Below are positions 1 through 64,000 of a stretch of 64,000 bases of DNA, piece by piece (positions within the stretch are counted from its first letter, which is position 1; each line of letters begins with the position of its first letter). Where the stretch lies: sequence record ON529850.1; one strand, written 5' to 3'. Both the position numbers and the translations under genes were made by a program. The notes under the pieces are model-generated. The model did no database searches. It was given only the letters and a program-made list of their open reading frames with translations, and was not told where the DNA came from.

Positions 1-1
1 A

Positions 2-721
2 AGGGTGCAGATAGGACGATCCGCCGCCCGCGCCGGACGAGTTCGTGGTACTCCACTGAAAGGCGCCGGCACCGCCTCCAAAATATCCGCCGCCGCCGCC
101 GCCGCCATTGTAGGAATCGGCATTGGCGACGAAGCCATTGCCGCCTTTCAGCGACGATCCGGGCTTGTTGGGCGTGCTACCGGTGATCGCGGAGGCGCCG
201 CCTGCCGTCTGCGTGCCACCCCATCCGCGCACGTTCGTCGCACCGAAGCCGTCCTCACCCACGAGGCCGCCACCAGCGCCGCCAAAGCCAAGGGCCGTCG
301 ACGCACCGGTTTCGTTGTGGTTGGCGCCGCCGCCGCCCGCAGCCACGGCGATCAGGACATTGTTGACGTAGAGGCGCGTCGAACCGCCGCCGCCGCCCGC
401 CGCGCGGATGGTGAAGGCGTAGCCGCCGTTGCCGCCGTCGGGCCAACCGCCGAGGGAGGCGGCCGCGCCGGTCAGCGGGTCCGTGCGCCCGCCGCCGCCG
501 ACCTCGATCTTGACGGTGTCGCCGGCAGACACGACGACTTCGCCGGAGACGAAACCGCCCGCGCCGCCATAGCCGACGCGAGGCGCCACATTGGAGGCAT
601 TGCTGCCACCGCCCGCGCCGCCCCACAGCTTGAACGTCAGTGCGCCGCCGGTGGCGATCGTATAGGTCTGTGCCGAACCTGCGTAAGTATAGGAGGACTT
701 GCCGGAAGGAAGATCAGCCAT
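2..721 (-). CDS. Glycine-rich putative virion/tail protein (3' end runs off the window; not in ORF track)
   Basis: Manual translation from ATG 721: MADLPSGKSSYTYAGSAQTYTIATGGALTFKLWGGAGGG...GGAGGFVSGEVVVSAGDTVKIEVGGGG...GGGGGGGYFGGGAG; pattern of Gly-rich (ALK/LTK-like) domains; open to position 2. Confidence 0.75.
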   Translation of the reverse strand, partial: MADLPSGKSSYTYAGSAQTYTIATGGALTFKLWGGAGGGSNASNVAPRVGYGGAGGFVSGEVVVSAGDTVKIEVGGGGRTDPLTGAAASLGGWPDGGNGGYAFTIRAAGGGGGSTRLYVNNVLIAVAAGGGGANHNETGASTALGFGGAGGGLVGEDGFGATNVRGWGGTQTAGGASAITGSTPNKPGSSLKGGNGFVANADSYNGGGGGGGYFGGGAGAFQWSTTNSSGAGGGSSYLHP

Positions 722-885
722 CAGCAGAACTCAGACGCAGAAAAGCGCCCGGCGGCGAACACCGGGCGCGTAGAGGTATGGAAAGTGCGGGAAAGTCGCG
801 CCGACACATCAAACCAAAATGAACCGAAGCCCGCCTTGTAGCACAAAACGGGCTCGATTACCAGGAATAATGTCAGTGACTGCCG

Positions 886-1299
886 TTAGTTCTGGAAGCG
901 CAGGGGCGCCGAGAAGGTCACCGCGAACGACGCGTTCGTCGAGGAGATTTCCTGGTTGAAGTCGACGTAGGCAACCAACGGGTTCGCATTCGGCTGACCG
1001 GCGGCGAAGAAGATCACCGCGCCGCGCGCCGTGACCGTGGCGTTGGACCAGGCCACGTTCGAGAACGACAGATCGACGCGGTTGGCGACGTTGTCCTTCG
1101 AGATCGTGACGGTGGTGCCTTGGCCGCCAGCCGTGTATCCGGTGCCCGTCACCTCATTGGTGACGTCCGAAAAACGCGTGTGCGACTTCTGCGCGGTGTA
1201 GCCGGAGCCGACCAGGGCGACGCGAAAACCGGTGACGTCGAACTGGAGGTCCCCATTGCAGAGGTCCTCGATCATGGAGTTGTAAACGAGAGAGGCCAT
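886..1299 (-). CDS. Putative virion structural protein, 137 aa
   Basis: MASLVYNS...GTGYTAGG...YVDF; beta-rich small protein typical of phage tail/structural modules; RBS upstream. Confidence 0.7.
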   Translation of the reverse strand: MASLVYNSMIEDLCNGDLQFDVTGFRVALVGSGYTAQKSHTRFSDVTNEVTGTGYTAGGQGTTVTISKDNVANRVDLSFSNVAWSNATVTARGAVIFFAAGQPNANPLVAYVDFNQEISSTNASFAVTFSAPLRFQN

Positions 1300-1349
1300 G
1301 GGTTCTGTCTCCTAGAGGCCGTTGAAGTGTGGTTCCGACCGGCCCCCGG

Positions 1350-2033
1350 TCAGAAAGTGCCGCCGTCGATCTTGACGTTGGTGAGGATGACGCTGTCCAG
1401 CTTGCCGCCAGTGACGTCGATGTTGTCGGCGTTTTGCACCGCCATGGTTCCGAGATCGCCGCCCGACCCCGAGCCGACCCCGGTCGTGCCGATGTAGCGG
1501 TAGGCTTCGAAGTAGACGCCGTGACTGGCGACTGAGACCGCGCCGGTCCCGATCGTGGCGGTCTTGCCCGCAGGGATCGTGCCCGTAAAAATCAGGACGC
1601 CGGCGGCGTAGTCGAACACCCACTCCTCGCCCGTCGTGTCGGGAAAGATTCGGGCCGCCGGCCCGACGCTGGGGTCGCCGATGAAAACCCGAACCGCGTA
1701 GCCCGAGCCGAAAGTCGGTGCGATGAAGTTGGTCGCGCGACTGTTGACGTCATCGGGCGTGGTCGTCGCCAGCCAGGCCACGTTTGCAGGTGAGGTCGGA
1801 TCGACCGTCGCCTTAATACGCTGCGCGCCCTCATAAGCTTGAATGATGGCGTTCGCGACCGGGGTCGCGGGAATATCATCACCCTGTTGCCAGACCGATG
1901 ACGGAAGCACAGGCGAGGGCGAAGCGATCGTTTCGTTCGAGCCGAACTTGATCGCGGCGCCGGCCGTCTTTGAGACGCCGAAGATGATCTTCTTCCAGAG
2001 GAAGTCGATCTTTTCACTGTCGATAATCGCCAT
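1350..2033 (-). CDS. Putative virion protein, 227 aa (paralog of the N-terminus of 2044-4212)
   Basis: MAIIDSEKIDFLWKKIIFGVSKTA...RIFPDTTGEEWVFDYAAGVL closely matches the start of the 722-aa neighbour. Confidence 0.75.
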   Translation of the reverse strand: MAIIDSEKIDFLWKKIIFGVSKTAGAAIKFGSNETIASPSPVLPSSVWQQGDDIPATPVANAIIQAYEGAQRIKATVDPTSPANVAWLATTTPDDVNSRATNFIAPTFGSGYAVRVFIGDPSVGPAARIFPDTTGEEWVFDYAAGVLIFTGTIPAGKTATIGTGAVSVASHGVYFEAYRYIGTTGVGSGSGGDLGTMAVQNADNIDVTGGKLDSVILTNVKIDGGTF

Positions 2034-2043
2034 CGCCCGCGCC

Positions 2044-4212
2044 TCAGTTCGTGAACGACAGCGCGGAGATCGCTTGACCCGCGTTCAGGCGGAAGCGCAC
2101 CAGGATTTCGTTCCCGGTCGCGTTAGTCGACGACTGGGTGCCGAAGGTGATCTGGAACGTGCCGGTGGTCCCGGTCATGACGGCGCCCAGGGCGCATCCC
2201 GCATCCGCATCGCCCGCTTCACCCGGAACGCCGGCGCCGTCATAGGGCTTGAAGGCGTTCCACCAGCCGTTCGGCGCATTCGGTGCGGTGTCCGAAGCGC
2301 CGGGCAGCTTGATGCGGCAATCGGCATAGGTGCCCGTGACGTTGATCTTGAACGCCGACAGCGCCGAACGGTTGAACGAGAAGGTGACGTATTGCTCGGC
2401 GGAGCGGCCCACGGACAGGTTGGGACCAGCCGGCAGATAGGTCGTATAGTCGGTCTGGTCATGTTTCAGCACGCCGCCCACGACGATGGCTTCGTGGGTC
2501 GCGGGCGTAGGCGTGGAATCCCAGGCCGCCGCAACGCCGGCCGGCGTCGGACCCCCCGCCATCGACTTGCGCACAGCCGCATTGCTGTTGGGAGCCGATC
2601 CCAGGCCGGTGACCGGGACGGACATCTCATTGATGCGGCTTCCCGACGTCCCGCGCTTCACCAGGATGTTCTTGGCCTGGACGGTGGTCGTGGCCGAGGC
2701 GCCGTTGACGTTGCGCGCCGTCGCCTGAATGACGCCGACATTATGGACGTTGGCGCCGTCGATCGCCACGGTCGCCGAGGTGATCGGGAAATCAGCGGTG
2801 TTGCCGCGCGCCAGAGGCGTCGTCAGACCGATGGCGGCGTAGTTCAGCGTATCGGCCGAGATGATGCCGTTGGTCCCGGAGATCGTCAGCGGGTCCGAGC
2901 CGCCATAGTAGGTTTCACCCGGAACCAGGTTCGCGAGGGTCAGGCCGACCGTCAGGGACGCGCCGTCACCGTAGTGGGGCACGCCCGAGGAATAGGCCAA
3001 GGTGCCGGCGGCAGCCTGGACGACCGTTCCGGCGGAAATGGTGGGGTTCCCCGATCCGGCGTCGCGGACGAAGAAGACCTCATTGGTCTGACCGGCTCCA
3101 GAGTGCGCCACGCGCACCTTGTTGACGCCGATCGGCGCGACAAGGCCGGTCAGGCTGACGTCGATCGACTTCCAGAACCCAGGCGTAGCGGCGGGGAAAT
3201 CCTTCTGATCCGCGACCGTCAGTCCATCCGTCGTCCCGTTGTCGTTCTCGCCCGTCAGGACCTTGGTCGCCACCACAGTGCCGTTGAGCAGAGCCGTGAG
3301 GGTCCCGACATCGCCGGGGCCGACATCGTTGAAGACGTTGGAGTTGACGCCGTTGGCGGTGATACGCGTGACCGCATCACCCGCCACCAGGGACGAGGTC
3401 GCATGATCCGTGACGCCCGTGGCGAGACGAGGCGAGTTGCCGGCGGTGTTCGCCACCGATAGGGCTCCATTGGGGAACATCGGCGGCTGGCTCGGCACCA
3501 ACTTGCCCAACACCTCATTGAGACGATCAACCGCCTCGGAGACGGGGGTGTCGTCTTCCAACGGCACGGCGCCAGGAGTCCAGGAACCGTCACCGTGCTG
3601 CGAGATGTCGCCCAGCGGCAGACCGAAGCCGTCCTCAGCCCCTCCGCCACCGCCGCGCTCGCCCTGATACTGATAGAGTTCGAAGTAGATGCCGTCGGCC
3701 GCGACACTGACCGTGCCGGTGCCGATCGACGCCGGCTTGTCCGCCGGGATCGCCGAGGCGAACAGCAGCACGCCGGCCTGATAGTCAAACACCCACTCTT
3801 CACCCGTAGTGTCGGGGAAGAGACGCGCAGCAGGCCCGGCCGCCGGATCGCCGATGTAGACCTTGACCGCGTAGCTGGAGCCAAAGGTCGGCGGGATGAA
3901 GTCCACCAGGCGCGTGGCGATGTCGCCTTGAACGCCCGTAGCCAACCAGGCCAGGTTGGGGGCCGAAGTCGGATCGGTCGTCGCCGCAATGCGCGCCGCG
4001 CCCGTCATAACCTTCACCTCGGTGGTGTCAGCCACCGGCGCGAAATCCGGAATCGCGTCGGCGGCCGCCCAAATGACTTCGGGCAGGACCATCATCGGCG
4101 AAGGGATGATTTCGTTCGAGCCTGCCTTGTCCGCAGTCTTGGCGGTCTTCGAGACGCCGAAGAGGATGCGCTTCCACAAGAAGTCGAGTTTTTCGCTATC
4201 GAGAATCGCCAC
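2044..4212 (-). CDS. Large putative virion protein, 722 aa
   Basis: Long Thr/Gly/Ala-rich ORF in the structural module; shares its N-domain with 1350-2033 and its C-domain with 4226-6262. Confidence 0.75.
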   Translation of the reverse strand: MAILDSEKLDFLWKRILFGVSKTAKTADKAGSNEIIPSPMMVLPEVIWAAADAIPDFAPVADTTEVKVMTGAARIAATTDPTSAPNLAWLATGVQGDIATRLVDFIPPTFGSSYAVKVYIGDPAAGPAARLFPDTTGEEWVFDYQAGVLLFASAIPADKPASIGTGTVSVAADGIYFELYQYQGERGGGGGAEDGFGLPLGDISQHGDGSWTPGAVPLEDDTPVSEAVDRLNEVLGKLVPSQPPMFPNGALSVANTAGNSPRLATGVTDHATSSLVAGDAVTRITANGVNSNVFNDVGPGDVGTLTALLNGTVVATKVLTGENDNGTTDGLTVADQKDFPAATPGFWKSIDVSLTGLVAPIGVNKVRVAHSGAGQTNEVFFVRDAGSGNPTISAGTVVQAAAGTLAYSSGVPHYGDGASLTVGLTLANLVPGETYYGGSDPLTISGTNGIISADTLNYAAIGLTTPLARGNTADFPITSATVAIDGANVHNVGVIQATARNVNGASATTTVQAKNILVKRGTSGSRINEMSVPVTGLGSAPNSNAAVRKSMAGGPTPAGVAAAWDSTPTPATHEAIVVGGVLKHDQTDYTTYLPAGPNLSVGRSAEQYVTFSFNRSALSAFKINVTGTYADCRIKLPGASDTAPNAPNGWWNAFKPYDGAGVPGEAGDADAGCALGAVMTGTTGTFQITFGTQSSTNATGNEILVRFRLNAGQAISALSFTN

Positions 4213-4225
4213 GGTGCGAGCCGCC

Positions 4226-6262
4226 TTAGTTCGTAAAGGAGAGTGCGGAGATCGTCTGACCGGGGTTCAGGCGGAAACGCACGAAAATGAGATTGTCGGT
4301 GGAGTTGGTCGACGACTGAGTGCCGAAGGTGATCTGGAAGGTCCCGGACCCGCCCGTCATGACCGTGCCGGACGCGCAGCCCGCCAGGACGTCCCCGGCT
4401 TCACCAGGGATGCCGGCGCCGTCGTAAGGCGCGAAACCATCCCACCATCCGCCAGGGGCATTGGGCTGTAGGTCCGAAACGCCCGGCAGTTTGACCCAGC
4501 AACCGGCATAGGCGCCGGTGACATTGATGCGGAAGGCCGAACGCGACGCGCGTCGGAACCCGAACACCACGTATTGAGCGCCGTCACGACCGATCGACAG
4601 GTCTGGCCCCGAAGGGAGGTAGGCGGTGTAGTTGGTGCGGTTGTGTCCCAGGACGCCGGCAACGACCGCCGCTTCATGCGCAGGCAGCGCCGCAGCAGAA
4701 TCCCACGACGCACCATTGCCTGCGGGCGTGTCGCCAGCTGCAAAAGCATATCGGCGGGCATTGTCATTGTTCGGCAGCGCGCCCAGGCCGCTGACCGTGA
4801 CGTTCATCTCGTCGATACGTGCGCCGGCTCCGCCGCGCTTGATCAGAATGGTCGGGCCGCCCAGATCGACAGTGTCGACGCCGTTGACGTTGCGGGCGAC
4901 ACCGCTGATCTTGCCAGAGAGGTGCCCCATCCCGTCGATCGTGATCGTCTGGGGGGTCACCGCCTGAGGCGTCAGGGTGTTGAGGGCCAACGGCGCGTCG
5001 ATGCCGCTGGCGGGAACATAGCCGAACGTCTTGGTCGCGATCACCGGCCCGGTAAACTGGATCGGGTCGGAACCGCCGTAGTAGGTTTCACCTGCCAAGT
5101 TGGCGATCGACATCGCCACCGTCACGCGCCCGCCCTGATCGTAATGAGGAACACTCGACGAATAGGCGGGTGTGCCCCGATCCGTCTCCACCAGGGAGAC
5201 CGCCGAAATGATCGGCGCTGCGATCAGGGAATCGCGGATGAAGTTGACGGTATTGGTCTGACCGGCGTCGGAGTGCGCGATGTGAAGGCTGTTGTGCCCG
5301 ACCGGAACCGAAAGCTGATTCAGGCGAACATCAATCGACTTCCAGAAACCCGGCGTCTCCACCGGATAGTCCTTCTGGTCAGAAATCTCCAGGCCGGCAT
5401 AGACGCCGTTGTCGCCGGTCCCCGTCAGGGTGCGGGACGCCACGACGGCGCCGTTCAAAGAGACGGACACCGTGCCGCTGTCGCCAGGACCGGAATCCTG
5501 TAGGACGCTTGACGTCACTTGCGAAGCCGTCACACGCGTGACCGCCGTGCCGGGCGACAGGGTAACGCCGCTGTTGTTGGTGTAGCCGACAGCCAGACGC
5601 GGCGAGGAGCCGGCGACATTCGTCAGCGCCAGAGAGCCGTTGGGTAAAGCCGGTGGTTGCGTCGGAATCAGTTTACCGAGCACTTCGTTCAGGCGGTCAA
5701 CCGCCTCGGAAACCGGAGTGGCGTCTTCCAGCGGAACAGCGCCCGGTTGCCAGGACCCGTCACCGTGCGCTTCGACGTCGCCCAGGATGATGTGGAAGCC
5801 GTCCAGGTTATCGACCTTGTCGGCCGCATCCTTCAGACGGATATTGATCTTGGACACCGCCTCGGAGACGGTGTCGTCCTCGGTGAGCGGAACCGCACCG
5901 TCGTCCCACAGACTTTCGCCGTTCGGGCCGGGGATGTCACCCAGGGGAATGTTCGTGCCAATGGGCGCGAAGTTCTCCATGGCACAGTTGAGCCGCGCCA
6001 AAGCTTCGGCGACATTGTCGACCGGCTCCAGAACCACCAGGCCGCACGACCAGTCGACCTTGTCGCCCAGTCGGATTTGATCTGCGTCGCGCGCCTCGGC
6101 GATGACGACGTCTACCGAACCCTCAGCACCATATTCTCCCGCGAACAGAACGCCGCAGGTGTACCCCTCATCTTCGGGAGGGGACTTGATGAAGATGGGA
6201 AACGCCTCGTGGGTTTCGACGTCAACTGCGACATCGCCCGTGACGTCGATAAACGCAGCCAT
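4226..6262 (-). CDS. Large putative virion protein, 678 aa
   Basis: C-terminal ~500 aa is paralogous to 2044-4212 (both end FQITFGTQSSTN...VRFRL..GQ.ISALSFTN). Confidence 0.75.
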   Translation of the reverse strand: MAAFIDVTGDVAVDVETHEAFPIFIKSPPEDEGYTCGVLFAGEYGAEGSVDVVIAEARDADQIRLGDKVDWSCGLVVLEPVDNVAEALARLNCAMENFAPIGTNIPLGDIPGPNGESLWDDGAVPLTEDDTVSEAVSKINIRLKDAADKVDNLDGFHIILGDVEAHGDGSWQPGAVPLEDATPVSEAVDRLNEVLGKLIPTQPPALPNGSLALTNVAGSSPRLAVGYTNNSGVTLSPGTAVTRVTASQVTSSVLQDSGPGDSGTVSVSLNGAVVASRTLTGTGDNGVYAGLEISDQKDYPVETPGFWKSIDVRLNQLSVPVGHNSLHIAHSDAGQTNTVNFIRDSLIAAPIISAVSLVETDRGTPAYSSSVPHYDQGGRVTVAMSIANLAGETYYGGSDPIQFTGPVIATKTFGYVPASGIDAPLALNTLTPQAVTPQTITIDGMGHLSGKISGVARNVNGVDTVDLGGPTILIKRGGAGARIDEMNVTVSGLGALPNNDNARRYAFAAGDTPAGNGASWDSAAALPAHEAAVVAGVLGHNRTNYTAYLPSGPDLSIGRDGAQYVVFGFRRASRSAFRINVTGAYAGCWVKLPGVSDLQPNAPGGWWDGFAPYDGAGIPGEAGDVLAGCASGTVMTGGSGTFQITFGTQSSTNSTDNLIFVRFRLNPGQTISALSFTN

Positions 6263-6265
6263 GAG

Positions 6266-6637
6266 TTACCGGAGACGAATCTGGATGTGATCTTGCGGGA
6301 TGATGATCCCCTTGCCGGCCTCGCAGGCCCGCGACGTGCGCAGGCGTCCATAGACCATCATGCGGGCCTGGGCGTCGAAGACAGCGAAGTAGTTGACCTG
6401 CACCCAGTCATTGAGTGCAGGCCCGAACGCCAGGGGTCCGTTCGAAGTCAACGACGTGATCCCGGCGGCCTTGGTGGCGCTGAAGGTGATGGGTTGGCGC
6501 TCGTAGCCCAACTCCGCCGCCGGCTCGACGATCTGCGAGCCGTCAGGTTCCGGCGCAGACGCCAGCAATCCGAGGGTCAGGTTCGGCCCCCAGAAAGCGA
6601 CGATGGCGTCATGCGACAGATAGGAAAGATTGGGCAC
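6266..6637 (-). CDS. Putative structural protein, 123 aa
   Basis: GYERQPITF...FAVFDA motif typical of small phage tail-associated proteins; tight spacing with neighbours. Confidence 0.6.
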   Translation of the reverse strand: MPNLSYLSHDAIVAFWGPNLTLGLLASAPEPDGSQIVEPAAELGYERQPITFSATKAAGITSLTSNGPLAFGPALNDWVQVNYFAVFDAQARMMVYGRLRTSRACEAGKGIIIPQDHIQIRLR

Positions 6638-6655
6638 GAGCGCGTTCCCCGAAGA

Positions 6656-7102
6656 TTACTTCTTGGCGCGACCGCGACGGGCCGGGCGAGCCGGAGCGGC
6701 GTCGTCATCGGCGGCCGGTTCGGCATCAGCCGGATCGTCCAGGTCCGAAGCGTCGACCGCTTCAACCTTCGAATAGTCCACGACCGGAGCGGCCGGAGCG
6801 GCGGCGATCGCGGCTTGCTGCATCGCCAACTGTTGAGCGACCTGCTGCTGCTGCGCCAAAAGCGCGGCGTTGGCGCCGTCGTTGGTCGACGTCTTCTGAC
6901 CCTGGGCGGCGTCCAGAACCTTCTGCGACGGCGACGGGCCTTCCGGCACATGGGCGGTCGCGAACGGTGCGTAATGGTTCGGCGACGCCTTCACGCCGGG
7001 AATCCAGGAATAGCCGCAGCCGTTGACAAGGTCACGGGCGTTGGCGCGGGTGTGCATCTCGGCTTCGCCCGACGGGCTGTAGACGACGACGGAGTTCGAC
7101 AT
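6656..7102 (-). CDS. Hypothetical protein, 148 aa
   Basis: Clean ORF with RBS; Ala/Gln-rich middle and basic tail. Confidence 0.65.
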   Translation of the reverse strand: MSNSVVVYSPSGEAEMHTRANARDLVNGCGYSWIPGVKASPNHYAPFATAHVPEGPSPSQKVLDAAQGQKTSTNDGANAALLAQQQQVAQQLAMQQAAIAAAPAAPVVDYSKVEAVDASDLDDPADAEPAADDDAAPARPARRGRAKK

Positions 7103-7247
7103 AGGTCGGGTGGTCCTGTTTCGGGGGAGTTAGGCGGGGATGAAAAGAGCGCAGGAGCACCCGCGCGAGCCCAAAACTTGTGACACGAATCGTCCTCGAA
7201 GTCAAGATTTTCAACTTGACAAGCCAGAATTCACGTCATTCAGAAAA

Positions 7248-7277
7248 CAATCCACAGACGGGCTTATCTGTGGATAA
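7248..7277. promoter_or_regulatory. Inverted repeat containing a perfect DnaA-box consensus
   Basis: ATCCACAGA (7250-7258) / TCTGTGGAT (7267-7275); TGTGGATAA at 7269-7277 is the reverse complement of TTATCCACA. Confidence 0.45.
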
Positions 7278-7291
7278 CTGACGATATGTCG

Positions 7292-7320
7292 TTGACCCGT
7301 CACATCGACCCGACTACACG
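7292..7320 (+). promoter_or_regulatory. Putative sigma70-type promoter for the plus-strand RNA
   Basis: TTGACC (7292-7297), 17-nt spacer, TACACG (7315-7320). Confidence 0.5.
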
Positions 7321-7325
7321 TTCGT

Positions 7326-7850
7326 CATCGCTTCGGTAACGGAGCGGTCGGCGACCGGGCCTCGGCCCCTAGCCGGGGTTTCTCGACTTTCCTCAACCTT
7401 CGGGAAGAGGACGGCGGGAAACTGGAGGACCAACCGGCGGGGTGACCCGCAGGACCTGGCCGTGGACACGAACCTACAGACTTCCGCAGTCTGGAGTCGG
7501 TCCTCAGGGATTGGACGGCGCCCAGCAAAGCGTCGTCACGATTTTCTCCGCGAGCCGACCGCAGCAATGCGCCGGTTCGTCCAGAGACCTACATCGGTCG
7601 ACTTGCCTCCACGGGTTTTAGCCGGCCGATATGGTAGAGACGGAACACCGGGTCACACCGGACCGCTTACCGCCGGAACGGCTTCACCGTGGTGACACGG
7701 AATGCCCAACCGGACGACCCTTCCGGGAAACCGAGGAGGACCTCGTTCTCTCCCGGCCTAATCGTAAGAGATGGTCGGACAGTTAGGTCAGCCAGAACCA
7801 GATCGTCGGGGAAGCCCGCCTCAATCTTCGGATCGAGGCGGGCTTTTGCG
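7326..7850 (+). ncRNA. Candidate large structured non-coding RNA (~520 nt), family unassigned
   Basis: No credible ORF; stems capped by GUAA (7336), UUCG (7399), GUGA (7442), GCAA (7564), GUGA (7692), GAAA (7727) and UUCG (7827) tetraloops, all read on the + strand; promoter upstream and U-tailed hairpin downstream. Confidence 0.7.
7812..7850 (+). terminator. Intrinsic terminator (possibly bidirectional)
   Basis: AAGCCCGCCTC-aa-TC-TTCG-GA-tc-GAGGCGGGCTT followed by TTGCGTT; abuts the stop of minus-strand gene 7852-8787. Confidence 0.75.
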
Positions 7851-7851
7851 T

Positions 7852-8787
7852 TTAGGCCTCGACGGTGAAGGACAGCTCCACCAGCGGAGACGTGCGCGTG
7901 CGGGTTTCCGCCTTCAGGGTCACGGTGAAATCGCCGCCCGAGAAACCCTTGCGGTAGAACGACAGGCGTTGGATGTTCTGATAGACGTAGCCGTCGGTGG
8001 TCCCGTCGGTGATGTCGATCCCTTCCGCCGGATTCTCCAGGTGAACCTTACCGGCCGCATCCGTGCGCAGCGTCAACACAAGATCAGATTCCGGAGCCTT
8101 ACCCGTCACCGTCATGGTGATGAAGTAGAGGTCCGTCAGCACCTTGCCGGACGTCTTGTCGGTCAGGCCGAAGCTGAAGGGGATGATCCAGTCCCGTCCC
8201 GCCGCCTGGGGCAGGGCGTAAACGCCTTCCACCGGCTGCACGACCGTCAGATCATTCGGGTAACGGGCCTCCGCCGCCAGCTCGATCTCGCCGTTGGTCG
8301 CCGTCATCATCCCGCCGACCGGATTGCCGGAACCGTGCGTCAGGTAGCCGTCCGGGGTCTTGAACGACGGCTCGACATCTTCGGCCGTCGTCGGCTCGGT
8401 CAGCTCCGCCGCCGGGACAACCGCCGTCGTGAAGGTCGCTTCAATCGTCTCACCGCCATAGACGGCCCGGACCGTAAACGAGATCGGACCCGGAGCATCC
8501 GCTGCCGTCCCGCCGGCGACGATGCGAGACCCCGTCAAAGCCAACAGACCTCCGGCCGTGTCCGTCAGCGAAAGCGCCGCTTCAGGGATCGAGGCGTAAA
8601 CCTCGCCCACGGGCGCGCCCATCGCCGACCCGGCGACCAGGGTGCCGCCGCTGTAGAAAAGTTGAAGAGGCAGGGCGCGGCCCTGGGCTCCGGCGCCCGA
8701 CATGCCGCCCGTGATGCGGCGCGGGAGCGGATCGCCTGGGGCGCTCTTGACGCGAGCGAGGAGATTGATCTTGCGAGTGATAGCCAT
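7852..8787 (-). CDS. Hypothetical (possibly virion-associated) protein, 311 aa
   Basis: Clean ORF with RBS (AAAAGGA) downstream of the capsid operon terminator. Confidence 0.65.
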   Translation of the reverse strand: MAITRKINLLARVKSAPGDPLPRRITGGMSGAGAQGRALPLQLFYSGGTLVAGSAMGAPVGEVYASIPEAALSLTDTAGGLLALTGSRIVAGGTAADAPGPISFTVRAVYGGETIEATFTTAVVPAAELTEPTTAEDVEPSFKTPDGYLTHGSGNPVGGMMTATNGEIELAAEARYPNDLTVVQPVEGVYALPQAAGRDWIIPFSFGLTDKTSGKVLTDLYFITMTVTGKAPESDLVLTLRTDAAGKVHLENPAEGIDITDGTTDGYVYQNIQRLSFYRKGFSGGDFTVTLKAETRTRTSPLVELSFTVEA

Positions 8788-8832
8788 GATGCGTCCTTTT
8801 CATGATGGCGTGTGGTGGCGAACCACCTGGGT

Positions 8833-8868
8833 AAAGAAAAAGGGCCGCCCCTTTCGAGGCGGCCCTTC
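8833..8868 (-). terminator. Intrinsic terminator after the capsid operon
   Basis: Minus strand GAAGGGCCGCCTC-GAAA-GGGGCGGCCCTTTTTCTTT. Confidence 0.8.
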
Positions 8869-8894
8869 ATGTTTCCCGGACCGGGAGGCCTGGT

Positions 8895-9329
8895 TTAGGC
8901 CTTCGAGTTCGGAGCCGCGAACGCGTAGTACGAGACCGAAGCGCCCGAACCCAGTTCGGCGAAGATGCGGATGCCAGCGGCATCGGCGTCAGCAGCCTTC
9001 AGGGTGGCCGGGTCGAACTTCAGCACGACCACGCTGCCGATCAGGGCAGCGGCGTCGATCGAACCGCCGGGGGCGTCGACCGGGTTGGCGCCGGCGGCGT
9101 CAACGGTCTGAACCTTCAGGGCGGCGTCGCCGGTGGCAGCGTCGACGACGACGATGACGTCGAACGGCGTCTGGCCGTACATGTTCTTCAGATCGCCGCA
9201 ACCGGCGGTCAGACGGTGCAGGTCAACGACCTGGCCGCCAGCAGCCGAAGCCGCCACAGCGGTGGCGCGATCCGAAAGGCTACGCAGCGCCAGGAGGGCG
9301 TCGTAACCGTGCTTGATCTTGGAGTTCAT
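8895..9329 (-). CDS. Putative minor capsid / head decoration protein, 144 aa
   Basis: Directly downstream of the major capsid gene and before the operon terminator, as in phiCbK-like phages; function inferred from position. Confidence 0.65.
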   Translation of the reverse strand: MNSKIKHGYDALLALRSLSDRATAVAASAAGGQVVDLHRLTAGCGDLKNMYGQTPFDVIVVVDAATGDAALKVQTVDAAGANPVDAPGGSIDAAALIGSVVVLKFDPATLKAADADAAGIRIFAELGSGASVSYYAFAAPNSKA

Positions 9330-9404
9330 CTCAGAGATGTCCTTAGAAGGTGGTGGTGTTGTGGAAAGCCGGGGTGACCGAAGTCACCCCGTTGGGGTCA
9401 CCGC

Positions 9405-10340
9405 TTACGCGGTCACCGCCGCCTTCTTGATGCCCCAGACGCGAGCGGCAGCGCGGCCCGACAGCACCGCGAGGCTGATCAGCCACTCGATGCGGGTGCG
9501 GTAAACCGGCTTGTCGTTGACCTGACCCAGGTCGTCGACTTCCATCACGCCGTTTTGCAGGCCGATGACGCCCGAGTCGCCCACGTTCACGACGTAGATC
9601 GAGGTGCCAACGGGAGCGCCGCCACCGGGGCAGGCTTCGTTGAAGTCGATCACTTGCGTGTTCGTGTCGTCGTAGTCGGTGGTCAGGATCGGCAGGTCGT
9701 TATAGAACGCGACGCGCGTTCCATATTCGTCCTTGTCCCAGGTGATGAAGCCGGCGACCGAAGTCTGGCGCGAAGCGGCCGACAGCAGGTTGCGCATGCG
9801 CTTCGACATGATCAGGTGCGTGGCGCCGTCGACAGCGTCGATGGCTTCGTCCAGCACTTGCAGCGACAGAGCGTCACCGCCAGCGGTGGCGCCGGCCGGG
9901 ATCAGCTGATCGCCGACGATGCGCTTGCGCAGGCCGTCGAATTCACGCGGATCGGCTTCCGAGTCGCCGTTGATGATCTTGCCGGCCAGGAAGAGCGACA
10001 GGGCCTTGACCTTCATCTTTTCCTGCATGGTGCGGATGTTCGCGCCATGAGTACGGATGAGGGCCTTATCGACGTCCAGGTCGCCGCCGACGATCTTCAG
10101 AACTTCGACTTGCGAGTTGATGACGCCGACGCCGTTCCCGTAAGCTTCGTTGAAGCCACGGAAAGCCACGCCCGGCAGCTGGCCTTCTTGGGTGTAGGTG
10201 TACGAACCACCCGGCACGTCCATGAAGGGGAGGACCTTCAGGAGGTCCGGATAAGCGAACAGCTCGATGATCGCCGAGCGCTTCACTTCGTCGTTGCCCA
10301 TAGCCAGGTCAGAGGCTTCGAGCAGGGTCAAGGCAGCCAT
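9405..10340 (-). CDS. Major capsid protein, 311 aa
   Basis: HK97-type MCP features (LPFMDVPGGSYTYTQEGQLPGVAFRGFNE; GGDLDVDKAL; GDSEADPREFDGLRKR); strong RBS AGAGGAG; preceded by a scaffold-like gene. Confidence 0.9.
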   Translation of the reverse strand: MAALTLLEASDLAMGNDEVKRSAIIELFAYPDLLKVLPFMDVPGGSYTYTQEGQLPGVAFRGFNEAYGNGVGVINSQVEVLKIVGGDLDVDKALIRTHGANIRTMQEKMKVKALSLFLAGKIINGDSEADPREFDGLRKRIVGDQLIPAGATAGGDALSLQVLDEAIDAVDGATHLIMSKRMRNLLSAASRQTSVAGFITWDKDEYGTRVAFYNDLPILTTDYDDTNTQVIDFNEACPGGGAPVGTSIYVVNVGDSGVIGLQNGVMEVDDLGQVNDKPVYRTRIEWLISLAVLSGRAAARVWGIKKAAVTA

Positions 10341-10347
10341 TGGCTGT

Positions 10348-10475
10348 CTCCTCTAGGTTTCATGGTGGTCGTGTTCAGGGAGGCGGCCCCCGCCTCGGGC
10401 TCCCCCTCGGACCGACCACCGTCAGCACCCGAGGGAATAATTTTGAGTCACCTTTTCCGAAGAAACGTGACTCAA
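10348..10475 (-). promoter_or_regulatory. Structured 5' leader of the major capsid gene (UUCG hairpin plus possible pseudoknot)
   Basis: GAGTCAC/GTGACTC stem (10445-10473) with a UUCG loop on the minus strand; crossing pairings 10404-10410 with 10429-10435 and 10364-10371 with 10413-10420. Confidence 0.5.
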
Positions 10476-10701
10476 TTCTGTGCGGATCGCCCCGTGGCGC
10501 TCGACGCGAAAGTGGTTGCCCGTTCGGGCGAAATCTGTGCCGGCTTTTGACGAGAGCCGGCCAACTCGGGGCCTGGAGTAGAAAGGAGGAAACACCTCCA
10601 AGCCCGGTCGACCTGAATGAACAGGCCTAGACATGACGGGGTCATACCCGACGTTTTAGGTCCGCCGACCAACCCCTTGGCGGAGGGGATTTCCGTGCGT
10701 C

Positions 10702-11496
10702 TTACAGACGCGAAGCGCGATCGCCGTTCGCCAGGGCCAGCTTGTCGGCCGCCGACAGGTTGCGCATCTCGGCCTGGGTCTTGCCCAGAGCGCCGCGCTG
10801 CCCGCCGTCCGCACCGCCGCCAGCCGCGCCGCCGCCGTGAGTGCCCTTGAAGTAGTGAGGCGCTTCGTCCTTCAGCTTCAGAATCCACTCCTTGGGCGTC
10901 AGCGGCGAGCCGCCGTCAGCACCGTACAGTTGCAGATCGCCCTGGTAGGCCAGAACGCGACCATCATCGCCGGCGCGCCAGACTTCCGTCGCGCGGTGCA
11001 GGATGTCGCGGACGGCCGCCGGAGCGACGCCCAGTTCCGGGTCGATCAGAGCGTCCTTGATGGCGGTATTCACCAGGGTGCGCTTGTAGGTCGATTCCAG
11101 ATCGGTGGCCTTGGTCTTCCAGTTGGCGCCTTCCTTCTGGGCGGCGCGAATCTGGTCCTCCAGGACCTTCTTCATATCTTCGGTCCGGCGGATCACTTCT
11201 TCTTCGATCCGGCGGCTGTCGGTCAGCTGACCATCCTTCACGCGCTGCGACGTCGCGCGCAGTTCAGTCAGGTCGTTGACAAAGGCGGTGGGGTCTTCGC
11301 CGACGATCGGCTCCAGCGTCTCCACCTTCTTCTTCAGCTCGTCGCGTTCCTTGACGAGCGTGATGTTGGTCTCGCGGAATTCGTCCAGTTTTTCCTGGGC
11401 GACGAGGTTGATTTGGACCTTGTCCCCATCAGCCTTGGCATAGCTGCGGAGCGGCTCCGGAATCTGATCCAGAGTGTCGAAAGTGCAAATGGGCAT
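10702..11496 (-). CDS. Capsid scaffolding protein (likely start MPICTF at 11496), 264 aa
   Basis: Predicted coiled-coil, charged protein with a Gly-rich linker and short C-terminal helix, immediately upstream of the MCP. Confidence 0.7.
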   Translation of the reverse strand: MPICTFDTLDQIPEPLRSYAKADGDKVQINLVAQEKLDEFRETNITLVKERDELKKKVETLEPIVGEDPTAFVNDLTELRATSQRVKDGQLTDSRRIEEEVIRRTEDMKKVLEDQIRAAQKEGANWKTKATDLESTYKRTLVNTAIKDALIDPELGVAPAAVRDILHRATEVWRAGDDGRVLAYQGDLQLYGADGGSPLTPKEWILKLKDEAPHYFKGTHGGGAAGGGADGGQRGALGKTQAEMRNLSAADKLALANGDRASRL

Positions 11497-11613
11497 TACT
11501 GAGTTGTTTCTCTTGCGCCCTGGACCCCAGGGCATGGCGCTACGACCCGTGCGTCGCGAGATGATTTTACGGTGGGACCGGCTTCGGGGCCGTTCTCCTT
11601 CGGGATGACGCGG

Positions 11614-11642
11614 ACCCTATCAAAAAAGATTGGAAATGTCAA
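11614..11642 (-). promoter_or_regulatory. sigma70-type promoter for the scaffold/capsid operon
   Basis: Minus strand TTGACA-N17-TAGGGT. Confidence 0.65.
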
Positions 11643-11716
11643 GAATCTCCTCAATTAAGTATTGACTGCCAGGATTCACGGCGCTACTGATTGGGGTTTG
11701 CCCAAAGAGTGACCCC

Positions 11717-12289
11717 TTAGGAAGGCAGTTGTTTCTTTTGGGTCTTGACAGTATTGCGCGACTTCCGTTCAATGACGAAGCCGTAACGCGCCATATCCGA
11801 GGCGCTCTTTTCCTTGTGACAGGGATCGGTGCAGAGTATCTGGACGTTCTCTGGTTCCCAGAATGACCAATCGCCAAATGCCAGGAACAACGGCACTACG
11901 TGATCTGCTTGCCATTTATCCGACAAGCGATTCCACACCTTCCCGCACTTAGCACATTTACCTTCGTCCCGCAAGAAGACGTGCTGACGCATCACCTTCG
12001 GATCGGAACGGAGCAAGTATTGGTTCACGCACGTCTGGCCGCACCAAGAACGGCGCAGATTCAACGTCACGCCGTCTACTTTAAAAATCTTCACGCCACA
12101 CCACCGGCAGTGTCCGGGCGGCTGACGCGTAATTTTCGACGGGTGGGTGCGGTGGTTGTAGGACACAGGCAGTTTGGACCCGCGCGGTTTCTTCGACCGG
12201 CGCGGTCGGCTCGACGCACGGCGTCGGCGGGTAATCGTATTGGCGGTCGTCTTCGGGGGAGATGCGCGCCGCTTTGGGCGGCGGGCCAT
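11717..12289 (-). CDS. HNH endonuclease (start uncertain)
   Basis: RDEGKCAKCG...WQADHVVPL...ENVQILCTDPCHKEKS HNH motif with Cys pairs. Confidence 0.8.
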   Translation of the reverse strand: MARRPKRRASPPKTTANTITRRRRASSRPRRSKKPRGSKLPVSYNHRTHPSKITRQPPGHCRWCGVKIFKVDGVTLNLRRSWCGQTCVNQYLLRSDPKVMRQHVFLRDEGKCAKCGKVWNRLSDKWQADHVVPLFLAFGDWSFWEPENVQILCTDPCHKEKSASDMARYGFVIERKSRNTVKTQKKQLPS

Positions 12290-12319
12290 CAGGCGTCAGC
12301 CGGCTTTCGCCGTTCGTCT

Positions 12320-12775
12320 TCAGTCATCGGAAAAGAGGTGACGCAGCGCCATCGCGTCCCAGTAGGCATTGTGCTGGACGGCGCCTTCCAGCGAAGTCGG
12401 GTAGGATTGAACCCGCATCATCTCAAAGGTGAGGTGATGTTTGGCGACCATCTCACCAGGCCCCGTCATGAGCGCTCGGCAGAAGTAGGCGATGTCGTCC
12501 GGCCAGTCCGAGATGATGTGCGGTCGGTCATCCCCCAGAAGGAAGGCGGCGATGGTCCGCGCAGCATCCGCCGGCGTCAAACCCTTCCAGATCGCCAGGC
12601 CGTCCGGAACCGATTCCAACAACGGCTTGACGTTCTCCTCAACCCAAGGCGTGCAGGGTTGTTCGGCTCGGTCCAGGATGATGTAGAGAGACTTGGCGCC
12701 GTCTTGCCGAATCAGCGCGAGACTGAGAAGATCACCGCCGAAGCCGTCGAACTCACAGTCGAGAAAATAGTTCAT
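12320..12775 (-). CDS. DEDDh-type 3'-5' exonuclease (Rv2179c-like), 151 aa
   Basis: FLDCEF at the N-terminus, SDWPDD, and C-terminal HNAYWDA. Confidence 0.75.
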   Translation of the reverse strand: MNYFLDCEFDGFGGDLLSLALIRQDGAKSLYIILDRAEQPCTPWVEENVKPLLESVPDGLAIWKGLTPADAARTIAAFLLGDDRPHIISDWPDDIAYFCRALMTGPGEMVAKHHLTFEMMRVQSYPTSLEGAVQHNAYWDAMALRHLFSDD

Positions 12776-12807
12776 AGGTAATTGTTACAGGTGACGTTCA
12801 CGGCCGT

Positions 12808-13080
12808 TTACGTCAACTTCCCCTTCAGCGCCGCCAGGTGCGCCAGGTTGTCGTGGTGGATGCGGATGTGGTCGAGGAGCGCTTCGTAGGTCGCCAGGGC
12901 CTGGAGCCGCGACGCCTCCACGTCCGAACCGGACACGCGCCCTTTCGTTGGCGTGGTCGTCATCAGCTTGACGTAAGCGTTGTGCGCCAGGGCGTATTCG
13001 TGGTTGAGCGAATCGATGTCGCGTCGAGACGCCGTGGCGTCAGCGATCGCCTTCTTGATCGCGTCTTTGCGTGCACTCAT
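12808..13080 (-). CDS. Hypothetical protein, 90 aa
   Basis: Coupled ORF in operon. Confidence 0.6.
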   Translation of the reverse strand: MSARKDAIKKAIADATASRRDIDSLNHEYALAHNAYVKLMTTTPTKGRVSGSDVEASRLQALATYEALLDHIRIHHDNLAHLAALKGKLT

Positions 13081-13568
13081 AGGCGGGTGTGTTCGTCCCC
13101 ATCGTCGATGTCCGGAAAGCCGGCAAAATTCCCCTTAAGCAGGGGGTGTGCTCGACAGTCTTCCATGGACTTCCCGCATTCATCGACCTGTTGGAATGTC
13201 GTCGTGTGCGGGAACAGCTGCGCGGCTTCTTCGGGAAGCCCTTCGAACAGCAGGTCCAGCTCTTCCAGCGTCCACGGGCCGTCAGGATTCCGTTCCAGGA
13301 TGTCGTCTTTCGCGGCGGTCATTTTGTACCCCAGATGCGTCAGCATGAAACGCAGGAGACCACCGGGCGGCGGCGCGACCTGGTCGGCATATTCCTCCGG
13401 AGGCATATTCCAGTGCACGACGACTTCTCCCGTCACCGCCAGCGGGAAAGACCGATGCACCGATCCTTGCGAATCAGCCAGGATAGCGGCATAGAGGTCG
13501 GGGTCCGACAGATAGAGGCCGCGCTCATCCCGCTCCTGGGCGATCTCGGCCGGCGTCTTAGAGTCCAT
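13077..13568 (-). CDS. Hypothetical protein, 163 aa
   Basis: Overlapping start/stop with neighbours. Confidence 0.6.
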   Translation of the reverse strand: MDSKTPAEIAQERDERGLYLSDPDLYAAILADSQGSVHRSFPLAVTGEVVVHWNMPPEEYADQVAPPPGGLLRFMLTHLGYKMTAAKDDILERNPDGPWTLEELDLLFEGLPEEAAQLFPHTTTFQQVDECGKSMEDCRAHPLLKGNFAGFPDIDDGDEHTRL

Positions 13569-13788
13569 GTTCGCACGCCTCCTTCAGCGCCTGGATCAGC
13601 TGGTTCGCCTGGCTCTCGTAGAGGAAGGAACGTCGGGTCGCTTCAGCAGCGAGTTCATCGGGCGTCACGGTCGGTTTCATCAAATCCACCTCGGCGTAGA
13701 GCGCCTTGTAGGCCAAGGCCCAGGCGAGACGTCGGGTAGATTGGACCGGCGCGGGCCATTTCAGCAGCAGGGCGTCAACTTGCGGCAC
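13558..13788 (-). CDS. Hypothetical protein, 76 aa
   Basis: Coupled ORF. Confidence 0.55.
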   Translation of the reverse strand: MPQVDALLLKWPAPVQSTRRLAWALAYKALYAEVDLMKPTVTPDELAAEATRRSFLYESQANQLIQALKEACEHGL

Positions 13789-14218
13789 GGTGGTCTTCCT
13801 CTTGCAGCGGTTCCGCGCGTGGGGCCAGGCCGGCGCGAACCTGTTCGATCCATTCCCGCCGCGCTTCGTCAGCGCAGTCGCGCGCCGGAAGATACGGACG
13901 GAACCCGATCACGACGGCGGAGCCTGGAGATTCGTAGATGATCTCGACTGCATCCGCCTGGGCCAGGTCGCTTTCCAGCTCTTCCTCCGGGCCGGCGATC
14001 TCCAGGATCGCCAAGGCGAGACGGCGCGCCAGCCGCCGATCGAACAACATCTGGTTCTGCGGCGCGACGATCTCGACGCAGCGTCCGTCAGGATTGCCGA
14101 TAGTGCGGAAGACGTGATGGAAGCGCGGGTCCATCGCCTCGGTGCAGCGCCAGACCATCAATCCGCCTTGGATCGTCCGGACGAACGCCGCATCGGGCGG
14201 CGGAACCGACTTCGTCAA
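13775..14218 (-). CDS. Hypothetical protein, 147 aa
   Basis: TTG start overlapping the stop of a 42-aa ORF (14215-14343). Confidence 0.55.
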   Translation of the reverse strand: MTKSVPPPDAAFVRTIQGGLMVWRCTEAMDPRFHHVFRTIGNPDGRCVEIVAPQNQMLFDRRLARRLALAILEIAGPEEELESDLAQADAVEIIYESPGSAVVIGFRPYLPARDCADEARREWIEQVRAGLAPRAEPLQEEDHRAAS

Positions 14219-14356
14219 CGCGGCGCCGTGGAGATGGTGGTGATGGCCGAGGTGTTCATCAGCGCCGAGCGCAGCGATTCATAACGGCGCGGCGCCAGGT
14301 AAGCCGGAACGATCGGAGCGAACAGCTTCGTCAAGGTCATCATGTCGGGAAGAAAC

Positions 14357-14593
14357 TCAGTTCGGGGGACGCCGTCCGCCCAGTTGCAGAAAATACATCA
14401 CGGCGCCGAAAGCGCCGACGAGACAGAAAAACGCCCCGACCGCATGGGCGAGAGGCGTTTCTCCAGGCGCCGCATCAAGATACGGCACGACGATCTGCGC
14501 GAAGACCACCATGAACCATGCGGCGACGACCAGCATCAAGCTGCGGCGCTGCGCTCGGGTCACAGCCGGTCTCCCCACTTGGAGAAGGCCCAC
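14357..14593 (-). CDS. Small membrane protein (two hydrophobic segments)
   Basis: LMLVVAAWFMVVFAQIVV and AVGAFFCLVGAFGAVMYFL. Confidence 0.55.
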   Translation of the reverse strand: MGLLQVGRPAVTRAQRRSLMLVVAAWFMVVFAQIVVPYLDAAPGETPLAHAVGAFFCLVGAFGAVMYFLQLGGRRPPN

Positions 14594-14820
14594 TCTGCGA
14601 GGAGATAGAGGCCTGCCGCCGCGTTGGGGATCACGGCGCCGACTGTCATCGGCAAGAACGTCAACCTGAGATCATGATGCCACAAAGCGTATGGCAACGC
14701 CAGAATTCCCCCAACGATCGCGCCGAGAAACGCCAACCCCACCACCCCGCCGACAATGGCGAGCGCGACGAGCCAGGACATCGTGCCGCCCCAGCTATGC
14801 CCGAAGCCTGAAGCGTCCAT
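14560..14820 (-). CDS. Small membrane protein
   Basis: Long hydrophobic stretches. Confidence 0.55.
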   Translation of the reverse strand: MDASGFGHSWGGTMSWLVALAIVGGVVGLAFLGAIVGGILALPYALWHHDLRLTFLPMTVGAVIPNAAAGLYLLAEWAFSKWGDRL

Positions 14821-15557
14821 CAGTCACTCCCCATCAACAGGGCATGGATGCGATCCCAGCCCGCGCTGTCGATCTTGTCAAGCGCCGACAGGAACAACCC
14901 AACCAGGCGATCCTTAGACACCTGGGGTCCCGCCATGCCGTGCTGCGGTGGTTGACCGCGCGGCGCGATGATGCCGGCCCAGGAATCCTCCTGGTTGAAC
15001 TTCTTCATCACCGTCAGGGTGACGTTGTGGCCTCGGCTCTCGTGGTATCGGCGCTTCGGGAAGCTGTAGGTGTCGCCCGCCATCAGAACCTGAACGCCGC
15101 CGATCTTGACGTCCACGCCTCGGCGGCGAATCGTCGGCTCCTCCGAGCCGAGGTGAGCCGGCATGACTTCCCACTCATCGAACGAGCCGTATCCGGGGAC
15201 GACCTGGTCTCCCGAACCCGCCGTGTGAACGGCTCCTTCGCCCACGTCGAGGAAGATGTTCGTCACCGCGCCGAGCAGCACCGTAGAAGTGAAGTCGAAG
15301 CGGTGGTCATGCCGACAGCCGAAGGATTCCGGTTCCGTCGGCAGGTCCGGGTGCCACAGGTGCAGCCGAACGTCCTCGCTCAGGTAGACCTGGGCGAAAC
15401 CGACGCCGGCGTGATAGCGCGGCTTCAGCCGCCCCGACACCAAGCCGGAACGCAAGTCGCCATGGAGCGGATGCCGGCGATCATTGTCGATGATCTCGGC
15501 GATCTTCTGATTGGCGGCTTCGGCGGCCTTCTTCAGCGTCGACGGATTGATGGTCAA
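14820..15557 (-). CDS. Hypothetical protein with cupin-like motifs (TTG start coupled to the DHH gene stop)
   Basis: RLHLWHP...HDHRFDFTSTVLLG and a later YHES motif, resembling double-stranded beta-helix metal sites. Confidence 0.5.
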   Translation of the reverse strand: MTINPSTLKKAAEAANQKIAEIIDNDRRHPLHGDLRSGLVSGRLKPRYHAGVGFAQVYLSEDVRLHLWHPDLPTEPESFGCRHDHRFDFTSTVLLGAVTNIFLDVGEGAVHTAGSGDQVVPGYGSFDEWEVMPAHLGSEEPTIRRRGVDVKIGGVQVLMAGDTYSFPKRRYHESRGHNVTLTVMKKFNQEDSWAGIIAPRGQPPQHGMAGPQVSKDRLVGLFLSALDKIDSAGWDRIHALLMGSD

Positions 15558-16468
15558 TTCACATCCCCTTCCCAACCCGACGGCGCGCGGAAGCCCGCCG
15601 CGTTCTTGTGCCCGCCGCCGCCGAACTCGCCCGCCACGAGCGAGACGTTGACCGCGCTCGGATCGTCCTTGTCGGAACGCAGAGAGAACGAGCGGGACCC
15701 GTCGGCCGCGTCGAAATAGATCGCCGCGAACGGCTCGCCCTTGCTCATGATGTTCCCGCCTTCCGAGGCGTAGATATAGGGCAGGTTCGCGACCGGGACA
15801 TCATAGCCGCCGATCGTCATGCGGCGCTTCGACGCCTTGATCGCGCCAGCGAGGTCGGAGTCGAACTTCTTGCAGAGCGCCCGGCCGATGTCGACCGCGA
15901 TGTCGAAGGTTTCGACCATCGACAAGCGCACCGCCGCGTCGGACCAGGCCTTGAACGTCATCGGGGTCAGGCCGAGCCAGGCGCTGATCTCCTTGGAGGA
16001 CGGCAGTTCCCACGTCCAGAGATCACGATCCTGGATGTAGCGAACCAGGTCCGGCAGGCGATCCGACTCCGTGACGCCGAAGCTGCGCGTGAACGCCGTG
16101 ACGTCGTCGCCATAGGCGAACTCCCACGCCAGCGCGGCGCCCGACTTGGTCATGTCGAACACGCCCTTGATCGTGCCGTCCTCGATCATCGGCTCCAGCA
16201 GGCGCTGCGCCGATTCGTGGTGATCCAGGATGGTGACCGACGCGGCTTCCGACACGATCTGCATCAGGTCGTCCGGCTTATAGGAGAAGTCGACCAGAAG
16301 AACGTGCTTGCCGGCGACGTCAGGAAGACTGTCAGCCTGATACTTGCCCGGCTGCATTTCGCAATCGGGCCAGCGCAGCTGGATCGCCCAGGCGGCGGTG
16401 AAGCCGTCGGCGCAAGGGTGGTGATAGATGCACAGTTCGGGCGTATAGCCCTCAGGAGCGCGATACAT
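15554..16468 (-). CDS. DHH/DHHA1 phosphoesterase (NrnB-like nanoRNase family), 304 aa from MYRAP
   Basis: IYHHPCADG, VDFS, ILDHH, DRDLW, FSLRS and GGGGHKNAAGF motifs. Confidence 0.85.
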   Translation of the reverse strand: MYRAPEGYTPELCIYHHPCADGFTAAWAIQLRWPDCEMQPGKYQADSLPDVAGKHVLLVDFSYKPDDLMQIVSEAASVTILDHHESAQRLLEPMIEDGTIKGVFDMTKSGAALAWEFAYGDDVTAFTRSFGVTESDRLPDLVRYIQDRDLWTWELPSSKEISAWLGLTPMTFKAWSDAAVRLSMVETFDIAVDIGRALCKKFDSDLAGAIKASKRRMTIGGYDVPVANLPYIYASEGGNIMSKGEPFAAIYFDAADGSRSFSLRSDKDDPSAVNVSLVAGEFGGGGHKNAAGFRAPSGWEGDVN

Positions 16469-16469
16469 C

Positions 16470-16670
16470 TCAGTCCTCGTCGCTTGCGAGGATTTCGATC
16501 TCAGCCGAACCCTCCTGGACCAGCTCCATCGAGTCGTCAGCGGACAGCGACGAGGAGATGTAGATTTCACCGTCTTCGTTGCGGCCGATGACGACGACGT
16601 CTTCGAGCTCGGCGTCCATGGCGTCGTCCAGAGCGCGATGGGGCGGGATACGGAACTTGGGCTTACTCAT
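16470..16670 (-). CDS. Hypothetical acidic protein, 66 aa
   Basis: Coupled ORF. Confidence 0.6.
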   Translation of the reverse strand: MSKPKFRIPPHRALDDAMDAELEDVVVIGRNEDGEIYISSSLSADDSMELVQEGSAEIEILASDED

Positions 16671-16703
16671 GTGGGGAACTTTTGAGGAAAAGGAAAAGGT
16701 TGG

Positions 16704-17096
16704 TCAGGCGCATGCCGGGCAGGGCACGGGATGCGGGGCCGGAACGCCGGCCGTTCGCACGACCTTGGCGCCGTAGCAGTTGGAGCAGGCGGTCGGATCG
16801 GCCGCCGCTTCCTTCTGCTTCATGGCGGTGATGCGCGCGGTGTGCTCGCAGCAGATGAAGCGATAGCCGTCTTTCGCGTCATATTTGATCGCGATCGGCA
16901 GCGCCTTTTCTTCCATGATCTTGTCGGCGAAATGCCGCAGCTCCCAGGCGGCGCGCATGCGGGCGATGTCGAGCGGGAGCTCTTCAACGCCGTAGGCGAG
17001 GCCGTTCGTCATCACGACGTGGGTCTCGGTCTTATCAAGAAAGACCGTAGCGATCTGCGCCGGATCGAGCAGAAACTTGTCCGAAAGCAGCAGCAT
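16704..17096 (-). CDS. Hypothetical protein with C-terminal CxxC...CxxC, 130 aa
   Basis: CSNCYG...CPAC possible zinc ribbon. Confidence 0.55.
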   Translation of the reverse strand: MLLLSDKFLLDPAQIATVFLDKTETHVVMTNGLAYGVEELPLDIARMRAAWELRHFADKIMEEKALPIAIKYDAKDGYRFICCEHTARITAMKQKEAAADPTACSNCYGAKVVRTAGVPAPHPVPCPACA

Positions 17097-17401
17097 CAGC
17101 TGGCCTCCGCCGGGCCGTAAGACAGCACGTCGACACGACCTTCGTCGTCCGCCGGCGCCAGAACCAGCGCGTAAACCGCACTGTCGCCGTGAGCCTCAGC
17201 CGCCAGACAATCCCGCCACTGCTTCTTCAGGTAGGCGATCGCGATCGGCTCTTCGACCACCTCGCACGGGTCGGCCCCCCAGTCTTGCCGGCAGATGTAG
17301 TGGACGTCTTCGCCGTCACGTTGGAACGTCCCGGCCTCGACGATCGAAGCGGGCTCGATGAAGAAGGCGGCGCCGTTGCTGCGTTGATGAAGTTGAATCA
17401 C
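17096..17401 (-). CDS. Hypothetical protein, 101 aa
   Basis: Coupled ORF. Confidence 0.55.
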   Translation of the reverse strand: MIQLHQRSNGAAFFIEPASIVEAGTFQRDGEDVHYICRQDWGADPCEVVEEPIAIAYLKKQWRDCLAAEAHGDSAVYALVLAPADDEGRVDVLSYGPAEAS

Positions 17402-17877
17402 AGGATCACCGTCGGGGCGTCGGGCGCCAGGTAAGGTTGAACAGCATGACGCACCCAGGCGTCATATTCGGTCGTTGTGATGCCGTCGGCCGGCTGGGGG
17501 CGGATCACGACCAGGCCGCGAAAGCCGTGATACCCCCGACTCTTGTAGGGGTAAGCGGCCGCCGGGTAAGGAATCACCCGAACGCCGTCGTCGCCAGGCA
17601 CGGCGTCGGGCTCCGCCACCAGGGGATACAGGTCTTCGGCCGCCTGGCGAGAAGGGACACAGTAGACCAGAGCGCCGCGCGGCGTTCCCAGAGCCGGAAG
17701 CGCCTGGGTGCGCCGACCCAACGCATAGGCGTCCAGCTGATCCTGGGTCGGTTCATGCAGATTCCGATGCGACGTCGGATAGGTGTGTCCTTTACGGCAG
17801 GTGTCGTTTCCGTTCGGACGCCGCTCACGCGACATGCCGTCTTCACCGCAGACGGGGCAATAACCGAGCACCCCCAT
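17398..17877 (-). CDS. Hypothetical protein with N-terminal CPVC, 159 aa
   Basis: Coupled ORF. Confidence 0.55.
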   Translation of the reverse strand: MGVLGYCPVCGEDGMSRERRPNGNDTCRKGHTYPTSHRNLHEPTQDQLDAYALGRRTQALPALGTPRGALVYCVPSRQAAEDLYPLVAEPDAVPGDDGVRVIPYPAAAYPYKSRGYHGFRGLVVIRPQPADGITTTEYDAWVRHAVQPYLAPDAPTVIL

Positions 17878-18191
17878 TACCAGCGCACCATGAAGCTGGG
17901 CCGGCCCGCATGACCGCCCTGGTAATACTCGCTGCGATAGCCAGCCACCCTGAGCTCGCGCGTCACCTCGTCGACCAGCTTGATCTTTTCCGGACCCACG
18001 CGGGGGTCGCCGAACAGATCATAGATGTCGGTGCTCACCTGGCCCTGGTTGGCGGCATGATCGATGCGCGCCTGGACGAGATAGAGCATCTCATCCAGCG
18101 TCACATTCGACATGGCGCGGCGCACTTCACGCGCCGGCGTCAGGGTGGACATGGACATCAGAGGCGCTTCGTCAGTCGACGGCATGATCAC
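17877..18191 (-). CDS. Hypothetical protein, 104 aa
   Basis: Coupled ORF. Confidence 0.55.
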   Translation of the reverse strand: MIMPSTDEAPLMSMSTLTPAREVRRAMSNVTLDEMLYLVQARIDHAANQGQVSTDIYDLFGDPRVGPEKIKLVDEVTRELRVAGYRSEYYQGGHAGRPSFMVRW

Positions 18192-18498
18192 GCTCGGGCC
18201 AGGACAGGTTGATGTAGCCGCGCGCCGCGTTCGATCCGGCGTCGACCTGGATCGTGTAGCCGGCGTCTTCGAGCACAGCGGCGAGGTCTTGCACGTAGGG
18301 CGACGGCTTGCCGGTCATCCAGGCGCCGGAATGCGGCTGGCCGACGATCGTGGTCAGATCGATCACGGAGCGCCCCAGCGACACGGCCTGCTTCACCGCA
18401 TAATCGATCTTGGCGTAGACGCCGGTCGGATCGGGCTGCGGCACGTAAAGGCGGGCTTCAGCGGCGGTGATGAAAGGGGCGGTCTTCTTCTTGGTCAT
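18172..18498 (-). CDS. Hypothetical protein, 108 aa
   Basis: Coupled ORF. Confidence 0.55.
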   Translation of the reverse strand: MTKKKTAPFITAAEARLYVPQPDPTGVYAKIDYAVKQAVSLGRSVIDLTTIVGQPHSGAWMTGKPSPYVQDLAAVLEDAGYTIQVDAGSNAARGYINLSWPERDHAVD

Positions 18499-18542
18499 GA
18501 ACTTTTACTTGAGAAACAGCGGAGAATTACGGGTGGCGGTGG

Positions 18543-19361
18543 TCACGACTTCCCCATCTCCTGGATGAGAGCGTCGAAGCGCGCCTTGACCTCTTCGGCC
18601 GTCAGGACCTCACCCGCATCGACCTTCGCCATGGAGCGTTCGACCTTGGCCTCCAGCCACTCGTCGTAGCTTTCGTGAATGCCGCCGACCGGGGTGATCG
18701 CCTGCTTCATGGCGGCGCGGACCGTTTCGGCATCGCCCTTGCAGGCCGCCTCGATCACGTCACGCGACAGTCCGGTAGAGCGCATCAGATAACGGATCGA
18801 GCGTTCGAGCAGATCGGCGGGGGTCAGCTCCGGCACCTCGACCTCCACGGCGTTCTTCATCGTTCCGAACATGTAGACGTCGACCTTGGAATGGCGCGTC
18901 GACAGCCAGGAGGTGAAGGCCGCTTTCAGCGCCGCTTGAACCGCGTCGTCAGTCCCGGCGTGATCCGTCGCGATGTTGAAGGCATCGCTCAACGCCGTGA
19001 GGAGAATCTGTTCATCCTCTTCGGTGAAGGCGAAGTCGCTGTCGAACCCGTCTTCGCTCCAGCAGTCGGCGTTCTTGTCCAGGAACCATTCGAAGAGTTC
19101 GTCGCGGTCGAACTGCGGCCCTTTGGTCAGGTCGAAATCCGGCGCGACCGTCAGGCGTTTGTCCGCTTCGGCGATGTAGATGGTCGAGCCCGGCTCAGGG
19201 CCGAAGAGATCGTCTTGCGCCGACTTCAGCGCGGCCGCCTTGGCGTCGTCGAACGTGTTGAACGGGCCGTGGGCATATTCGAACTCTTCGTGATCAGCCC
19301 AGTAGAAACGGAAGACGCCGTTGGAGGGTGCGTCGGCCCAGTCGGGTTCATTGAACGCCAT
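18543..19361 (-). CDS. Hypothetical acidic protein, 272 aa
   Basis: Clean ORF with RBS; D/E-rich. Confidence 0.65.
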   Translation of the reverse strand: MAFNEPDWADAPSNGVFRFYWADHEEFEYAHGPFNTFDDAKAAALKSAQDDLFGPEPGSTIYIAEADKRLTVAPDFDLTKGPQFDRDELFEWFLDKNADCWSEDGFDSDFAFTEEDEQILLTALSDAFNIATDHAGTDDAVQAALKAAFTSWLSTRHSKVDVYMFGTMKNAVEVEVPELTPADLLERSIRYLMRSTGLSRDVIEAACKGDAETVRAAMKQAITPVGGIHESYDEWLEAKVERSMAKVDAGEVLTAEEVKARFDALIQEMGKS

Positions 19362-19363
19362 GA

Positions 19364-19537
19364 TCAGACCCCTTCCTGCAAGGCCTGGATCAAGGCCGAA
19401 ACCTCAAGGCGGTGGATGATGAAGTCGCACGCGCCCAGGTAATCCTGGCGGCCTTCACCGATCACGCGAACGAACGACGCCTCGGGACGAGGATCATCTC
19501 GGCCGGCGGCGTCACAGGGAATGAGTTGAAACGACAT
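19364..19537 (-). CDS. Small hypothetical protein, 57 aa (not in track)
   Basis: MSFQLIPCDAAGRDD...LQEGV; RBS GGAGA; fills the gap between neighbours. Confidence 0.5.
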   Translation of the reverse strand: MSFQLIPCDAAGRDDPRPEASFVRVIGEGRQDYLGACDFIIHRLEVSALIQALQEGV

Positions 19538-19613
19538 CTGATCTCCTACAGAGACAGTTGGACGTGGATGAGAGCCGCCAGTTCGACGCAGCGGCGGAAC
19601 AAAACGGGGATCA

Positions 19614-20579
19614 TCAGGCGATCTTTGAAGTCACCTGGACGCAGGCGGCGGGTGAGGCGAAATAAGCAGGCGCGGCCGCGCGGTATCCTTCCCGATACGC
19701 CGCCGGGGAGCCTTCATGCGGATAGGCGAAAGGCGACATCTTGGAGGGGAACAGTCCGGTGGTCAGAAAGACATACCGGTGCAAGAAGCGATTACGCGCT
19801 TCGCTCGGCGACCAGGGTCGGATGGTGAAGGGCAGAGGATCGACATCGCGCAACAAGGCCCAGACCTCGGTGTCTTCGGGACGACGCGGCATGAGATCGC
19901 GCTTTTCCGTCGCCAGCATCACCAGGTCGATCGCCTTGACCGGCGCGGACATCTTGGTCGGCAGGTTGAAGGTGCGCGCGATCGACGCCTCAACCCCGTG
20001 CTCGATCGCCCGATAGCAGGGCATCAACTGCTTCAGCGGGCTGGAGACGTCTCCCAACACGCTTTCGGAGGCGTCATGCAGCAGCGCCTCCAGCTCATAG
20101 CCCGGTTCGCAGTTCTCACTCGCCAGAACGCTGTGCTGCGCCACGGTGTAGACGGCGTTGGGCTCGATGTGCGCGCCCAGCTGCCCGGTGAAGCGGCAAA
20201 TCCGCGACAGACCGGCGGCGACGTCTTCGATCGTCAACGGCGTTGTGTCGGGCTCCAGGAAATCGAAGTAGACGCCAGACGCCAGCTGGATCGACGGGTG
20301 CATCTTCAGCTGGTTGATCGTCCCATCCGCCATCACCTGGATTTCACGCGCCTTGGCGGTGGTGTGTTCTTCCAGAAGGTCCAGGTAGGCATCCGCCACC
20401 AGAGCGGCGTCGGTGCCGAAATCAGAGCATCCGGTCCTGGGGTCCGTCTCGGCGATCCGAGTGCGCATCCGCAGGCGAAGAGCGGCGTTGCGCAGCTGGT
20501 CCGGCGTCATCGACAGGCGGAAGCCTTCCAGCTGGAGGTCCTGGGTGCGATTGTTGGCGGCGTCTGCGGCGAGGCTCAT
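19614..20579 (-). CDS. HD-domain phosphohydrolase (YfbR/YfdR-like 5'-deoxynucleotidase)
   Basis: IEDVAAGLSRICRFTG...YTVAQHS...ALLHDASE...GDVSSPLK...DLVMLATEKRDL. Confidence 0.85.
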   Translation of the reverse strand: MSLAADAANNRTQDLQLEGFRLSMTPDQLRNAALRLRMRTRIAETDPRTGCSDFGTDAALVADAYLDLLEEHTTAKAREIQVMADGTINQLKMHPSIQLASGVYFDFLEPDTTPLTIEDVAAGLSRICRFTGQLGAHIEPNAVYTVAQHSVLASENCEPGYELEALLHDASESVLGDVSSPLKQLMPCYRAIEHGVEASIARTFNLPTKMSAPVKAIDLVMLATEKRDLMPRRPEDTEVWALLRDVDPLPFTIRPWSPSEARNRFLHRYVFLTTGLFPSKMSPFAYPHEGSPAAYREGYRAAAPAYFASPAACVQVTSKIA

Positions 20580-20659
20580 TCCGAGGCCTTAGAAATGGTT
20601 AACGCCAGCCGTGATGTCACGGCTGGCGCCCCATGTCAAGATTTACAACAGAGGTGGAG

Positions 20660-20965
20660 TCAGTCTCCGCCGCCGCCTCCGTCACCCCCGCCGGAACAAC
20701 CGCCGCCGCCGCCCGAACACGACCCACCGCCATGGTAATCCCCTCCACCGAAGAAGAAGACGGGAACATCGTCCCCGGAATCGTAGCGACGCGACGACAC
20801 ATTGCGGGAAGTCGACCGATAGTCCATTCGCCGGGGCTCCGCCGCCGTCAGCGGGTAGGGGTCGCGGGGTCCGCTCGTGGGGCGGCGTTTGCCGGCGGCG
20901 CCCAGCAGGGCGATCACGACGACGAACACCGTAAAGAAGATGCCGACGAAAATGAGGTCAGCCAT
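20660..20965 (-). CDS. Membrane-anchored protein with a Gly-rich C-terminal tail
   Basis: N-terminal TM LIFVGIFFTVFVVVIALLG; ends GGGSCSGGGGGCSGGGDGGGGGD. Confidence 0.6.
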   Translation of the reverse strand: MADLIFVGIFFTVFVVVIALLGAAGKRRPTSGPRDPYPLTAAEPRRMDYRSTSRNVSSRRYDSGDDVPVFFFGGGDYHGGGSCSGGGGGCSGGGDGGGGGD

Positions 20966-21122
20966 TCGGTTTCCTTCCGACAAACATGACGATTTGATAA
21001 TCGCCGTCCGACGAGATGCTGGTGGTGAAGTTGAGCGGCCCGACGCGGATGTCGCCGAACCAGGGCGAGGCGATGATGAAGATCAGGAACAGCCAGATTC
21101 CCGCAAAGATCGCACCCCACAT
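20958..21122 (-). CDS. Small membrane protein, 54 aa (different frame from track ORF 20914-21120)
   Basis: MWGAIFAGIWLFLIFIIASPWFG...; TGATG overlap with the upstream stop. Confidence 0.55.
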   Translation of the reverse strand: MWGAIFAGIWLFLIFIIASPWFGDIRVGPLNFTTSISSDGDYQIVMFVGRKPNG

Positions 21123-21403
21123 CACAGGCGACCCGACATGAAGCTGCGATGCAGGCCCAACACCTGGGGGTCCTTCACCTTGTTCGTCTGGGTGGGGCAG
21201 AGACGACGGCAGATCGCTACGATCTGACGATCACGCGCCTGGCGGGTCTCTTCGTCAACCACTTCGATCGGATTGACGTCCGCCTTGGTGAAGGCGGCGA
21301 TGTAGGTTCGGCTGTTCATCGCCCCGGACAGAGCGGCGCGTTTGGTCTCGCTCTCCGGATTGATCCGATCCGTCTTATGTCGTTCGTCGATATTGCGGAA
21401 CAT
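21122..21403 (-). CDS. Hypothetical protein, 93 aa
   Basis: Coupled ORF. Confidence 0.55.
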   Translation of the reverse strand: MFRNIDERHKTDRINPESETKRAALSGAMNSRTYIAAFTKADVNPIEVVDEETRQARDRQIVAICRRLCPTQTNKVKDPQVLGLHRSFMSGRL

Positions 21404-21405
21404 GG

Positions 21406-21828
21406 CTACAGGGTCAGGACGCGGACGGGGCCGCCGGAATAGATGTCGTACTCAAGCGCGCAGTGCACCGCCTCGGACGCGGTCGCGCCGGCCGCCATGG
21501 CGCCCAGGGCGAGCTCTCGGCCGGACCCCAGAGCGAAGTAGGGTCGATCAACCGTCAGCGCGCCGTATTCGCTGAACAACACCGCATGACCCGAAGGCGC
21601 GATGATGAAGCCGGTGCTCTCGGCGCCGCTGGATTCCATCGGACAACGGCCGTAGGCGCCTTTGCGAACCCAGGTCATGAACGACACCACGGCCGCCCAG
21701 GTCCCGACGCCTCCGAACAGGACGCCGCGATGGCTTTCGATCTTCACGGCGGAGCCTTCGCGGATGCCGTTCATCGTGACAAGGGAATCCGACGCCAGGA
21801 CGCCGTCTCGATAAGCGATAGTGGTCAC
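21406..21828 (-). CDS. HslV/proteasome-like Ntn peptidase, 140 aa
   Basis: N-terminal MTTIAYRDGVLASDS...K, ALGSG and DIYSGG motifs of Thr-nucleophile peptidases. Confidence 0.75.
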   Translation of the reverse strand: MTTIAYRDGVLASDSLVTMNGIREGSAVKIESHRGVLFGGVGTWAAVVSFMTWVRKGAYGRCPMESSGAESTGFIIAPSGHAVLFSEYGALTVDRPYFALGSGRELALGAMAAGATASEAVHCALEYDIYSGGPVRVLTL

Positions 21829-22121
21829 GCAGGCTCGGTGGTTCGGGGTTTACTGGAACGGTATCGCTGCGGGACGGGCCAGCACGTCAGCAGACTTTCA
21901 CCGGCGAACAGGTAGAGATTGCCGCCGTGGACGCGAATGTTGGTCGCCTTGCGCTCGGACAGGTAGAGACCGTCCAGGTAGCGACGAAACGACCCGCTGA
22001 ACGCCTTGGGCGGCGCGCCCTGCTCCAGTGCGGTTTCGGCCTGACGCTGGACCGCCTTGCGCGGAATCCCCATACGCTTACGCGCGCGCAGCTCCGCGTG
22101 CTCGGTTACATGGGCGCTCAT
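21825..22121 (-). CDS. Hypothetical protein, 98 aa (begins HVTEHAELRARKRMGI; possible small RNase-like fold)
   Basis: Motif resembles small DUF4258/BECR-type proteins; weak. Confidence 0.45.
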   Translation of the reverse strand: MSAHVTEHAELRARKRMGIPRKAVQRQAETALEQGAPPKAFSGSFRRYLDGLYLSERKATNIRVHGGNLYLFAGESLLTCWPVPQRYRSSKPRTTEPA

Positions 22122-22393
22122 GACGCATTCGCCATTTCGGTGGTGATGCGCTCGCTCGTCGCCAGGAAAGAGATCAGGTCCTCGACCTCGCGCTGATGCG
22201 CCGGGGTCAGGTCGGTCAGCCGGCAGATCATGCGTTCCATCCGGGCATAGTCAGAAGATGTCATGACGACGAGGTGGGCGTATTCGCCCGCATTACCCAC
22301 GAGGACCGGCTCGACCATCGCCTTGCGCTGGATTTCCCGCCAACCCGTAGTGTCGGTCGGTGTCGAGATTCTCTGCATCAAGTGCATCTTCAT
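22118..22393 (-). CDS. Hypothetical protein, possibly Phd/YefM-like, 91 aa
   Basis: IQRKAMVEPVLV...HLVVMTSSDYARM resembles the Phd pattern ALREPVxIT...VLMSxEEY. Confidence 0.4.
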   Translation of the reverse strand: MKMHLMQRISTPTDTTGWREIQRKAMVEPVLVGNAGEYAHLVVMTSSDYARMERMICRLTDLTPAHQREVEDLISFLATSERITTEMANAS

Positions 22394-22401
22394 GGCGTCT
22401 C

Positions 22402-22683
22402 CTATCCGGCTCGGCCGGGTTTGGCTGGTCGCATGTCGTAGGGGTTGTGCCGCATCCCCAGGGGGATCGTGTCGTTCAACTCAGCCTGCGCCGGCTCGTA
22501 GATCGAGTAGTCGGAATCGTTGAGCACGATCCCGAAAAAGTTCCGGGTGTAGCGACGGTAAAAGGTATGGGCGTGCTTCTCCGTGTCCTCGACGAACGCC
22601 AGGGTGCGGCCCGTCACCGACGCGCCGATCGCGCGGAGTTTATCCACGCCGGTCGGGTTGAGAGTGGCGATGAAACGGGGCAT
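22402..22683 (-). CDS. Hypothetical protein, 93 aa
   Basis: Clean ORF. Confidence 0.55.
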   Translation of the reverse strand: MPRFIATLNPTGVDKLRAIGASVTGRTLAFVEDTEKHAHTFYRRYTRNFFGIVLNDSDYSIYEPAQAELNDTIPLGMRHNPYDMRPAKPGRAG

Positions 22684-22747
22684 TCAGGTATCCTGACACA
22701 GAGCGTCAGGGATACTGACACAGTTCCGACGTTTTGGGAAGTTCGAC

Positions 22748-23359
22748 CTAGACCGTGGTTGCGCGATTGGCGCGCGTCCACTTTCGCAGGTTGGCGTCGA
22801 ACAGCGCCAGGATCGGGTAGAGACGAACCTGCCACCGCAGGAAGGCGGCGTATCGCGGCGTCCCTTCTTCGGGATGGAAGTAGACGTAGATGCGCTCGCG
22901 CCAGGTGGTCGGCGGAGACGAGGTGCTGCCAGGGCGGCGTCGCGAATACTTCATCTCCCCGATCGCGCGGAAACCGAGCGCATCCACACGAGCGGTATTC
23001 GCCAGGGGCGGCGTCGGAAAGTGGGGGTGCACCTGTCCCGAAGACATGTGGTTGGGGCGCTTGGTTTCCGACGTCATCCAGTCCGGTCGCAGCGGGCCGC
23101 GATTACACACCGCCGGCTCCGGCGTCGGATGCTGGCGGTGGTGCTGCCGGCGTTTCTCATTCGCCTGATCGAACAGACGTGAAGCGTCCTTGGCGGCCTG
23201 GCGCATGTTCGCCTTGGCGGCGTAGGCGCGCGCGTTGGCCTCCTCCCATTCACGGCGATTGAGGCTGACCTGCTTGAGGTGGAGTTTCGCCTGGGCGTCC
23301 AGGGCGTCCGCGTCGCTCAGAAGCGTCGACTTAACCTTTCCCAGATCACTCATAGTCAT
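22748..23359 (-). CDS. Hypothetical protein, 203 aa
   Basis: Coupled ORF with N-terminal coiled coil. Confidence 0.5.
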   Translation of the reverse strand: MTMSDLGKVKSTLLSDADALDAQAKLHLKQVSLNRREWEEANARAYAAKANMRQAAKDASRLFDQANEKRRQHHRQHPTPEPAVCNRGPLRPDWMTSETKRPNHMSSGQVHPHFPTPPLANTARVDALGFRAIGEMKYSRRRPGSTSSPPTTWRERIYVYFHPEEGTPRYAAFLRWQVRLYPILALFDANLRKWTRANRATTV

Positions 23360-23603
23360 GATCCGCCTTTGCAGCCGTCGTGGTGAGAGTGATGGTCGGG
23401 TAGACCTTCACGGTGGGAGCGTCCGACGTCGCGACCATCAGCAGGCCGGCGATGCCGGTGCCGACCATGATGATCGCTTCGGCGTGCTCGGGGCGAATGA
23501 CGTAGCCGAGCAGTCCCGCCAGGGCGATCAGCCCCAGCCAGGTCGACCGCTCCAGCGCCTTGGTGAGCAGGAAGGTGTAGAGGGCTTTCCAGTTCCAGGT
23601 CAT
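23346..23603 (-). CDS. Small two-TM protein, holin-like
   Basis: ERSTWLGLIALAGLLG...AIIMVGTGIAGLL resembles the ExSTWxG holin-like pattern. Confidence 0.4.
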   Translation of the reverse strand: MTWNWKALYTFLLTKALERSTWLGLIALAGLLGYVIRPEHAEAIIMVGTGIAGLLMVATSDAPTVKVYPTITLTTTAAKADHDYE

Positions 23604-24304
23604 TCCGTGACTCCCATGGTGATTTCGACCATATCATCGGCGATCCGACGGGTGTCTTCGTCCAAGAGCGCCGCGACGGTCTGCTCATCGGTGGTCAAGG
23701 GCCGGGCGCCGTTCGCCAGGTTCAAGCGATCCGACGCGGACATCCGGCGAGCGGCGGCGACCGCCTGTGCAGGCCCCGTGTCGGTCGGGCGCACCGTCGC
23801 TTCGGGCGTTCCGGTCAGAACCCCGCGCAGCATGGCGGTCGCCTTGACCCGGCGCGCGTCGGCCTCATGACGAAGCGTCGCCATCTTGGTGCGCACGCGG
23901 TTGAACTCTTCGCGAGTGTCTTCCCGCGACATCTCCAACTTCACCGCGTCCGAGAGGTAGGTCATCGCGCGGGTGATGATGTCTTCCGCTTCCTGGAAGG
24001 TGTAGACGCCGCCGGGGGCCGCTTGAATCGAGGCGCGCGCCGCCGCCGCCGAGAGCTCCTCTTCCAGCTCCGCGATGCGTTGATGCGCCTGCTCCAGCGC
24101 CGTGGGCGACGCTTCCAGGAAATCAACCTGGTAGCGGCGCGTCAGATCGGAGATTGCGCGTGATGCGCTGGGGGTGCCTTCTGGGACGGTCACATCGTGG
24201 CCGGCACCCGCCAGGGCTTGCGCCAGAACGGCGATGAGGGTGGTCTTGCCGCTGCCCTTGTCACCCGTGACGGTGACAGTGACGCGGGCGATGTTATCGG
24301 TCAT
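23600..24304 (-). CDS. Hypothetical protein with an N-terminal Walker-A-like motif, 234 aa
   Basis: GDKGSGKTT followed by coiled coil; no clear Walker B. Confidence 0.55.
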   Translation of the reverse strand: MTDNIARVTVTVTGDKGSGKTTLIAVLAQALAGAGHDVTVPEGTPSASRAISDLTRRYQVDFLEASPTALEQAHQRIAELEEELSAAAARASIQAAPGGVYTFQEAEDIITRAMTYLSDAVKLEMSREDTREEFNRVRTKMATLRHEADARRVKATAMLRGVLTGTPEATVRPTDTGPAQAVAAARRMSASDRLNLANGARPLTTDEQTVAALLDEDTRRIADDMVEITMGVTE

Positions 24305-24305
24305 T

Positions 24306-24566
24306 TCAGAACCAGATCAGGAGGTTTGCATTGCGGAGACGCGGATGCACCTCCAGGTTGAGCCAGTCGACCAAGCGCTTGCGCAGCTCTTCAGGGCCAT
24401 CGCCCAGGTCGGGGTCTCTGGCGGACCAGCGCACAAGCGCGGCCTCGTAGACCCGGCCCACAACAGCGGAAGAATCGAACGCCGACACGACATGAAACAG
24501 GGCGCCGTCTCGGGGATCGGACGGGCGCGGCTCGCCGATGACGACGTAGAGCGCCTGCCGCACCAT
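24306..24566 (-). CDS. Hypothetical protein, 86 aa (start MVRQ)
   Basis: ATG coupled to the upstream stop. Confidence 0.5.
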   Translation of the reverse strand: MVRQALYVVIGEPRPSDPRDGALFHVVSAFDSSAVVGRVYEAALVRWSARDPDLGDGPEELRKRLVDWLNLEVHPRLRNANLLIWF

Positions 24567-25365
24567 CACAGCGACCGGCCCAGGATGAACCCGATGAGGC
24601 CGGCCGCCAGGATGGGTGTTCCGATCAGGATCGACAGTGTCGACAACCAATGACGAACACACCAGGCGAAAAGGCGATTGCCCCCTTCATCCAGCCAGTC
24701 GAAATTGGTGTCGTTGATCATGTCAGTTCGAGCCGAGGCCTTCAAAGATGGAGCCGATCAGCTCCAGGCCGGATTCCAGGATGGCGAAGACCCAAAAGCC
24801 GTCCCAGAAACTGGTCGAACGGTCCGGGCGCCGCTTCGTCCGGTCCGTCGTTTTGGTGAAATCGACCACGTCAGAAGAAGACGCAGCCGGAGACCAGGCC
24901 GCACAGGAAGATGACGGCGGCGGCCGACTTGGTCTCGCGGGCGATGGTGGCGGCTTGGCGCACAGCGGCTTCGACAGCGGCGACGATGGGGTTGGTGGAG
25001 TTCATGGTCAGGGGTCCGTTAGGTTTTGGGTTCGGGGGTAGAGGTGAGGTAGTCGGCGAACGTCTTGGCGGTCGTGACAATCTCTTCGGCCGAAGAGCCC
25101 TTCTCGGCATGATAGCGCAGCGCCATCTCAAGGGCCTTCTCGTGAACGATGACGTAGTGGTCGCTCATTTCACTTTCTTTCGCGGTCGCCCGCGTTTGGG
25201 GGGTGGAGGGGGAGCGACCGCCGGCGTTTCGTCCGGCGATCGTTTCGTCAACAAGGCGAGGTCCTCGTCATCCAACGCCGGCAACCCATACGGGTCGTCC
25301 GACATCAAATCCCGATCGTCCAGGTCGTGGATCAGATCGTTCAGGTCGGCGTATCTGCGCGGCAT
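24566..25365 (-). CDS. Run of five very small coupled ORFs (24566-24721, 24723-24869, 24871-25005, 25019-25168, 25165-25365; 44-66 aa)
   Basis: Manual translation gives tightly abutting ORFs, some hydrophobic (e.g. MINDTNFDWL...GFILGRSL). Confidence 0.45.
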
Positions 25366-25378
25366 CGGCGTGGAGGGC

Positions 25379-25783
25379 TTAGTCCTGCTTGAGGCGGTAG
25401 ATCGGCAGAGGCTGGGCCTCGGCGCCGTAGACGGCCGCATGGAAGACAGCGGTGGTCATCTCGACCACGCCTTTCTCCAGCAGCTCCGGCAGACGGAAAC
25501 CGCGCACGCGGTGGTCTTCGTGGTCACGATCCGCGAACGAACGCCACTGCTTCTCGGTGGTCCAGTCGGCGCCGGTGACGGACAGAAGACGCATCAGGGC
25601 GACGCAGGCCTTGAGCTCGACATTGGTCAGGCTGTCGGTCGACAAATGTTCCGGCAGGGCGACCAGGCCGACCTTGTCTTCGCCAGGACCGATCGACGGG
25701 AAGGAGACGGTTCCAGGAGCGCGAAGCGGTTGGGCGGCGCCGGCCGCGCCGGGACCGGCGGGGCGGTAGGTTTGTTCAGTCAT
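25379..25783 (-). CDS. Hypothetical protein, 134 aa
   Basis: Clean ORF downstream of the portal. Confidence 0.55.
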   Translation of the reverse strand: MTEQTYRPAGPGAAGAAQPLRAPGTVSFPSIGPGEDKVGLVALPEHLSTDSLTNVELKACVALMRLLSVTGADWTTEKQWRSFADRDHEDHRVRGFRLPELLEKGVVEMTTAVFHAAVYGAEAQPLPIYRLKQD

Positions 25784-25900
25784 CGGGTACTCAGCACTTC
25801 TTGCGCTTCATGGGGAGAGGGGTCTTCGGAGGCGCCGGTTTGGCCCGCTTGGGCTTCACCGGCTTGGCGAACGGCGTCGCGGTCAGGATGTCGATCGCCA

Positions 25901-27871
25901 TCAGGCGGTATCCGTCCCACTACGCCGCGCCGGCGGCGGTTGCGGCGCTTGCTTGGCCTTGGCGGCCGTTGCGGCGGACTTGCGCTGGATCGCCAGCTGC
26001 TGCTGCTCCGCCTGGGTCGGCGGGGCCTGCTCCGGATCGCCCAGCTTGCGGGAAGCCGACACGGTCGTGGAGCCGAACTGCTGCGCCAGGGCGAACTTCT
26101 CTTCTTCCAACGCGCGGGCGCGTTCTTGCAGCTCCAGCTCCTTGGCCTGGAAGGCCGCCTCACGCGCCAGGCGCACCTGCTCCAGCTCCTGAGCCCGGCT
26201 GACGTAACCGCGACGCATCGCTTCGGCGTCGGGTTTACCGATGAAGGAGTTGGGGTCTTCCATCTTGGCGCGGAAGTCTTCCAGGGTCATGGTCGTGGAG
26301 ACCACGCCGTTGCGCACCATGGCTTCGTAGAAGACGTCGATCGGAATGTCGCCTTCCTTGAACAGCTGCTGGATCGCGCGGATCGCGCGGGCGTCCAGGG
26401 TGGTCGACAGGAAGGTGGTGTCCAACTCGTAACGCAGCAGGGCGGTGTCTTGCAGCGGCACGTCGCGGAACAACAGCCAATACCGCATCAAGGTCGTCAT
26501 ACCCTCTTCCAGGGCGGTGATGACGTTGAGCAGCAGGCTCTGTTCGTTCGCTTCGCGGATCGACGACTGCTGGTTGGATTCCGACGTCGACTTCGACGAG
26601 CCGGGCATCATACGACCGCCGATCGCGGCGATCTGTTGCTCCTTCTCGTCCAGGGCGCGCTCCAGGGTCTTGAGACCCTCGCCCTTGAACTCCAGGATGC
26701 CGGGGATGCCGTCCGGGGTGGTTTCCCACACCGTACCGGGGCCGATGTGATAGTTGGCCGAATCCGAATCCGAGGTGCCCGGAACATAGTAGGTCGGCAG
26801 GGCGGTGTAGAAGCGACCGTATTCCAGCTCCGCATAGGTGCGGTAGTGCTTCAGATTCAGGTCGACGATGTCGAGAAGCGGCGGCTTTTCGCAGTCCGCC
26901 GCATTGGAGAAGGCGCCGAAGAAGACGACCGGCAGGAATCGCAGCGGATTGCCGCGCACTTTCGGGTAGGTGACCTTGACCGGCTTGCTCAGCGGGTCTT
27001 CCTTGTAGACCTTCTGACAGTAGACGCGCGATCCGTCTTCCTGAACCTCCAGGACCAGTTCACGATACTGGGTGACGTAGGTGTAACCGCCCGTCGCCGG
27101 CTGTTCGGCCGGGGTGCGGGACGTCACCGGCATCAACTCGCCGTCGGCGGTGCGGATCATCGCCGTTTGCGGACGCTTGCGTCGGCCGCGCGCTGGCTTT
27201 TCGTCACCGATCCAGGGATTGTCGGCGCTGGCGCCCGGCGCCACGCGCACGAACTCACGCAGCAGAACGCGGGTCGGGACATAGAATCCCTCGACCTCTT
27301 CGATCTGCCAGTCGATGATGTTCTCGGCCGTATAGCCGACGACGTAGGGCTGCGGCTTCTTGCCGACCGGCGTTTCATCGACATCCGCCAGGGCCAGGAA
27401 ACGGCCCATGGCGATCTGCTCGGCGGCGATCGTCTTGGCGAAGGATGCGTGGCTGGTGCCGTCTTTGGCGAACCGCGCCAGCGCCGGCAGGAGCTTCTCA
27501 CCCTGGTCGATCACCACCTCCGCGCCGCCGGCGTCGCGGGAGACGACGCGGCCGGGCTGCGGCAGGTGACGAATGACAGGAGGGCGACGGAAAACCTGCC
27601 CGACCATGCCGGACAGCGTCTGGGCCGCCATGTTGTAGAACACCGCCCGATGCAGATACTGCTCGTACTGATCGTCGGTCGAACCTTCCATCGGGCGCAG
27701 GTAGACCGCACCCTTACGCTTGATCTCACGCTCGCCCGCGAGCGCGTCCCTGATCTTCTGCCAGTCCTCCGCCCAGTAGCTGTATTCCGGGTGAGCGACG
27801 ATCGAGCTGAAAGCCGCAATCGCGCGTTTCGTCCGGCCGATATTGGTGGAATTGGGAGTGGTGCCGGCCAT
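25901..27871 (-). CDS. Portal protein (likely start MAGTT at 27871; the track extends it to 27913)
   Basis: HPEY...WQKIRDALAGEREIK...YL...YEQYLHRAVFYN; KPPLLDIVDLNLKHYRTYAELE motifs of DUF4055-type siphophage portals. Confidence 0.85.
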   Translation of the reverse strand: MAGTTPNSTNIGRTKRAIAAFSSIVAHPEYSYWAEDWQKIRDALAGEREIKRKGAVYLRPMEGSTDDQYEQYLHRAVFYNMAAQTLSGMVGQVFRRPPVIRHLPQPGRVVSRDAGGAEVVIDQGEKLLPALARFAKDGTSHASFAKTIAAEQIAMGRFLALADVDETPVGKKPQPYVVGYTAENIIDWQIEEVEGFYVPTRVLLREFVRVAPGASADNPWIGDEKPARGRRKRPQTAMIRTADGELMPVTSRTPAEQPATGGYTYVTQYRELVLEVQEDGSRVYCQKVYKEDPLSKPVKVTYPKVRGNPLRFLPVVFFGAFSNAADCEKPPLLDIVDLNLKHYRTYAELEYGRFYTALPTYYVPGTSDSDSANYHIGPGTVWETTPDGIPGILEFKGEGLKTLERALDEKEQQIAAIGGRMMPGSSKSTSESNQQSSIREANEQSLLLNVITALEEGMTTLMRYWLLFRDVPLQDTALLRYELDTTFLSTTLDARAIRAIQQLFKEGDIPIDVFYEAMVRNGVVSTTMTLEDFRAKMEDPNSFIGKPDAEAMRRGYVSRAQELEQVRLAREAAFQAKELELQERARALEEEKFALAQQFGSTTVSASRKLGDPEQAPPTQAEQQQLAIQRKSAATAAKAKQAPQPPPARRSGTDTA

Positions 27872-28053
27872 GAGTAGCAGAAAAAGGCGAGGGCCGAAGG
27901 ATTCGGCCCTCAAAGGCGTAGAACGAAGTTCGAGATCGGCGTTAAGGCCTTACTCTGCCGGGATTACTGTCATGAAAGGGGTTGATTGTCAAGAAAAACG
28001 GCGTTTGAGGGTGATTCGGAGTCCCTGTTACGTCGATTTTCACGATTTTTGCG

Positions 28054-28082
28054 TTGACAGCCGGTTTTCACCGGCTTAAACC
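28054..28082 (+). promoter_or_regulatory. sigma70-type promoter, plus strand
   Basis: TTGACA (28054-28059), N17, TAAACC. Confidence 0.55.
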
Positions 28083-28087
28083 TCAGG

Positions 28088-28256
28088 TTCACCCAAGGAA
28101 GGCCGAGGTCTTCTCGATAACCCGTAACCCGGAGGCGATCATGAAGTGAAACTCAGCGTCCCCGTCGTCTACGGGGCCGGCGGACGGGTGAAACCCAGAC
28201 ATTTCGGACGTCGCGTTCACAAACGATCAAGGCCCTGTCGTCGACAGGGCCTTTTT
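28088..28256 (+). ncRNA. Candidate small RNA / minigene transcript (~170 nt)
   Basis: Bounded by a promoter and a U-tailed terminator; contains GGAGG (28131-28135) then ATG AAG TGA (28141-28149). Confidence 0.45.
28229..28256 (+). terminator. Intrinsic terminator (may also serve the minus-strand protease gene)
   Basis: AAGGCCCTGTC-GTC-GACAGGGCCTT-TTT. Confidence 0.75.
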
Positions 28257-28260
28257 CACA

Positions 28261-28977
28261 TCACCAGCTCGGGTGTTCGCCGCACAAAGGCGTTTGGGAC
28301 AGATCGCGCACCCCGCCGCGTCCAGGGCCGCCGACATTGATCACCCCGACGACGCGTCCCGCGCCGTCCAGGACCGGACCGCCCGACATGCCCGAATGGG
28401 CTTCACCGCTCATGATCGCCTGGTGCAGCGCCGGCTGTGAGGCGTTGCGCAGCGGCATGTCCGCGTAGACGCCGGTGAAGGTAAAGCGCTGAAGCGCGAA
28501 ATCGCGACCATAGGCCCAGCCGACGCCCAGATATTCCCGCCCACGACGCAACCCGCCGCAGTGCAGCTCCAGCTGGGCCGGCGTCGGTAGAGGCACCGCC
28601 AGGACCGCCAGGTCCAGCGCCCGGTCAAAATGGAGCGGGGTCATGGGCTTATCCTGGAACACGCACTGGGCGGCGCCTTCCACGACGTGCGCCGCCGTCA
28701 AGACGCGACCCGGCCCGATCACCGATCCGGTGCCGGTCACGACCCGCACCTGCAAGCGCTGAAGCACCGTCAGCGTCGAAAGCGGCGTATCGGCCGATAC
28801 GCCATCGGGCAGAACCAGGCACAGGATCATGCCGGTGCTGTTGAGGTTAACGAAGTAGGGTCCGGAGGCGCGGCCGACCAATCCCATGGGTTCCGCCTGG
28901 ACGGGCGGCGCGGACAGGGTCGACGGAAACGTCAGACACAGCAGGAAGGCTGAAAAGGCGGCGGCGAGACGACGCAT
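28261..28977 (-). CDS. Trypsin-like serine protease with an N-terminal signal/anchor (start MRRLAA at 28977)
   Basis: Catalytic triad motifs TAAHV, DLAVL and GMSGGP; hydrophobic N-terminus MRRLAAAFSAFLLCLTFPS. Confidence 0.85.
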   Translation of the reverse strand: MRRLAAAFSAFLLCLTFPSTLSAPPVQAEPMGLVGRASGPYFVNLNSTGMILCLVLPDGVSADTPLSTLTVLQRLQVRVVTGTGSVIGPGRVLTAAHVVEGAAQCVFQDKPMTPLHFDRALDLAVLAVPLPTPAQLELHCGGLRRGREYLGVGWAYGRDFALQRFTFTGVYADMPLRNASQPALHQAIMSGEAHSGMSGGPVLDGAGRVVGVINVGGPGRGGVRDLSQTPLCGEHPSW

Positions 28978-29039
28978 GGGCGCGAAAGCTCCAAGAACGC
29001 CGAAATTATGCCCTGTTTGCCAGAATTCACAACATTTCG

Positions 29040-29328
29040 TCAGAAATAACGGCGATTTCCGGATTCCTGAAAATGGATTCACAAAATTTTCGACAATTCG
29101 GTTCCGAAATTTGAATTCGCTTCCAGGAAAACACGAGGTCGGTATAAAATTTGCCCCCTACCCCCCTCCCTTCGCCAGGCCAGGGGCAATTGCTAAATTT
29201 GATCCCTAGACGCTTGGCGCCCCCGCGAGAATCGGGCCGAAGAGGGGGTCCGTGGGTCCCTCCGGTCCCATTTTGAAACAGGGGGGTGGCCCCCTCCGCC
29301 AAGGGAGGGAGCCGAGGGGAGGGGCGGG
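29040..29328. other. Non-coding island: AT-rich stretch followed by G/C homopolymer runs
   Basis: e.g. GAAAATGGATTCACAAAATTTTCGACAATTCGG then CCCCCTACCCCCCTCCC and GGGGGTCCGTGGGTCCC. Confidence 0.5.
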
Positions 29329-29565
29329 TTAGGCCGCCTCCGCCATTTCCGCCTGAACCGCGCGCTCGATGGCGGCGAAGTCGGCCGGGGAGGTGTTGGC
29401 CTTCAGGTCATCCATGGTGCGGATTTGAGCGCCCTTCATGTTGGCCTTACGGAAAGCGGCGTTCAGGACGTAGTGGAAGCGCGTGGCGAGGGCTCCAGCT
29501 TGCTGAGCCGTCAGCAGCGACTGGAGGACTTCATAGTGCGAGGCGACCATTTGCATTTTCGTCAT
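29329..29565 (-). CDS. Hypothetical early protein, 78 aa
   Basis: RBS GAAGGGA; own promoter-like upstream sequence. Confidence 0.65.
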   Translation of the reverse strand: MTKMQMVASHYEVLQSLLTAQQAGALATRFHYVLNAAFRKANMKGAQIRTMDDLKANTSPADFAAIERAVQAEMAEAA

Positions 29566-29785
29566 TCCCTTCGGAGGGCGGGGCCGATCCCCGCCGCCGA
29601 TGAGTCAGTTATACGCAATGCGTTTCTTAACATCAACCCCTTTTTTGCATGAAAGGCCAAAAAAGTTCGCGCGCCGGGCCTGTTTTCAAGGCCCGCCGTT
29701 ACGGCCCTTTTCCGGGCCGTGGAGCGGTTCGGGGCGCGGCGGGCGTCCTAGCCTTCCGCGCCCCTAGAAGGGCGTCAGCGCGCGC

Positions 29786-30049
29786 CTAGCGGGCCAGGGC
29801 GCGGGGTTCCGGCTCACAGCGCGCGCCGTCCAGTTCGGCGGCGGCGGTCACGCAGTCGAGCGCGGTTAGGTTCCAGTCTGCCACGTCGAGACGGTCAGGC
29901 TCTTGCGGAGTCGGGGCGGGCAGGATCAGGGAAAACGTCGGCTCTTGCGCCTTGGCGGGCATGAGGGCGGCGAAGCCGCGTTGATCGTCATACGTCGCCA
30001 AGGCGACGGCAAGGGCGATCATCAGGGCGAAGGGGATGGCGTTTCGCAT
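29786..30049 (-). CDS. Hypothetical protein with a signal-like N-terminus, 87 aa
   Basis: MRNAIPFALMIALAVALA... Confidence 0.55.
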   Translation of the reverse strand: MRNAIPFALMIALAVALATYDDQRGFAALMPAKAQEPTFSLILPAPTPQEPDRLDVADWNLTALDCVTAAAELDGARCEPEPRALAR

Positions 30050-30104
30050 GGGCGGGGCTTTCGTGTGAGGGAGGGCGGGCGCGAAGCCCGCCCTAGAAGG
30101 GTTC

Positions 30105-30272
30105 TCAGGCCAGAACGTCACGGATGCGGGCCAGCGCGTCCGAGGGGCGCGGGGCTTCGCCAGTCCATTCGGCGCGGACGTGCGCCGGAACGGAAGCGGA
30201 GGCTTGCGGCTGCACCGGGGCGCGCGGGGTCATGCGGGCCGAGGGGGTCAGGGGCGAGCGGTGCTTGAACAT
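30105..30272 (-). CDS. Small hypothetical protein, 55 aa (not in track)
   Basis: MFKHRSPLT...IRDVLA; promoter and GGAGA RBS upstream, hairpin downstream. Confidence 0.55.
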   Translation of the reverse strand: MFKHRSPLTPSARMTPRAPVQPQASASVPAHVRAEWTGEAPRPSDALARIRDVLA

Positions 30273-30484
30273 GGGTCGTTCTCCGTGGTTGCCTCTCTCT
30301 TGTAAGGGCGAGGGTGTGCGTTGTCAACGCCTTTTTATCAGGAAAGATGGTTAACGGCCTCACCCGTTTTGTTAAGGTTAACGCAGGCGACGCATTTGTT
30401 AAGGTTAACAGCTTCGACGGTTTTGTTAAGGTTAACGCAGGCGGCTAAAAGAAAACCGCCCCGGCGCGCCGAGGCGGGGCGGGG

Positions 30485-30712
30485 TCAGGCCGCCCGGCGA
30501 AGGGGCGGCCCGGTCAGGGCGAAGGCGACCATGGGATAACCCCAGTCGATCAGGCGTTGCACGTTGTCATCCATGCGATCCGAATAGTAGCAGCGATCGC
30601 CGAAGTCTTCCGAGTCGGAAGCGGCGCGCGCGTTGTAATAATAGTCCTCGACTTCCGAAGCGACGATGTAGGCTTGAACGTGGGCGGCGTGGTCATCGGC
30701 GGCGAAGAACAT
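30485..30712 (-). CDS. Hypothetical early protein, 75 aa
   Basis: Cassette with promoter, RBS and hairpin. Confidence 0.65.
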   Translation of the reverse strand: MFFAADDHAAHVQAYIVASEVEDYYYNARAASDSEDFGDRCYYSDRMDDNVQRLIDWGYPMVAFALTGPPLRRAA

Positions 30713-30830
30713 GGCGTTTCCTTTGGGGTTGCCGTTGAAGTCGCCCCCTTCTAGCGGGTAGGGTTGGAGGGTGTCAACCCCTCTTTTTGAAAAATGCGCC
30801 CGCCCCGGCGAACCGGGGCGGGCTGGATCG

Positions 30831-31745
30831 TCAGGCGGCCAGCGCCAGCGCCTCGGCGGCCTCGCCTTGCGGCTCTTGCGCGGCCTCCGCCTCGGCGGCC
30901 TTCAGGATGTAATCCGCCGCCGTCTGGGCCTTCGTGCAAGCCTGAATAAACGCCTTCGGGTTGGAGCGGATGCGCGCCGCCCAATGGCCGATATAGGCGG
31001 CGTGATCGGCGCGCTCGACACTGGCGAAGCCTTGCGAGGCGCAGATGAACGCCGCCGTCAGTTCCGCGACCAGTTCCTCAAAGGCGTAAGCCTCATCGCC
31101 GAATTCGCGGCCAAAGGTGCGGTTGAGTCGATGCTCCGCGCCGGTCCAATGCCCCAGCTCATGAAAGGCCGTCGAATAATAGCCGTCCGCGTTGATGAAA
31201 TCGGCGAAGGCGGGCAGGTGGATGCGGTCAAAGGCGGGGGTATAGAACGCCTTAGACCCGCCGTGGCGCACGTCCGCGCCCGTGGCGGCGATCAGGGCGT
31301 CAGCGGCGGCGATGCGCTCCGCTTCGGGCAGGATCGAAGCCGGGGCGGCTTCGGGCAGTTCCACGCCCTCGCACTGCGCGATGTTGAACACGGTGTAGAC
31401 CTTGGCGAAGAATCGCGAGGTCGTCTCGCCCGTCGCGGCGTCTTCCTTCGTGGTGCGCGACCAGAAGAAAACCGGGGTTCCCTTCTCGCCCTTGCGAACC
31501 GATCCGCCGCGCGCCTTGGCCTGTTTAAACGTCATCCAGACGGGTTCCGCGTAACCCTTGGCCTCTTGTTCCATCCACAACCAAAAGGTGTTGGCGCCGC
31601 GATAGGCGCGGCCTTCGATGTTGCGGGGCAGGGCCAGGGCCGAACCGCGCGCGGTCCAAGGCTTCGACCAAGGGCGAACGCCCGATTCCAGTTTACCGGC
31701 AATCGTGGCGGCGATCTTGTCAAACACTTCGTTAGCTTGTGCCAT
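30831..31745 (-). CDS. ardC: ArdC-family antirestriction / ssDNA-binding protein with a C-terminal zincin-like domain
   Basis: GVRPWSKPW, RAYRGAN, WMTFKQA...GGSVRKGEKGT (ArdC N-domain); HELGHWTG...RLNR...YAFEELVAEL (HExxH metallopeptidase-like domain). Confidence 0.9.
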   Translation of the reverse strand: MAQANEVFDKIAATIAGKLESGVRPWSKPWTARGSALALPRNIEGRAYRGANTFWLWMEQEAKGYAEPVWMTFKQAKARGGSVRKGEKGTPVFFWSRTTKEDAATGETTSRFFAKVYTVFNIAQCEGVELPEAAPASILPEAERIAAADALIAATGADVRHGGSKAFYTPAFDRIHLPAFADFINADGYYSTAFHELGHWTGAEHRLNRTFGREFGDEAYAFEELVAELTAAFICASQGFASVERADHAAYIGHWAARIRSNPKAFIQACTKAQTAADYILKAAEAEAAQEPQGEAAEALALAA

Positions 31746-31995
31746 GGGGCGTCTCCGTTGCTGTCAACGTCGTTTTATTGGTTGGATGGGGGAGCGTCAA
31801 GCCCTTATTTTTAGAAAAATGCGGCCCGCCGTTAACCTCTCTTTAACTATTTCCTGTTAGTCTGGCTTGGGGAGGGATGCGCTAGGCCGTTAACCATATC
31901 GGTTAAGGTTAACATCGCGTTAAGGTTAACAGTTCGGACGGCGCAAGAAAAAGGCCGCCCGGCGAGGGCGGCCCGGATCAGTCGGGGCGGGGGCG

Positions 31996-32190
31996 TCAGT
32001 CCCAGCCCAGCGCGCGGCGGGCCTCGGCGCGAGCGGCGCGGCCATGCAGCGGGCGCGAGGCGACGGCCTCGCCGTCAAGGTCCATGTCGTCAAATTGGCG
32101 GGCGCGTTCGCGGCGGTCAGTCTGGCGGGCGAAGGCGGCGCGGCGCGCCTCGAAAGCGTCAACGTCATTACGGCGGAAAGTGCGGGCCAT
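31996..32190 (-). CDS. Hypothetical early protein, 64 aa
   Basis: Cassette layout. Confidence 0.6.
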   Translation of the reverse strand: MARTFRRNDVDAFEARRAAFARQTDRRERARQFDDMDLDGEAVASRPLHGRAARAEARRALGWD

Positions 32191-32373
32191 GTCAGGACTC
32201 CAAGGGTTTGCGCCTCCGGCCTATCCGGGGCTTCATCAGGCTAGGCGGGGGCGTTCTGGGTGTCAACCTCTTTTTTGTAGAAAAATGGTTAACGGATTAG
32301 GGGCGCTGTTAACCTTAATTGTTAAGGTTAACGCGGACGGTCTAAAGAAAAGGGGCTTTTCAGCCCCTTCCCC

Positions 32374-32607
32374 TTAGTGGCGCGCCTTGGCTTGAGTCGC
32401 CAGCCGCAGGGCGGTTGCGCGGTCGATGCGCTTGCCTTGGAAGGTGTGCGAGTGGCGGGTGATACGGCCATTCGCGCCACGGTGAACGCGGGTCATCAGT
32501 TCGCCCCCGTTGACTTGCATCGTCGTCACCGTCAGGCGGGCGGCGCGGGCGGCGACCGTGGCGGTCGTCAGGGCAAGGCGGGCGTTCAGGTTGCGGGCGG
32601 TTTGCAT
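32374..32607 (-). CDS. Hypothetical basic early protein, 77 aa
   Basis: Cassette layout. Confidence 0.6.
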   Translation of the reverse strand: MQTARNLNARLALTTATVAARAARLTVTTMQVNGGELMTRVHRGANGRITRHSHTFQGKRIDRATALRLATQAKARH

Positions 32608-32847
32608 CGGGTGTCTCCCTGTTCCGATGACCCCAATCTAGGGGAGGGCTTGGGAGGTGTCAACCGCCTTTTTTCAGAAAAGATGGTTAACAGAATCGGG
32701 CCGTTTCGCCGGTCACGGCGAGGGGCGGCGCGGTCAGGGAACGGGGCGCGACCGGCGCAGGGCGCGCCGCCGGGTCGGCCCCTGCCCTCTCTAGGCTTGG
32801 GAAGGGCGCGGGCGACGGGGCGGCGCTTGAAAGGCCCTCGCGGGGGT

Positions 32848-32944
32848 AAAGTGAAGCGGCGTCAAGTCAAGTCCCGCGTAGGCGAAAGTGAAGCGGCGTC
32901 AAGTCAAGTCCGCATGAGCGAAAGCGAAGCGGCGTCAAGTCAAG
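32848..32944. repeat. Three direct repeats of AAAG(T/C)GAAGCGGCGTCAAGTCAAG with a 36-37 bp period
   Basis: Copies start at 32848, 32885 and 32921 in a non-coding gap. Confidence 0.8.
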
Positions 32945-32994
32945 CGCGGGGCCGTAAACCCGGCCCGGTCAAGCCGGGCCGGGTCAGGGCAAGA

Positions 32995-33474
32995 TCAGGC
33001 CGACAACACGCGGCGATTGACGCGATTCGCGTAGGCCCAGGCGCGAGAGTCTTCCTCGGCGCGGGCGTAAGCCGCTTGGGCCTCGGCGGCGCGTTGCGCC
33101 TCGAAGGCTTCGCGCGGAAACGCCTTTTCGATGCGCTCGCGTTGAGTCTCGTGCCAAGGGCGCGGGTCATGCTTCGGCGCGGGGGCGCGCGGGGGCTTGC
33201 CGTCCAGCGTGACGCGGGCGCCGTTCAGGCCGTGCGACCACTGGCCGCCGGGGTTGAGCTGTTCCAGCAGGGTTTGCGGGTCCATGCCCTCGGGCGCCGT
33301 CAGGGCGAGGCCGGTGCGCTTGTTCAGGACGTGCGCGGGAAACAGTCCGGTTTCCGGGTCGCGCAGGATCAGCGCATATTCAGCGGCGTATCCGTCCGCG
33401 TTGATCTGTCCCGCTTCCAGCAGATAGGCGTTGATGGCGGGATTGGCGGCGATGGCTTTGGCGAGGGTCAGCAT
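32995..33474 (-). CDS. Hypothetical early protein, 159 aa
   Basis: Cassette layout. Confidence 0.65.
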   Translation of the reverse strand: MLTLAKAIAANPAINAYLLEAGQINADGYAAEYALILRDPETGLFPAHVLNKRTGLALTAPEGMDPQTLLEQLNPGGQWSHGLNGARVTLDGKPPRAPAPKHDPRPWHETQRERIEKAFPREAFEAQRAAEAQAAYARAEEDSRAWAYANRVNRRVLSA

Positions 33475-33618
33475 GGGGTGTCTCCGTTGCGTTGCCTCAA
33501 GGTGTAGCCGCTCGCCGCGTCAGTGTCAACCGCTATTTTTAATAAATCCAACGCCTCCGGGCGGGTTCGGCGTTAACCTTAACAAATCGCGAGGATGACG
33601 CCGGGGCGGCGCCTGGCC

Positions 33619-33939
33619 CTAGAGGGCGGGGAAGATCACCCGCCCTTGCGCCGTCACCTCATAATCCCACGCGGCGAACATGGCGGCTTCGGCCATGGCG
33701 TCAGCGAAAGACACCTCGGCGGCGGCTTCGGCGGCTTCCAGCGCGTCGATCTCCGCCAGCTCCTCGGCGTAGGCGTCGGGGTCGCCGTAGCCGCAAGGGC
33801 GGTCGGGGCGATTGGCGATCCACGCCTCCGCCTCGGCGAGGGTGATGCGGCCCATGGACGGGCGGACCCCGTAGTCGTTTTTGTAGAGGTCGGAATAGAG
33901 GCTGAAAACGTCGTCAGCGTAGGTGCGGGCTTCGGTCAT
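33619..33939 (-). CDS. Hypothetical early protein, 106 aa (start MTEARTY)
   Basis: SDLYKNDYGVRP motif; RBS GGAGA. Confidence 0.65.
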   Translation of the reverse strand: MTEARTYADDVFSLYSDLYKNDYGVRPSMGRITLAEAEAWIANRPDRPCGYGDPDAYAEELAEIDALEAAEAAAEVSFADAMAEAAMFAAWDYEVTAQGRVIFPAL

Positions 33940-34040
33940 GGCGTCTCTCCGGCGGGACCGTCCCGCCACTCGAACAATCTAGCAAAGAGAAGTTAACAAG
34001 AGGTAAACGCCGCGAGGTTTTTCGTCGGGCCGAGGCGGAC

Positions 34041-34086
34041 GATGAATCGGGCAGGGTCCCCGAGGATGAATCGGGCAGGGTCCCCG
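34041..34086. repeat. Tandem duplication of a 24-nt unit, GATGAATCGGGCAGGGTCCCCGAG
   Basis: Copies at 34041-34064 and 34065-34086 (second copy truncated). Confidence 0.85.
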
Positions 34087-34107
34087 TTAAGGTTAATGAC
34101 CCAGGGC

Positions 34108-34224
34108 TTAGGGCTTACGCCCCTTGCGGGTGTAAGCCCCGCGCCCCTTCTTGGGGCGGACCACGCGGGGGCGATAAGCCGGGGTGGCGAGGGCGGCGGC
34201 GGCGGGGTTCTTTTTGGGCTTCAT
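34108..34224 (-). CDS. arfA: ArfA-like alternative ribosome-rescue peptide, 38 aa (not in track)
   Basis: MKPKKNPAAAALATPAYRPRVVRPKKGRGAYTRKGRKP aligns without gaps to the E. coli ArfA core as I recall it ([31 protein letters not shown]), 15/31 identical; own TTGACA promoter (34275-34280) and GGAGA RBS. Confidence 0.75.
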   Translation of the reverse strand: MKPKKNPAAAALATPAYRPRVVRPKKGRGAYTRKGRKP

Positions 34225-34287
34225 GGGGTGTCTCCGTTGAAAGCAAAGACACCCTTAAAGGAAGCGCGGTTGACTGTCAACCCCTTT

Positions 34288-34992
34288 TTATTCGGATAAG
34301 CCCAGAGAGCCGGGCGCGATCTTCTGCCCCTGATCCAGTCGAACCGCCATCAGGCCCCGCAGGACTTCGCCGCGCGCCGCATCGTCGGGCAGGGCGTCGA
34401 GGCGCGCCGTCAGGGCCGCGCCGAACGTGCCGGGGAACAGGACGTGCGCCCCGTCTTGCGCGCGAACAGCGATGCGATCCGTCGCGGTCGTGTAGGGCGC
34501 CCACAGCGTCACGCCGGGATATTCCGCCGCGACCGTCGCGCCAGGGCGAACCGGGGAGGGCTGGCCCGCGCCATAGCCCGCCGGGTGTTCGGTTTCGCCC
34601 GGTTGCGGGTCGGCGTAGCCTTTGCGGACCCGTTCGGCGATCTGCGACGCCGACACCAGCGCGCCGCTGGCATCGACGCGAACCTGGCCGCAAGGCTGTT
34701 CAATCACGACGTAATCCAGCGCCGAGGCTTCATCATGGACGCGGTTGACGATCAGGCAGATGGTCGAGGCCGTGCCGTATTCCCCTTCGCGCAGGGTGAA
34801 GGACGCCCGGTAGGGATGCAGCGTGGTGGCGTAAACGCTGGCGGCGGTCTTGGCGGTCAGGACGCCTTGGCCGTTGTTGAGCTTCCACGCCGCCAGCTTC
34901 TTGGTGAAGCGTTCGGGCGGGCGCGGCGTCCCGTCGGAAAAGGCGACGAGGGCGCCCAGCGGGGCGGTGCGGATCAGTTCGGCGGCGTTCAT
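34288..34992 (-). CDS. Hypothetical early protein, 234 aa
   Basis: Cassette layout; N-terminus GALVAFSDGTPRPPERF..KLAAW recalls plasmid/ICE hypotheticals (not verified). Confidence 0.65.
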   Translation of the reverse strand: MNAAELIRTAPLGALVAFSDGTPRPPERFTKKLAAWKLNNGQGVLTAKTAASVYATTLHPYRASFTLREGEYGTASTICLIVNRVHDEASALDYVVIEQPCGQVRVDASGALVSASQIAERVRKGYADPQPGETEHPAGYGAGQPSPVRPGATVAAEYPGVTLWAPYTTATDRIAVRAQDGAHVLFPGTFGAALTARLDALPDDAARGEVLRGLMAVRLDQGQKIAPGSLGLSE

Positions 34993-35104
34993 GGGGCGTC
35001 TCCCGTTGTAGGTCCCTCCCTACTAGGGGCGGGCGCGCAAACTGTCAACCACTTTTTATCAGGTAAGGTCTTGTTAAGGTTAACGCCGGGACGGGGTGGG
35101 CGCG

Positions 35105-35458
35105 TCAGGGCAGACGCGCCGGGTCCAGCGTCAAGGCGCGCCGACGAATCGACAAAGCCCCGCGCGCGGTGCTTCGGGTCGATTTCTGCAACTTGCCCGA
35201 CTTGGCGGCACAGCAGGGGCAGACCTTGGGTTCAGTCGGCAGGACATGGCCCGCCAAGGGGTCGAGGGTGCCGCGAACCGATAGGGTCAGGGCCAGCCCT
35301 TGCAGGGCGACGGGCGCGCCGGTGCGGCGACGGCGCAGGTCATCATGCACCGTCAGGCCCGCCGAAAGGCGATTCGGGCGCGTCACCGCCACAGGCGATA
35401 TGGCGACGCGATAGCCGCCCGGCATGAGCCGGCGCGTGTCAGGAACATAGCGGCGCAT
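35105..35458 (-). CDS. Hypothetical protein, 117 aa
   Basis: TGATG coupling to 35458-35673. Confidence 0.5.
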   Translation of the reverse strand: MRRYVPDTRRLMPGGYRVAISPVAVTRPNRLSAGLTVHDDLRRRRTGAPVALQGLALTLSVRGTLDPLAGHVLPTEPKVCPCCAAKSGKLQKSTRSTARGALSIRRRALTLDPARLP

Positions 35459-35673
35459 CAGTCGTCGGCCCGGTCCAGGGTGCGGCGCACGTATTCATAG
35501 AACATCCGCCCGGTCGAGCCGTTGGCGTTCTTGGGGGCGCGGTAACGGCGCGAGGCGGCGCATTCCAGCAGGGCGGAAACCTGCGACTGGCGCAGGGTGA
35601 AGAAGTTCGCGCCTTGCTCAATCTGGCAGACTTGCAGAATGTGATACGCTTCGTGTTTGGTCATGCGGGCCAT
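35458..35673 (-). CDS. Hypothetical early protein, 71 aa (start MARMTK)
   Basis: Cassette layout. Confidence 0.65.
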   Translation of the reverse strand: MARMTKHEAYHILQVCQIEQGANFFTLRQSQVSALLECAASRRYRAPKNANGSTGRMFYEYVRRTLDRADD

Positions 35674-35811
35674 GGGGCGTCTCCGTTGTTGGCCCCTCCT
35701 TCTAGGGGCGGGCGCGCCGTCTGTCAACCGCTTTTTATCAGTTAAGGTTTTGTTAAGGTTAACGTGGGCGGGCCGAAGACCGCCCCGGCGGCGAGGCCGG
35801 GGCGGCGGGGC

Positions 35812-36324
35812 TTAGACGGTGATGGCGTCGCGGGCCTTGGTCAGTTGGTCGATCAGCATATCCAGACGGCGCACGGCCTCTTCGCCGGAATCACAGTCTT
35901 CCTTGGCGTCCAGTTCGACCATGACGGCGGTGAAAATCGTGTCGCCGTAGTCCGGCGCGTCGGCCAGGGTTTCGAGCCACGTCACGTCTTCATCCGCGTA
36001 GGCGTCGGCGAATTCCCGTTGCCACGGCGAGACGGGCGACTCGGGAAGGGTGACGCCGAGAATCAGGGGCGTCAGATTGGAGCCGACCTTGAGAATCTGA
36101 AACCGGCCCGCCATGCCGTCGTCAAAGGCGAGTTGCAGCTCCTTGGCGATCTGGCGGGCGAGATCGGCGCCGGTGGCGCTGTTGTCCGCGACGCCCAGCA
36201 CGGACTCATCGTCGCCGACGTCGCGTTGCAGCAACACGATGGCGTGATACTCGCTGTCGCTGGCGCGGAACGATTCCAGTTCGGCGCGGGTGGCGGTGAA
36301 GGGGGTCATCAAGTTGTCAGGCAT
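35812..36324 (-). CDS. Hypothetical acidic early protein, 170 aa
   Basis: Cassette layout. Confidence 0.65.
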   Translation of the reverse strand: MPDNLMTPFTATRAELESFRASDSEYHAIVLLQRDVGDDESVLGVADNSATGADLARQIAKELQLAFDDGMAGRFQILKVGSNLTPLILGVTLPESPVSPWQREFADAYADEDVTWLETLADAPDYGDTIFTAVMVELDAKEDCDSGEEAVRRLDMLIDQLTKARDAITV

Positions 36325-36475
36325 CGGGCGTCTCCGTTGTTGGGACCTCCCTTCTAAGGCCGGGCGCTCTTTCTGTCAACCTCTCTTCAGCAGTTAATGA
36401 CTCGTTAAGGTTAATGCGACCGACACGCAAAAAGGGGCGTCGCCATTCCGGCGCCGCCCAGTCTTGCACTCCGTA

Positions 36476-36742
36476 TCAGCGGCCTTGGGCCGCCCTTGTC
36501 TTAAAGTTCGCGACCGCCTCGGGCAGGCTGTCGAAATAGCTGCCCTTGTGGAAACCGCCCAAGTCGTCGTTGCGCCAATGCGTGACGAAAGGGTGGTGCG
36601 GGTTGTCGGGGATGTGGCGCAGGACGACGGCGCCCTTGCACGTTCCGCGCCCGCCGGGAGTCTTGGACTCCAGCAAGGTCGCGCGCTTGGCGGGATCGGC
36701 GGCGGCGAGGGCCGCTTGGGCCTGGGTCAGAAAGTCAGCCAT
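36476..36742 (-). CDS. Hypothetical early protein, 88 aa
   Basis: HPFVTHW...GSYF..L.EA motif; cassette layout. Confidence 0.65.
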   Translation of the reverse strand: MADFLTQAQAALAAADPAKRATLLESKTPGGRGTCKGAVVLRHIPDNPHHPFVTHWRNDDLGGFHKGSYFDSLPEAVANFKTRAAQGR

Positions 36743-36897
36743 GAGGCGTCTCCGTTGTTGACGCCCTACATCTAGGGCAGGCCGGGCTAGGTGTCAACAA
36801 CTCTTTTTCAGAAAAGAGCGTTAATCCGCCGGGGCTCCGCGTTAACCTTAACGCCGGGTGAAGACGATGCGCCCCGGCGCGGAGCCGGGGCGTCGCC

Positions 36898-37182
36898 CTA
36901 GAGCGGGGTCAACTCGTGATAGAGGGCGTCGGGCGCCTCTTCACCACGGGCGAGGGCGGGATAGGCCGAATCGGGCTTGCCGTTGAAGCCCGGCAGAACG
37001 ATTCCCGGCAGGTCGCCCAGAAGGCGGAGGCGGTAAAGCGGCACGTCCGCGAACGGCGGGTTTTCGACCGCCCCGAGCACTTCGGCGTTAACCGCGACCC
37101 CGACCAGATAGCCGGGGCGATAGGCGACGATCTGCCCCGGCTTGAGCGCCGGGGCGTCGGGGGTGCGGACAATACGGGTCAT
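36898..37182 (-). CDS. Hypothetical protein, 94 aa
   Basis: Second gene of the cassette. Confidence 0.55.
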   Translation of the reverse strand: MTRIVRTPDAPALKPGQIVAYRPGYLVGVAVNAEVLGAVENPPFADVPLYRLRLLGDLPGIVLPGFNGKPDSAYPALARGEEAPDALYHELTPL

Positions 37183-37185
37183 GGC

Positions 37186-37365
37186 TCAAAATCCCTTGGC
37201 GAGCGCGGCGGCTTCGATCAGATGCTGTTGCCCCAGCTTGCGCAGGGCGCTTTTCAGCAGGCGCAGGGCTTCCTTGCGGTTCCCGGCCAGGGCGGCGGCT
37301 TCGGCTTGGCGCGCAAAATGCAGTTTGGACTTGCGGGCGAGGCGGGCGGCTTTGCGGGGCGTCAT
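37186..37365 (-). CDS. Hypothetical basic early protein, 59 aa (start MTPRKAA)
   Basis: Cassette layout. Confidence 0.6.
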   Translation of the reverse strand: MTPRKAARLARKSKLHFARQAEAAALAGNRKEALRLLKSALRKLGQQHLIEAAALAKGF

Positions 37366-37520
37366 CGGCTGTCTCCGTTGCGATGCCCAAGGTCTAAGGC
37401 AAGGCCGGGCGGGTGTCAACTCTTCTTTTGCACAAAAATGGTTAACGGCGGGCGGTGGTTTGTTAAGGTTAACGCGAGCGGGGCGCAGGACGCCGCCCGG
37501 CGTCAACCGGGCGGCGGGGT

Positions 37521-37940
37521 TCAGGCCGGGCGGCCCGTTCTGACGCAATCCGCCGCTTGCGCCCGCGTGTAGCGACTCAACCACAGCCGGGCCGCCGCGT
37601 CGTCGCTGGCGCCCGGCGTCAGGCCGTCCAGACGCGACAGGCGCGCGGCGCTGGCGCACAGCATTTCAGTCGGCAACAAGGCGACGCACAGGGCTTTCAG
37701 CGCGCCCACGTCGGCGCCGTTGAACGCATCGCCCGCCTTGCGGATGACGGCGGCGCTAAGGGCGATCTGCCCCAGCATGGGCAGAAGGGCCGACGCTTCC
37801 GCCATCGCCCCTTGAGTCAATTCGATCAGGTCGGCGGCGGCGTCGTCGCCATGGGCGGCGGCGTCATACCAGATATCGGCGCCCGCCCCCTCGTCGAGGG
37901 CGGCGCCGAGGTCCAGCGGGATCGAGCGGCGCTCGCTCAT
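37521..37940 (-). CDS. Hypothetical protein, 139 aa
   Basis: Coupled to the upstream gene. Confidence 0.6.
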   Translation of the reverse strand: MSERRSIPLDLGAALDEGAGADIWYDAAAHGDDAAADLIELTQGAMAEASALLPMLGQIALSAAVIRKAGDAFNGADVGALKALCVALLPTEMLCASAARLSRLDGLTPGASDDAAARLWLSRYTRAQAADCVRTGRPA

Positions 37941-38224
37941 TAGACCGCCTCCCAGCCGGTTTCCGCGTTGTCGTTTTGGACGACTTGCAGTTGCAGGGCC
38001 GAATCATAGTTCGGGGTGAAGGGACCGAGAATCCGCAAGGTGGCCTCTTCGATTTCCTCTTCGGTGAAGCCGTGTTCACCAGAGCAGAAAAAGGCGGCGG
38101 CCTGTTCCCCGGCGGCGGTGGCGTCGGGGTTGCCCCCTTCCTCATACCACACTTCGTCAGAGGCCAGGCGCCCGCCGTCCGCGTCGAGCAGGTGGACGAC
38201 AAAGAAAAAGGCTTGGGTTTGCAT
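37940..38224 (-). CDS. Hypothetical acidic early protein, 94 aa (start MQTQAFF)
   Basis: Cassette layout. Confidence 0.65.
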   Translation of the reverse strand: MQTQAFFFVVHLLDADGGRLASDEVWYEEGGNPDATAAGEQAAAFFCSGEHGFTEEEIEEATLRILGPFTPNYDSALQLQVVQNDNAETGWEAV

Positions 38225-38377
38225 CGGGTGTCTCCGTGTTGATGCCCAAGGTGTAAGGGAAGGGCGTGAAGGTGTCAACACCTCTTTTTCAGAAAAGAGG
38301 GTTAACGCCCAGCGGCGGTTTGTTAAGGTTAACGCGAGCGGATCGCAAAACGCCGCCCGGCGAACCGGGCGGCGGGG

Positions 38378-38533
38378 TCAGGCTTGCAGGGCGTCGCGGA
38401 TCAGCCGCTTGATCCCGTCGAGGGTGTCGGCGCGCAACCGTTGCCCGTCCGGGGCGGTGGCGGTCCAGCGGATTCCGCTGGCGTTCAGGTCGGCGGGGTG
38501 TATGAACACCCCGCGATATTGCTTCATCTTCAT
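38378..38533 (-). CDS. Small hypothetical protein, 51 aa (not in track)
   Basis: MKMKQYRGVFIHPADLNASGIRW...LRADTLDGIKRLI; coupled to the upstream gene. Confidence 0.55.
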   Translation of the reverse strand: MKMKQYRGVFIHPADLNASGIRWTATAPDGQRLRADTLDGIKRLIRDALQA

Positions 38534-38970
38534 GCCGTCACCTTCCCGCCCTTGACCTTGGCGGCGTCGCGGATCAGCGAAAACAGTTCGTCATGCGCCT
38601 TGTTGACGACGGCGGTTGAATGGACGCAGAAGGCGCCCAAGGTGACGATTTGCGCGGATTTCCACAGATAGGCGCGCAAGCTGGCGCGGCGCTCGCCGTT
38701 CGCGCCCTTTTCGGTGGTGACGAAGGTCGTCGCCCCATAGGCGTCATGATCGGTGAAGCCGGACGGGAATCGGGTGCCGAATCCGCGCATGGCGTTCGGA
38801 TCGAACCAATGCCCGCGACGACGGCGGGCGTAATCGCGTTCGATATTGGCGAGGCAGTTGCTCGAACCCGTGAAGGCCGGGCCTTCATAGGGGGCGCGGG
38901 GTTGATCGGCCAGGGCGGCTTTCAGGGCGTCGAAAGCTTCGGCGGCGAGGCGTTGGGCTTGCGTGGTCAT
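38530..38970 (-). CDS. Hypothetical early protein, 146 aa
   Basis: GHWFDPNAMRGFGTR motif; cassette layout. Confidence 0.65.
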   Translation of the reverse strand: MTTQAQRLAAEAFDALKAALADQPRAPYEGPAFTGSSNCLANIERDYARRRRGHWFDPNAMRGFGTRFPSGFTDHDAYGATTFVTTEKGANGERRASLRAYLWKSAQIVTLGAFCVHSTAVVNKAHDELFSLIRDAAKVKGGKVTA

Positions 38971-39120
38971 GGGGTCGTCTCCGTTGCGTTGCCTCAGACT
39001 TAAAGGGCGGCGCGGCGCGTGTCAACCGCTTTTCTACATGAAAATGGTTTAGCTTGCGTTAAGGTTAACGCGAGCCGGTCGCAGAACGCCGCCCGGCGAA
39101 CCGGGCGGCGGGATACGGGG

Positions 39121-39441
39121 TCAGCCGATCAGGCGGGTCTTGATCGTCGCGCGGCCTTCCGGCGTCAGCTTGGCGCGTTGAGTGCGGAGGAAGGTCAAGG
39201 CGTTCGCATAGCTGGCGACCCGGCCCGCATATTGACGCTCCAACCACTTGAGCGGGGCCGGGTAATGTGAGGCGTAAAAGGCCACGCGACCCGGCGTGAT
39301 GCGCGGGAACAGCTTGGCGCGGGCTTCCTTAATCGAGGTGGCTCCCGGCGCGGGCAGGGCGGCGACCACGCGGCCCTTGCGGAGGATATGGGCCTTGTTG
39401 AGTTCCGGCGCGTAGGCGTGGCGTTCAAGAATGATCTTCAT
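39121..39441 (-). CDS. Hypothetical early protein, 106 aa (start MKIILE)
   Basis: Cassette layout. Confidence 0.65.
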   Translation of the reverse strand: MKIILERHAYAPELNKAHILRKGRVVAALPAPGATSIKEARAKLFPRITPGRVAFYASHYPAPLKWLERQYAGRVASYANALTFLRTQRAKLTPEGRATIKTRLIG

Positions 39442-39594
39442 CGGTCGTCTCCGTTGCGATGCCCCAGGTGTAGGGGATGGGCGTGGGTGTGTCAACCTCT
39501 TTTTATTGTGAAGATGGTTAACGCCGGTGAGGGTTTTGTTAAGGTTAACGCAACGCGGGTGGAGGAAACCGCCCGGCGAACCGGGCGGCGGGGA

Positions 39595-40119
39595 TCAGCG
39601 CGTCTTGCGGGCGCAATGCGCCTCATATTCGGCGCCGCTCATGATGACGGGCGGGTCGTCGTGATTGGCCTCCGCCTCTTCGCGCGCGTCATTCCAAGCG
39701 TCTTCGCGCATGGCGTCGCGGCCTTCGTCGCTGTCTTCATAGTCGTCGGAATCCAGCGTTACGGTGATTCGGCCCGAGACGTAGGGCGCCGTTTCGGGCG
39801 CTTCCGGGTCGCGGATGAACGCCCGATAGGTCGAGGGTTCGCCGCCGTTCTCATATTCTTCACCGTCCCCGCCGTCCTGCAAATAGGCTTCGGCGGCGGC
39901 GGGATCATCGGCGCGATCCGTAAGGAAGGCGTTACGCAGGAAGTCCACACGCGACGACGGCGTGAGGCTGCAAACGTGCGTCGCCTCGCCTTCGCAGAAC
40001 AGATAGACGCCGAACAGATAGACGCCGAACACCGGCGCGCCGGCCAGGGCGGGCGGGAGGTTCCAATATTGCGTCTCTTCAACCGCTAGGGCGCGAAAAT
40101 GAAATTCGACTTGGGCCAT
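39595..40119 (-). CDS. Hypothetical acidic early protein, 174 aa (start MAQVEF)
   Basis: Cassette layout. Confidence 0.65.
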   Translation of the reverse strand: MAQVEFHFRALAVEETQYWNLPPALAGAPVFGVYLFGVYLFCEGEATHVCSLTPSSRVDFLRNAFLTDRADDPAAAEAYLQDGGDGEEYENGGEPSTYRAFIRDPEAPETAPYVSGRITVTLDSDDYEDSDEGRDAMREDAWNDAREEAEANHDDPPVIMSGAEYEAHCARKTR

Positions 40120-40263
40120 GAGGTGTCTCCGTGTTGATGCCCAAGGTGTAGGGGATGGGTGGGAGCGTGTCAACACCTCTTTTTCAGAAAATATCAGGCA
40201 GGGATTTGTTAAGGTTAACGCGACCGGATCGCAGAACGCCCCGGCGCGAGGCCGGGGCGGGGA

Positions 40264-40533
40264 TCACCCGTCAGACCGGGGGTGCGCCATATAGTCGAGA
40301 ACCGAACCGCCTTCGCAATCCGCTTCGGGGCAATGCAGGCGCATCGACCATGTAAAGCGCGGCGTCTGTTCGTCGCCGTCTTCGCCCGCCGCGATCCCGA
40401 CGACGTGCGACACGTCTTCGCGATCCATCCAGCGATTGGCGGCGGCGACTTCCGCCGTCGTCAGGCCGGAGGCGTCGCCGTTAATCAGATAGGGCGCCCA
40501 TGCTTCCGGGCCGGTGTTTGTGACGAACCTCAT
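40264..40533 (-). CDS. Hypothetical protein, 89 aa
   Basis: WAPYLINGDASGL motif; coupled ORF. Confidence 0.6.
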   Translation of the reverse strand: MRFVTNTGPEAWAPYLINGDASGLTTAEVAAANRWMDREDVSHVVGIAAGEDGDEQTPRFTWSMRLHCPEADCEGGSVLDYMAHPRSDG

Positions 40534-40868
40534 GCGTCACCTGCGATGATCGACATATCGCCGTAGAACTTGCCGCCGTAAGCGATCAGGCCCGATTCGG
40601 CGTAAAGATGCCACTCGATCCAGCGGCGGTCATCGCCGTCCACCGTGAAGCCCATGCCGTTGCTGACGCCGCGCGCCTCCCAATCGGCGAAGACGTCCGG
40701 GAAAGCCGCCTTGAACGCTTCGCGTTCCATGGCGAATTTCACATCGCACAGGTAGGTGATATGGACATAGCGGAAGGGGCCGATAGTCGGGCCTTCATAC
40801 CCGAAATCGTTCATCTCCTGATCGGCCGTATCGCGGCCGTGGAAAAGGCGAATATGCACGTCAGCCAT
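40530..40868 (-). CDS. Hypothetical early protein, 112 aa
   Basis: Cassette layout. Confidence 0.65.
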   Translation of the reverse strand: MADVHIRLFHGRDTADQEMNDFGYEGPTIGPFRYVHITYLCDVKFAMEREAFKAAFPDVFADWEARGVSNGMGFTVDGDDRRWIEWHLYAESGLIAYGGKFYGDMSIIAGDA

Positions 40869-41042
40869 GGGGTGTCTCCGTTGTTGGCCCTCTTGTTGTA
40901 GGGCCGGGGCGGGAGAGTGTCAACACCTCTTTTTCAGTAAAGAGGGTTAACAAAAGTCGGGCGGTTGTTAACCTTAATGCGACGTTAAGGTTAATGCGAG
41001 CCGGTCGCAGAACGCCGCCCGGCGAACCGGGCGGCGGAGGGA

Positions 41043-41297
41043 TCAGGCGGCGGGCGGCGCCGGGATCGGGTAGCGGGCGGCGAGGTCTTTGGCCGTCCAC
41101 GCATCGGGGGTGTGGAGGTCATAGGACTCGGCGTAGTTGCGGGCGCATTCCTGCACCGTCTCGCCGCGCTGGAGGTGGTCGTCATACATGACGCGCAACT
41201 CGGCGTCATCGGCCCCGGCGTCGCGGTAGTCGATGGCGTAGCCCGCCAGCAGGGCGGCGTTTGCGGCGGCGAGCCAGAGTTCAAAGGTGGGATACAT
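41043..41297 (-). CDS. Hypothetical early protein, 84 aa
   Basis: Cassette layout. Confidence 0.65.
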   Translation of the reverse strand: MYPTFELWLAAANAALLAGYAIDYRDAGADDAELRVMYDDHLQRGETVQECARNYAESYDLHTPDAWTAKDLAARYPIPAPPAA

Positions 41298-41508
41298 CGG
41301 GTGTCTCCGTTGTTGACGCCTTCACACTAGGGGATGGGCTGGAGAGTGTCAACACCTCTTTTTCAGAAAAATGGTTAACGGAAAACGGGGCGTCATTAAG
41401 GTTAATGCGACCAGCTCGCGTTAACCTTAACAGGCGGCGGGCGGAAATGGTTAACGGGGTGTTAACCATGGGCCAGGTTCGGGGGCGGTCGCCAGCCCCC
41501 TTCCCCGA

Positions 41509-41793
41509 TCAGGCCGCCTCGACAGGCATGGCGGCCTTAGCCGCGTCGATGGTCGCGGTCAGGTCGGCAATCGCCGCGTCGTGTTTGGTCTTGCCCTTGT
41601 AAGCCTTGCCGGTGACGGTGGAGGCGCTGGCGAGCATTTTGGTGATGGTCACGCCGCGCGTCGGGATCATGCCGGTGTCGCGGTGCAACTTGATGGCGGC
41701 GCGCAGGCTGACCAGCCCATAGAGCTTGACCGCGTCGCGGCCATCGAAGGTGACGGCGCCGGTCTTGCTGACGGTGATGCGGTCGTTGTTCAT
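41509..41793 (-). CDS. Hypothetical early protein, 94 aa
   Basis: Cassette layout. Confidence 0.65.
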   Translation of the reverse strand: MNNDRITVSKTGAVTFDGRDAVKLYGLVSLRAAIKLHRDTGMIPTRGVTITKMLASASTVTGKAYKGKTKHDAAIADLTATIDAAKAAMPVEAA

Positions 41794-41978
41794 CGGGTGT
41801 CTCCGTTGTTGATGACTTCACTCTAGGGGTTGGGCCGTAGGGTGTCAACACCTCTTTTACAGAAAAGAGGGTTAACGGATTCCGGTGGTTTTGTTAACCT
41901 TAACGCCGTGGCGGGTTTTGTTAAGGTTAACGCGAACGGGCCGCAGGGCGCGCCCCGGCGAGGCCGGGGCGCCTTGGC

Positions 41979-42212
41979 TTAGTTGGCGATATAGCGGATT
42001 TCCGCGCCCGCCTGAACCTGAACCGCCCACCACGGCCCATAGGGCGTTTCAGGGGGAAGAGGGACAACGGTGATGATCGGAGAGCGCCCGAACGCCCGCG
42101 ACAAAGGGCAAGGGGCGGCGTCATACGCGGCCTTGACTTCATCGGCGACGCGCTGGGCGGCCTTTTCCAATCCAAAGGGGCAAGCGGCGGTGATTTTGTC
42201 GACGAGTTGCAT
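41979..42212 (-). CDS. Hypothetical early protein, 77 aa
   Basis: Cassette layout. Confidence 0.6.
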   Translation of the reverse strand: MQLVDKITAACPFGLEKAAQRVADEVKAAYDAAPCPLSRAFGRSPIITVVPLPPETPYGPWWAVQVQAGAEIRYIAN

Positions 42213-42396
42213 CGGGTGTCTCCGTTTCTATGTCCCCAATCTATGGGCGGGGCTGGAGAATGTCAACATCTCTTTTTCAGAAAAGATGGTTAACGGATTC
42301 CGGTGGTTTTGTTAACCTTAACGCCGGGGCGGGTTTTGTTAAGGTTAACGCGAACGGGTCGCAGAGCGCGCCCCGGCCTCGCCGGGGCGCCGAGGG

Positions 42397-42765
42397 TCAA
42401 CCCTCAAAGCGGTCATGAACGGGGGCGATGGCGGTGTATCGACCGCCGCCGAGGCTTTCGACAGCCTCGCCGAAACGGCTGTCACTCGTCCCGGCGTAGT
42501 TGCCGCCCATCATCAGCCAGCGCGAGTCTTTAGCGCCGGTGGCGTCCGCCGGGACGATCTTGACCGATCCGGCGACGTTGCCCTTCACCAGATAGGCGGC
42601 GGGGGCGTCTTCGGACGGCGAGGAAGGCCCCGACACATTAACGAGCGTGAGGGCGGCCACGCGGCTCGAAACGCCGCCGTTGGTGCAATCCTCCGCGTCC
42701 AGCTTCAGCAAGTCGCCGGGGCGATCCGCCGGGGCGCGGCGGTAGATGTAAACAGTCAGGCCCAT
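42397..42765 (-). CDS. Hypothetical early protein, 122 aa
   Basis: DCTNGGVSS...MMGGNYAGTSDSRF...PVHDRFE motif; cassette layout. Confidence 0.65.
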   Translation of the reverse strand: MGLTVYIYRRAPADRPGDLLKLDAEDCTNGGVSSRVAALTLVNVSGPSSPSEDAPAAYLVKGNVAGSVKIVPADATGAKDSRWLMMGGNYAGTSDSRFGEAVESLGGGRYTAIAPVHDRFEG

Positions 42766-43031
42766 CGGGGTGTCTCCGTTGTTGATGTCTTCACTCTAGG
42801 GGTTGGGCTGGAGAGTGTCAACACCTCTTTTTCAGAAAAGATGGTTAACGGATTCAGTGGTTTTGTTAAGGTTAACGCGAACGGGTCGCAAGGGCGGCCT
42901 TTACAGGACGCCCCCGAACCCCGACGCCGCCGTGACGCCCGCCAGCGCCATGAGGGCGGCGATCCACAGCCAAGCCGCCTGAAAGGATTCGGCCCGGCGG
43001 CGGCGGTCAAGAGCGGAGGGACGGCGCCGGG

Positions 43032-43220
43032 TCATGCCGGGCGCCCGTCCGCCGCCAGCACCTCTAGGTGACAGGCATGGCCGATTCGGTTGAGGTGACG
43101 CATGGCGCTATTGGCCGTGTTCAGGTCCGCATAGGACACGCCAGAGGCGATGAAATAGGGCGCGGCGTCGCGGCGCGGGTCGCCGCGATGGGGTGCGAGG
43201 GAAGGGACGACGGCGAACAT
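43032..43220 (-). CDS. Hypothetical early protein, 62 aa
   Basis: Cassette layout. Confidence 0.55.
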   Translation of the reverse strand: MFAVVPSLAPHRGDPRRDAAPYFIASGVSYADLNTANSAMRHLNRIGHACHLEVLAADGRPA

Positions 43221-43414
43221 GGCGGAACTCCCGAACGGGCGGAATTGCCCTGGCGTTCATGGGCTCAATCTAGGGGCTGGGCCGCAGGGTGTCAACCTCT
43301 TTTTTCCACTAAAAGGGTTAACAGATTCAGGGCTGGCGTTAACCTTAATACGGTGTTAAGGTTAACGCGAACGGGTCGCAAGGCGCGCCCCGGCGCGAGG
43401 CCGGGGCGCGGGTC

Positions 43415-44035
43415 TCACATGGCGCCGACAGAGCCGTCGTCGCCCGTCGCCAAGTCATAATCCCCGAACTCGCGGGCGGCTTGGCTCAGGCGTTCGGCTT
43501 GCGGTTCGGGCCAGTCGCCATCCCAGAAGCCCGCGCCGTGACCGTTGCGGGTCAACCAGAAATCATGTCCGGCGCGGCCCCATTCGTCAAAGTCCGGGCC
43601 GCAAACCACCTTGCCCGTCGCGATGGCGGATTCAATGGTGGCGCGGTTCGCGGTCACGAAGGTGGCGCAATCGGCGATCATGTCGCGCAGGGTTTCGGGG
43701 CGAACGTCGCACGGCTCGAAGTCATGCGCCCGGTCGCCATCGGCGCGGGGATCGCCGTGTTTGAACTCTACGCCCGTCCACAGGGCGGACACGATATAGG
43801 CTTGCGCGAAGGCGTCCGCCGCATCAAACAGGCGTCCCGATTCCACCCGATAGGCGGCGCGGGTCACGGCGTCGGCTTCCTCCGCCGCCTCGACGATCTC
43901 GCGCGCCTTGGCGACGTCCGCCTCGGCGTGCATATGTTGATAGCCGAGAACCTCGCGCGCGGCGATCAATTCCGGCGTCAGAACGCTGTATTCAGGCACG
44001 ATGGCGGCGGCGGTCAGTTGAGCCAGGGTCTGCAT
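43415..44035 (-). CDS. Hypothetical early protein, 206 aa (GHDFWLxRNGHGAGF family; paralog of 58914-59486)
   Basis: Shared motifs with 58914-59486; start MQTLAQ. Confidence 0.7.
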   Translation of the reverse strand: MQTLAQLTAAAIVPEYSVLTPELIAAREVLGYQHMHAEADVAKAREIVEAAEEADAVTRAAYRVESGRLFDAADAFAQAYIVSALWTGVEFKHGDPRADGDRAHDFEPCDVRPETLRDMIADCATFVTANRATIESAIATGKVVCGPDFDEWGRAGHDFWLTRNGHGAGFWDGDWPEPQAERLSQAAREFGDYDLATGDDGSVGAM

Positions 44036-44429
44036 GGGTGTCTCCCGTTGTCTATGCCCCCTCTTATAGGCGGCGCCCGGTTGGGGTGTCAACCCCTCTT
44101 TTTCAATAAATCTTCGCGGGTGGCGGGCTGGGCGTTAACCTTAACGGATTCCGTCCCGGCGTTAACCTTAACGAAAATCGCTCGCCTGTTAACCACCTTT
44201 TCGCTTGCCCTGTCGGCGCGTTCCGCTAGGCTGGGGAATGGAATCTCGCCCCTTGACCGGGGCGCGCATCGCTGGCGCCTGCCCGCGATCCATGGTCTTT
44301 GACATCCCGCGCCCGGCGCGGGGTTACGCGCGCGCCCTCCCGCCCAGGCGGTCGGCGCCGACCGGCCGCCCGCGAGGCGAGCGACGGCGGACCCGGCCCC
44401 GCGACGGGCAGGCGAGCGCCAGGACGAAA

Positions 44430-44840
44430 CCCGCAAGGGTCAAGTCCGAGGCCGTCGAATCGAAATGACGTCAAGTCAAATCGAAACGGCGTCAAGTCAA
44501 GTCAAACTCAAATCGCATCAAGTCAAGTTCGCCGGCGTCAAACCGAAACGGCGTCAGGTCAAGTCACGTTTCTCGAATCGTGACTGGAACGAATTGTAAA
44601 ATTAGAGGGCGAGCGCCCTCACTTGAACATCAGGACGACGAAGCAGGCCAGGGCGAGTTTCCAGGCGCTGAAGAGAGAATCGAGGGCTTTCATAGGGTTA
44701 CGCTTTCTCTTGGAGTCACGAAGTTCTGGATTCGTGACAGGGGGTTTTGGGGGCGTGAGTCATGATTCAGGGGTTTCGTGACTCGGAATCGGGGGAATCC
44801 GGCCCGGTTTTCGTGACTCGGGCCGGAATTTCGTGACTCA
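44430..44840. repeat. Non-coding island with tandem (G)TCAA repeats and a dense GANTC cluster
   Basis: GTCAAGTCAA repeats at 44439-44566; GANTC at 44457, 44575, 44677, 44713, 44729, 44757, 44764, 44780, 44786, 44795, 44815 and 44835. Confidence 0.8.
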
Positions 44841-45839
44841 GGCTTCGTCTTTGTCGCCGCCGGTGTCGAACGGATCAGCCCATTGCGTGGTGACGATGAC
44901 CGTCCCTTCGTGCCCGTAGAAGTCGTAGGACAGGCCGGGGCGCAGGTCGAAGTCGGGGAAGGCGGCGATCTGCCTCATCAGGTCGGCGGAGCCGGCGACG
45001 TGTTCGGCGATGGCGGCGTCCTGGGCGAACAGGCGGCGCAGGATCGCCTGCGCCTGTTCGGGCGTGTCGGCGTAGCGCGGCGGGACCGCCGGGGATTGGC
45101 GGTCGATGCGGAAGCGACGGGCGCGGACCTTGATCTCGAAAGGCCCGGTCCAGGCGCGCACGTCCGCCGGGGCGCCGGCGGCCTCGCTCAGGGCGTCGAA
45201 CGCCATCAGGTCATGCACCGCCACCGCGTCTTGGAACTCCGCGCGGGTGACGGGGTAGGTCCAGCGCGAATCGTCGACCTCCATGGCTTGGCCCAGAATC
45301 ATGGCCTGACCTTGGAAGACCGCCAGATAGGGGGCGGCTTCGGCGTCCGGCGCGGGCGGATCGCGATCCATCCAGAAGCGATAGAGGGCGCGCCACCCGG
45401 CGGCGCGATCCCGGTCGCCGGTGTCGGGCATGTAGGCGTCGTGCAGGGCCTCGGCGGCGGGGGTGCGATCCGGCGCGTCCGCGTCGCCCTGATCCGCCTC
45501 ATGGGCGCCGAAGGTGCGAAGCGCCGCCTGGGTGAAGGTCTCGGTCCAGGGTCCGTCCGGACCCGCGCGCAGCGCCTCCACCACTTCGGGATGCGTGAGG
45601 TGGGAAAATTGCGAAGGGTCCCCGGCGATGAATTCGGCAGGGTCCCCGGCCGAAAATTGCGAAGGGTCCCCGGCCGAAAATTGCGAAGGGTCCCCGGTCG
45701 GGAATTCGGCCGGGTCCCCGGCGGGGAATTGCGTAGGGTCCCCGGACTCGATCCGGTCGGCCTCCTGGGTCAGCTCGGCGGCCTGCGCCAGCAGGGCGGC
45801 GGCGGCGGTGCGCATGACGGCGGCGGATGTCAGTCTCAT
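44838..45839 (-). CDS. Hypothetical early protein, 333 aa, with six 8-aa repeats (GDPxxFxA)
   Basis: GDPTQFPA GDPAEFPT GDPSQFSA GDPSQFSA GDPAEFIA GDPSQFSH; 24-nt units at 45603-45746. Confidence 0.7.
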   Translation of the reverse strand: MRLTSAAVMRTAAAALLAQAAELTQEADRIESGDPTQFPAGDPAEFPTGDPSQFSAGDPSQFSAGDPAEFIAGDPSQFSHLTHPEVVEALRAGPDGPWTETFTQAALRTFGAHEADQGDADAPDRTPAAEALHDAYMPDTGDRDRAAGWRALYRFWMDRDPPAPDAEAAPYLAVFQGQAMILGQAMEVDDSRWTYPVTRAEFQDAVAVHDLMAFDALSEAAGAPADVRAWTGPFEIKVRARRFRIDRQSPAVPPRYADTPEQAQAILRRLFAQDAAIAEHVAGSADLMRQIAAFPDFDLRPGLSYDFYGHEGTVIVTTQWADPFDTGGDKDEA

Positions 45840-46038
45840 GGGCGGGCCTTTCGTGTTCTTGATGACGTCACCCTAGAGGGGCGGTCTGGGAGTGTCAACC
45901 GCTTTTCTTCAGAACATGCGGGGCGGCGCGGTTTTGTTAACCTTAATGCAGCGTTAAGGTTAATGCGAACGGTTCGCGCAGAAAGCGCCCGCCGGGGGAG
46001 ACAATCCCGGCGGGCGCGGCTGACGGGGAGACAGGCCG

Positions 46039-46461
46039 TCAGGTGAGCAGATAGCGGTCCAGGCCCTCGGTCGGAACCTCGGCGCCGTCGCGGTAGGCGA
46101 CCGACCCCAGCATCCCGAAGGTCGCATGGCGGTCGCCCCGGTCGTATTCGGCGGCCTCGAACCGGCGCAGGATCGCCGGTTGGAGCGCGAACCGGACGGA
46201 GCGCGCATAGGGGTCGCGGCGGCGTTCCTGACCGGTGAAGATGAACCAGCCGCGTTCATGGGTGGCGCCGCCCAGCCAGCGCCGCTTGCGGCTGATGCGG
46301 ATGTCGCGGTCGCCGTTGCCCGCCATCACCCAGACGGTGCGGCCGGGCAGGGCCAGCGACAGCTTCCGCAGGGCGTCGTGCATCATGGCGCACGACAGGT
46401 CGAACAGCACCTCCTCGGCGTCTTCGACCGCCTTCAGGGCTTGGGCGAAAACGTCGCTCAT
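46039..46461 (-). CDS. Hypothetical protein, 140 aa (start MSDVFAQ)
   Basis: ATGA overlap with the upstream gene. Confidence 0.6.
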   Translation of the reverse strand: MSDVFAQALKAVEDAEEVLFDLSCAMMHDALRKLSLALPGRTVWVMAGNGDRDIRISRKRRWLGGATHERGWFIFTGQERRRDPYARSVRFALQPAILRRFEAAEYDRGDRHATFGMLGSVAYRDGAEVPTEGLDRYLLT

Positions 46462-47078
46462 GCCGAGGCCGCCGCGATCAGGGCCTGCTGCGCCTTGAAC
46501 GGCATGCGGTCCCAATCCTCGCTGGACAGGTCATAGACCGCCATGGCGCGCGCGGCGTCGTCCATTTCCGATTCCAGCACATGCTCCAGGCGCGCCTGAA
46601 TGAGCCCGCGCTCCTCCTCGCTCGCCAGATTGTCGAGAATGGGTTTCAGATCGACATCCAAAATCCCGTTGCCGCGCAGCCAGCCGACGATGCGGTCATA
46701 GGCGGCGACTTCCTCGGCCGCCGCGCGCGGATCGAGGTCGCCCAGGCGGGCGGCGTGGTTGTCGCTGGATTCGGCGATCATCCAGATCAGCGGCTCCAGC
46801 ACGGCGTCGGTCGCCAGCATGGTCGGGCGCTGCAAGGTGCGGCCGTCCGCCTGTTCGACATCGAAGGTCGAGGCGCCGGCTTGCAGATAGTCGGTGAATT
46901 CCGGCATGACCGTCCAGCCGCCGTCCGCCAGATGGGTTTCGTGGGCGATCCCCGCCAGCGCCAGCTCGCGGGCTTCCTGCGGCGATTCCGCCGAGACCGC
47001 GATGGTCTTGCAGGCGGTCAGGTGGGCGTAGGCCGTCACCAGATAGTTGATCTGAACCGAACTGCGCGGCTGGGTCAT
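46458..47078 (-). CDS. Hypothetical early protein, 206 aa
   Basis: Cassette layout. Confidence 0.65.
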   Translation of the reverse strand: MTQPRSSVQINYLVTAYAHLTACKTIAVSAESPQEARELALAGIAHETHLADGGWTVMPEFTDYLQAGASTFDVEQADGRTLQRPTMLATDAVLEPLIWMIAESSDNHAARLGDLDPRAAAEEVAAYDRIVGWLRGNGILDVDLKPILDNLASEEERGLIQARLEHVLESEMDDAARAMAVYDLSSEDWDRMPFKAQQALIAAASA

Positions 47079-47245
47079 GGGGCGTCTCCCGTTGTTGATG
47101 CCCCTTTCTAGGCCGGGCGCGATGGGGTGTCAACCTCTTTTTCGTAAGTATTTTCCTGTTAAGGTTAACGCGAGGGACGCAAAGAAAACGCCCGGCCGGG
47201 GGAGACAAACCCGGCCGGGCGTGGGACTGACTAGGAGACGGTGCG

Positions 47246-48019
47246 TCAGTCCGGGTCGCCGTAACGCTCGCCGCAGCGGCCGCAAGTCGTGTCGCGGTGC
47301 AGGCGGCCCGGTTCGCCGATCCAGTCGTGCAGGCCCGCCTGACAGTCGGCGTCGAAGGCGATGGGCGTCAGTTCGTCGGCGAAGGCGTCTTCCTCCTCGC
47401 CGCCCGGCAGGCGGACCCGATACATGACGCCGACTTCGGGGTCGCACTCGTCATCACCCAAAGGACGCACGATCTCGACGCGGGTTCCGGGGGCGACCGT
47501 CGCATCCGAAGCGGTCGAGGCGAACAGGGCGATCTCGTCGCGCATGAACACATCCGCCGTAATGCTGTCGGTCACGCTGTATGCCCCGTTGAACAGGCGG
47601 ACTGGATCAATCATCATATGACCCGACCCCAGGAAAGCCTCGGCGGCTTCAACCGTGGCGAAGCGGGCGACGAAGGTTTCCGCCTCGCCGGGCGTCGGCT
47701 CGGGGTTCTGGAGCGTCACCAGCACCGGCAGGGCGGACAGACGCGGCGGTTCTTCATAGTCTGCGCTCAGGTCCAGCCCCATCATGGCCTCGGCGGTCGA
47801 ATCTTCGATCTCGCAACCGGCCAGCGAACCGGGGTCCAGCAGGTGGCGCAGACAACCCGTCACAATGGGGGCGGCGCGCGTTCCCAGGAAGTCCTCATAT
47901 TCGCCCGGCTCGGCGTTGGGGCTGGCGTCGAGATAGGCCGCCACGGCGGCGGCGTGAAGGGCGCGCGGATCATGGACCGTCAGGCTGATCGTCACGTCGT
48001 AGGGGATGCGTCTGGTCAT
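47246..48019 (-). CDS. Hypothetical early protein, 257 aa
   Basis: Cassette layout; C-terminal C...H...CGRC possible zinc site. Confidence 0.65.
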   Translation of the reverse strand: MTRRIPYDVTISLTVHDPRALHAAAVAAYLDASPNAEPGEYEDFLGTRAAPIVTGCLRHLLDPGSLAGCEIEDSTAEAMMGLDLSADYEEPPRLSALPVLVTLQNPEPTPGEAETFVARFATVEAAEAFLGSGHMMIDPVRLFNGAYSVTDSITADVFMRDEIALFASTASDATVAPGTRVEIVRPLGDDECDPEVGVMYRVRLPGGEEEDAFADELTPIAFDADCQAGLHDWIGEPGRLHRDTTCGRCGERYGDPD

Positions 48020-48197
48020 GGGGTGTCTCCCGTTGCTGTTGGGTCCGTTCTAGGGCGTCCGCTGTGCGGTGTCAACGTCTTTTTATTAGAAAAGTCAGGC
48101 CGGTTCCGTTAAGGTTAATGCGAGCCGGTCGCAAAGAAAACGCCCGGCCGGGGGAGACAATCCCGGCCGGGCGTGGGGCTGACGGGGAGACAGGCCG

Positions 48198-48842
48198 TCA
48201 GCTTGCGGGGGCGGAACCGTCCCAGCCTTCCGGCTCCTTGAACGGATCGTGGGTCTCCAGGGCGCGGACCTGGGCGACGGCCTCGTCTTCGGTGATCTCG
48301 TCCGCGTTCAGACGGGCGCAGATCGCTTCGATCTCGGCCTGGGCGTGGTCGGTGACGACGGCGGCCTGCACGAAGTCGTCTTGCGGCTCGCCGTCCGCGT
48401 CGAGGCGGTAGAGGCCGACGTGTTCGTTATCGTCGGTGCAGACGTGCCAGTCGTAGCGCAGGCGGGCGGGCAGTTCGGCCTCAGCCTCCTCCGTCCACGA
48501 TTCCAACGCATTGACGGCGCCGGCGAGGTCGCCGCTCGACCAGTTGTCGATGACCGTGCGGGCGGCGACGGCGCCCTCGCTGACCAGATTCAGCAGGTGA
48601 GCCGCCTGGGCGGTGGTCAGGACGACCAGCTTCTCGCCCCGGCCCATCGCCGCCTCGATCAGTTCGGCGGCGGACGTATCGGCCGCAGGCTCGGGCGGCA
48701 GAGCCTTCAAGGCCGTCTGCACGTCGTTATACAGCTCTTCGTAGTCGTCCAGCTCGGGCGGCGTTTGGTTCTCGCGCATGGCGTTGTCGCGCGCATTGGT
48801 GGTGAGCCGCAAGGACAGCATGGCGTAATAGAGCGGGTTCAT
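48198..48842 (-). CDS. Hypothetical acidic early protein, 214 aa
   Basis: Cassette layout. Confidence 0.65.
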   Translation of the reverse strand: MNPLYYAMLSLRLTTNARDNAMRENQTPPELDDYEELYNDVQTALKALPPEPAADTSAAELIEAAMGRGEKLVVLTTAQAAHLLNLVSEGAVAARTVIDNWSSGDLAGAVNALESWTEEAEAELPARLRYDWHVCTDDNEHVGLYRLDADGEPQDDFVQAAVVTDHAQAEIEAICARLNADEITEDEAVAQVRALETHDPFKEPEGWDGSAPAS

Positions 48843-48989
48843 CGGGCGTCTCCGTGTTGTGATGACCCCTTGTAGGCCGGGCGGCGTCAGGTGTCAACTA
48901 CTTTTTATTAGAAATATTCCGCCAGGGTTGTTAACCTTAACGCAAGAAGTTCGCAAAACGCCCGGCTTGAGGCCGGGCGCTCGCATGGG

Positions 48990-49739
48990 CTATCGCTTGA
49001 GCGGCGGCAGGGCGTCGAGGTCCAGGATCGGCGCCTCTCCGGGCAGGATCGCCTTGGCGGCCTGTAGGATCGATTCCATCATGGTCTGGGTCGCGGCGCC
49101 GTCGCGCAGACGGCCGGCGATATGGGTCGCGTTGACGGTCTCGGCGTTGACGCCCGTCGGCGCCAGGATGGCTTGAAGACACGCTTGCATCGCCGCCTGG
49201 GCGGCGCGGTGCGCCTCCTTCGTCGCCTGATGCAGGGAGGCGGCGTAATCCCCCTCCCCGTCGTCCGCCATCTGCGTGAGGCTATCCGCCGCCTTCAGCT
49301 TGCACACCGCTTCATGGGCGGTGACGGCGACCGCGTTGGGATATTCCCCCGCCTCTCTGGCGTAGAGGTTGAGAAGATTCGCCGCCTCTTCAGCATCTGC
49401 GACATAGACGGCGCCCGCCTCCGACCAGTTGTTCGCCAGCACCGCCAGGGCGGCCTGGGCGGCGTAGTGTCCCAGAGAGCCGCCGCTTTCGAGGTCTTCA
49501 AGCTGGCGGCACAGGCGCAGGGTCAGCGGGTCGGTGTTCTGCGCCAGCGACAGCGTCAGGAACTCCGGCTGGACCTGAAACTCCGTGACGGACCCGTCGT
49601 CGTCTTCGTGCGTCAGGCCCTCGGCGTCCATGTAATGCGACACGGCGAACTCCAGCGAGCGGCGGATGTGGGCGGGGTTCACCGCCCCGCCTTCGACTTG
49701 CAGGCTGACGATGTAGTTGATGGTGACGGGTGCGGTCAT
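48990..49739 (-). CDS. Hypothetical early protein, 249 aa
   Basis: Cassette layout. Confidence 0.65.
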   Translation of the reverse strand: MTAPVTINYIVSLQVEGGAVNPAHIRRSLEFAVSHYMDAEGLTHEDDDGSVTEFQVQPEFLTLSLAQNTDPLTLRLCRQLEDLESGGSLGHYAAQAALAVLANNWSEAGAVYVADAEEAANLLNLYAREAGEYPNAVAVTAHEAVCKLKAADSLTQMADDGEGDYAASLHQATKEAHRAAQAAMQACLQAILAPTGVNAETVNATHIAGRLRDGAATQTMMESILQAAKAILPGEAPILDLDALPPLKR

Positions 49740-49875
49740 CGGGTGTCTCCGGTGGTTGATGTGCCTCCCTTCTAGGCCGGGCGGACGCGGGTGTCAACCC
49801 CTTTTCTGTAGGAATATTCCTGTTAAGGTTAACGCGAGCGGGTCGCAAAACGCCCGGCCGAAGCCGGGCGCTGCG

Positions 49876-50835
49876 TCAGGCGGAAACGCGGGAGAAGTCG
49901 GGACTGTCGCCGTCCTGCACCGTCAGTTCGATCCATGACATCCGCTCCATGTAGCGTTTGACCGAACCGGACGGCAGGCTGTTGAGAATGTAGGTCATCG
50001 CGAGGCGTTTACCGGCCTCGCTGGCGCGGGCGCTGATCTGGGTGCAGTAGGAGGAATCCTCCACATAGGCCCAGCCGTCCGGCCCCCGGCGTTCGATGGA
50101 CACGCGCATCAAGGGTTCGTCGCCCGGATCGGTCGGGTCGTAATCCCCCTGGAAGCCTTCGCCGATGTATTCCAGAATCACGGCGTCGTCGCCGTTTTCC
50201 TCCCGAAGGTCGGGCGCGTCGATCTGCGCCGTTGTCTCGGGGAGGTCCGGCAGAAACTCCGAGGCGGCGACCGCCCAATCTTCCAGAATGGTCGAAGCCT
50301 CGACCATGGATGTTCCCGCCTGCCGGGCGTCGGTCAGCTTCTGGATCGTCTCGACCGCCGCTTCCACCGCCGACAGGAGCGGGCGCGTCAGCGGGTCCGT
50401 CACCAGGGCGTCGGCCGCGTCGTCGTGCGACAGGCGCCGGACCGGTTCGGCCTCGCCGGCGCGGTAGAGATAGACCGCGCGGCCCTTGTGGCCGAAGCCA
50501 TGGGCGTTCCACAGCCCGCCGAAGGTGAAGTCGGCGGCGGCGCGGTCGCCGTAGATCAGTTGGTCGGTCACAAGAGCGCCGTCCGCCTCGACCACGATGA
50601 TGCGGTGCGACGGCAGGGTGACGGGTTGCAGCTCGAACTCATATTCGATGTCTTCGTCGCCGATCCATTGGCTGATGGCGCCGGCGTCCGTCACGTCCTC
50701 GGGCAGGCCGTAGCCGTCCAGTTCCCGGCGCACGTCGGCCAGGGCGGCGGCTTCGGACGGGAAGAACTCGGCGCCCATGCCGTATTTGTTGCGGGTGATG
50801 AGCAGGACGGGCGTGGTGGTCTTGGGCGGGGTCAT
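49876..50835 (-). CDS. Hypothetical acidic early protein, 319 aa
   Basis: Cassette layout. Confidence 0.65.
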   Translation of the reverse strand: MTPPKTTTPVLLITRNKYGMGAEFFPSEAAALADVRRELDGYGLPEDVTDAGAISQWIGDEDIEYEFELQPVTLPSHRIIVVEADGALVTDQLIYGDRAAADFTFGGLWNAHGFGHKGRAVYLYRAGEAEPVRRLSHDDAADALVTDPLTRPLLSAVEAAVETIQKLTDARQAGTSMVEASTILEDWAVAASEFLPDLPETTAQIDAPDLREENGDDAVILEYIGEGFQGDYDPTDPGDEPLMRVSIERRGPDGWAYVEDSSYCTQISARASEAGKRLAMTYILNSLPSGSVKRYMERMSWIELTVQDGDSPDFSRVSA

Positions 50836-50973
50836 CGGGCGTCTCCGGTGGTTGATGTGTCTCCCTTCTAGGCCGGGCGGATGCAGGTGTCAACTTCTTT
50901 TTTGTAGAAATATTCCTGTTAAGGTTAACGCGAGCGGGTCGCAGAAAGGCCGGGATCGCTCCCGGCCTTCGCC

Positions 50974-51672
50974 TCAGCCTTGCGCGGCGGCCTTGATGTT
51001 GTGTTCCAGCAGGCGCGTCGTCATCGTCTGCATCAGGTCGGCGCGGTGCGTCAGCCATTGGTGCGCGCGGGCCAGCGCCTGATCCAGCGGCAGACGCGGG
51101 ACCAGACCGGACGGGAAACAGCCGGACAGCCCTTCGAGAATCCGCAGGGGCGGCACCTGCCCCGCCGCCAGATAGGCGCCGGCGATGTGATCCGACATAT
51201 CCATGCCGCCCCCGGTCAGGGCGAATTCATAGGTGGTTTCTTCATAGGGATCGTCCGAGCGTTCGATCAGGACGATGGCGAGGCCCCAGGTGTTGAGGCG
51301 TTGGGCGATGTCGTAGAGTTCATCCGACGACGTATAACGCAGGTCCACAGGCCAGGCGTAGTTCATCATCGGGTCGAAGCTGTCGCGCCATTCGTCATAG
51401 CCGTCGGTCTGCTCGAACGCCTCGATCAGGTCTTCCCCGGCGATTTCCGTGCCGTCGCTGGCGGCGTCGTCATAGCGGGCGCGTTCCTCGGGGTGATCCT
51501 CCCACAGGTCTTCGGCGTATTGGTTGATGTCGTCCAGGGTCGGCTTGGGGCGCACGACGTCCCATTTGTCCGGGTAGCCTTCGGTCCAGTCGCGATTGAT
51601 CGGCTGCGTCATGATCGAGGCGAGCGAGAAGCTGTTGTCGGGGCCGTAGGGCAGGGGGAAGGGTTTCGTCAT
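50974..51672 (-). CDS. Hypothetical acidic early protein, 232 aa (start MTKPFP)
   Basis: PMMNYAWP...FALTGGGMDMS motif; cassette layout. Confidence 0.65.
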   Translation of the reverse strand: MTKPFPLPYGPDNSFSLASIMTQPINRDWTEGYPDKWDVVRPKPTLDDINQYAEDLWEDHPEERARYDDAASDGTEIAGEDLIEAFEQTDGYDEWRDSFDPMMNYAWPVDLRYTSSDELYDIAQRLNTWGLAIVLIERSDDPYEETTYEFALTGGGMDMSDHIAGAYLAAGQVPPLRILEGLSGCFPSGLVPRLPLDQALARAHQWLTHRADLMQTMTTRLLEHNIKAAAQG

Positions 51673-51790
51673 CGGGTGTCTCCGGTGTTGGTGTTCCTCC
51701 CTTCTAGGCCGGACGGCATATGGTGTCAACAGTTTTTCTTTAGAAAACTTCTTGTTAAGGTTAATGCGGGCGGTTCGCAGAAAAGCCGGG

Positions 51791-51898
51791 TCAAGCGACC
51801 CGGCTCCAGACCTGCTGCGCCAGCATGAAGAGATAGTAGAGGATGACACCCGCCAGCATCAGCAGGGCCATCCCCAGGCGCGGCGCCCGCGCGGTCAT
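51791..51898 (-). CDS. Small membrane peptide, 35 aa (not in track)
   Basis: MTARAPRLGMALLMLAGVILYYLFMLAQQVWSRVA; ATGA overlap with the upstream stop. Confidence 0.45.
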   Translation of the reverse strand: MTARAPRLGMALLMLAGVILYYLFMLAQQVWSRVA

Positions 51899-52710
51899 GC
51901 GTCGGGGGCGTGGCGGGGATAGACCTTCACCACTTCCCGGAAGCCTGCCGCATCCTCGGCGGCCTTAGCCTCCACGATGATCGCCCGGCGATGGCCCGGC
52001 TCGGCGCGGATCGCTTCAAGGCTGCTGTAGAGGGTCGCGGCCTTGTCCTTGATCTTGGCGATATTGCCGTCGCCGTAGCTGAACAAGAAGACGGTGGTGT
52101 CCGCCACCGCCGCCGCGAACGCCTCGGGGGTGACGCCGCGTTCACGCATCGCGTCTTCTTCCTCGTCCGCTTCGTCTTCGTCGTCGTCTTCCGACGCCAG
52201 CAGACCGTCATAGGCCAGAAGGTCGGCAATCGCCTCGTTGCCGCGCTCCGACAGAATGTCGTCCAGGCGGCGGCGGTTGTTGACCAGCCATTCGGCGGCT
52301 TCCTCTTCGGTGCCATCGAAACGGTCGATCACGTCTTCGGCGGTGAAGACGGTCGGGGCGGCGCCGGCGAGGCGGATGGCCTCGGTCAGGTCATAGACGC
52401 TGATCGCAACGTCGATGGCGTAGATGTGGCCGTTGAAGCCGATGCGCTCTTCGGCGAACAGCACGATCTCGACGTCGGACAGGTCGTCCAGGGTCTTGAT
52501 CTCGTCCAGCGGCTTTTGCGTGGCGATACCGTAGTCTTCCAGGCCGCTTTGCAGCGACGGGGCGTCGGTGTAGCGTCCGGCCATCCACTCGCGCGCCATC
52601 TGCGCCTTGGCGTCTTCGGCCTCCGCCTCGGTGCCGTAGGGGGCGCCGTCCGGCTCGTAGCCGTTGGCGGTGACGGCCAGTTGATAGAGTTTGATTTTCG
52701 CGGTCTTCAT
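51895..52710 (-). CDS. Hypothetical acidic early protein, 271 aa (start MKTAKIK)
   Basis: Cassette layout; EDDDEDEADEEED tract. Confidence 0.65.
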   Translation of the reverse strand: MKTAKIKLYQLAVTANGYEPDGAPYGTEAEAEDAKAQMAREWMAGRYTDAPSLQSGLEDYGIATQKPLDEIKTLDDLSDVEIVLFAEERIGFNGHIYAIDVAISVYDLTEAIRLAGAAPTVFTAEDVIDRFDGTEEEAAEWLVNNRRRLDDILSERGNEAIADLLAYDGLLASEDDDEDEADEEEDAMRERGVTPEAFAAAVADTTVFLFSYGDGNIAKIKDKAATLYSSLEAIRAEPGHRRAIIVEAKAAEDAAGFREVVKVYPRHAPDA

Positions 52711-52848
52711 GGGGTGTCTCCGGTGTTGCGGTGATCCCCTTCTAGGCCGGGCGCGATGGGGTGTCAACCTCTTTTCTGTAGAAATATTTCCGTTAAGGTT
52801 AACGCGAGCGGATCGCAAAACGCCCGGCCGAAGCCGGGCGTCGGGGGT

Positions 52849-53310
52849 TCATCCGCAATAGGTCAGGCTGTCCTCATAGGCCGCGACCCACGCCTTTTCG
52901 GCGGACGGATACTCGCAATCGGCGCTGTCGTCGTCGTTGCCGTCCGGGTCGTTGAAGACGTAGAAGACGTGAACGCCGACCGTTTTGCGGTTGACCGTAT
53001 AGCCCGCGTCGCGGGCGATCTCGACCTTTTCCGCATAGGTGAGGGATTCTTCCTCCTCCTCGCGGTCGTCGATCAGGGATTCGACCTCGCGCAGGCCGTT
53101 GGCCCAGGCGGTGACGGCTTCGACGTTATCCCCCAGGACATGAACGCCCTGGCCCCACTGTTGATAGGAGCCTTCATAGTAGGAGGCGAAGACGCGCAGG
53201 TCGTCCCCCTGCCGGTCGCGGCGGATGAAGACGATGTCGGCGCCCTTGCCGACGCCTTCGGCCAGCTCTTCGACGGTCGGGGCGCGAAACTCGATCAGCT
53301 TGGTGGTCAT
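52849..53310 (-). CDS. Hypothetical acidic early protein, 153 aa (start MTTKLIE)
   Basis: Cassette layout. Confidence 0.65.
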   Translation of the reverse strand: MTTKLIEFRAPTVEELAEGVGKGADIVFIRRDRQGDDLRVFASYYEGSYQQWGQGVHVLGDNVEAVTAWANGLREVESLIDDREEEEESLTYAEKVEIARDAGYTVNRKTVGVHVFYVFNDPDGNDDDSADCEYPSAEKAWVAAYEDSLTYCG

Positions 53311-53445
53311 GGGGTGTCTCCCGTTGTTGGTCATCCCCTTCTAGGCCAGGTGCGGTGGTGTGTCAACCTCTTTTCTGTGGTTATTTACTCGTTAAGGTTA
53401 ACGTGAGGGATTCGCAAAAAGCCGGGAGCAATCCCGGCCTTCGCG

Positions 53446-54117
53446 TCAGAACGACTTGGCGACGTAGAAGCCATGTTCGGGCGGGACCGTCACCGTGACG
53501 GCGCCGAACTCGACTTCGACCGCGCCGCCTTCGGGCAGGGTTTGGACGCCGGTGACTTCGGCCAGTTCGCCCGCGAACAGTTCGGCGGCGGTCTCGACTT
53601 CAGCGTCGGGGGTGTCCAGCCGGGCGGCGTAAACGTCGTGTTCCAGGTCGATGCGCATTCCCGGCGTCAGGTCGCGCGCCGGGACCGGCACGAGGCCGCT
53701 CTCCACGCCCTCGCACAGGTCCAGCAGGCTTTCACCCATGCGCACCAGTTCCGCCACGGTGGCGATGTTGGCGCGGTCTTCGCCTTCGATGTTCGACACC
53801 CCGTCCAGATTGGCGAGAACGGACGCGACCAGCCAGACGGGGCCGTCCTCGGGCGACAGCGACGCCAGGGCGGCGGCCTTGGGGTCGCCGGCGACGCCGT
53901 TGGGGCCGTAGCTGCGGCTGTTGGCGTAGTCGTCGTCGCCCGTCTCGTCCACCAGATAGCCGACGATCTCCTCGGCGTCTTCGGCGGCCTTGGACGCCAG
54001 GGCGGCGGCGCCGTCGAATTGGGCGGTCGCCTTGGCGATGGCCTCTTCATGCGAGGCGGCGGTCACTTCGACCGCGACGCGGGCGGTGAAATAGACGGTC
54101 ACGCGATGGGTGTTCAT
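53446..54117 (-). CDS. Hypothetical early protein, 223 aa (start MNTHRV)
   Basis: Cassette layout. Confidence 0.65.
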   Translation of the reverse strand: MNTHRVTVYFTARVAVEVTAASHEEAIAKATAQFDGAAALASKAAEDAEEIVGYLVDETGDDDYANSRSYGPNGVAGDPKAAALASLSPEDGPVWLVASVLANLDGVSNIEGEDRANIATVAELVRMGESLLDLCEGVESGLVPVPARDLTPGMRIDLEHDVYAARLDTPDAEVETAAELFAGELAEVTGVQTLPEGGAVEVEFGAVTVTVPPEHGFYVAKSF

Positions 54118-54255
54118 GGGCTGTCTCCCGTTGTTGGTCATCCCCTTCTAGGCCGGGCGGTTCAGGGTGTCAACCTCTTTTCTACAGTTATTTCTCTGTT
54201 AAGGTTAACGCGAGCGGATCGCAGAACGCCCCGGCCGGAGCCGGGGCGCGCGTCT

Positions 54256-54570
54256 TCAGTAAGGCTCGGCGTTCCTGACGAAAATCACCGCCGAGGGCGA
54301 ACCGTCCTCGTCCTCTTCGTCAGCGTCCATCATGTCGATCAGGTCGCGGGTGTCCTTGGCGTTCTGACGGTGCTGCTCCGCCACCTTGTCCCAGTTGCGG
54401 CTCGGGTCGGCCTCGTGGGCGGCGTCGAACTGGGCGGCGTAATCGTCGTAACGTCCAGCGGCGATCACCAGAGCGTGGCGCATGGTGTTCCGCTGCTTAT
54501 CCACGAGGCGGTGGTGGGCGCCCTTGGCGATGATCAGATCGCCGCGCGAAAAGGTGATGGGGTCTTGCAT
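54256..54570 (-). CDS. Hypothetical early protein, 104 aa
   Basis: Cassette layout. Confidence 0.6.
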   Translation of the reverse strand: MQDPITFSRGDLIIAKGAHHRLVDKQRNTMRHALVIAAGRYDDYAAQFDAAHEADPSRNWDKVAEQHRQNAKDTRDLIDMMDADEEDEDGSPSAVIFVRNAEPY

Positions 54571-54621
54571 GGGTGTCTCCCGTTGGTGATGCCCCGGTTA
54601 TAGGCCGGGGCTGCGGGAGTG

Positions 54622-54948
54622 TCAACCACTCTTTTGCAGTTTTTCCTGTTCGTTGTAATAGGTCAGCAGGGCCGCCGCATCCAAGGCGTTGCGGCGCGCG
54701 CCCTCGTCGTAGTTACGCGACCACGACAGGCTGAACAGTTGGGAAACCAGTTGCTCCAGCGAGCCGTCCGCCGCCGGCGCCGGGCCGCCCTCATGAGCGC
54801 GCAGGACCGCTTCGGCTTCGGCCTGAACCGCTTCGGCGCGGGCCACGGCGTCGCAGTCGCGGGACCAGCCTGCATCCAGCGTCAGGGTCGCGGTCACATC
54901 GTTCAGCGCCTGCGACAGGGCGCGAATCAGGGGCAGGGCGTCCTGCAT
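54622..54948 (-). CDS. Hypothetical protein, 108 aa
   Basis: Its stop codon lies within the -35 box of the next promoter. Confidence 0.55.
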   Translation of the reverse strand: MQDALPLIRALSQALNDVTATLTLDAGWSRDCDAVARAEAVQAEAEAVLRAHEGGPAPAADGSLEQLVSQLFSLSWSRNYDEGARRNALDAAALLTYYNEQEKLQKSG

Positions 54949-54950
54949 GG

Positions 54951-55310
54951 TCAGTCCTCCTGCCCGACTTCGGCGGCCTCGTTGGGGAAGGCGTCTTCCA
55001 GCGCCGCGACCAGAACCGGGTCACGGCCGCCGCGAATCACGCGCTTGATCGCAGCCGATTCGTCCTCACTCGGGCCTTCGCCGCCCGTCATGCCGAAGCG
55101 CACATTCCACGCATCGGCGATCTCTTGGGCGCCGGCGCGGGTCTCGTCCATCCCGTCCAGGGTGTAGTCGAAGGCCGACTCCAGGTGCTGGCCCTTGATC
55201 CAGAAGGCGGTGGCGGCCTCGTCGGTGGTGTCGTCCCAGCCGCCGTCCGGGCCGTTCGGCTCATGGGTCGGCTGGACATAGTAGAAGAAGAAGGCTCGGC
55301 GCGGCATCAT
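54951..55310 (-). CDS. Hypothetical early protein, 119 aa
   Basis: Cassette layout. Confidence 0.6.
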   Translation of the reverse strand: MMPRRAFFFYYVQPTHEPNGPDGGWDDTTDEAATAFWIKGQHLESAFDYTLDGMDETRAGAQEIADAWNVRFGMTGGEGPSEDESAAIKRVIRGGRDPVLVAALEDAFPNEAAEVGQED

Positions 55311-55462
55311 GGCGGGTGTCTCCGGTTGCGTTGACCCCTTCTAGGCCGGGCGGGCGCAAGTGTCAACCACTTTTTATTAGTTATTTCGGAGTTAAGGTTA
55401 ACGCGAGCCGGTCGCGAAGAAAACGCCCGGCCGGGGGAGACAGGCCCGGCCGGGCGTCGGGG

Positions 55463-55774
55463 TCAGCCCGCGTCGCGAAGGGCGCGCGGGCCGGTGTAGT
55501 CGGGCAGGTAGTCGGCGAAACCGTAGGCCTCGGCGACCCGGCGGGTCTTCTCGTAGCCGCGCCATTGATCGCCGCCCTCGAAGTCGTTGGCCTCGGCGCA
55601 GGCGGCGCTCAGGCGCTGTTCCAGGTAGCCTTGCGCCAGCATCCCCAGCAAGGCGACGGACACCGTCACCTCGCGGGCGCCCGCGCCGATGGCGCGCGCC
55701 GCGTCGTCTTTCAACGTGTCGTAAGCATGGTCGGCGTCTTGCGGGTTGGGCAGGTCTTGCAGCAGGATTTTCAT
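55463..55774 (-). CDS. Hypothetical protein, 103 aa
   Basis: Last gene of a small operon. Confidence 0.55.
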   Translation of the reverse strand: MKILLQDLPNPQDADHAYDTLKDDAARAIGAGAREVTVSVALLGMLAQGYLEQRLSAACAEANDFEGGDQWRGYEKTRRVAEAYGFADYLPDYTGPRALRDAG

Positions 55775-55840
55775 GACGGTCCTTTCAGGCGGACAGAATG
55801 CAGAAGGTGACGAAATAGAACCACAGGCGGGCGGGCAGAC

Positions 55841-56203
55841 TCACGCGGGCGGACCCATCCGGCTATCGACCCACGCGGCGCCCCATTTGAGGACGCGCAG
55901 CCGGTCGGCCAGGGTGTTGACCGCCAAGGCGCGAGCGGCGCGCAAGTCCCCACGCGCGGCGCGTCCGACGAGATGCAGGATCACATAATCGTCACCCGCA
56001 AAACGGCCCATATCGTCCACACGCTCGATCCCCACGCTCAAGGCCTCTTCAAGGATCAGGTCGGGGCCGTTCGGCGTGGTTGAGGTGAGATTGAACACGC
56101 CCCAGCCCTCGCCCATGTTGGTCTGATTGTCGATCTCGATGCTCGGCGCCAGCGCGCTCATTTCCTGGACGATCTGAGCGATTAGAATAGCGGTCGGGTC
56201 CAT
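55841..56203 (-). CDS. Hypothetical protein, 120 aa
   Basis: Coupled ORF. Confidence 0.55.
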   Translation of the reverse strand: MDPTAILIAQIVQEMSALAPSIEIDNQTNMGEGWGVFNLTSTTPNGPDLILEEALSVGIERVDDMGRFAGDDYVILHLVGRAARGDLRAARALAVNTLADRLRVLKWGAAWVDSRMGPPA

Positions 56204-56204
56204 G

Positions 56205-56570
56205 TCAGTCCTCCCCCAGGGCGGCGTCGAACAGGTCGGACGAATCCTCGCCCGAAAACTCGATCAGGGTCTCAAGGCGGATCGTCTGGATCACCACGGG
56301 GCGACCGTCGTCGGTGGTGGTCGATTCCTCGTTCCACGTCCGCAGGATCAGACGCACGTCGTCCAGCGTCTGGAAGTCGCCGAAGCTGATCGCGTCGGGG
56401 CGGGCATACACCATCTGGTGAACCTGCGGGCGGCGCAACAGGGCGGCGCGCAGGGCCTCGGCCTCGTGCAGGGCCAGCGGCTCCGCCAGCATGCGGGACT
56501 GGCGGCTGGCGGATTTGAAGCCGCCCCAGGCGTCGCCGACGACTTCGATGATCAGGGTTCCGTGCGACAT
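56205..56570 (-). CDS. Hypothetical protein, 121 aa
   Basis: Coupled ORF. Confidence 0.55.
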   Translation of the reverse strand: MSHGTLIIEVVGDAWGGFKSASRQSRMLAEPLALHEAEALRAALLRRPQVHQMVYARPDAISFGDFQTLDDVRLILRTWNEESTTTDDGRPVVIQTIRLETLIEFSGEDSSDLFDAALGED

Positions 56571-56767
56571 CAGCGCACCGCCTTGGCGCGGATGGACTTT
56601 TCGGTCACTTCCTGCTGCCAGTCGGCCGGATTATACGACAGATAATTGGCCTGATCATTGATCAGGGTGCGCACCTCGCGGCGGGCCTGCGCGGCGGTCA
56701 TCCAGGCGGGGACCGTGACCTTCACGGTCATGTTCAGTTCCTTGCGGCGTTTGATCGGCTTGGGCAT
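56570..56767 (-). CDS. Hypothetical early protein, 65 aa
   Basis: Cassette layout. Confidence 0.6.
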   Translation of the reverse strand: MPKPIKRRKELNMTVKVTVPAWMTAAQARREVRTLINDQANYLSYNPADWQQEVTEKSIRAKAVR

Positions 56768-56809
56768 GGGGTGTCTCCCGTTGTTCGTTGGGTCCGGTAT
56801 AGGCCGGGA

Positions 56810-57148
56810 TCAGGCGGGTGTCAACTCCTCTTTTATAAGATTTTTGGCCGCCTGCGCCAGGGCGGTGAAGCCCGCCTCCCGCAGCGTCGCGTAGAGATGC
56901 CCGTGCAGATAGCGCAGGGTGGCGCGGCCGCGCATGACCGTACGCACCACGCCGACAGGCTCGCCCTTGCGGCTGCGGATGATGACGATGACCGTCGTCT
57001 TTTCCGACGCATAGGGTCCGGGCTGATCCGACGTCTCGACCTGATACAGCACCTCGGCGCGCTGACGCGGCGATTCGAGGGTCAGGGCCTGAAGGGCGCC
57101 CTTCATCAGGGTGTCGCCGTAGCGGTAGGTCATGCGGGCGCGAGCCAT
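56810..57148 (-). CDS. Hypothetical early protein, 112 aa (start MARARM)
   Basis: 3' end reads through the next promoter's UP and -35 elements. Confidence 0.55.
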   Translation of the reverse strand: MARARMTYRYGDTLMKGALQALTLESPRQRAEVLYQVETSDQPGPYASEKTTVIVIIRSRKGEPVGVVRTVMRGRATLRYLHGHLYATLREAGFTALAQAAKNLIKEELTPA

Positions 57149-57304
57149 AGGGTGTCTCCGGTGTTGCGTTGAACCCCTTCTAGGCCGGGCGGCGTGGAGT
57201 GTCAACCTCTTTTTCGTAGTTATTTTCTGTTAAGGTTAACGCGAGGCGGTCGCGTGAAAAGCGCCCGGCCGGGGGAGACAAGCCCGGCCGGGCGCGGCGG
57301 CGTC

Positions 57305-57658
57305 TCAGGCGTTGAGATCGCCGTATTCGGTCCCGCATTGCAGGATTTCGCCGGTGTCCTTGGCGAAATGGATTTGGTTGAGCCGCAGGAGCCCGCCGGT
57401 GCGCGGATGGGGCCACTCGACCTGACAGGTCAGCATATCGTCGAAGATGACCTGCGGGGCGCCGTATTGCGACCAGTCGATGCCGCCGCGCGCGTCAATC
57501 TCGCCCTTGGCGTCGGAGACGATGCGATCCAGCACCGTCCGGGCGATCCGGCCCGGCGCGCTCTTGATCCCATAGGCGCCGCGCCCGTTGTTGGCGAAGC
57601 TGTTCCAGTTGCTTTCGTCTTGAGTGTAGTTCTCGACGTCGATCTGTTCGTCCGTCAT
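57305..57658 (-). CDS. Hypothetical protein, 117 aa
   Basis: Second gene of the cassette. Confidence 0.6.
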   Translation of the reverse strand: MTDEQIDVENYTQDESNWNSFANNGRGAYGIKSAPGRIARTVLDRIVSDAKGEIDARGGIDWSQYGAPQVIFDDMLTCQVEWPHPRTGGLLRLNQIHFAKDTGEILQCGTEYGDLNA

Positions 57659-57662
57659 CGCC

Positions 57663-58046
57663 TCACTCCTTGTTGATGATCAGGTAGCCCGGCACGTCGT
57701 CGCGGGCTTGCGGGCGCACCACGAAGAGATAGAACCGGCCGTTGTGGGTGCGGTTCTTGGCCTCGGCGGCGTCGCGGGTCGGATAGACCGACAGGCCCAG
57801 GGCGGGCAACCAGTCGCCGATCCACGGCTCGTCGTTGAGCGTCAGCAGATACTGCTGCGGCAGGTCGTCCTCGTCGCGCTCGTCTTCGCTCTCGTCCAGA
57901 TGCTCGACCTCCCACCAGCCGGCGCCGTGGGCGTCGCCCGAGGTGTAGCCCTCGCGGACCTGCCCGGCGATCATGTCCAGCACGTCCGCCAGATGATCGG
58001 CGGTCAGGGCGGCGCGGGGGCGGAAGGTGAAAACCGTGTTCTTCAT
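57663..58046 (-). CDS. Hypothetical early protein, 127 aa
   Basis: Cassette layout. Confidence 0.6.
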   Translation of the reverse strand: MKNTVFTFRPRAALTADHLADVLDMIAGQVREGYTSGDAHGAGWWEVEHLDESEDERDEDDLPQQYLLTLNDEPWIGDWLPALGLSVYPTRDAAEAKNRTHNGRFYLFVVRPQARDDVPGYLIINKE

Positions 58047-58243
58047 GTCGGGTGTCTCCGTTGTTCTGTCTCCCTTCTATCCTGGATGGTTTCAGGTGTC
58101 AACCTCTTTTTTCTCACTAAGTTTTACCGATAACGGTAATTAAGGCGGGGTTGGGCGCGCTTAGCCGCCATATTTACCTTAAAAGGTAATTCGTTAAGGT
58201 TAACGCGAGCGGATCGCAGAAAGGGAGCCGAAGCCCCCTTCCC

Positions 58244-58753
58244 TTACGCCTGGGTCACGTTCGCGCGGTAGAAGGCGACGCCCTCCGCCTCGGGCATGAG
58301 GTTCAGGATCACCGCCTCCGGTTCCTTCTCCCGGATGACCTTGACATGGGCGTCAAGGGGGTGGGGCGCCTTCAAGGCCATCTGGAAGATGCCGGTCTTG
58401 CCCGGCTTGGTGAACAGGACTTTCTTCTTGACGGCGCGGCGGTAATCCTTGAGCCATTCGCCGGCGGTGATTTCCTCGCCGATCAGCAGCGACAGGTCCA
58501 TGTCGATCAGGCCGAAGCCTTCGCCCAGATCGAATTTCGGATAGGTCGCCTTAATGCGCGCTTCCAAGGCGGTCAGGTCATTGTAGGTGAACCGGCCGAC
58601 CGGGTGGATTCGGTCCTCGCCGCCCTGCCCGGTGTTCGACGCCTCGGCGAACTTCTCGCCATCGACATAGACGGTGGCGGTGTAGGCGGTCGTCTCCTCC
58701 GACAGGGAGGGCATGGTCTTGAGGCTCTTGAGGGTGATGATGGGTTTCTTCAT
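58244..58753 (-). CDS. Hypothetical early protein, 169 aa
   Basis: SEETTAYTATVYVDG...SNTGQGG motif; cassette layout. Confidence 0.7.
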   Translation of the reverse strand: MKKPIITLKSLKTMPSLSEETTAYTATVYVDGEKFAEASNTGQGGEDRIHPVGRFTYNDLTALEARIKATYPKFDLGEGFGLIDMDLSLLIGEEITAGEWLKDYRRAVKKKVLFTKPGKTGIFQMALKAPHPLDAHVKVIREKEPEAVILNLMPEAEGVAFYRANVTQA

Positions 58754-58913
58754 GTCGGGTGTCTCCGTTGCTCTGTCTCTCTTCTAGCCGGGGCGGTTTC
58801 AAGTGTCAACCGCTTTTGCGTAGATAATGCCGGAGCGACGTTAACCTTAATGCGGTGTTAAGGTTAATGCGAACGGGGCGCAGAAAGGCGGTCCGTCAGG
58901 ACCGCCCCTCGCG

Positions 58914-59486
58914 TCAGGCCAGATAGACCTTGCCGTCGTCGCCGATATAGACCCCGACCGTCCCAAAAGCCTCGGCGGCGGATTGCAGGGCCGTGCCGTG
59001 CGGTGAGGGCCAGCCGCCGTCGAAGAAACCGGCGCCATGCCCGTTGCGGCTGAGCCAGAAGTCATGCCCCGCCTTGGGGCTGTCGATGTCGGGGAAGTCC
59101 AGCGTCGCCGTCTCGGGCATGGCCTCGGCATAGGCGTCGAAGGCGCGAGTTCCCCGGAACAGGTCGCAGTCGGCGATGATGCGCGCCAGCGTCTCCGGCG
59201 CCAGGTCGGTGAAGCGGGCGGCGCGGAAGGACGGCGCGGCGGCGGGCTTGTCGTCGCACCACCATTCGGACTCGTTCAGGTCCGTGAGCATCCAGTCCCA
59301 GGCGCCGTCGCTGCGCGTCTGCGGGGCGAGGCTCCACCCTTGGAACAGGGCGATGATGTAGCCTTGGGTGAAGGCGTCAAGGTCGCGTTCCCACAGATAG
59401 ACGTTTGACGCCTTCGGCGCCCAGGAAACGGGCGGATCAAGCGGGATGCAAACCTCTCCGGTGGTGTCGAGAATGAGTTCCGGCAT
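58914..59486 (-). CDS. Hypothetical protein, 190 aa (GHDFWLxRNGHGAGF family; paralog of 43415-44035)
   Basis: Shared motifs DAFxQxYI, PETLxxxIADC and AGHDFWLSRNGHGAGFFDGGWP. Confidence 0.7.
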   Translation of the reverse strand: MPELILDTTGEVCIPLDPPVSWAPKASNVYLWERDLDAFTQGYIIALFQGWSLAPQTRSDGAWDWMLTDLNESEWWCDDKPAAAPSFRAARFTDLAPETLARIIADCDLFRGTRAFDAYAEAMPETATLDFPDIDSPKAGHDFWLSRNGHGAGFFDGGWPSPHGTALQSAAEAFGTVGVYIGDDGKVYLA

Positions 59487-59495
59487 GGGCGTCTC

Positions 59496-59699
59496 CTACA
59501 GGGCCAGGGCGGCGTCGAAGGCCGCCGATTGCAGTTTCTTGGCGGCTTCGGCTTCGCGGGGGTGCCGTTGCGCCATGCCGTCAAAGCGTTCTTTCTGGTG
59601 CGACCGCTCGCCGTCAGCGGTGGTCATGTTCATCACCTCGCCCCACAGGTGGGCCATTTCGAGGATCAGGACGGAACGGCGGGAAGCGTTCATAGTCAT
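59496..59699 (-). CDS. Hypothetical early protein, 67 aa
   Basis: Cassette layout. Confidence 0.6.
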   Translation of the reverse strand: MTMNASRRSVLILEMAHLWGEVMNMTTADGERSHQKERFDGMAQRHPREAEAAKKLQSAAFDAALAL

Positions 59700-59770
59700 C
59701 GGGTGTCTCCGGTTGCGGTGGTTCTGTCTTAGCCCGCCGCAACCACAGTGTCAACCGTTCTTTTTCAACA

Positions 59771-60247
59771 TCAGCACCGCCGCAGCATTTCGCGCGTCAA
59801 GGCTTCTTCCTGGCGGGCGATGTCAATCGCGGCGCGCTCATTCGCCTTGGCGTGGGCGCTGGCGGCCTGTTCCTGACAGATGGCCTGACGCCGGCGAATC
59901 TCATTGGTCGAAAGGGTGCGGAACAGGACGTCGGCGTCCTGATCGACCTTGACGGTCCAGTGCTGCGCGGATTCATCGTCCGACCGCAGGTGCGGCGGGA
60001 AATAGATGTCCGCCACGTCCTGTTGAAAGAAGGTGCCGTCGCCGCGCATCTTGCGTTCCAGGTCCGCCACCTCGGCGGGCGCGATCTCGTCGATTGAGAA
60101 GGTCACGCTTTCGCCCAGGCCGTCGCCCTCGTCGATGAAATGGCCGATCTGCCCCAGCGACATACGCTCGACGGCGTGAACGTCTTCGGGCGTATGGGCC
60201 GTGTGCAGAACCGTCACGGTGATGACGGTGCGGATGATCTGAGGCAT
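59771..60247 (-). CDS. Hypothetical early protein, 158 aa (start MPQIIR)
   Basis: Cassette layout. Confidence 0.6.
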   Translation of the reverse strand: MPQIIRTVITVTVLHTAHTPEDVHAVERMSLGQIGHFIDEGDGLGESVTFSIDEIAPAEVADLERKMRGDGTFFQQDVADIYFPPHLRSDDESAQHWTVKVDQDADVLFRTLSTNEIRRRQAICQEQAASAHAKANERAAIDIARQEEALTREMLRRC

Positions 60248-60398
60248 GGGGTGTCTCCCGTTGTTGTTCGCCGCCTGTGTAAGGCGGTCGAAAAGGAGTG
60301 TCAACCTCTTTTTCACAGTAAGTCGTCAACCTTAATGCGGTGTTAAGGTTAACGCGAACCGTGCGCGCAAAAGAAAACCCGGCCGAAGCCGGGTTCCC

Positions 60399-60731
60399 TC
60401 AGAAAGGTATGTCGGAGTCCAGCGCGGGCGCCGGCTCGACGGGGGCGGGCGGGGCGTTCAGGGCGGCGATGTAGGCCGCCTGTTCCGCCTCGCTCATGTC
60501 CCAGAAGGAATCATCTTCCGGGTGCGGGCCGCGCGGTCCCCGATAGTGGGGGTTGCGCTCCCAGGTGTCGAACGGCGACAGCACATATTCGCTGTCCGGG
60601 TCGAGGCTCCCATAGGCCGAGGCATACTGAAACACCGCCTCGCTCATGTATTCCGCCTGTCCCATCGCCTCCTGCGCCAGGGCGTCCGCCTTTTCGCGCT
60701 CGTAGGCGTCGACTCGTTCCAGGTAGTCCAT
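60399..60731 (-). CDS. Hypothetical acidic early protein, 110 aa
   Basis: YVLSPFDTWERNPHYRGPRGPHPE motif. Confidence 0.65.
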   Translation of the reverse strand: MDYLERVDAYEREKADALAQEAMGQAEYMSEAVFQYASAYGSLDPDSEYVLSPFDTWERNPHYRGPRGPHPEDDSFWDMSEAEQAAYIAALNAPPAPVEPAPALDSDIPF

Positions 60732-60927
60732 GTTCAGTTCTCCGGTTGAAGCTACTTCATGGCGGTTCTCCTTGGGTTGGGGTTGCTCTCGTCTTGAGGC
60801 CCCACCATAGCGTGGCGGTTCAGGGTGTCAACACCTTTTTCGTAGAAAAATCGTCGGTCGGGCGCTGTTAAGGTTAATGCGACCGGATCGCAGTTGGACC
60901 CCGGCCTAAGCCGGGGTCGGGTGCGCG

Positions 60928-61284
60928 TCAGCCGCCGAGGCGCTGGATGATTTCGTCATTCGACATCGTGTCCATCAGTTCCTCGACGCGGCGGGCCTTT
61001 TCATCCTCGACCTTCTGGGCCGCCGCCTGGGCGCGGCGATAGTCGGCCATCGCCGCCTTGCCCGCCTCGGTCGTCTCGGGATCGACCGTCATGTAAAGCG
61101 TGACCTCGCGGCCCTGGCGATCCACGAAGACCGGGCGCCCGGACGGCGTCATCGTCACGGTGAAATGGTGCTTGACCAGCCGATTGGCGGTCTCCATCCC
61201 GAAGTCGCCGCCGAAGCAGCCGCCGGCCGCCTTGACCGTGTGGTTTTTACGCAGGCGGGTGTGATAGCCGATATTCTTGTGCAT
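60928..61284 (-). CDS. Hypothetical early protein, 118 aa
   Basis: Cassette layout. Confidence 0.6.
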   Translation of the reverse strand: MHKNIGYHTRLRKNHTVKAAGGCFGGDFGMETANRLVKHHFTVTMTPSGRPVFVDRQGREVTLYMTVDPETTEAGKAAMADYRRAQAAAQKVEDEKARRVEELMDTMSNDEIIQRLGG

Positions 61285-61448
61285 GGGGTGTCTCCTCCCT
61301 TGATCTGCCCCAGGGTATAGCCGGGGCGGCTCTAGGTGTCAACCCCTTTTTCATAGAAAAATGCCGGGGATGCGTTAAGGTTAACGCGAACCGGTCGCGA
61401 AAGATGCGCCCGGCCGGGGGAGACAAGCCCGGCCGGGCGCGGTTCGGT

Positions 61449-62075
61449 TCAGACGGCGACGTGCTTGCCGGTCTCGTCGAACCAATAGCCGTTGATCTTC
61501 AACGTCTCGTTGACCGCCTCGTCGGAGGTTTTGGCCTCGTAAGCCTCGCGAAGCTGTTCCCAAATCCAGTCCATGTATCGGCGCAGGACGTTCGCCAGGG
61601 CGCGCTCCGTCTCGGGCGTCACGTCGCCGTCTTCGCCGAAGGTGACATGAATATCCACGGACCCCGAATGGGTGTAGCGGTCGCGGTGGCTGATCTCCGC
61701 GCGCAGGGCGAAGCCGTTGTCTTGTTGCAGGGTGAACAGGTCGGCGGCGATTTGAAGCAGCTTCGCATCGCGCGGCGCCTCTTCCTTGAGCGCCGCGAGG
61801 GCGCCGGCCTTGAAGACGTAGCCGCCGGTGAAACAGGCGCCGTCGCCTTGGGTGTAGAAGCCGCTCCACAGGATGCGCGGGCTTCCGTTCAGTTCGGTGT
61901 CGAGGGTGATTCCCATCAGGGCGGCGAAGGCGTCCGCCTCTTCCAGGACCGGTTCGGCATAGTCGGTGTCGCCCGACATCACCACGTCGGTGAACCACGT
62001 CCGCGCGGCTTCCTTGGCCGTTTCGGTCGGCAGTTCGTCGATCTGGTAGAGGGTGCGGGTCTGGATCATGGGCAT
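61449..62075 (-). CDS. Conserved-looking hypothetical early protein, 208 aa
   Basis: TLYQIDELP..AKEAARTW...WSGFYTQGDGACF...INGYWFDETG recalls an alphaproteobacterial plasmid/phage family (from memory, unverified). Confidence 0.65.
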   Translation of the reverse strand: MPMIQTRTLYQIDELPTETAKEAARTWFTDVVMSGDTDYAEPVLEEADAFAALMGITLDTELNGSPRILWSGFYTQGDGACFTGGYVFKAGALAALKEEAPRDAKLLQIAADLFTLQQDNGFALRAEISHRDRYTHSGSVDIHVTFGEDGDVTPETERALANVLRRYMDWIWEQLREAYEAKTSDEAVNETLKINGYWFDETGKHVAV

Positions 62076-62242
62076 GGCGGGCGTCTCCGTTGCGGTGTCC
62101 CTGTGATGTAGCCGGGGCGGGTAAGGGTGTCAACCTCTTTTTATCAGAAAAACATCATGGGGCTGCGTTAACCTTAATGCAGTGTTAAGGTTAACGCGAA
62201 CGGGTCGCAGAACGCCCCGGCCGAAGCCGGGGCGGGCGCGGG

Positions 62243-62773
62243 TCAGCCTTCGCCGAAGTAGAAGGCGCTCAGCCACGTCATGATGGCGGCGTCGTCTTCG
62301 TAGCTGGTCGGGTAGTCGGTCCACGGCGTCCCCCAGTCCTGATATTGCAGGCGCGGGTTCGACGGGTCGCCCCACGAACCCAGGTCGCCGCGCAGGCGCA
62401 GGGCCGGGCCGCCGGTGGACAGCAGGACTTCGAATTCTTCGGCGCCGTCGCGGTCCTCGGGATCGCGCGGGCCGGGGTTGCGCCAGCCGTCGCGCACCTG
62501 CACCGACAGAACCGATTCGGTGATGGTCTGGCGCACGTCGTCCGCGTCCACCTCCTCGGCCTCGACCGGCTCGACGCTGTAGTCGTCCAGACCGGCGGCC
62601 TCGGCGGCGTCCTCGGCTTCCGTCTCGGTGTCGTAGGTGGCGCTCTCATAGCCTTCGGCTTCGATGACGTAGCCGGTCGGCTCGGCGTCGCCGTTGGCGG
62701 CGTTCAGCTGCGCGGCCTGCTCCTTGATGGTTTCGAGCCAGGCGGCGGCGTTGTTCTTGGCGTGGTCGCTCAT
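62243..62773 (-). CDS. Hypothetical acidic early protein, 176 aa
   Basis: VLLSTGGPALRL...YQDWGTPW motif; cassette layout. Confidence 0.65.
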   Translation of the reverse strand: MSDHAKNNAAAWLETIKEQAAQLNAANGDAEPTGYVIEAEGYESATYDTETEAEDAAEAAGLDDYSVEPVEAEEVDADDVRQTITESVLSVQVRDGWRNPGPRDPEDRDGAEEFEVLLSTGGPALRLRGDLGSWGDPSNPRLQYQDWGTPWTDYPTSYEDDAAIMTWLSAFYFGEG

Positions 62774-62947
62774 GTCGGTGTGTCTCCCGTTGTTGTGTCT
62801 CCCTTCTAGGCCGGGCGGGCGGGAGTGTCAACACTTCTTTTTCAGAAAAATGGTTAACGTCGGGCGGGCGGCGGTTAACCTTAATGCGGCGTTAAGGTTA
62901 ATGCGAGCGGACCGCAGAACGCCCCGGCCGAAGCCGGGGCGGGCGAC

Positions 62948-63193
62948 TCAGTCCCGGCTCATGCCGGGAAAGTTCGGGTTGGCGTCGCACCACGCCTGCG
63001 CCTCGGCCTCGGTGGCCAAGGGCGGGCGCGCGAGGCCGGTGGTGCCGTCGGGGTGTTCGACCGTCCAGCCCGCCGCCTCGCGGGTCCAGTGGGGGCGGTC
63101 GGCCTCGCTCGTCCAGGGGGCGGCGCCCCGGATCGAGGCGGTGCGGCCGGTCACGGCGTGGCGCCAGACAAAGTGTTCGATGGGGCGGCTCAT
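62948..63193 (-). CDS. Hypothetical early protein, 81 aa
   Basis: Cassette layout. Confidence 0.6.
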   Translation of the reverse strand: MSRPIEHFVWRHAVTGRTASIRGAAPWTSEADRPHWTREAAGWTVEHPDGTTGLARPPLATEAEAQAWCDANPNFPGMSRD

Positions 63194-63267
63194 GGGGGCG
63201 TCTCCGTTGTTGATGACACCCTTCTAGCGGGGCGCCGAAAGGGTGTCAACCTCTTTTTATCAGAAAA

Positions 63268-64000
63268 TCAGTCCCGCGTGTCGGCGATCATCTGCGCCGT
63301 CTCGGCGGCGATCTCGGCGCGCGGGCCGACCAGCAGCCAGCCGTCTTCGTCGGCGCTCGGGTCGAAGACGACCCAAGGCCCGGCGTATTGCGTCGCGCGC
63401 ACGATCAGCGCGGCCTTGATCGCCTCATGCCGGGCGGCGATCTCGTCCGGCGTCAGGGACGGGGCGCCCGAAAAGGCGTTGATTTCGAATCGGCCTTCAA
63501 AGAAGTCGGCGCGGCGGCGGAACCGATAGCCGCCCGCCCGCGTGGCGTGTTCGGCCTGCGAATAGATTTCGGCGCCGAACAGATGGCCCATCACGTCGCC
63601 CCTGTTCTGATTGGTCAGGAAGGCGGGCGGATCGACAAAGCGCACGATCAGGCCCAGGAATTCGCTTTCGGTGAAATAGCCGGTGACGACGGCGCGCCCC
63701 AGGTTGTTGAAGTTGGCTTCCACCTCGGCGCCGACGGCGGGCGGGGCGTCCACGCCGCCCCAGCGCGGCAGGCCCTTGGACGGGGCGATCTCGCCGTCTT
63801 CCAGCGTCTCCAGCGGCTCCCAGGCGGGCAGCTCCGGGGTCCAGCCGTAGGCGTAGGTGTCCAGCAGCCAGGACGGGCCGTAACGGTTGCGGATCAGCCG
63901 CAATTCGATCCCGTGGGTGTCGTCGTCCATCTCGGTCGAGTCGGCCCAGGCGTCGCACAGGACGTTCTTCCAGCCGGGGCCGTGCGCGTTGGCGAACGAT
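63268..64000 (-). CDS. Hypothetical protein, 5' end beyond the window
   Basis: The frame of track ORF 63268-63930 stays open to the window edge (…SFANAHGPGWKNVLCDAWADSTEMDDD…). Confidence 0.6.
   Translation of the reverse strand, partial: SFANAHGPGWKNVLCDAWADSTEMDDDTHGIELRLIRNRYGPSWLLDTYAYGWTPELPAWEPLETLEDGEIAPSKGLPRWGGVDAPPAVGAEVEANFNNLGRAVVTGYFTESEFLGLIVRFVDPPAFLTNQNRGDVMGHLFGAEIYSQAEHATRAGGYRFRRRADFFEGRFEINAFSGAPSLTPDEIAARHEAIKAALIVRATQYAGPWVVFDPSADEDGWLLVGPRAEIAAETAQMIADTRD

Follow-up and report, generated by a model that had tools for sequence, protein, structure and literature searches.

A probable structured RNA gene of ~525 nt, putatively accessory, in the head module of giant Brevundimonas pondensis phages

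The Brevundimonas phage vB_BpoS-Gurke (ON529850.1) belongs to the Dolichocephalovirinae, has a genome of 321.5 kb and infects B. pondensis LVF1. The window analysed here is a stretch of 64,000 nt from this genome, in which adding 248000 to a window coordinate gives the record coordinate; thus, positions 7100–7900 correspond to 255100–255900 of ON529850.1, with 100% identity. All 58 annotated genes in the first 34 kb lie on the − strand, and the genes of the structural region include those for the portal, the scaffold (phrog_206), the major capsid protein (9405–10340) and head proteins. The largest gap in these 34 kb (7103–7851, 749 nt) is about twice the size of the next largest (389, 361 and 351 nt), and the original prediction was right to single it out as the sole long non-coding gap of the structural region. 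Within the head module this gap separates the minor capsid gene region from the head protein genes; it holds the locus of a proposed RNA on the + strand, opposite to all of the flanking genes as had been claimed. The same prediction called this RNA antisense, which holds for its orientation relative to the flanking genes and does not hold for overlap, as no coding sequence is overlapped by the RNA. The stop codon of the convergent gene (7852–8787) adjoins the RNA terminator. A 311-aa neighbour was considered as a capsid-protein paralogue and the idea was rejected.

A blastn search against phages found the RNA as a single copy in seven phage records, all of them giant B. pondensis phages from one study. 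These fall into three lineages: Gurke and Kikimora; Domovoi, Kabachok and Papperlapapp; and Marchewka and Bambus. The features that delimit the RNA in Gurke are as follows.

7250–7277, no strand assigned: inverted repeat ATCCACAGA / TCTGTGGAT, just 5′ of the −35 element, columns invariant in 7/7 phages
7292–7320, + strand: promoter of the sigma-73 (RpoD) type, with −35 TTGACCC at 7292–7298 and −10 region ACTACACG at 7313–7320
7326–7850, + strand: predicted mature RNA of ~525 nt, 5′ end placed to within ~5 nt from the promoter, 3′ end in the U tract
7810–7853, + strand: intrinsic terminator, 13 + 3 bp stem with UUCG cap, then CUUUUGCGUUU, in 7/7 phages

The promoter elements of the original prediction, TTGACC and TACACG with a 17-nt spacer, are present, at 7292–7297 and 7315–7320, and TTGAC and CTA.A are conserved in all seven copies. 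Five of these (Domovoi, Kabachok, Papperlapapp, Marchewka and Bambus) match the Caulobacter RpoD consensus TTGaCgS / GCtANAWC (PMC8144410, PMC13004042) at every position, and the Gurke copy is a weaker match. A simple E. coli-type promoter scan called no promoter at the RNA locus, owing to the Caulobacter-type −10 element. When the window was searched for the loose pattern TTGAC-N16-18-CTANA, 31 occurrences were found against 0.24 expected. Thirty of them occupy the − strand from 30.7 to 63.2 kb, leaving the RNA promoter as the only one on the + strand and also the only one in the structural region. The UUCG-capped, U-tailed terminator that had been described on the + strand is likewise present, folding at 7808–7850 with −30.1 kcal/mol; its U tract exists on the + strand only. 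Promoter and terminator, read as sequence signals, are on the same strand as the structure described below. Upstream of the promoter, the inverted repeat has a single exact copy in the 64-kb window and is a candidate operator. Within it, TGTGGATAA at 7269–7277 is the reverse complement of the high-affinity DnaA box, as given in PMC4285127. The repeat also resembles a − strand terminator, in Gurke alone.

The locus carries a + strand ORF of 213–214 codons that is annotated as a protein in Domovoi (DOMOVOI_05190) and Kabachok (KABACHOK_04620). This long frame is open in three of the seven phages, all of the Domovoi lineage, and is closed in Marchewka, Bambus, Gurke and Kikimora. Moreover, the annotated start lies upstream of the promoter, the − strand frame is equally open, and the gaps between lineages are of 1, 2, 4 and 6 nt, and so not multiples of three. 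The ORF product has no match in Pfam. A protein-coding gene was rejected on the grounds of the unconserved frame, the frame-breaking gaps and the zero Pfam matches.

Known RNA families were addressed with the covariance models of Rfam 15, the check that had been proposed along with the prediction. At the gathering score no family matched anywhere in the 64-kb window, and nothing meaningful emerged at E up to 10 for Gurke 7050–7950 or at E up to 1 for the Domovoi and Marchewka loci. These models exclude ROOL, GOLLD, OLE, RNase P, tmRNA, 6S, SRP RNA, group I/II introns and known riboswitches, with tmRNA also excluded by ARAGORN, which found no tRNA or tmRNA in the window; the 29 tRNAs of the genome are located outside it. 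At lax thresholds, the terminator drew chance matches to a CRISPR repeat and to the rnk leader, and one hairpin a chance match to guanidine-II.

The 525 nt fold on the + strand with a minimum free energy of −254.5 kcal/mol (z = −6.2), and none of 100 dinucleotide shuffles was as good. For the − strand of the same 525 nt z = −2.5, and z is −2.6 and −3.5 for two further gaps of the module. All six hairpins named in the prediction form where they had been drawn, namely at 7329–7346 (GUAA loop), 7390–7411 (UUCG), 7437–7450 (GUGA), 7552–7578 (GCAA), 7687–7700 (GUGA) and 7724–7733 (GAAA). The reported density of GNRA and UUCG loops is also seen: the RNA has four GNRA/UNCG tetraloops on stems of at least 4 bp, compared with a window mean of 0.69 per 525 nt (sd 0.81), though four is also the window maximum. 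The enrichment is real and is not by itself decisive. Neither of the two proposed long-range helices survived comparison with the relatives. Pairing of GAGGACC (7425–7431) with GGUCCUC (7499–7505) is disrupted by a G-to-A change in Kikimora that strengthens an alternative helix, GAGGA 7425–7429 with UUCUC 7545–7549 (H4), while the arms of CGACCGG (7352–7358) and UCGGUCG (7594–7600) sit in separate conserved local helices, H2 and H9. The predicted architecture has three hairpins at the 5′ end, to which two four-way-junction domains and another four hairpins are added, with the following elements.

7327–7348, + strand: H1, 9-bp hairpin with a GNRA loop, GUAA in Gurke and GAAA in the other two lineages
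7349–7375, + strand: H2, two-tier hairpin, 7349–7352/7372–7375 and 7357–7360/7365–7368
7379–7421, + strand: H3, three-tier hairpin with UUCG cap (Domovoi lineage UCCG or UACG, Marchewka lineage CUG)
7424–7549, + strand: middle four-way junction, closed by H4 (7424–7429/7544–7549) and enclosing H5, H6 and H7
7434–7453, + strand: H5, GUGA loop, inside the middle domain
7455–7508, + strand: H6, inside the middle domain
7509–7543, + strand: H7, inside the middle domain
7551–7579, + strand: H8, hairpin with GCAA loop (GCGA in the Marchewka lineage)
7587–7635, + strand: H9, long hairpin, 7593–7600/7623–7630 and an apical part, the apex lineage-specific
7636–7751, + strand: 3′ four-way junction, closed by H10 (AGAG 7636–7639 with CUCU 7748–7751) and enclosing H11, H12 and H13
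7642–7670, + strand: H11, GUCACA loop; UUCG-type loop in the Marchewka lineage
7674–7712, + strand: H12, GUGA loop in Gurke and GCGA elsewhere
7713–7747, + strand: H13, GAAA loop
7753–7778, + strand: H14, hairpin whose loop has a conserved GUAA
7792–7803, + strand: CCAGAACCAGAU followed by.GUCGGG, invariant in 7/7 phages, predicted as unpaired or else as the loop of H15, a weak helix, directly 5′ of the terminator

H15 has a folding energy of −1.7 kcal/mol in Gurke, and H8 is poorly formed in the Marchewka lineage. H5 (7438–7449) and H11 (7649–7660) are mutually 92% complementary, with a GUGAC/GUCAC core in two of the three lineages.

Sequence conservation along the RNA is uneven. Gurke and Domovoi share 55.6% identity overall and 47% in the core, and reach 89% in the first 53 aligned columns and 85% in the last 60. 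Core identity between lineages is 41–47%, and against this H1 and H2 form a nearly invariant 5′ block with 89% identity. The seven copies were placed in a plain MAFFT alignment, from which RNAalifold gave a consensus of 160 pairs. In this consensus 91.7% of cells are paired, and sliding the 3′ partners by 1–3 columns reduces the figure to 33–46%. Thirty-nine of the 160 pairs have changed on both sides, compared with 2–11 in the slid controls, a covariation that rests on few events among three lineages, whose phages all come from a single study and a single host species. By domain, the pairs changed on both sides are 8/33 in the 5′ domain (1–2 when slid), 21/67 in the middle domain (1–4) and 24/56 in the 3′ domain (1–7), with 0/500 shuffles as high for either of the last two; where the alignments were made by models they are fitted to the structure and, with three lineages only, their counts overstate the number of independent events. 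The informative pairs are spread unevenly. All five pairs of the outer H13 helix have changed on both sides, H1 and H15 have one such pair each (G-C to A-U in H1), and H2, which together with H1 is the most conserved of the helices, is invariant across lineages and hence uninformative. From the sequence comparison, the changes in H12 and outer H13 would be hard to explain other than by a conserved fold.

We also built covariance models for the middle (R1) and 3′ (R2) domains from the five sequences of the Domovoi and Marchewka lineages, leaving Gurke and Kikimora out, which makes for a semi-independent test, and these models recover both phages at the homologous positions. R1 locates the Gurke copy at 7425–7598 with 21.9 bits and the Kikimora copy with 27.8 bits, and R2 locates that of Gurke at 7636–7810 with 32.8 bits (E 1e-7). 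The alignments point to the + strand as well. In the five-phage alignment there are 119 G-U pairs against 9 A-C, and the consensus folds with an energy of −220.8 for the + strand versus −200.7 for the −; overall the consensus fold is better by 20–33 kcal/mol on the + strand. Moreover, the loops drift within their class (GUAA/GAAA, GUGA/GCGA, GCAA/GCGA and UUCG/UCCG/UACG), such that six or seven of them are held to GNRA or UNCG. Compensatory change of the kind expected from a structured non-coding RNA gene is thus present beyond the level of the controls. The original prediction had been staked on homologous loci in related phages keeping stems or tetraloops; they keep ~92% of the pairs, show compensatory changes and retain the loop classes. 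Its suggestion of a new class is an apt description, given that Rfam 15 holds no match.

Taken together, it is very probable that the locus holds a genuine structured RNA gene of ~525 nt on the + strand. It is extremely unlikely that we are instead dealing with a protein-coding gene, a fold that arose by chance or an element acting as DNA, for example an origin or packaging site. The ORF annotated in two records would suit the first of these and the DnaA-box-like repeats adjoining the RNA would suit the last, but the frame evidence given above speaks against coding, whilst the asymmetry between G-U and A-C and the RNA-specific tetraloops speak against a function at the level of DNA. Nor is the element likely to be a mere transcriptional insulator, in which a convergent strong promoter and terminator block read-through from the capsid operon into the next operon and the RNA is incidental. 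Such an element would indeed face the upstream − strand genes, and the site matches that of a terminator annotated in phiCbK and CcrColossus just past the minor capsid gene and before the next gene. However, a short terminator suffices in those relatives, and insulation leaves unexplained the compensatory changes in more than 40 pairs, the retention of loop classes and the invariant blocks. We regard it as very improbable.

The distribution of the RNA is narrow. No homologue was found by blastn against plasmids; exact-pattern scans of IMG/VR returned zero or chance matches, two JGI metagenome scans returned chance matches only, and a scan of GTDB genomes (596 Gb) gave 82 matches, mostly due to chance, none of which extends past the seed. 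An IMG/VR search anchored on a flanking-gene protein found no relatives, whilst a search of the same database with the capsid protein found 14, and the RNA is absent from all 14. Published work on these phages makes no reference to the RNA, nor does a screen for structured RNAs in viruses from 2023, and no RNA-seq of these phages was found in the literature searched. What is known of it comes from seven genomes and three lineages in one study.

The RNA is also absent from phiCbK, Bajun, CcrColossus and CcrPW. At the equivalent junction phiCbK and Bajun have a short gap. In CcrColossus and CcrPW, which share 90% capsid protein identity with Gurke, the slot is occupied by a phrog_1987 protein gene, which lies on the opposite strand to its flanking genes and is thus oriented as the RNA is. 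The possibility that Colossus gp083 is a diverged copy of the RNA was ruled out, as it belongs to a real protein family. Because an unrelated protein gene sits in the slot of relatives with 90% capsid identity, the slot can be read as a cargo site, and the RNA gene of the giant B. pondensis phages as moron-like accessory cargo placed at the edge of an operon within the head module, as far as comparison of these genomes indicates. Like a phage moron, it has its own promoter and terminator, runs opposite to the surrounding genes and lies at a terminator–promoter junction at the boundary of an operon; unlike the usual moron, its cargo in Gurke is a large RNA and not a protein. The gene neighbours vary among the seven phages, with the convergent neighbour kept, swapped or missing, whereas the RNA is kept in 7/7, which points to selection on the RNA itself and argues against a fixed partner next door.

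The same comparison bears on the role in virion assembly that had been suggested for the RNA, a role that could be that of a packaging RNA similar to the pRNA of phi29 or of a scaffold for head length. The position in the head module invites such a role, and Dolichocephalovirinae are phages with elongated heads. The pRNA of phi29 is ~170 nt long and is essential for packaging in all of its relatives. Both are structured RNAs encoded by a phage, and the Gurke RNA is tied by position to the head genes of a prolate-headed phage; however, it has three times the size and does not occur in close relatives with the same head genes. An RNA of the phi29 type would be present in all relatives sharing the head and packaging genes, and this one is not: phiCbK and Bajun manage with a short gap, and CcrColossus and CcrPW with an unrelated protein gene. 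Its promoter, moreover, is of the host housekeeping type and is not common to the surrounding late genes. We therefore consider a virion assembly or packaging RNA highly improbable. The broader proposal of a large functional phage RNA stands in so far as it posits a gene for a structured non-coding RNA that is conserved, lies on the + strand and has promoter and terminator signals of its own, and becomes unlikely in respect of virion assembly.

How might such a gene act? As its consensus-type promoter is shared with the small-gene region and not with the late genes, it is probable that the host RNA polymerase transcribes the RNA, probably from early in infection. The promoter would belong to the general class of ~30 promoters that drive the small-gene region, and its timing would be like that of those genes and unlike that of its late neighbours. 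The RNA would be released at the terminator and act in trans as a folded RNA. We suggest that two nearly invariant parts, the 5′ H1–H2 block and the unpaired CCAGAACCAGAU before the terminator, provide binding surfaces, which the domains that vary in sequence and conserve structure would hold in place. The benefit to the phage would then be host takeover or counter-defence and not the building of virions. A trans-acting scaffold or decoy that binds protein is the mechanism we favour over the others, as a tentative proposal that falls clearly short of an even chance; nothing points to a particular protein partner. As a joint reading, a structured RNA gene with a scaffold or decoy mechanism has in our view slightly better than even prospects.

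The invariant stretch next to the terminator also allows for a base-pairing regulator, in which it would serve as a seed for a host or phage mRNA and the remainder of the RNA would stabilise it or bind a chaperone. The stretch is invariant, unpaired and adjoins the terminator, and its Domovoi-lineage form is a perfect 21-nt antisense to codons 5–11 of a small coiled-coil gene in two Brevundimonas genomes, a gene that is conserved beside an inositol-monophosphatase gene in Brevundimonas. The Gurke form matches the same site at 18/21, plus G-U pairs. However, across the 16 loci compared the site varies at synonymous positions, with 15–18 of the 21 matching in the 14 other Brevundimonas loci. The 82 matches to the pattern in 596 Gb are mostly chance and include no B. 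pondensis record among the exact ones, and matches within the phage window show no excess (8 vs 3.6 expected, of 12–13 nt only). Moreover, seed pairing needs no ornate fold of 500 nt. The antisense match may be taken as a weak lead and not as a finding, and we judge a base-pairing regulator to be distinctly unlikely.

Few RNAs of bacteria or phages reach ~500 nt and also have a conserved multi-junction fold. Nearly all of those described earlier showed unusual biology, for example as ribozymes or as the ROOL, GOLLD and OLE assemblies. Large ornate RNAs have been linked with sophisticated biochemistry by the Breaker group (PMC5737381), and ROOL, GOLLD and OLE all proved to be homo-oligomers (PMC12286853, which includes the cryo-EM of ROOL). 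An RNA-only homo-oligomer, that is a cage or ring held together by loop–loop and A-minor contacts with the multimer as the active form, is conceivable here too. The Gurke RNA is encoded by a phage, multi-domain, rich in GNRA loops and close in size to ROOL, for which Weinberg et al. 2017 (PMC5737381) give an average length of 581 nt, and the complementarity between H5 and H11 could supply a contact. Against this, there is no covarying palindromic loop, the GUCACA loop of H11 is swapped for a UUCG-type loop in the Marchewka lineage, and neither a sequence or structure match to ROOL or GOLLD nor a tRNA is present in the 64-kb window. We consider such an oligomer distinctly improbable. A ribozyme of a new class would also be compatible with a large, multi-junction RNA that has many GNRA loops and some invariant unpaired nucleotides, but no known ribozyme family in Rfam 15 is matched, no substrate or processing site is evident and the distribution is very narrow; this makes it a most unlikely solution.

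The resemblance to ROOL is one of kind: both are large (~0.5–0.6 kb), multi-junction, free-standing and phage-encoded, both have stable tetraloops, and the function of ROOL is also unassigned. In phages and prophages, ROOL and GOLLD often adjoin tRNA genes or tRNA islands, according to PMC12286853 and PMC5737381, whereas the Gurke RNA has no such neighbourhood and no covariance-model match to ROOL at E up to 10. Furthermore, ROOL occurs in several phyla and the Gurke RNA is confined to one narrow clade of lytic giant alphaproteobacterial phages, and the multistem junctions of the ROOL model come with pseudoknots, of which none was detected in the Gurke RNA. With GOLLD (Weinberg et al. 2009; PMC12286853) the RNA shares that it is phage-borne, ornate and modular, with better-conserved and more variable parts. 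However, GOLLD often exceeds 800 nt, is found close to tRNAs and has most of its conservation, including a universally conserved region, in the 3′ half, whilst the Gurke RNA is ~525 nt, has no match to the model and is best conserved in its first ~55 and last ~70 nt. The idea of a divergent ROOL- or GOLLD-like RNA does not hold in the sense of membership, as no match appeared even at E up to 10 and the window has no tRNA. A new structured RNA gene is thus well supported; its product is akin to ROOL and GOLLD as a large ornate phage RNA and belongs to neither family.

OLE is encoded on the chromosome of extremophilic Firmicutes, where dedicated partner genes adjoin it. It is a large structured RNA with protein partners, as in the mechanism proposed here for the Gurke RNA, which differs in having no constant neighbour gene and no match to the OLE model. 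In a bolder reading, the Gurke RNA would be the first of a new class of large and ornate RNAs of phages, carried as exchangeable cargo by giant Caulobacterales phages and capable of sophisticated action in their own right, be it as a nanostructure of RNA alone, as a ribozyme or as a decoy dedicated to a host protein of defence or housekeeping. We think this unlikely.

Both the phages and their non-pathogenic host are in culture and therefore the RNA is amenable to direct study. Moreover, it shows that RNA genes lie concealed in giant-phage genomes whose annotation reads ‘85% hypothetical proteins’, and in Domovoi and Kabachok this one has been mis-annotated as a protein.

The slot that holds the predicted structured RNA gene (7326-7850, + strand) in the Brevundimonas phages is occupied in Colossus-type phages by protein genes on the opposite strand:

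L013 (CcrColossus) 3384-3815, opposite strand: gp083, assigned to phrog_1987
L014 (CcrPW) 2920-3815, opposite strand: gp088 and gp089, the latter assigned to phrog_1987 and the former a weak match to phrog_28405

With the minor capsid gene on one side and the following operon on the other, this slot is a hot spot for exchange. Gene content also differs on the convergent side of the RNA gene, where the following ORF is found:

7852-8787, - strand: GURKE_04100, 311 aa, convergent to the RNA gene

The gene is present in 4/7 of the giant B. pondensis phages, two others carry a 143-aa gene instead and Domovoi has neither. No PHROG or Pfam family was found for GURKE_04100, and there is a weak sequence match (E 2.5e-4) to PDB chain 9hz8_M ('Structural protein').

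In two of the phages the RNA gene and its promoter are overlain by ORFs annotated as 'hypothetical protein', which are almost certainly not genes:

L002 (Domovoi) 2958-3602: DOMOVOI_05190
L003 (Kabachok) 2888-3526: KABACHOK_04620

Directly upstream of the RNA promoter there is an inverted repeat:

7250-7277, and the same columns in the other six phages (L002-L007): inverted ATCCACA / TGTGGATAA

The repeat shows no variation across all seven phages, and the Domovoi and Marchewka lineages contain a third copy. One arm is identical to the high-affinity DnaA box, TTATCCACA (PMC4285127); taken as a single 9-mer, its occurrence in the window is not significant. The repeat could be an operator to which DnaA or a phage regulator binds, and this candidate operator lies between the RNA promoter and what is probably the divergent promoter for the gene that ends at 7102.

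Promoter-like sites are far more numerous across the whole window than expected (31 observed versus 0.24), and 30 of them form a near-identical series spaced 0.4-3 kb apart, which probably represents an array of promoters serving the early small-gene region:

30750-63249, all - strand: 30 sites, TTGACAC followed after 15-16 nt by CCTAGA, CCTACA or GCTAGA

Within the RNA of Gurke and Kikimora, an 8-bp hairpin followed by ACGAUUUUCU (7514-7546) was scored as terminator-like by our scan. The conserved fold pairs this U-rich run with 7424-7429, forming helix H4, the closing helix of the middle domain; the other lineages lack this U run. A second place with four GNRA/UNCG-capped hairpins per 525-nt window was observed at ~9050-9900 on the - (coding) strand, around the point where the capsid gene ends and the gene that follows it.

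A complement of the invariant stretch of the RNA (7792-7803, directly 5′ of its terminator) occurs in a family of Brevundimonas genes:

L054 1546-1797, L076 4473-4736 and loci L108-L121: small coiled-coil protein genes, 83-84 aa

Codons 5-11 form a perfect 21-nt complement in two species. The family appears to be confined to Brevundimonas, and in every case has DUF4170 and inositol-monophosphatase genes on either side.

Four JGI metagenome contigs (Ga0184640/Ga0184634; L100, L102, L105 and L106) were rejected as relatives of the RNA, there being no relation past the seed. The 25-nt search pattern lies ~90 nt or less from the contig end in all four, which suggests the presence of a repeated element there. 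Lastly, in Marchewka (L005 4162-4246, - strand) the Bradyrhizobiaceae sRNA BjrC68 is matched below the Rfam threshold (30.3 bits versus a gathering score of 39; E 1.4e-4), in an intergenic stretch that lies downstream of the RNA locus.

Follow-up and report, generated by a model that had tools for sequence, protein, structure and literature searches.

As judged from sequence comparisons, the product of GURKE_04610, a very short reading frame of Brevundimonas phage vB_BpoS-Gurke, is a homologue of the ribosome-rescue factor ArfA. We consider it probable that this frame represents a genuine, expressed ArfA-family rescue gene, which would belong to a short lineage common to many phages and to SAR11 bacteria and would confer RF2-dependent, tmRNA-independent ribosome rescue. 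Phage Gurke (ON529850.1, Dolichocephalovirinae; host, B. pondensis LVF1) has a genome of 321,510 bp, of which a stretch of 64,000 nucleotides was analyzed here; positions in this window equal those of the record minus 248,000. The frame occupies positions 34108-34224 of the minus strand, including the stop codon, with its ATG at 34224-34222 and its TAA at 34110-34108. It codes for 38 amino acids, carries the GenBank product label "hypothetical protein" and is overlapped by other reading frames on both strands. Its delineation as an ArfA-like gene draws on the list of reading frames and their translations, on Pfam, PDB and control-profile comparisons, and on dN/dS values. The initial annotation of this DNA had proposed a phage-encoded frame of the same extent without naming a strand; the frame and the quoted peptide are present, and the window is indeed phage DNA. 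No tRNA or tmRNA was detected by scanning the window, the neighboring proteins gave no Pfam or PHROG matches, and an Rfam search around the locus returned sub-threshold chance matches only. In the publication describing the Brevundimonas phages, ArfA is not discussed, and 29 tRNAs and no tmRNA are listed for Gurke (PMC10070969); these tRNAs and a tRNA-His guanylyltransferase annotated outside the window (ON529850.1, 19154-19939) are further translation-related genes of the phage.

The affiliation with the ArfA family is indicated by three comparisons. The Pfam model PF03889 (ArfA) matches the peptide with 33.2 bits (E = 3.5e-8; gathering score, 25.5), aligning residues 5-37 with positions 11-43 of the 44 profile positions. 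A phmmer search of all PDB chains with GURKE_04610 as query retrieved as its sole matches the E. coli ArfA chains of ribosome-RF2 complexes, the best one (E = 8.5e-5) pairing residues 4-36 without gaps with ArfA residues 12-44 in full-length numbering, 16 of the 33 positions being identical. Because a basic peptide encoded in GC-rich DNA calls for a control, a profile was built from 26 gamma- and betaproteobacterial ArfA sequences and no others. It scored GURKE_04610 with 44.0 bits, compared to 3.5 bits for the runner-up among the 1384 stop-to-stop reading frames of the window and 8.8 bits for the best of 2000 shuffled versions of the peptide. The assignment to the ArfA family made in the initial annotation is thus borne out by all three comparisons: the gap-free likeness to E. 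coli ArfA, given there as 15 identities over 31 residues, holds, and the Pfam search proposed there as a check returned a match above the gathering score. NCBIfam contained no match for the Gurke peptide or its counterpart from phage Kikimora, and PHROGs contained none for the Gurke peptide, whereas its relatives gave weak matches to phrog_20887 alone, a family with no assigned function.

A view on the residues of known function, taken from a review on E. coli ArfA and mapped via the phmmer alignment, shows which parts of the factor are retained. The small residue A18 of E. coli corresponds to an identical alanine (A10) in Gurke, F25 is conservatively replaced by Y17, and the RF2-contacting strand Q27-E30 is represented by P19-R20-V21-V22, in which R28 and V29 are identical. 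The predicted channel-binding segment of the phage peptide (residues 25-36) aligns without gaps with the K33-K44 region of E. coli ArfA, with K, K, G, G, Y, R, K and G being identical, and thus retains the basic G-x-G-x-Y-x-R-K-G stretch. The likeness to E. coli ArfA (YhdL; PDB entries 5MGP, 5MDV, 5U4I, 5H5U and 7OJ0) therefore comprises the small residue at A18, an aromatic one at F25, the R28/V29 pair and the basic channel-binding stretch within the 33 gap-free positions. Differences are found at both ends. The N-terminus is eight residues shorter, with five residues ahead of the equivalent of N14 and no counterpart of E. coli residues 1-8, such that the segment associated with the RF2 switch loop (E. 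coli residues 1-14) is not preserved and PF03889 positions 1-10 remain unmatched; a similarly short N-terminus is found in the SAR11 proteins and in most viral relatives. The Lys-His pocket motif is likewise not retained, the aligned residues in Gurke being R36 and K37 (Arg-Lys). At its C-terminus, the phage peptide extends to the counterpart of E. coli residue 46, six residues past the end of a 1-40 truncation of E. coli ArfA which is reported as inactive in the review. Among 35 relatives from phages and metagenomes, A9, G27, G29 and R33 are invariant, and L12, V22, K26, Y31 and K34 are conserved in at least 90% of the sequences.

These correspondences suggest a course of action for the phage peptide which would follow that of its E. 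coli counterpart. When a ribosome runs onto the 3' end of a truncated mRNA and stalls, its empty mRNA entry channel would be threaded by the basic C-terminal half of the peptide, beginning with the KKG run and extending through the final residue. The central segment (Y17, P19-V22) would then add a beta-strand to domains II/IV of the host RF2, the helix bearing A10 would let RF2 open, and RF2 would hydrolyze the peptidyl-tRNA, freeing the ribosome. In this way, infected cells of a host family reported to be without ArfA would gain from the phage additional capacity for rescue independent of tmRNA. We infer ribosome binding, RF2 recruitment, the timing of action and a benefit to the phage. Regarding this benefit, the initial annotation suggested that the factor may serve to counter RNase toxins or abortive infection. 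Activation of RF2 by a phage ArfA across species would not be automatic, and the RF2 of Brevundimonas has presumably had no co-evolution with a host ArfA. According to the review, probing of the empty mRNA channel by a basic C-terminal segment is also a feature of BrfA from Bacillus subtilis, ArfT from Francisella, ArfB and the SmpB tail, and BrfA likewise adds a beta-strand to RF2. None of these factors shows a detectable sequence relationship to the Gurke peptide in the Pfam, PDB and NCBIfam searches, and ArfB, which is the rescue system used by C. crescentus, possesses a GGQ domain of its own.

The gene is kept among the Brevundimonas phages, eight of which carry orthologues of 36-39 amino acids, each with its own stop codon. 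These copies are syntenic and share 68-92% identity, with a common downstream neighbor and differing upstream neighbors. Over 30 codons from four of these phages, the dN/dS values range from 0.19 to 0.61 (pS up to 0.61), indicating that the gene is under purifying selection. In existing records, the product name "alternative ribosome-rescue factor" has already been given to the orthologues of phages Kikimora, Kabachok, Papperlapapp, Bambus and Domovoi. Together with published mentions of phage ArfA, in one sentence for phage RXM (PMC8953757) and as a gene transcribed both early and late for HTVC027P gp30 (PMC12753301), these five sister annotations take away the novelty of the Gurke gene as a kind. 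The annotated or reported phage genes KIKIMORA_04590, KABACHOK_05300, RXM g10, OC p093 and HTVC027P gp30 all share the Pfam family with the Gurke gene above the cut-off.

Related reading frames are present in further phages of Alphaproteobacteria, namely Citromicrobium phage RXM, Ochrobactrum phages OC and ORM_20, Erythrobacter phage XM05, Roseobacter phage CRP-212 and Pelagibacter phages HTVC027P and HTVC034P; those scanned with the Pfam ArfA model all score above its cut-off. In addition, Caulobacter phage Cr30 contains an unannotated ArfA-like frame of 50 codons (KF301602.1, complement 11139-11291; L008, 2411-2563; 27.2 bits with Pfam), which ends directly past the basic core and whose true start is uncertain, because a start at the first ATG would mean an overlap of 53 nt with the upstream gene. 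The carriers fall into unrelated phage groups, comprising members of the Dolichocephalovirinae, the T4-like phages Cr30 and OC, the siphovirus RXM and pelagiphages. ArfA-like frames are found in phages of ArfA-bearing Gammaproteobacteria as well, as exemplified by Salmonella phage Arash, Pseudomonas phages pf16 and Y3 and Pseudoalteromonas phage J2-1. In Arash the ArfA-like stretch (OQ632216.1, 57961-58074) is 63% identical to the enterobacterial protein and lies under the label "ribosomal protein L2", and in pf16 (KU873925.1, 131796-131912) it lies under "hypothetical protein". C. crescentus is reported to lack ArfA and to depend on tmRNA or ArfB, and a nucleotide-profile survey recorded arfA in 0 of 2376 Alphaproteobacteria (PMC11633108), in agreement with the initial annotation on the host side. 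Nevertheless, a phage supplying what its host lacks does not serve as a general explanation, and the notion that only phages of ArfA-less hosts carry ArfA was rejected in view of the Salmonella, Pseudomonas and Pseudoalteromonas phages.

At the 3' end of the gene, the Gurke ArfA deviates from that of E. coli, which is encoded by 72 codons and produced in its active form from an RNase III-cut non-stop mRNA (review). In Gurke, a true stop codon follows two codons past the basic core, and the hydrophobic C-terminal tail is absent, as had been proposed before. Accordingly, the layout of proteobacterial ArfA regulation, consisting of a non-stop mRNA (arising from an internal hairpin cut by RNase III or from an internal terminator) and a destabilizing hydrophobic tail of the full-length product, is not found here, and intact transcripts would yield free peptide without any failure of tmRNA, because the frame ends at a stop codon. 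The initial annotation went further in regarding the tail-less factor as always on. The tail-less, stop-terminated form stands, but constitutive activity is unproven, because the stop codon is enclosed in a very stable hairpin. This predicted RNA stem-loop (34103-34147, minus strand) spans the final 13 codons, has the TAA in its 3' arm and folds with -33.4 kcal/mol (z = -4.28), none of 200 shuffled sequences folding as well. A similar topology is seen in phages Kabachok, Marchewka and OC, while Kikimora and Cr30 are without a hairpin at the end of the ArfA frame.

The hairpin leads to the alternative that survives best, although we regard it as unlikely: the rescue role would be the same but not constitutive, as the stop-enclosing hairpin would be cut or would end the transcript, leaving much of the mRNA non-stop and the output still coupled to tmRNA activity, as it is in bacteria. 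Besides the stability of the Gurke structure and the position of its stop codon, this proposal can draw on phages OC and RXM, in which terminator-like hairpins lie inside the frame at the same place, followed by a T-run in OC and, in the GC-rich hairpin directly after the core of RXM, by TTT. The RXM (60 aa) and OC (65 aa) proteins also carry a hydrophobic tail, and these features (L004, ~2550-2590; L005, ~2500-2560) amount to the bacterial non-stop layout, unlike the situation in Gurke, where no U-tract follows the hairpin. Comparable 3' structure is present in long-tailed arfA genes of bacteria and viruses, whose median z is -2.0, with values of -2 or below in 40 of 79 genes versus 10 of 79 control segments, an excess that fits the known non-stop regulation. 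The short-tailed class to which the Gurke gene belongs shows no such excess (median z of -0.49 versus -0.50 for controls), and the Gurke hairpin is an exception within this class rather than one of its features. Further arguments against a non-stop mechanism are that the hairpin is absent from Kikimora and Cr30 and that Cr30 and each of the eight Brevundimonas phages keep an in-frame stop two codons behind the core. Strict covariation within the stem was likewise rejected, since the pairing register is shifted by one base between Gurke and Kabachok. The Gurke hairpin may thus be a relic, a stabilizer of the 3' end or a processing site.

The short architecture is not restricted to phages. The best among the matches listed in a profile scan of genomes came from Pelagibacteraceae, whose ArfA-like proteins consist of 37-42 amino acids, have 3-8 residues ahead of the conserved Asn and finish in a hydrophilic tail (5-8 residues) at a stop codon of their own; the SAR11 protein scores 28.3 bits with the Pfam ArfA model (cut-off, 25.5). 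On contigs of up to 638 kb, the genes are consistently flanked by a Trans_reg_C regulator on one side and a PfkB kinase on the other, as in L046 (1489-1617), L048 (1495-1611) and about 40 further loci of Pelagibacteraceae (L009-L078). They share the short layout with the Gurke gene but differ from it in being cellular, chromosomal and AT-rich, and the SAR11 copy examined (L046) is without a 3' hairpin. The ArfA proteins of Gamma- and Betaproteobacteria, on the other hand, carry at least 27 residues ahead of the basic motif, and their tails comprise 9-39 residues. Because SAR11 chromosomes encode the short form too, the short stop-terminated layout is a lineage trait and no phage invention, and the earlier interpretation of it as a phage-specific adaptation is not supported. 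Caulobacterales were not represented among the best 80 loci of the scan. As a side aspect, several ArfA frames from Halomonas, Colwellia and Paraglaciecola (L043, L047, L054, L070, L074, L075, L080 and L085) end with ...QAA or ...LIAA, resembling the C-terminus of the ssrA degradation tag.

The SAR11 gene also bears on whether the peptide helps or hinders rescue. It is conceivable, if improbable, that the peptide acts as a competitor, filling the vacant mRNA channel and thereby blocking tmRNA-SmpB or ArfB, or holding RF2 in its closed state, such that the fate of stalled ribosomes would be altered to the advantage of the phage. ArfA and the SmpB tail do occupy the same channel, and the segment shortened in the phage peptide is the N-terminal one, which in E. 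coli ArfA becomes ordered together with the RF2 switch loop upon opening of RF2 (review). Binding without activation has precedents as well, as the A18T variant of E. coli ArfA binds with RF2 activation being blocked, and RF2 from T. thermophilus stays closed when held by E. coli ArfA (review). However, the alanine equivalent to A18 and the RF2-contacting strand are conserved in the phage peptide, blocked rescue would tie up ribosomes needed by the phage itself, and a chromosomal gene of the same short architecture in SAR11 is hard to reconcile with an inhibitor. Since this syntenic cellular gene has the same architecture, the short form would rather be a working rescue factor than a poison.

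ArfA relatives are widespread in sequence collections. At least 205 contigs of IMG/VR contain them, and of the 79 frames read from this source, 27 have tails of at most eight residues, and many are fusions of 100-170 amino acids. A search of a protein database with an alignment headed by a relative of 59 amino acids returned at least 6137 clusters with relatives at E values of 0.001 or below; nearly all of the best 120 of these have a precomputed PF03889 match, and many are 35-50 amino acids long. Two of the clusters listed lie on contigs of 158-170 kb with dense small reading frames, as is typical of large phages. In the viral fusion proteins of 100-170 residues, the ArfA core is followed by a C-terminal domain matching phrog_17747 (E = 1.4e-31), the function of which is unassigned, and some of them have an N-terminal extension in addition (P0020, P0021 and P0055; L089, L103, L106, L113 and L148). 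Such embedded cores lend some color to the very improbable idea that the ArfA-like motif is a reusable module and the Gurke product a basic nucleic-acid-binding peptide with another role. The Gurke peptide, however, consists of the ArfA core alone, its match is not confined to the basic stretch but extends over the entire ordered part of E. coli ArfA, and composition is an insufficient explanation of this match, as shuffled peptides reach 8.8 bits at most.

GURKE_04610 appears to be equipped for its own transcription and translation. The gap of 63 bp to the upstream gene is filled by a promoter cassette, a leader and a palindrome. The cassette (34252-34291, minus strand) consists of an A-rich stretch, TTGACA (34280-34275), a 17-nt spacer and TAAGGG (34257-34252), and its repeated layout suggests that it acts as a promoter: the TTGACA layout recurs upstream of 14 of the 22 annotated genes in the 11-kb neighborhood, and the cassette is kept in Kikimora. 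A generic sigma-70 scan missed it, since its rule accepts only second hexamers ending in T, and a "terminator" called by a generic scan at 34268-34282 was discarded as lying on the wrong strand, being a palindrome beside an A-run. Kikimora has an identical copy of this perfect 15-bp palindrome (7-1-7), which overlaps the -35 hexamer and occurs in perfect form just once in the window; the palindrome may represent an operator giving the ArfA gene a control of its own. The 17-nt leader (34222-34238, minus strand) contains the Shine-Dalgarno sequence GGAGA (34235-34231) and ends in the ATG. Allowing up to two mismatches, it occurs 30 times in the window against an expectation of 0.2, and every copy lies on the minus strand and has a start codon at its end. 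The predicted promoter and ribosome-binding site ascribed to the frame initially are thereby confirmed as sequence features matching the pattern of most neighboring genes.

Between the transcription units, a 12-mer, GTTAACCTTAAC, recurs in 54 copies in the window (0.04 expected), all within 28.8-63 kb. Almost every copy is on the minus strand, and inverted pairs are frequent between units; the copy next to the ArfA gene (34086-34097, minus strand), which differs by one mismatch, marks such a boundary. The minus strand of window positions 28800-63000 is an array of about 30 small units, each with the TTGACA-N17 layout and a near-identical 17-nt leader, and the recurrence of leader, 12-mer and TTGACA layout identifies GURKE_04610 as one unit of this single-promoter array. 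The array would be transcribed early by the host RNA polymerase. Two identical 21-bp direct repeats spaced by 3 bp lie downstream of the frame (34041-34085, minus strand) and are probably not part of the ArfA gene. They correspond to two copies of tandem units of about 24 nt beginning with GGGGACCC, of which at least six are present near 45.7 kb (array at ~45600-45750) and several downstream of the Kabachok orthologue (L006, ~2600-2700). The promoter and leader cassette, together with the transcription of a pelagiphage ArfA gene, suggests that GURKE_04610 is expressed. That it is merely a chance reading frame in GC-rich DNA, as its very short length and the overlapping frames on both strands might imply, is refuted in practice and deserves next to no credence, given the match to a curated family above the cut-off, the control profile, dN/dS values below 1, the dedicated predicted promoter and leader, and the orthologues in many phages.

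Bacteria cannot do without ribosome rescue, a process that is being explored as a drug target. The ArfA gene is common in phage genomes, even though no phage-encoded rescue factor has been characterized; the papers found contain neither a functional study of any phage ArfA nor an assay of an alphaproteobacterial one. The Gurke ArfA is a sound find of a kind already known from annotated sister phages, and it provides a clean example, coming from a cultured jumbo phage with a host family reported to lack ArfA and having its own predicted promoter; the related unannotated frame in Cr30 adds a phage of the model organism Caulobacter crescentus. Correct annotation is now possible for GURKE_04610, for the orthologues of Marchewka and Bajun and for the Cr30 frame, and the short form of ArfA can be recognized as a lineage common to phages and SAR11. 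A note of caution applies to nucleotide-based surveys, which under-count ArfA. Beyond the assignment as a rescue gene, we put forward only tentatively, and with less than even confidence, that the short stop-terminated peptides form a separate lineage free of tmRNA-coupled control, that many unrelated phages employ them from early promoters, and that SAR11 possesses, from the same lineage, an ArfA which has gone unrecognized. If the first two of these proposals are true, phages would take rescue out of the hands of tmRNA, freeing ribosomes from decaying or defense-cleaved mRNA with the products left untagged. If the SAR11 protein is indeed an ArfA, this would overturn the view of the Alphaproteobacteria as a group without this factor.
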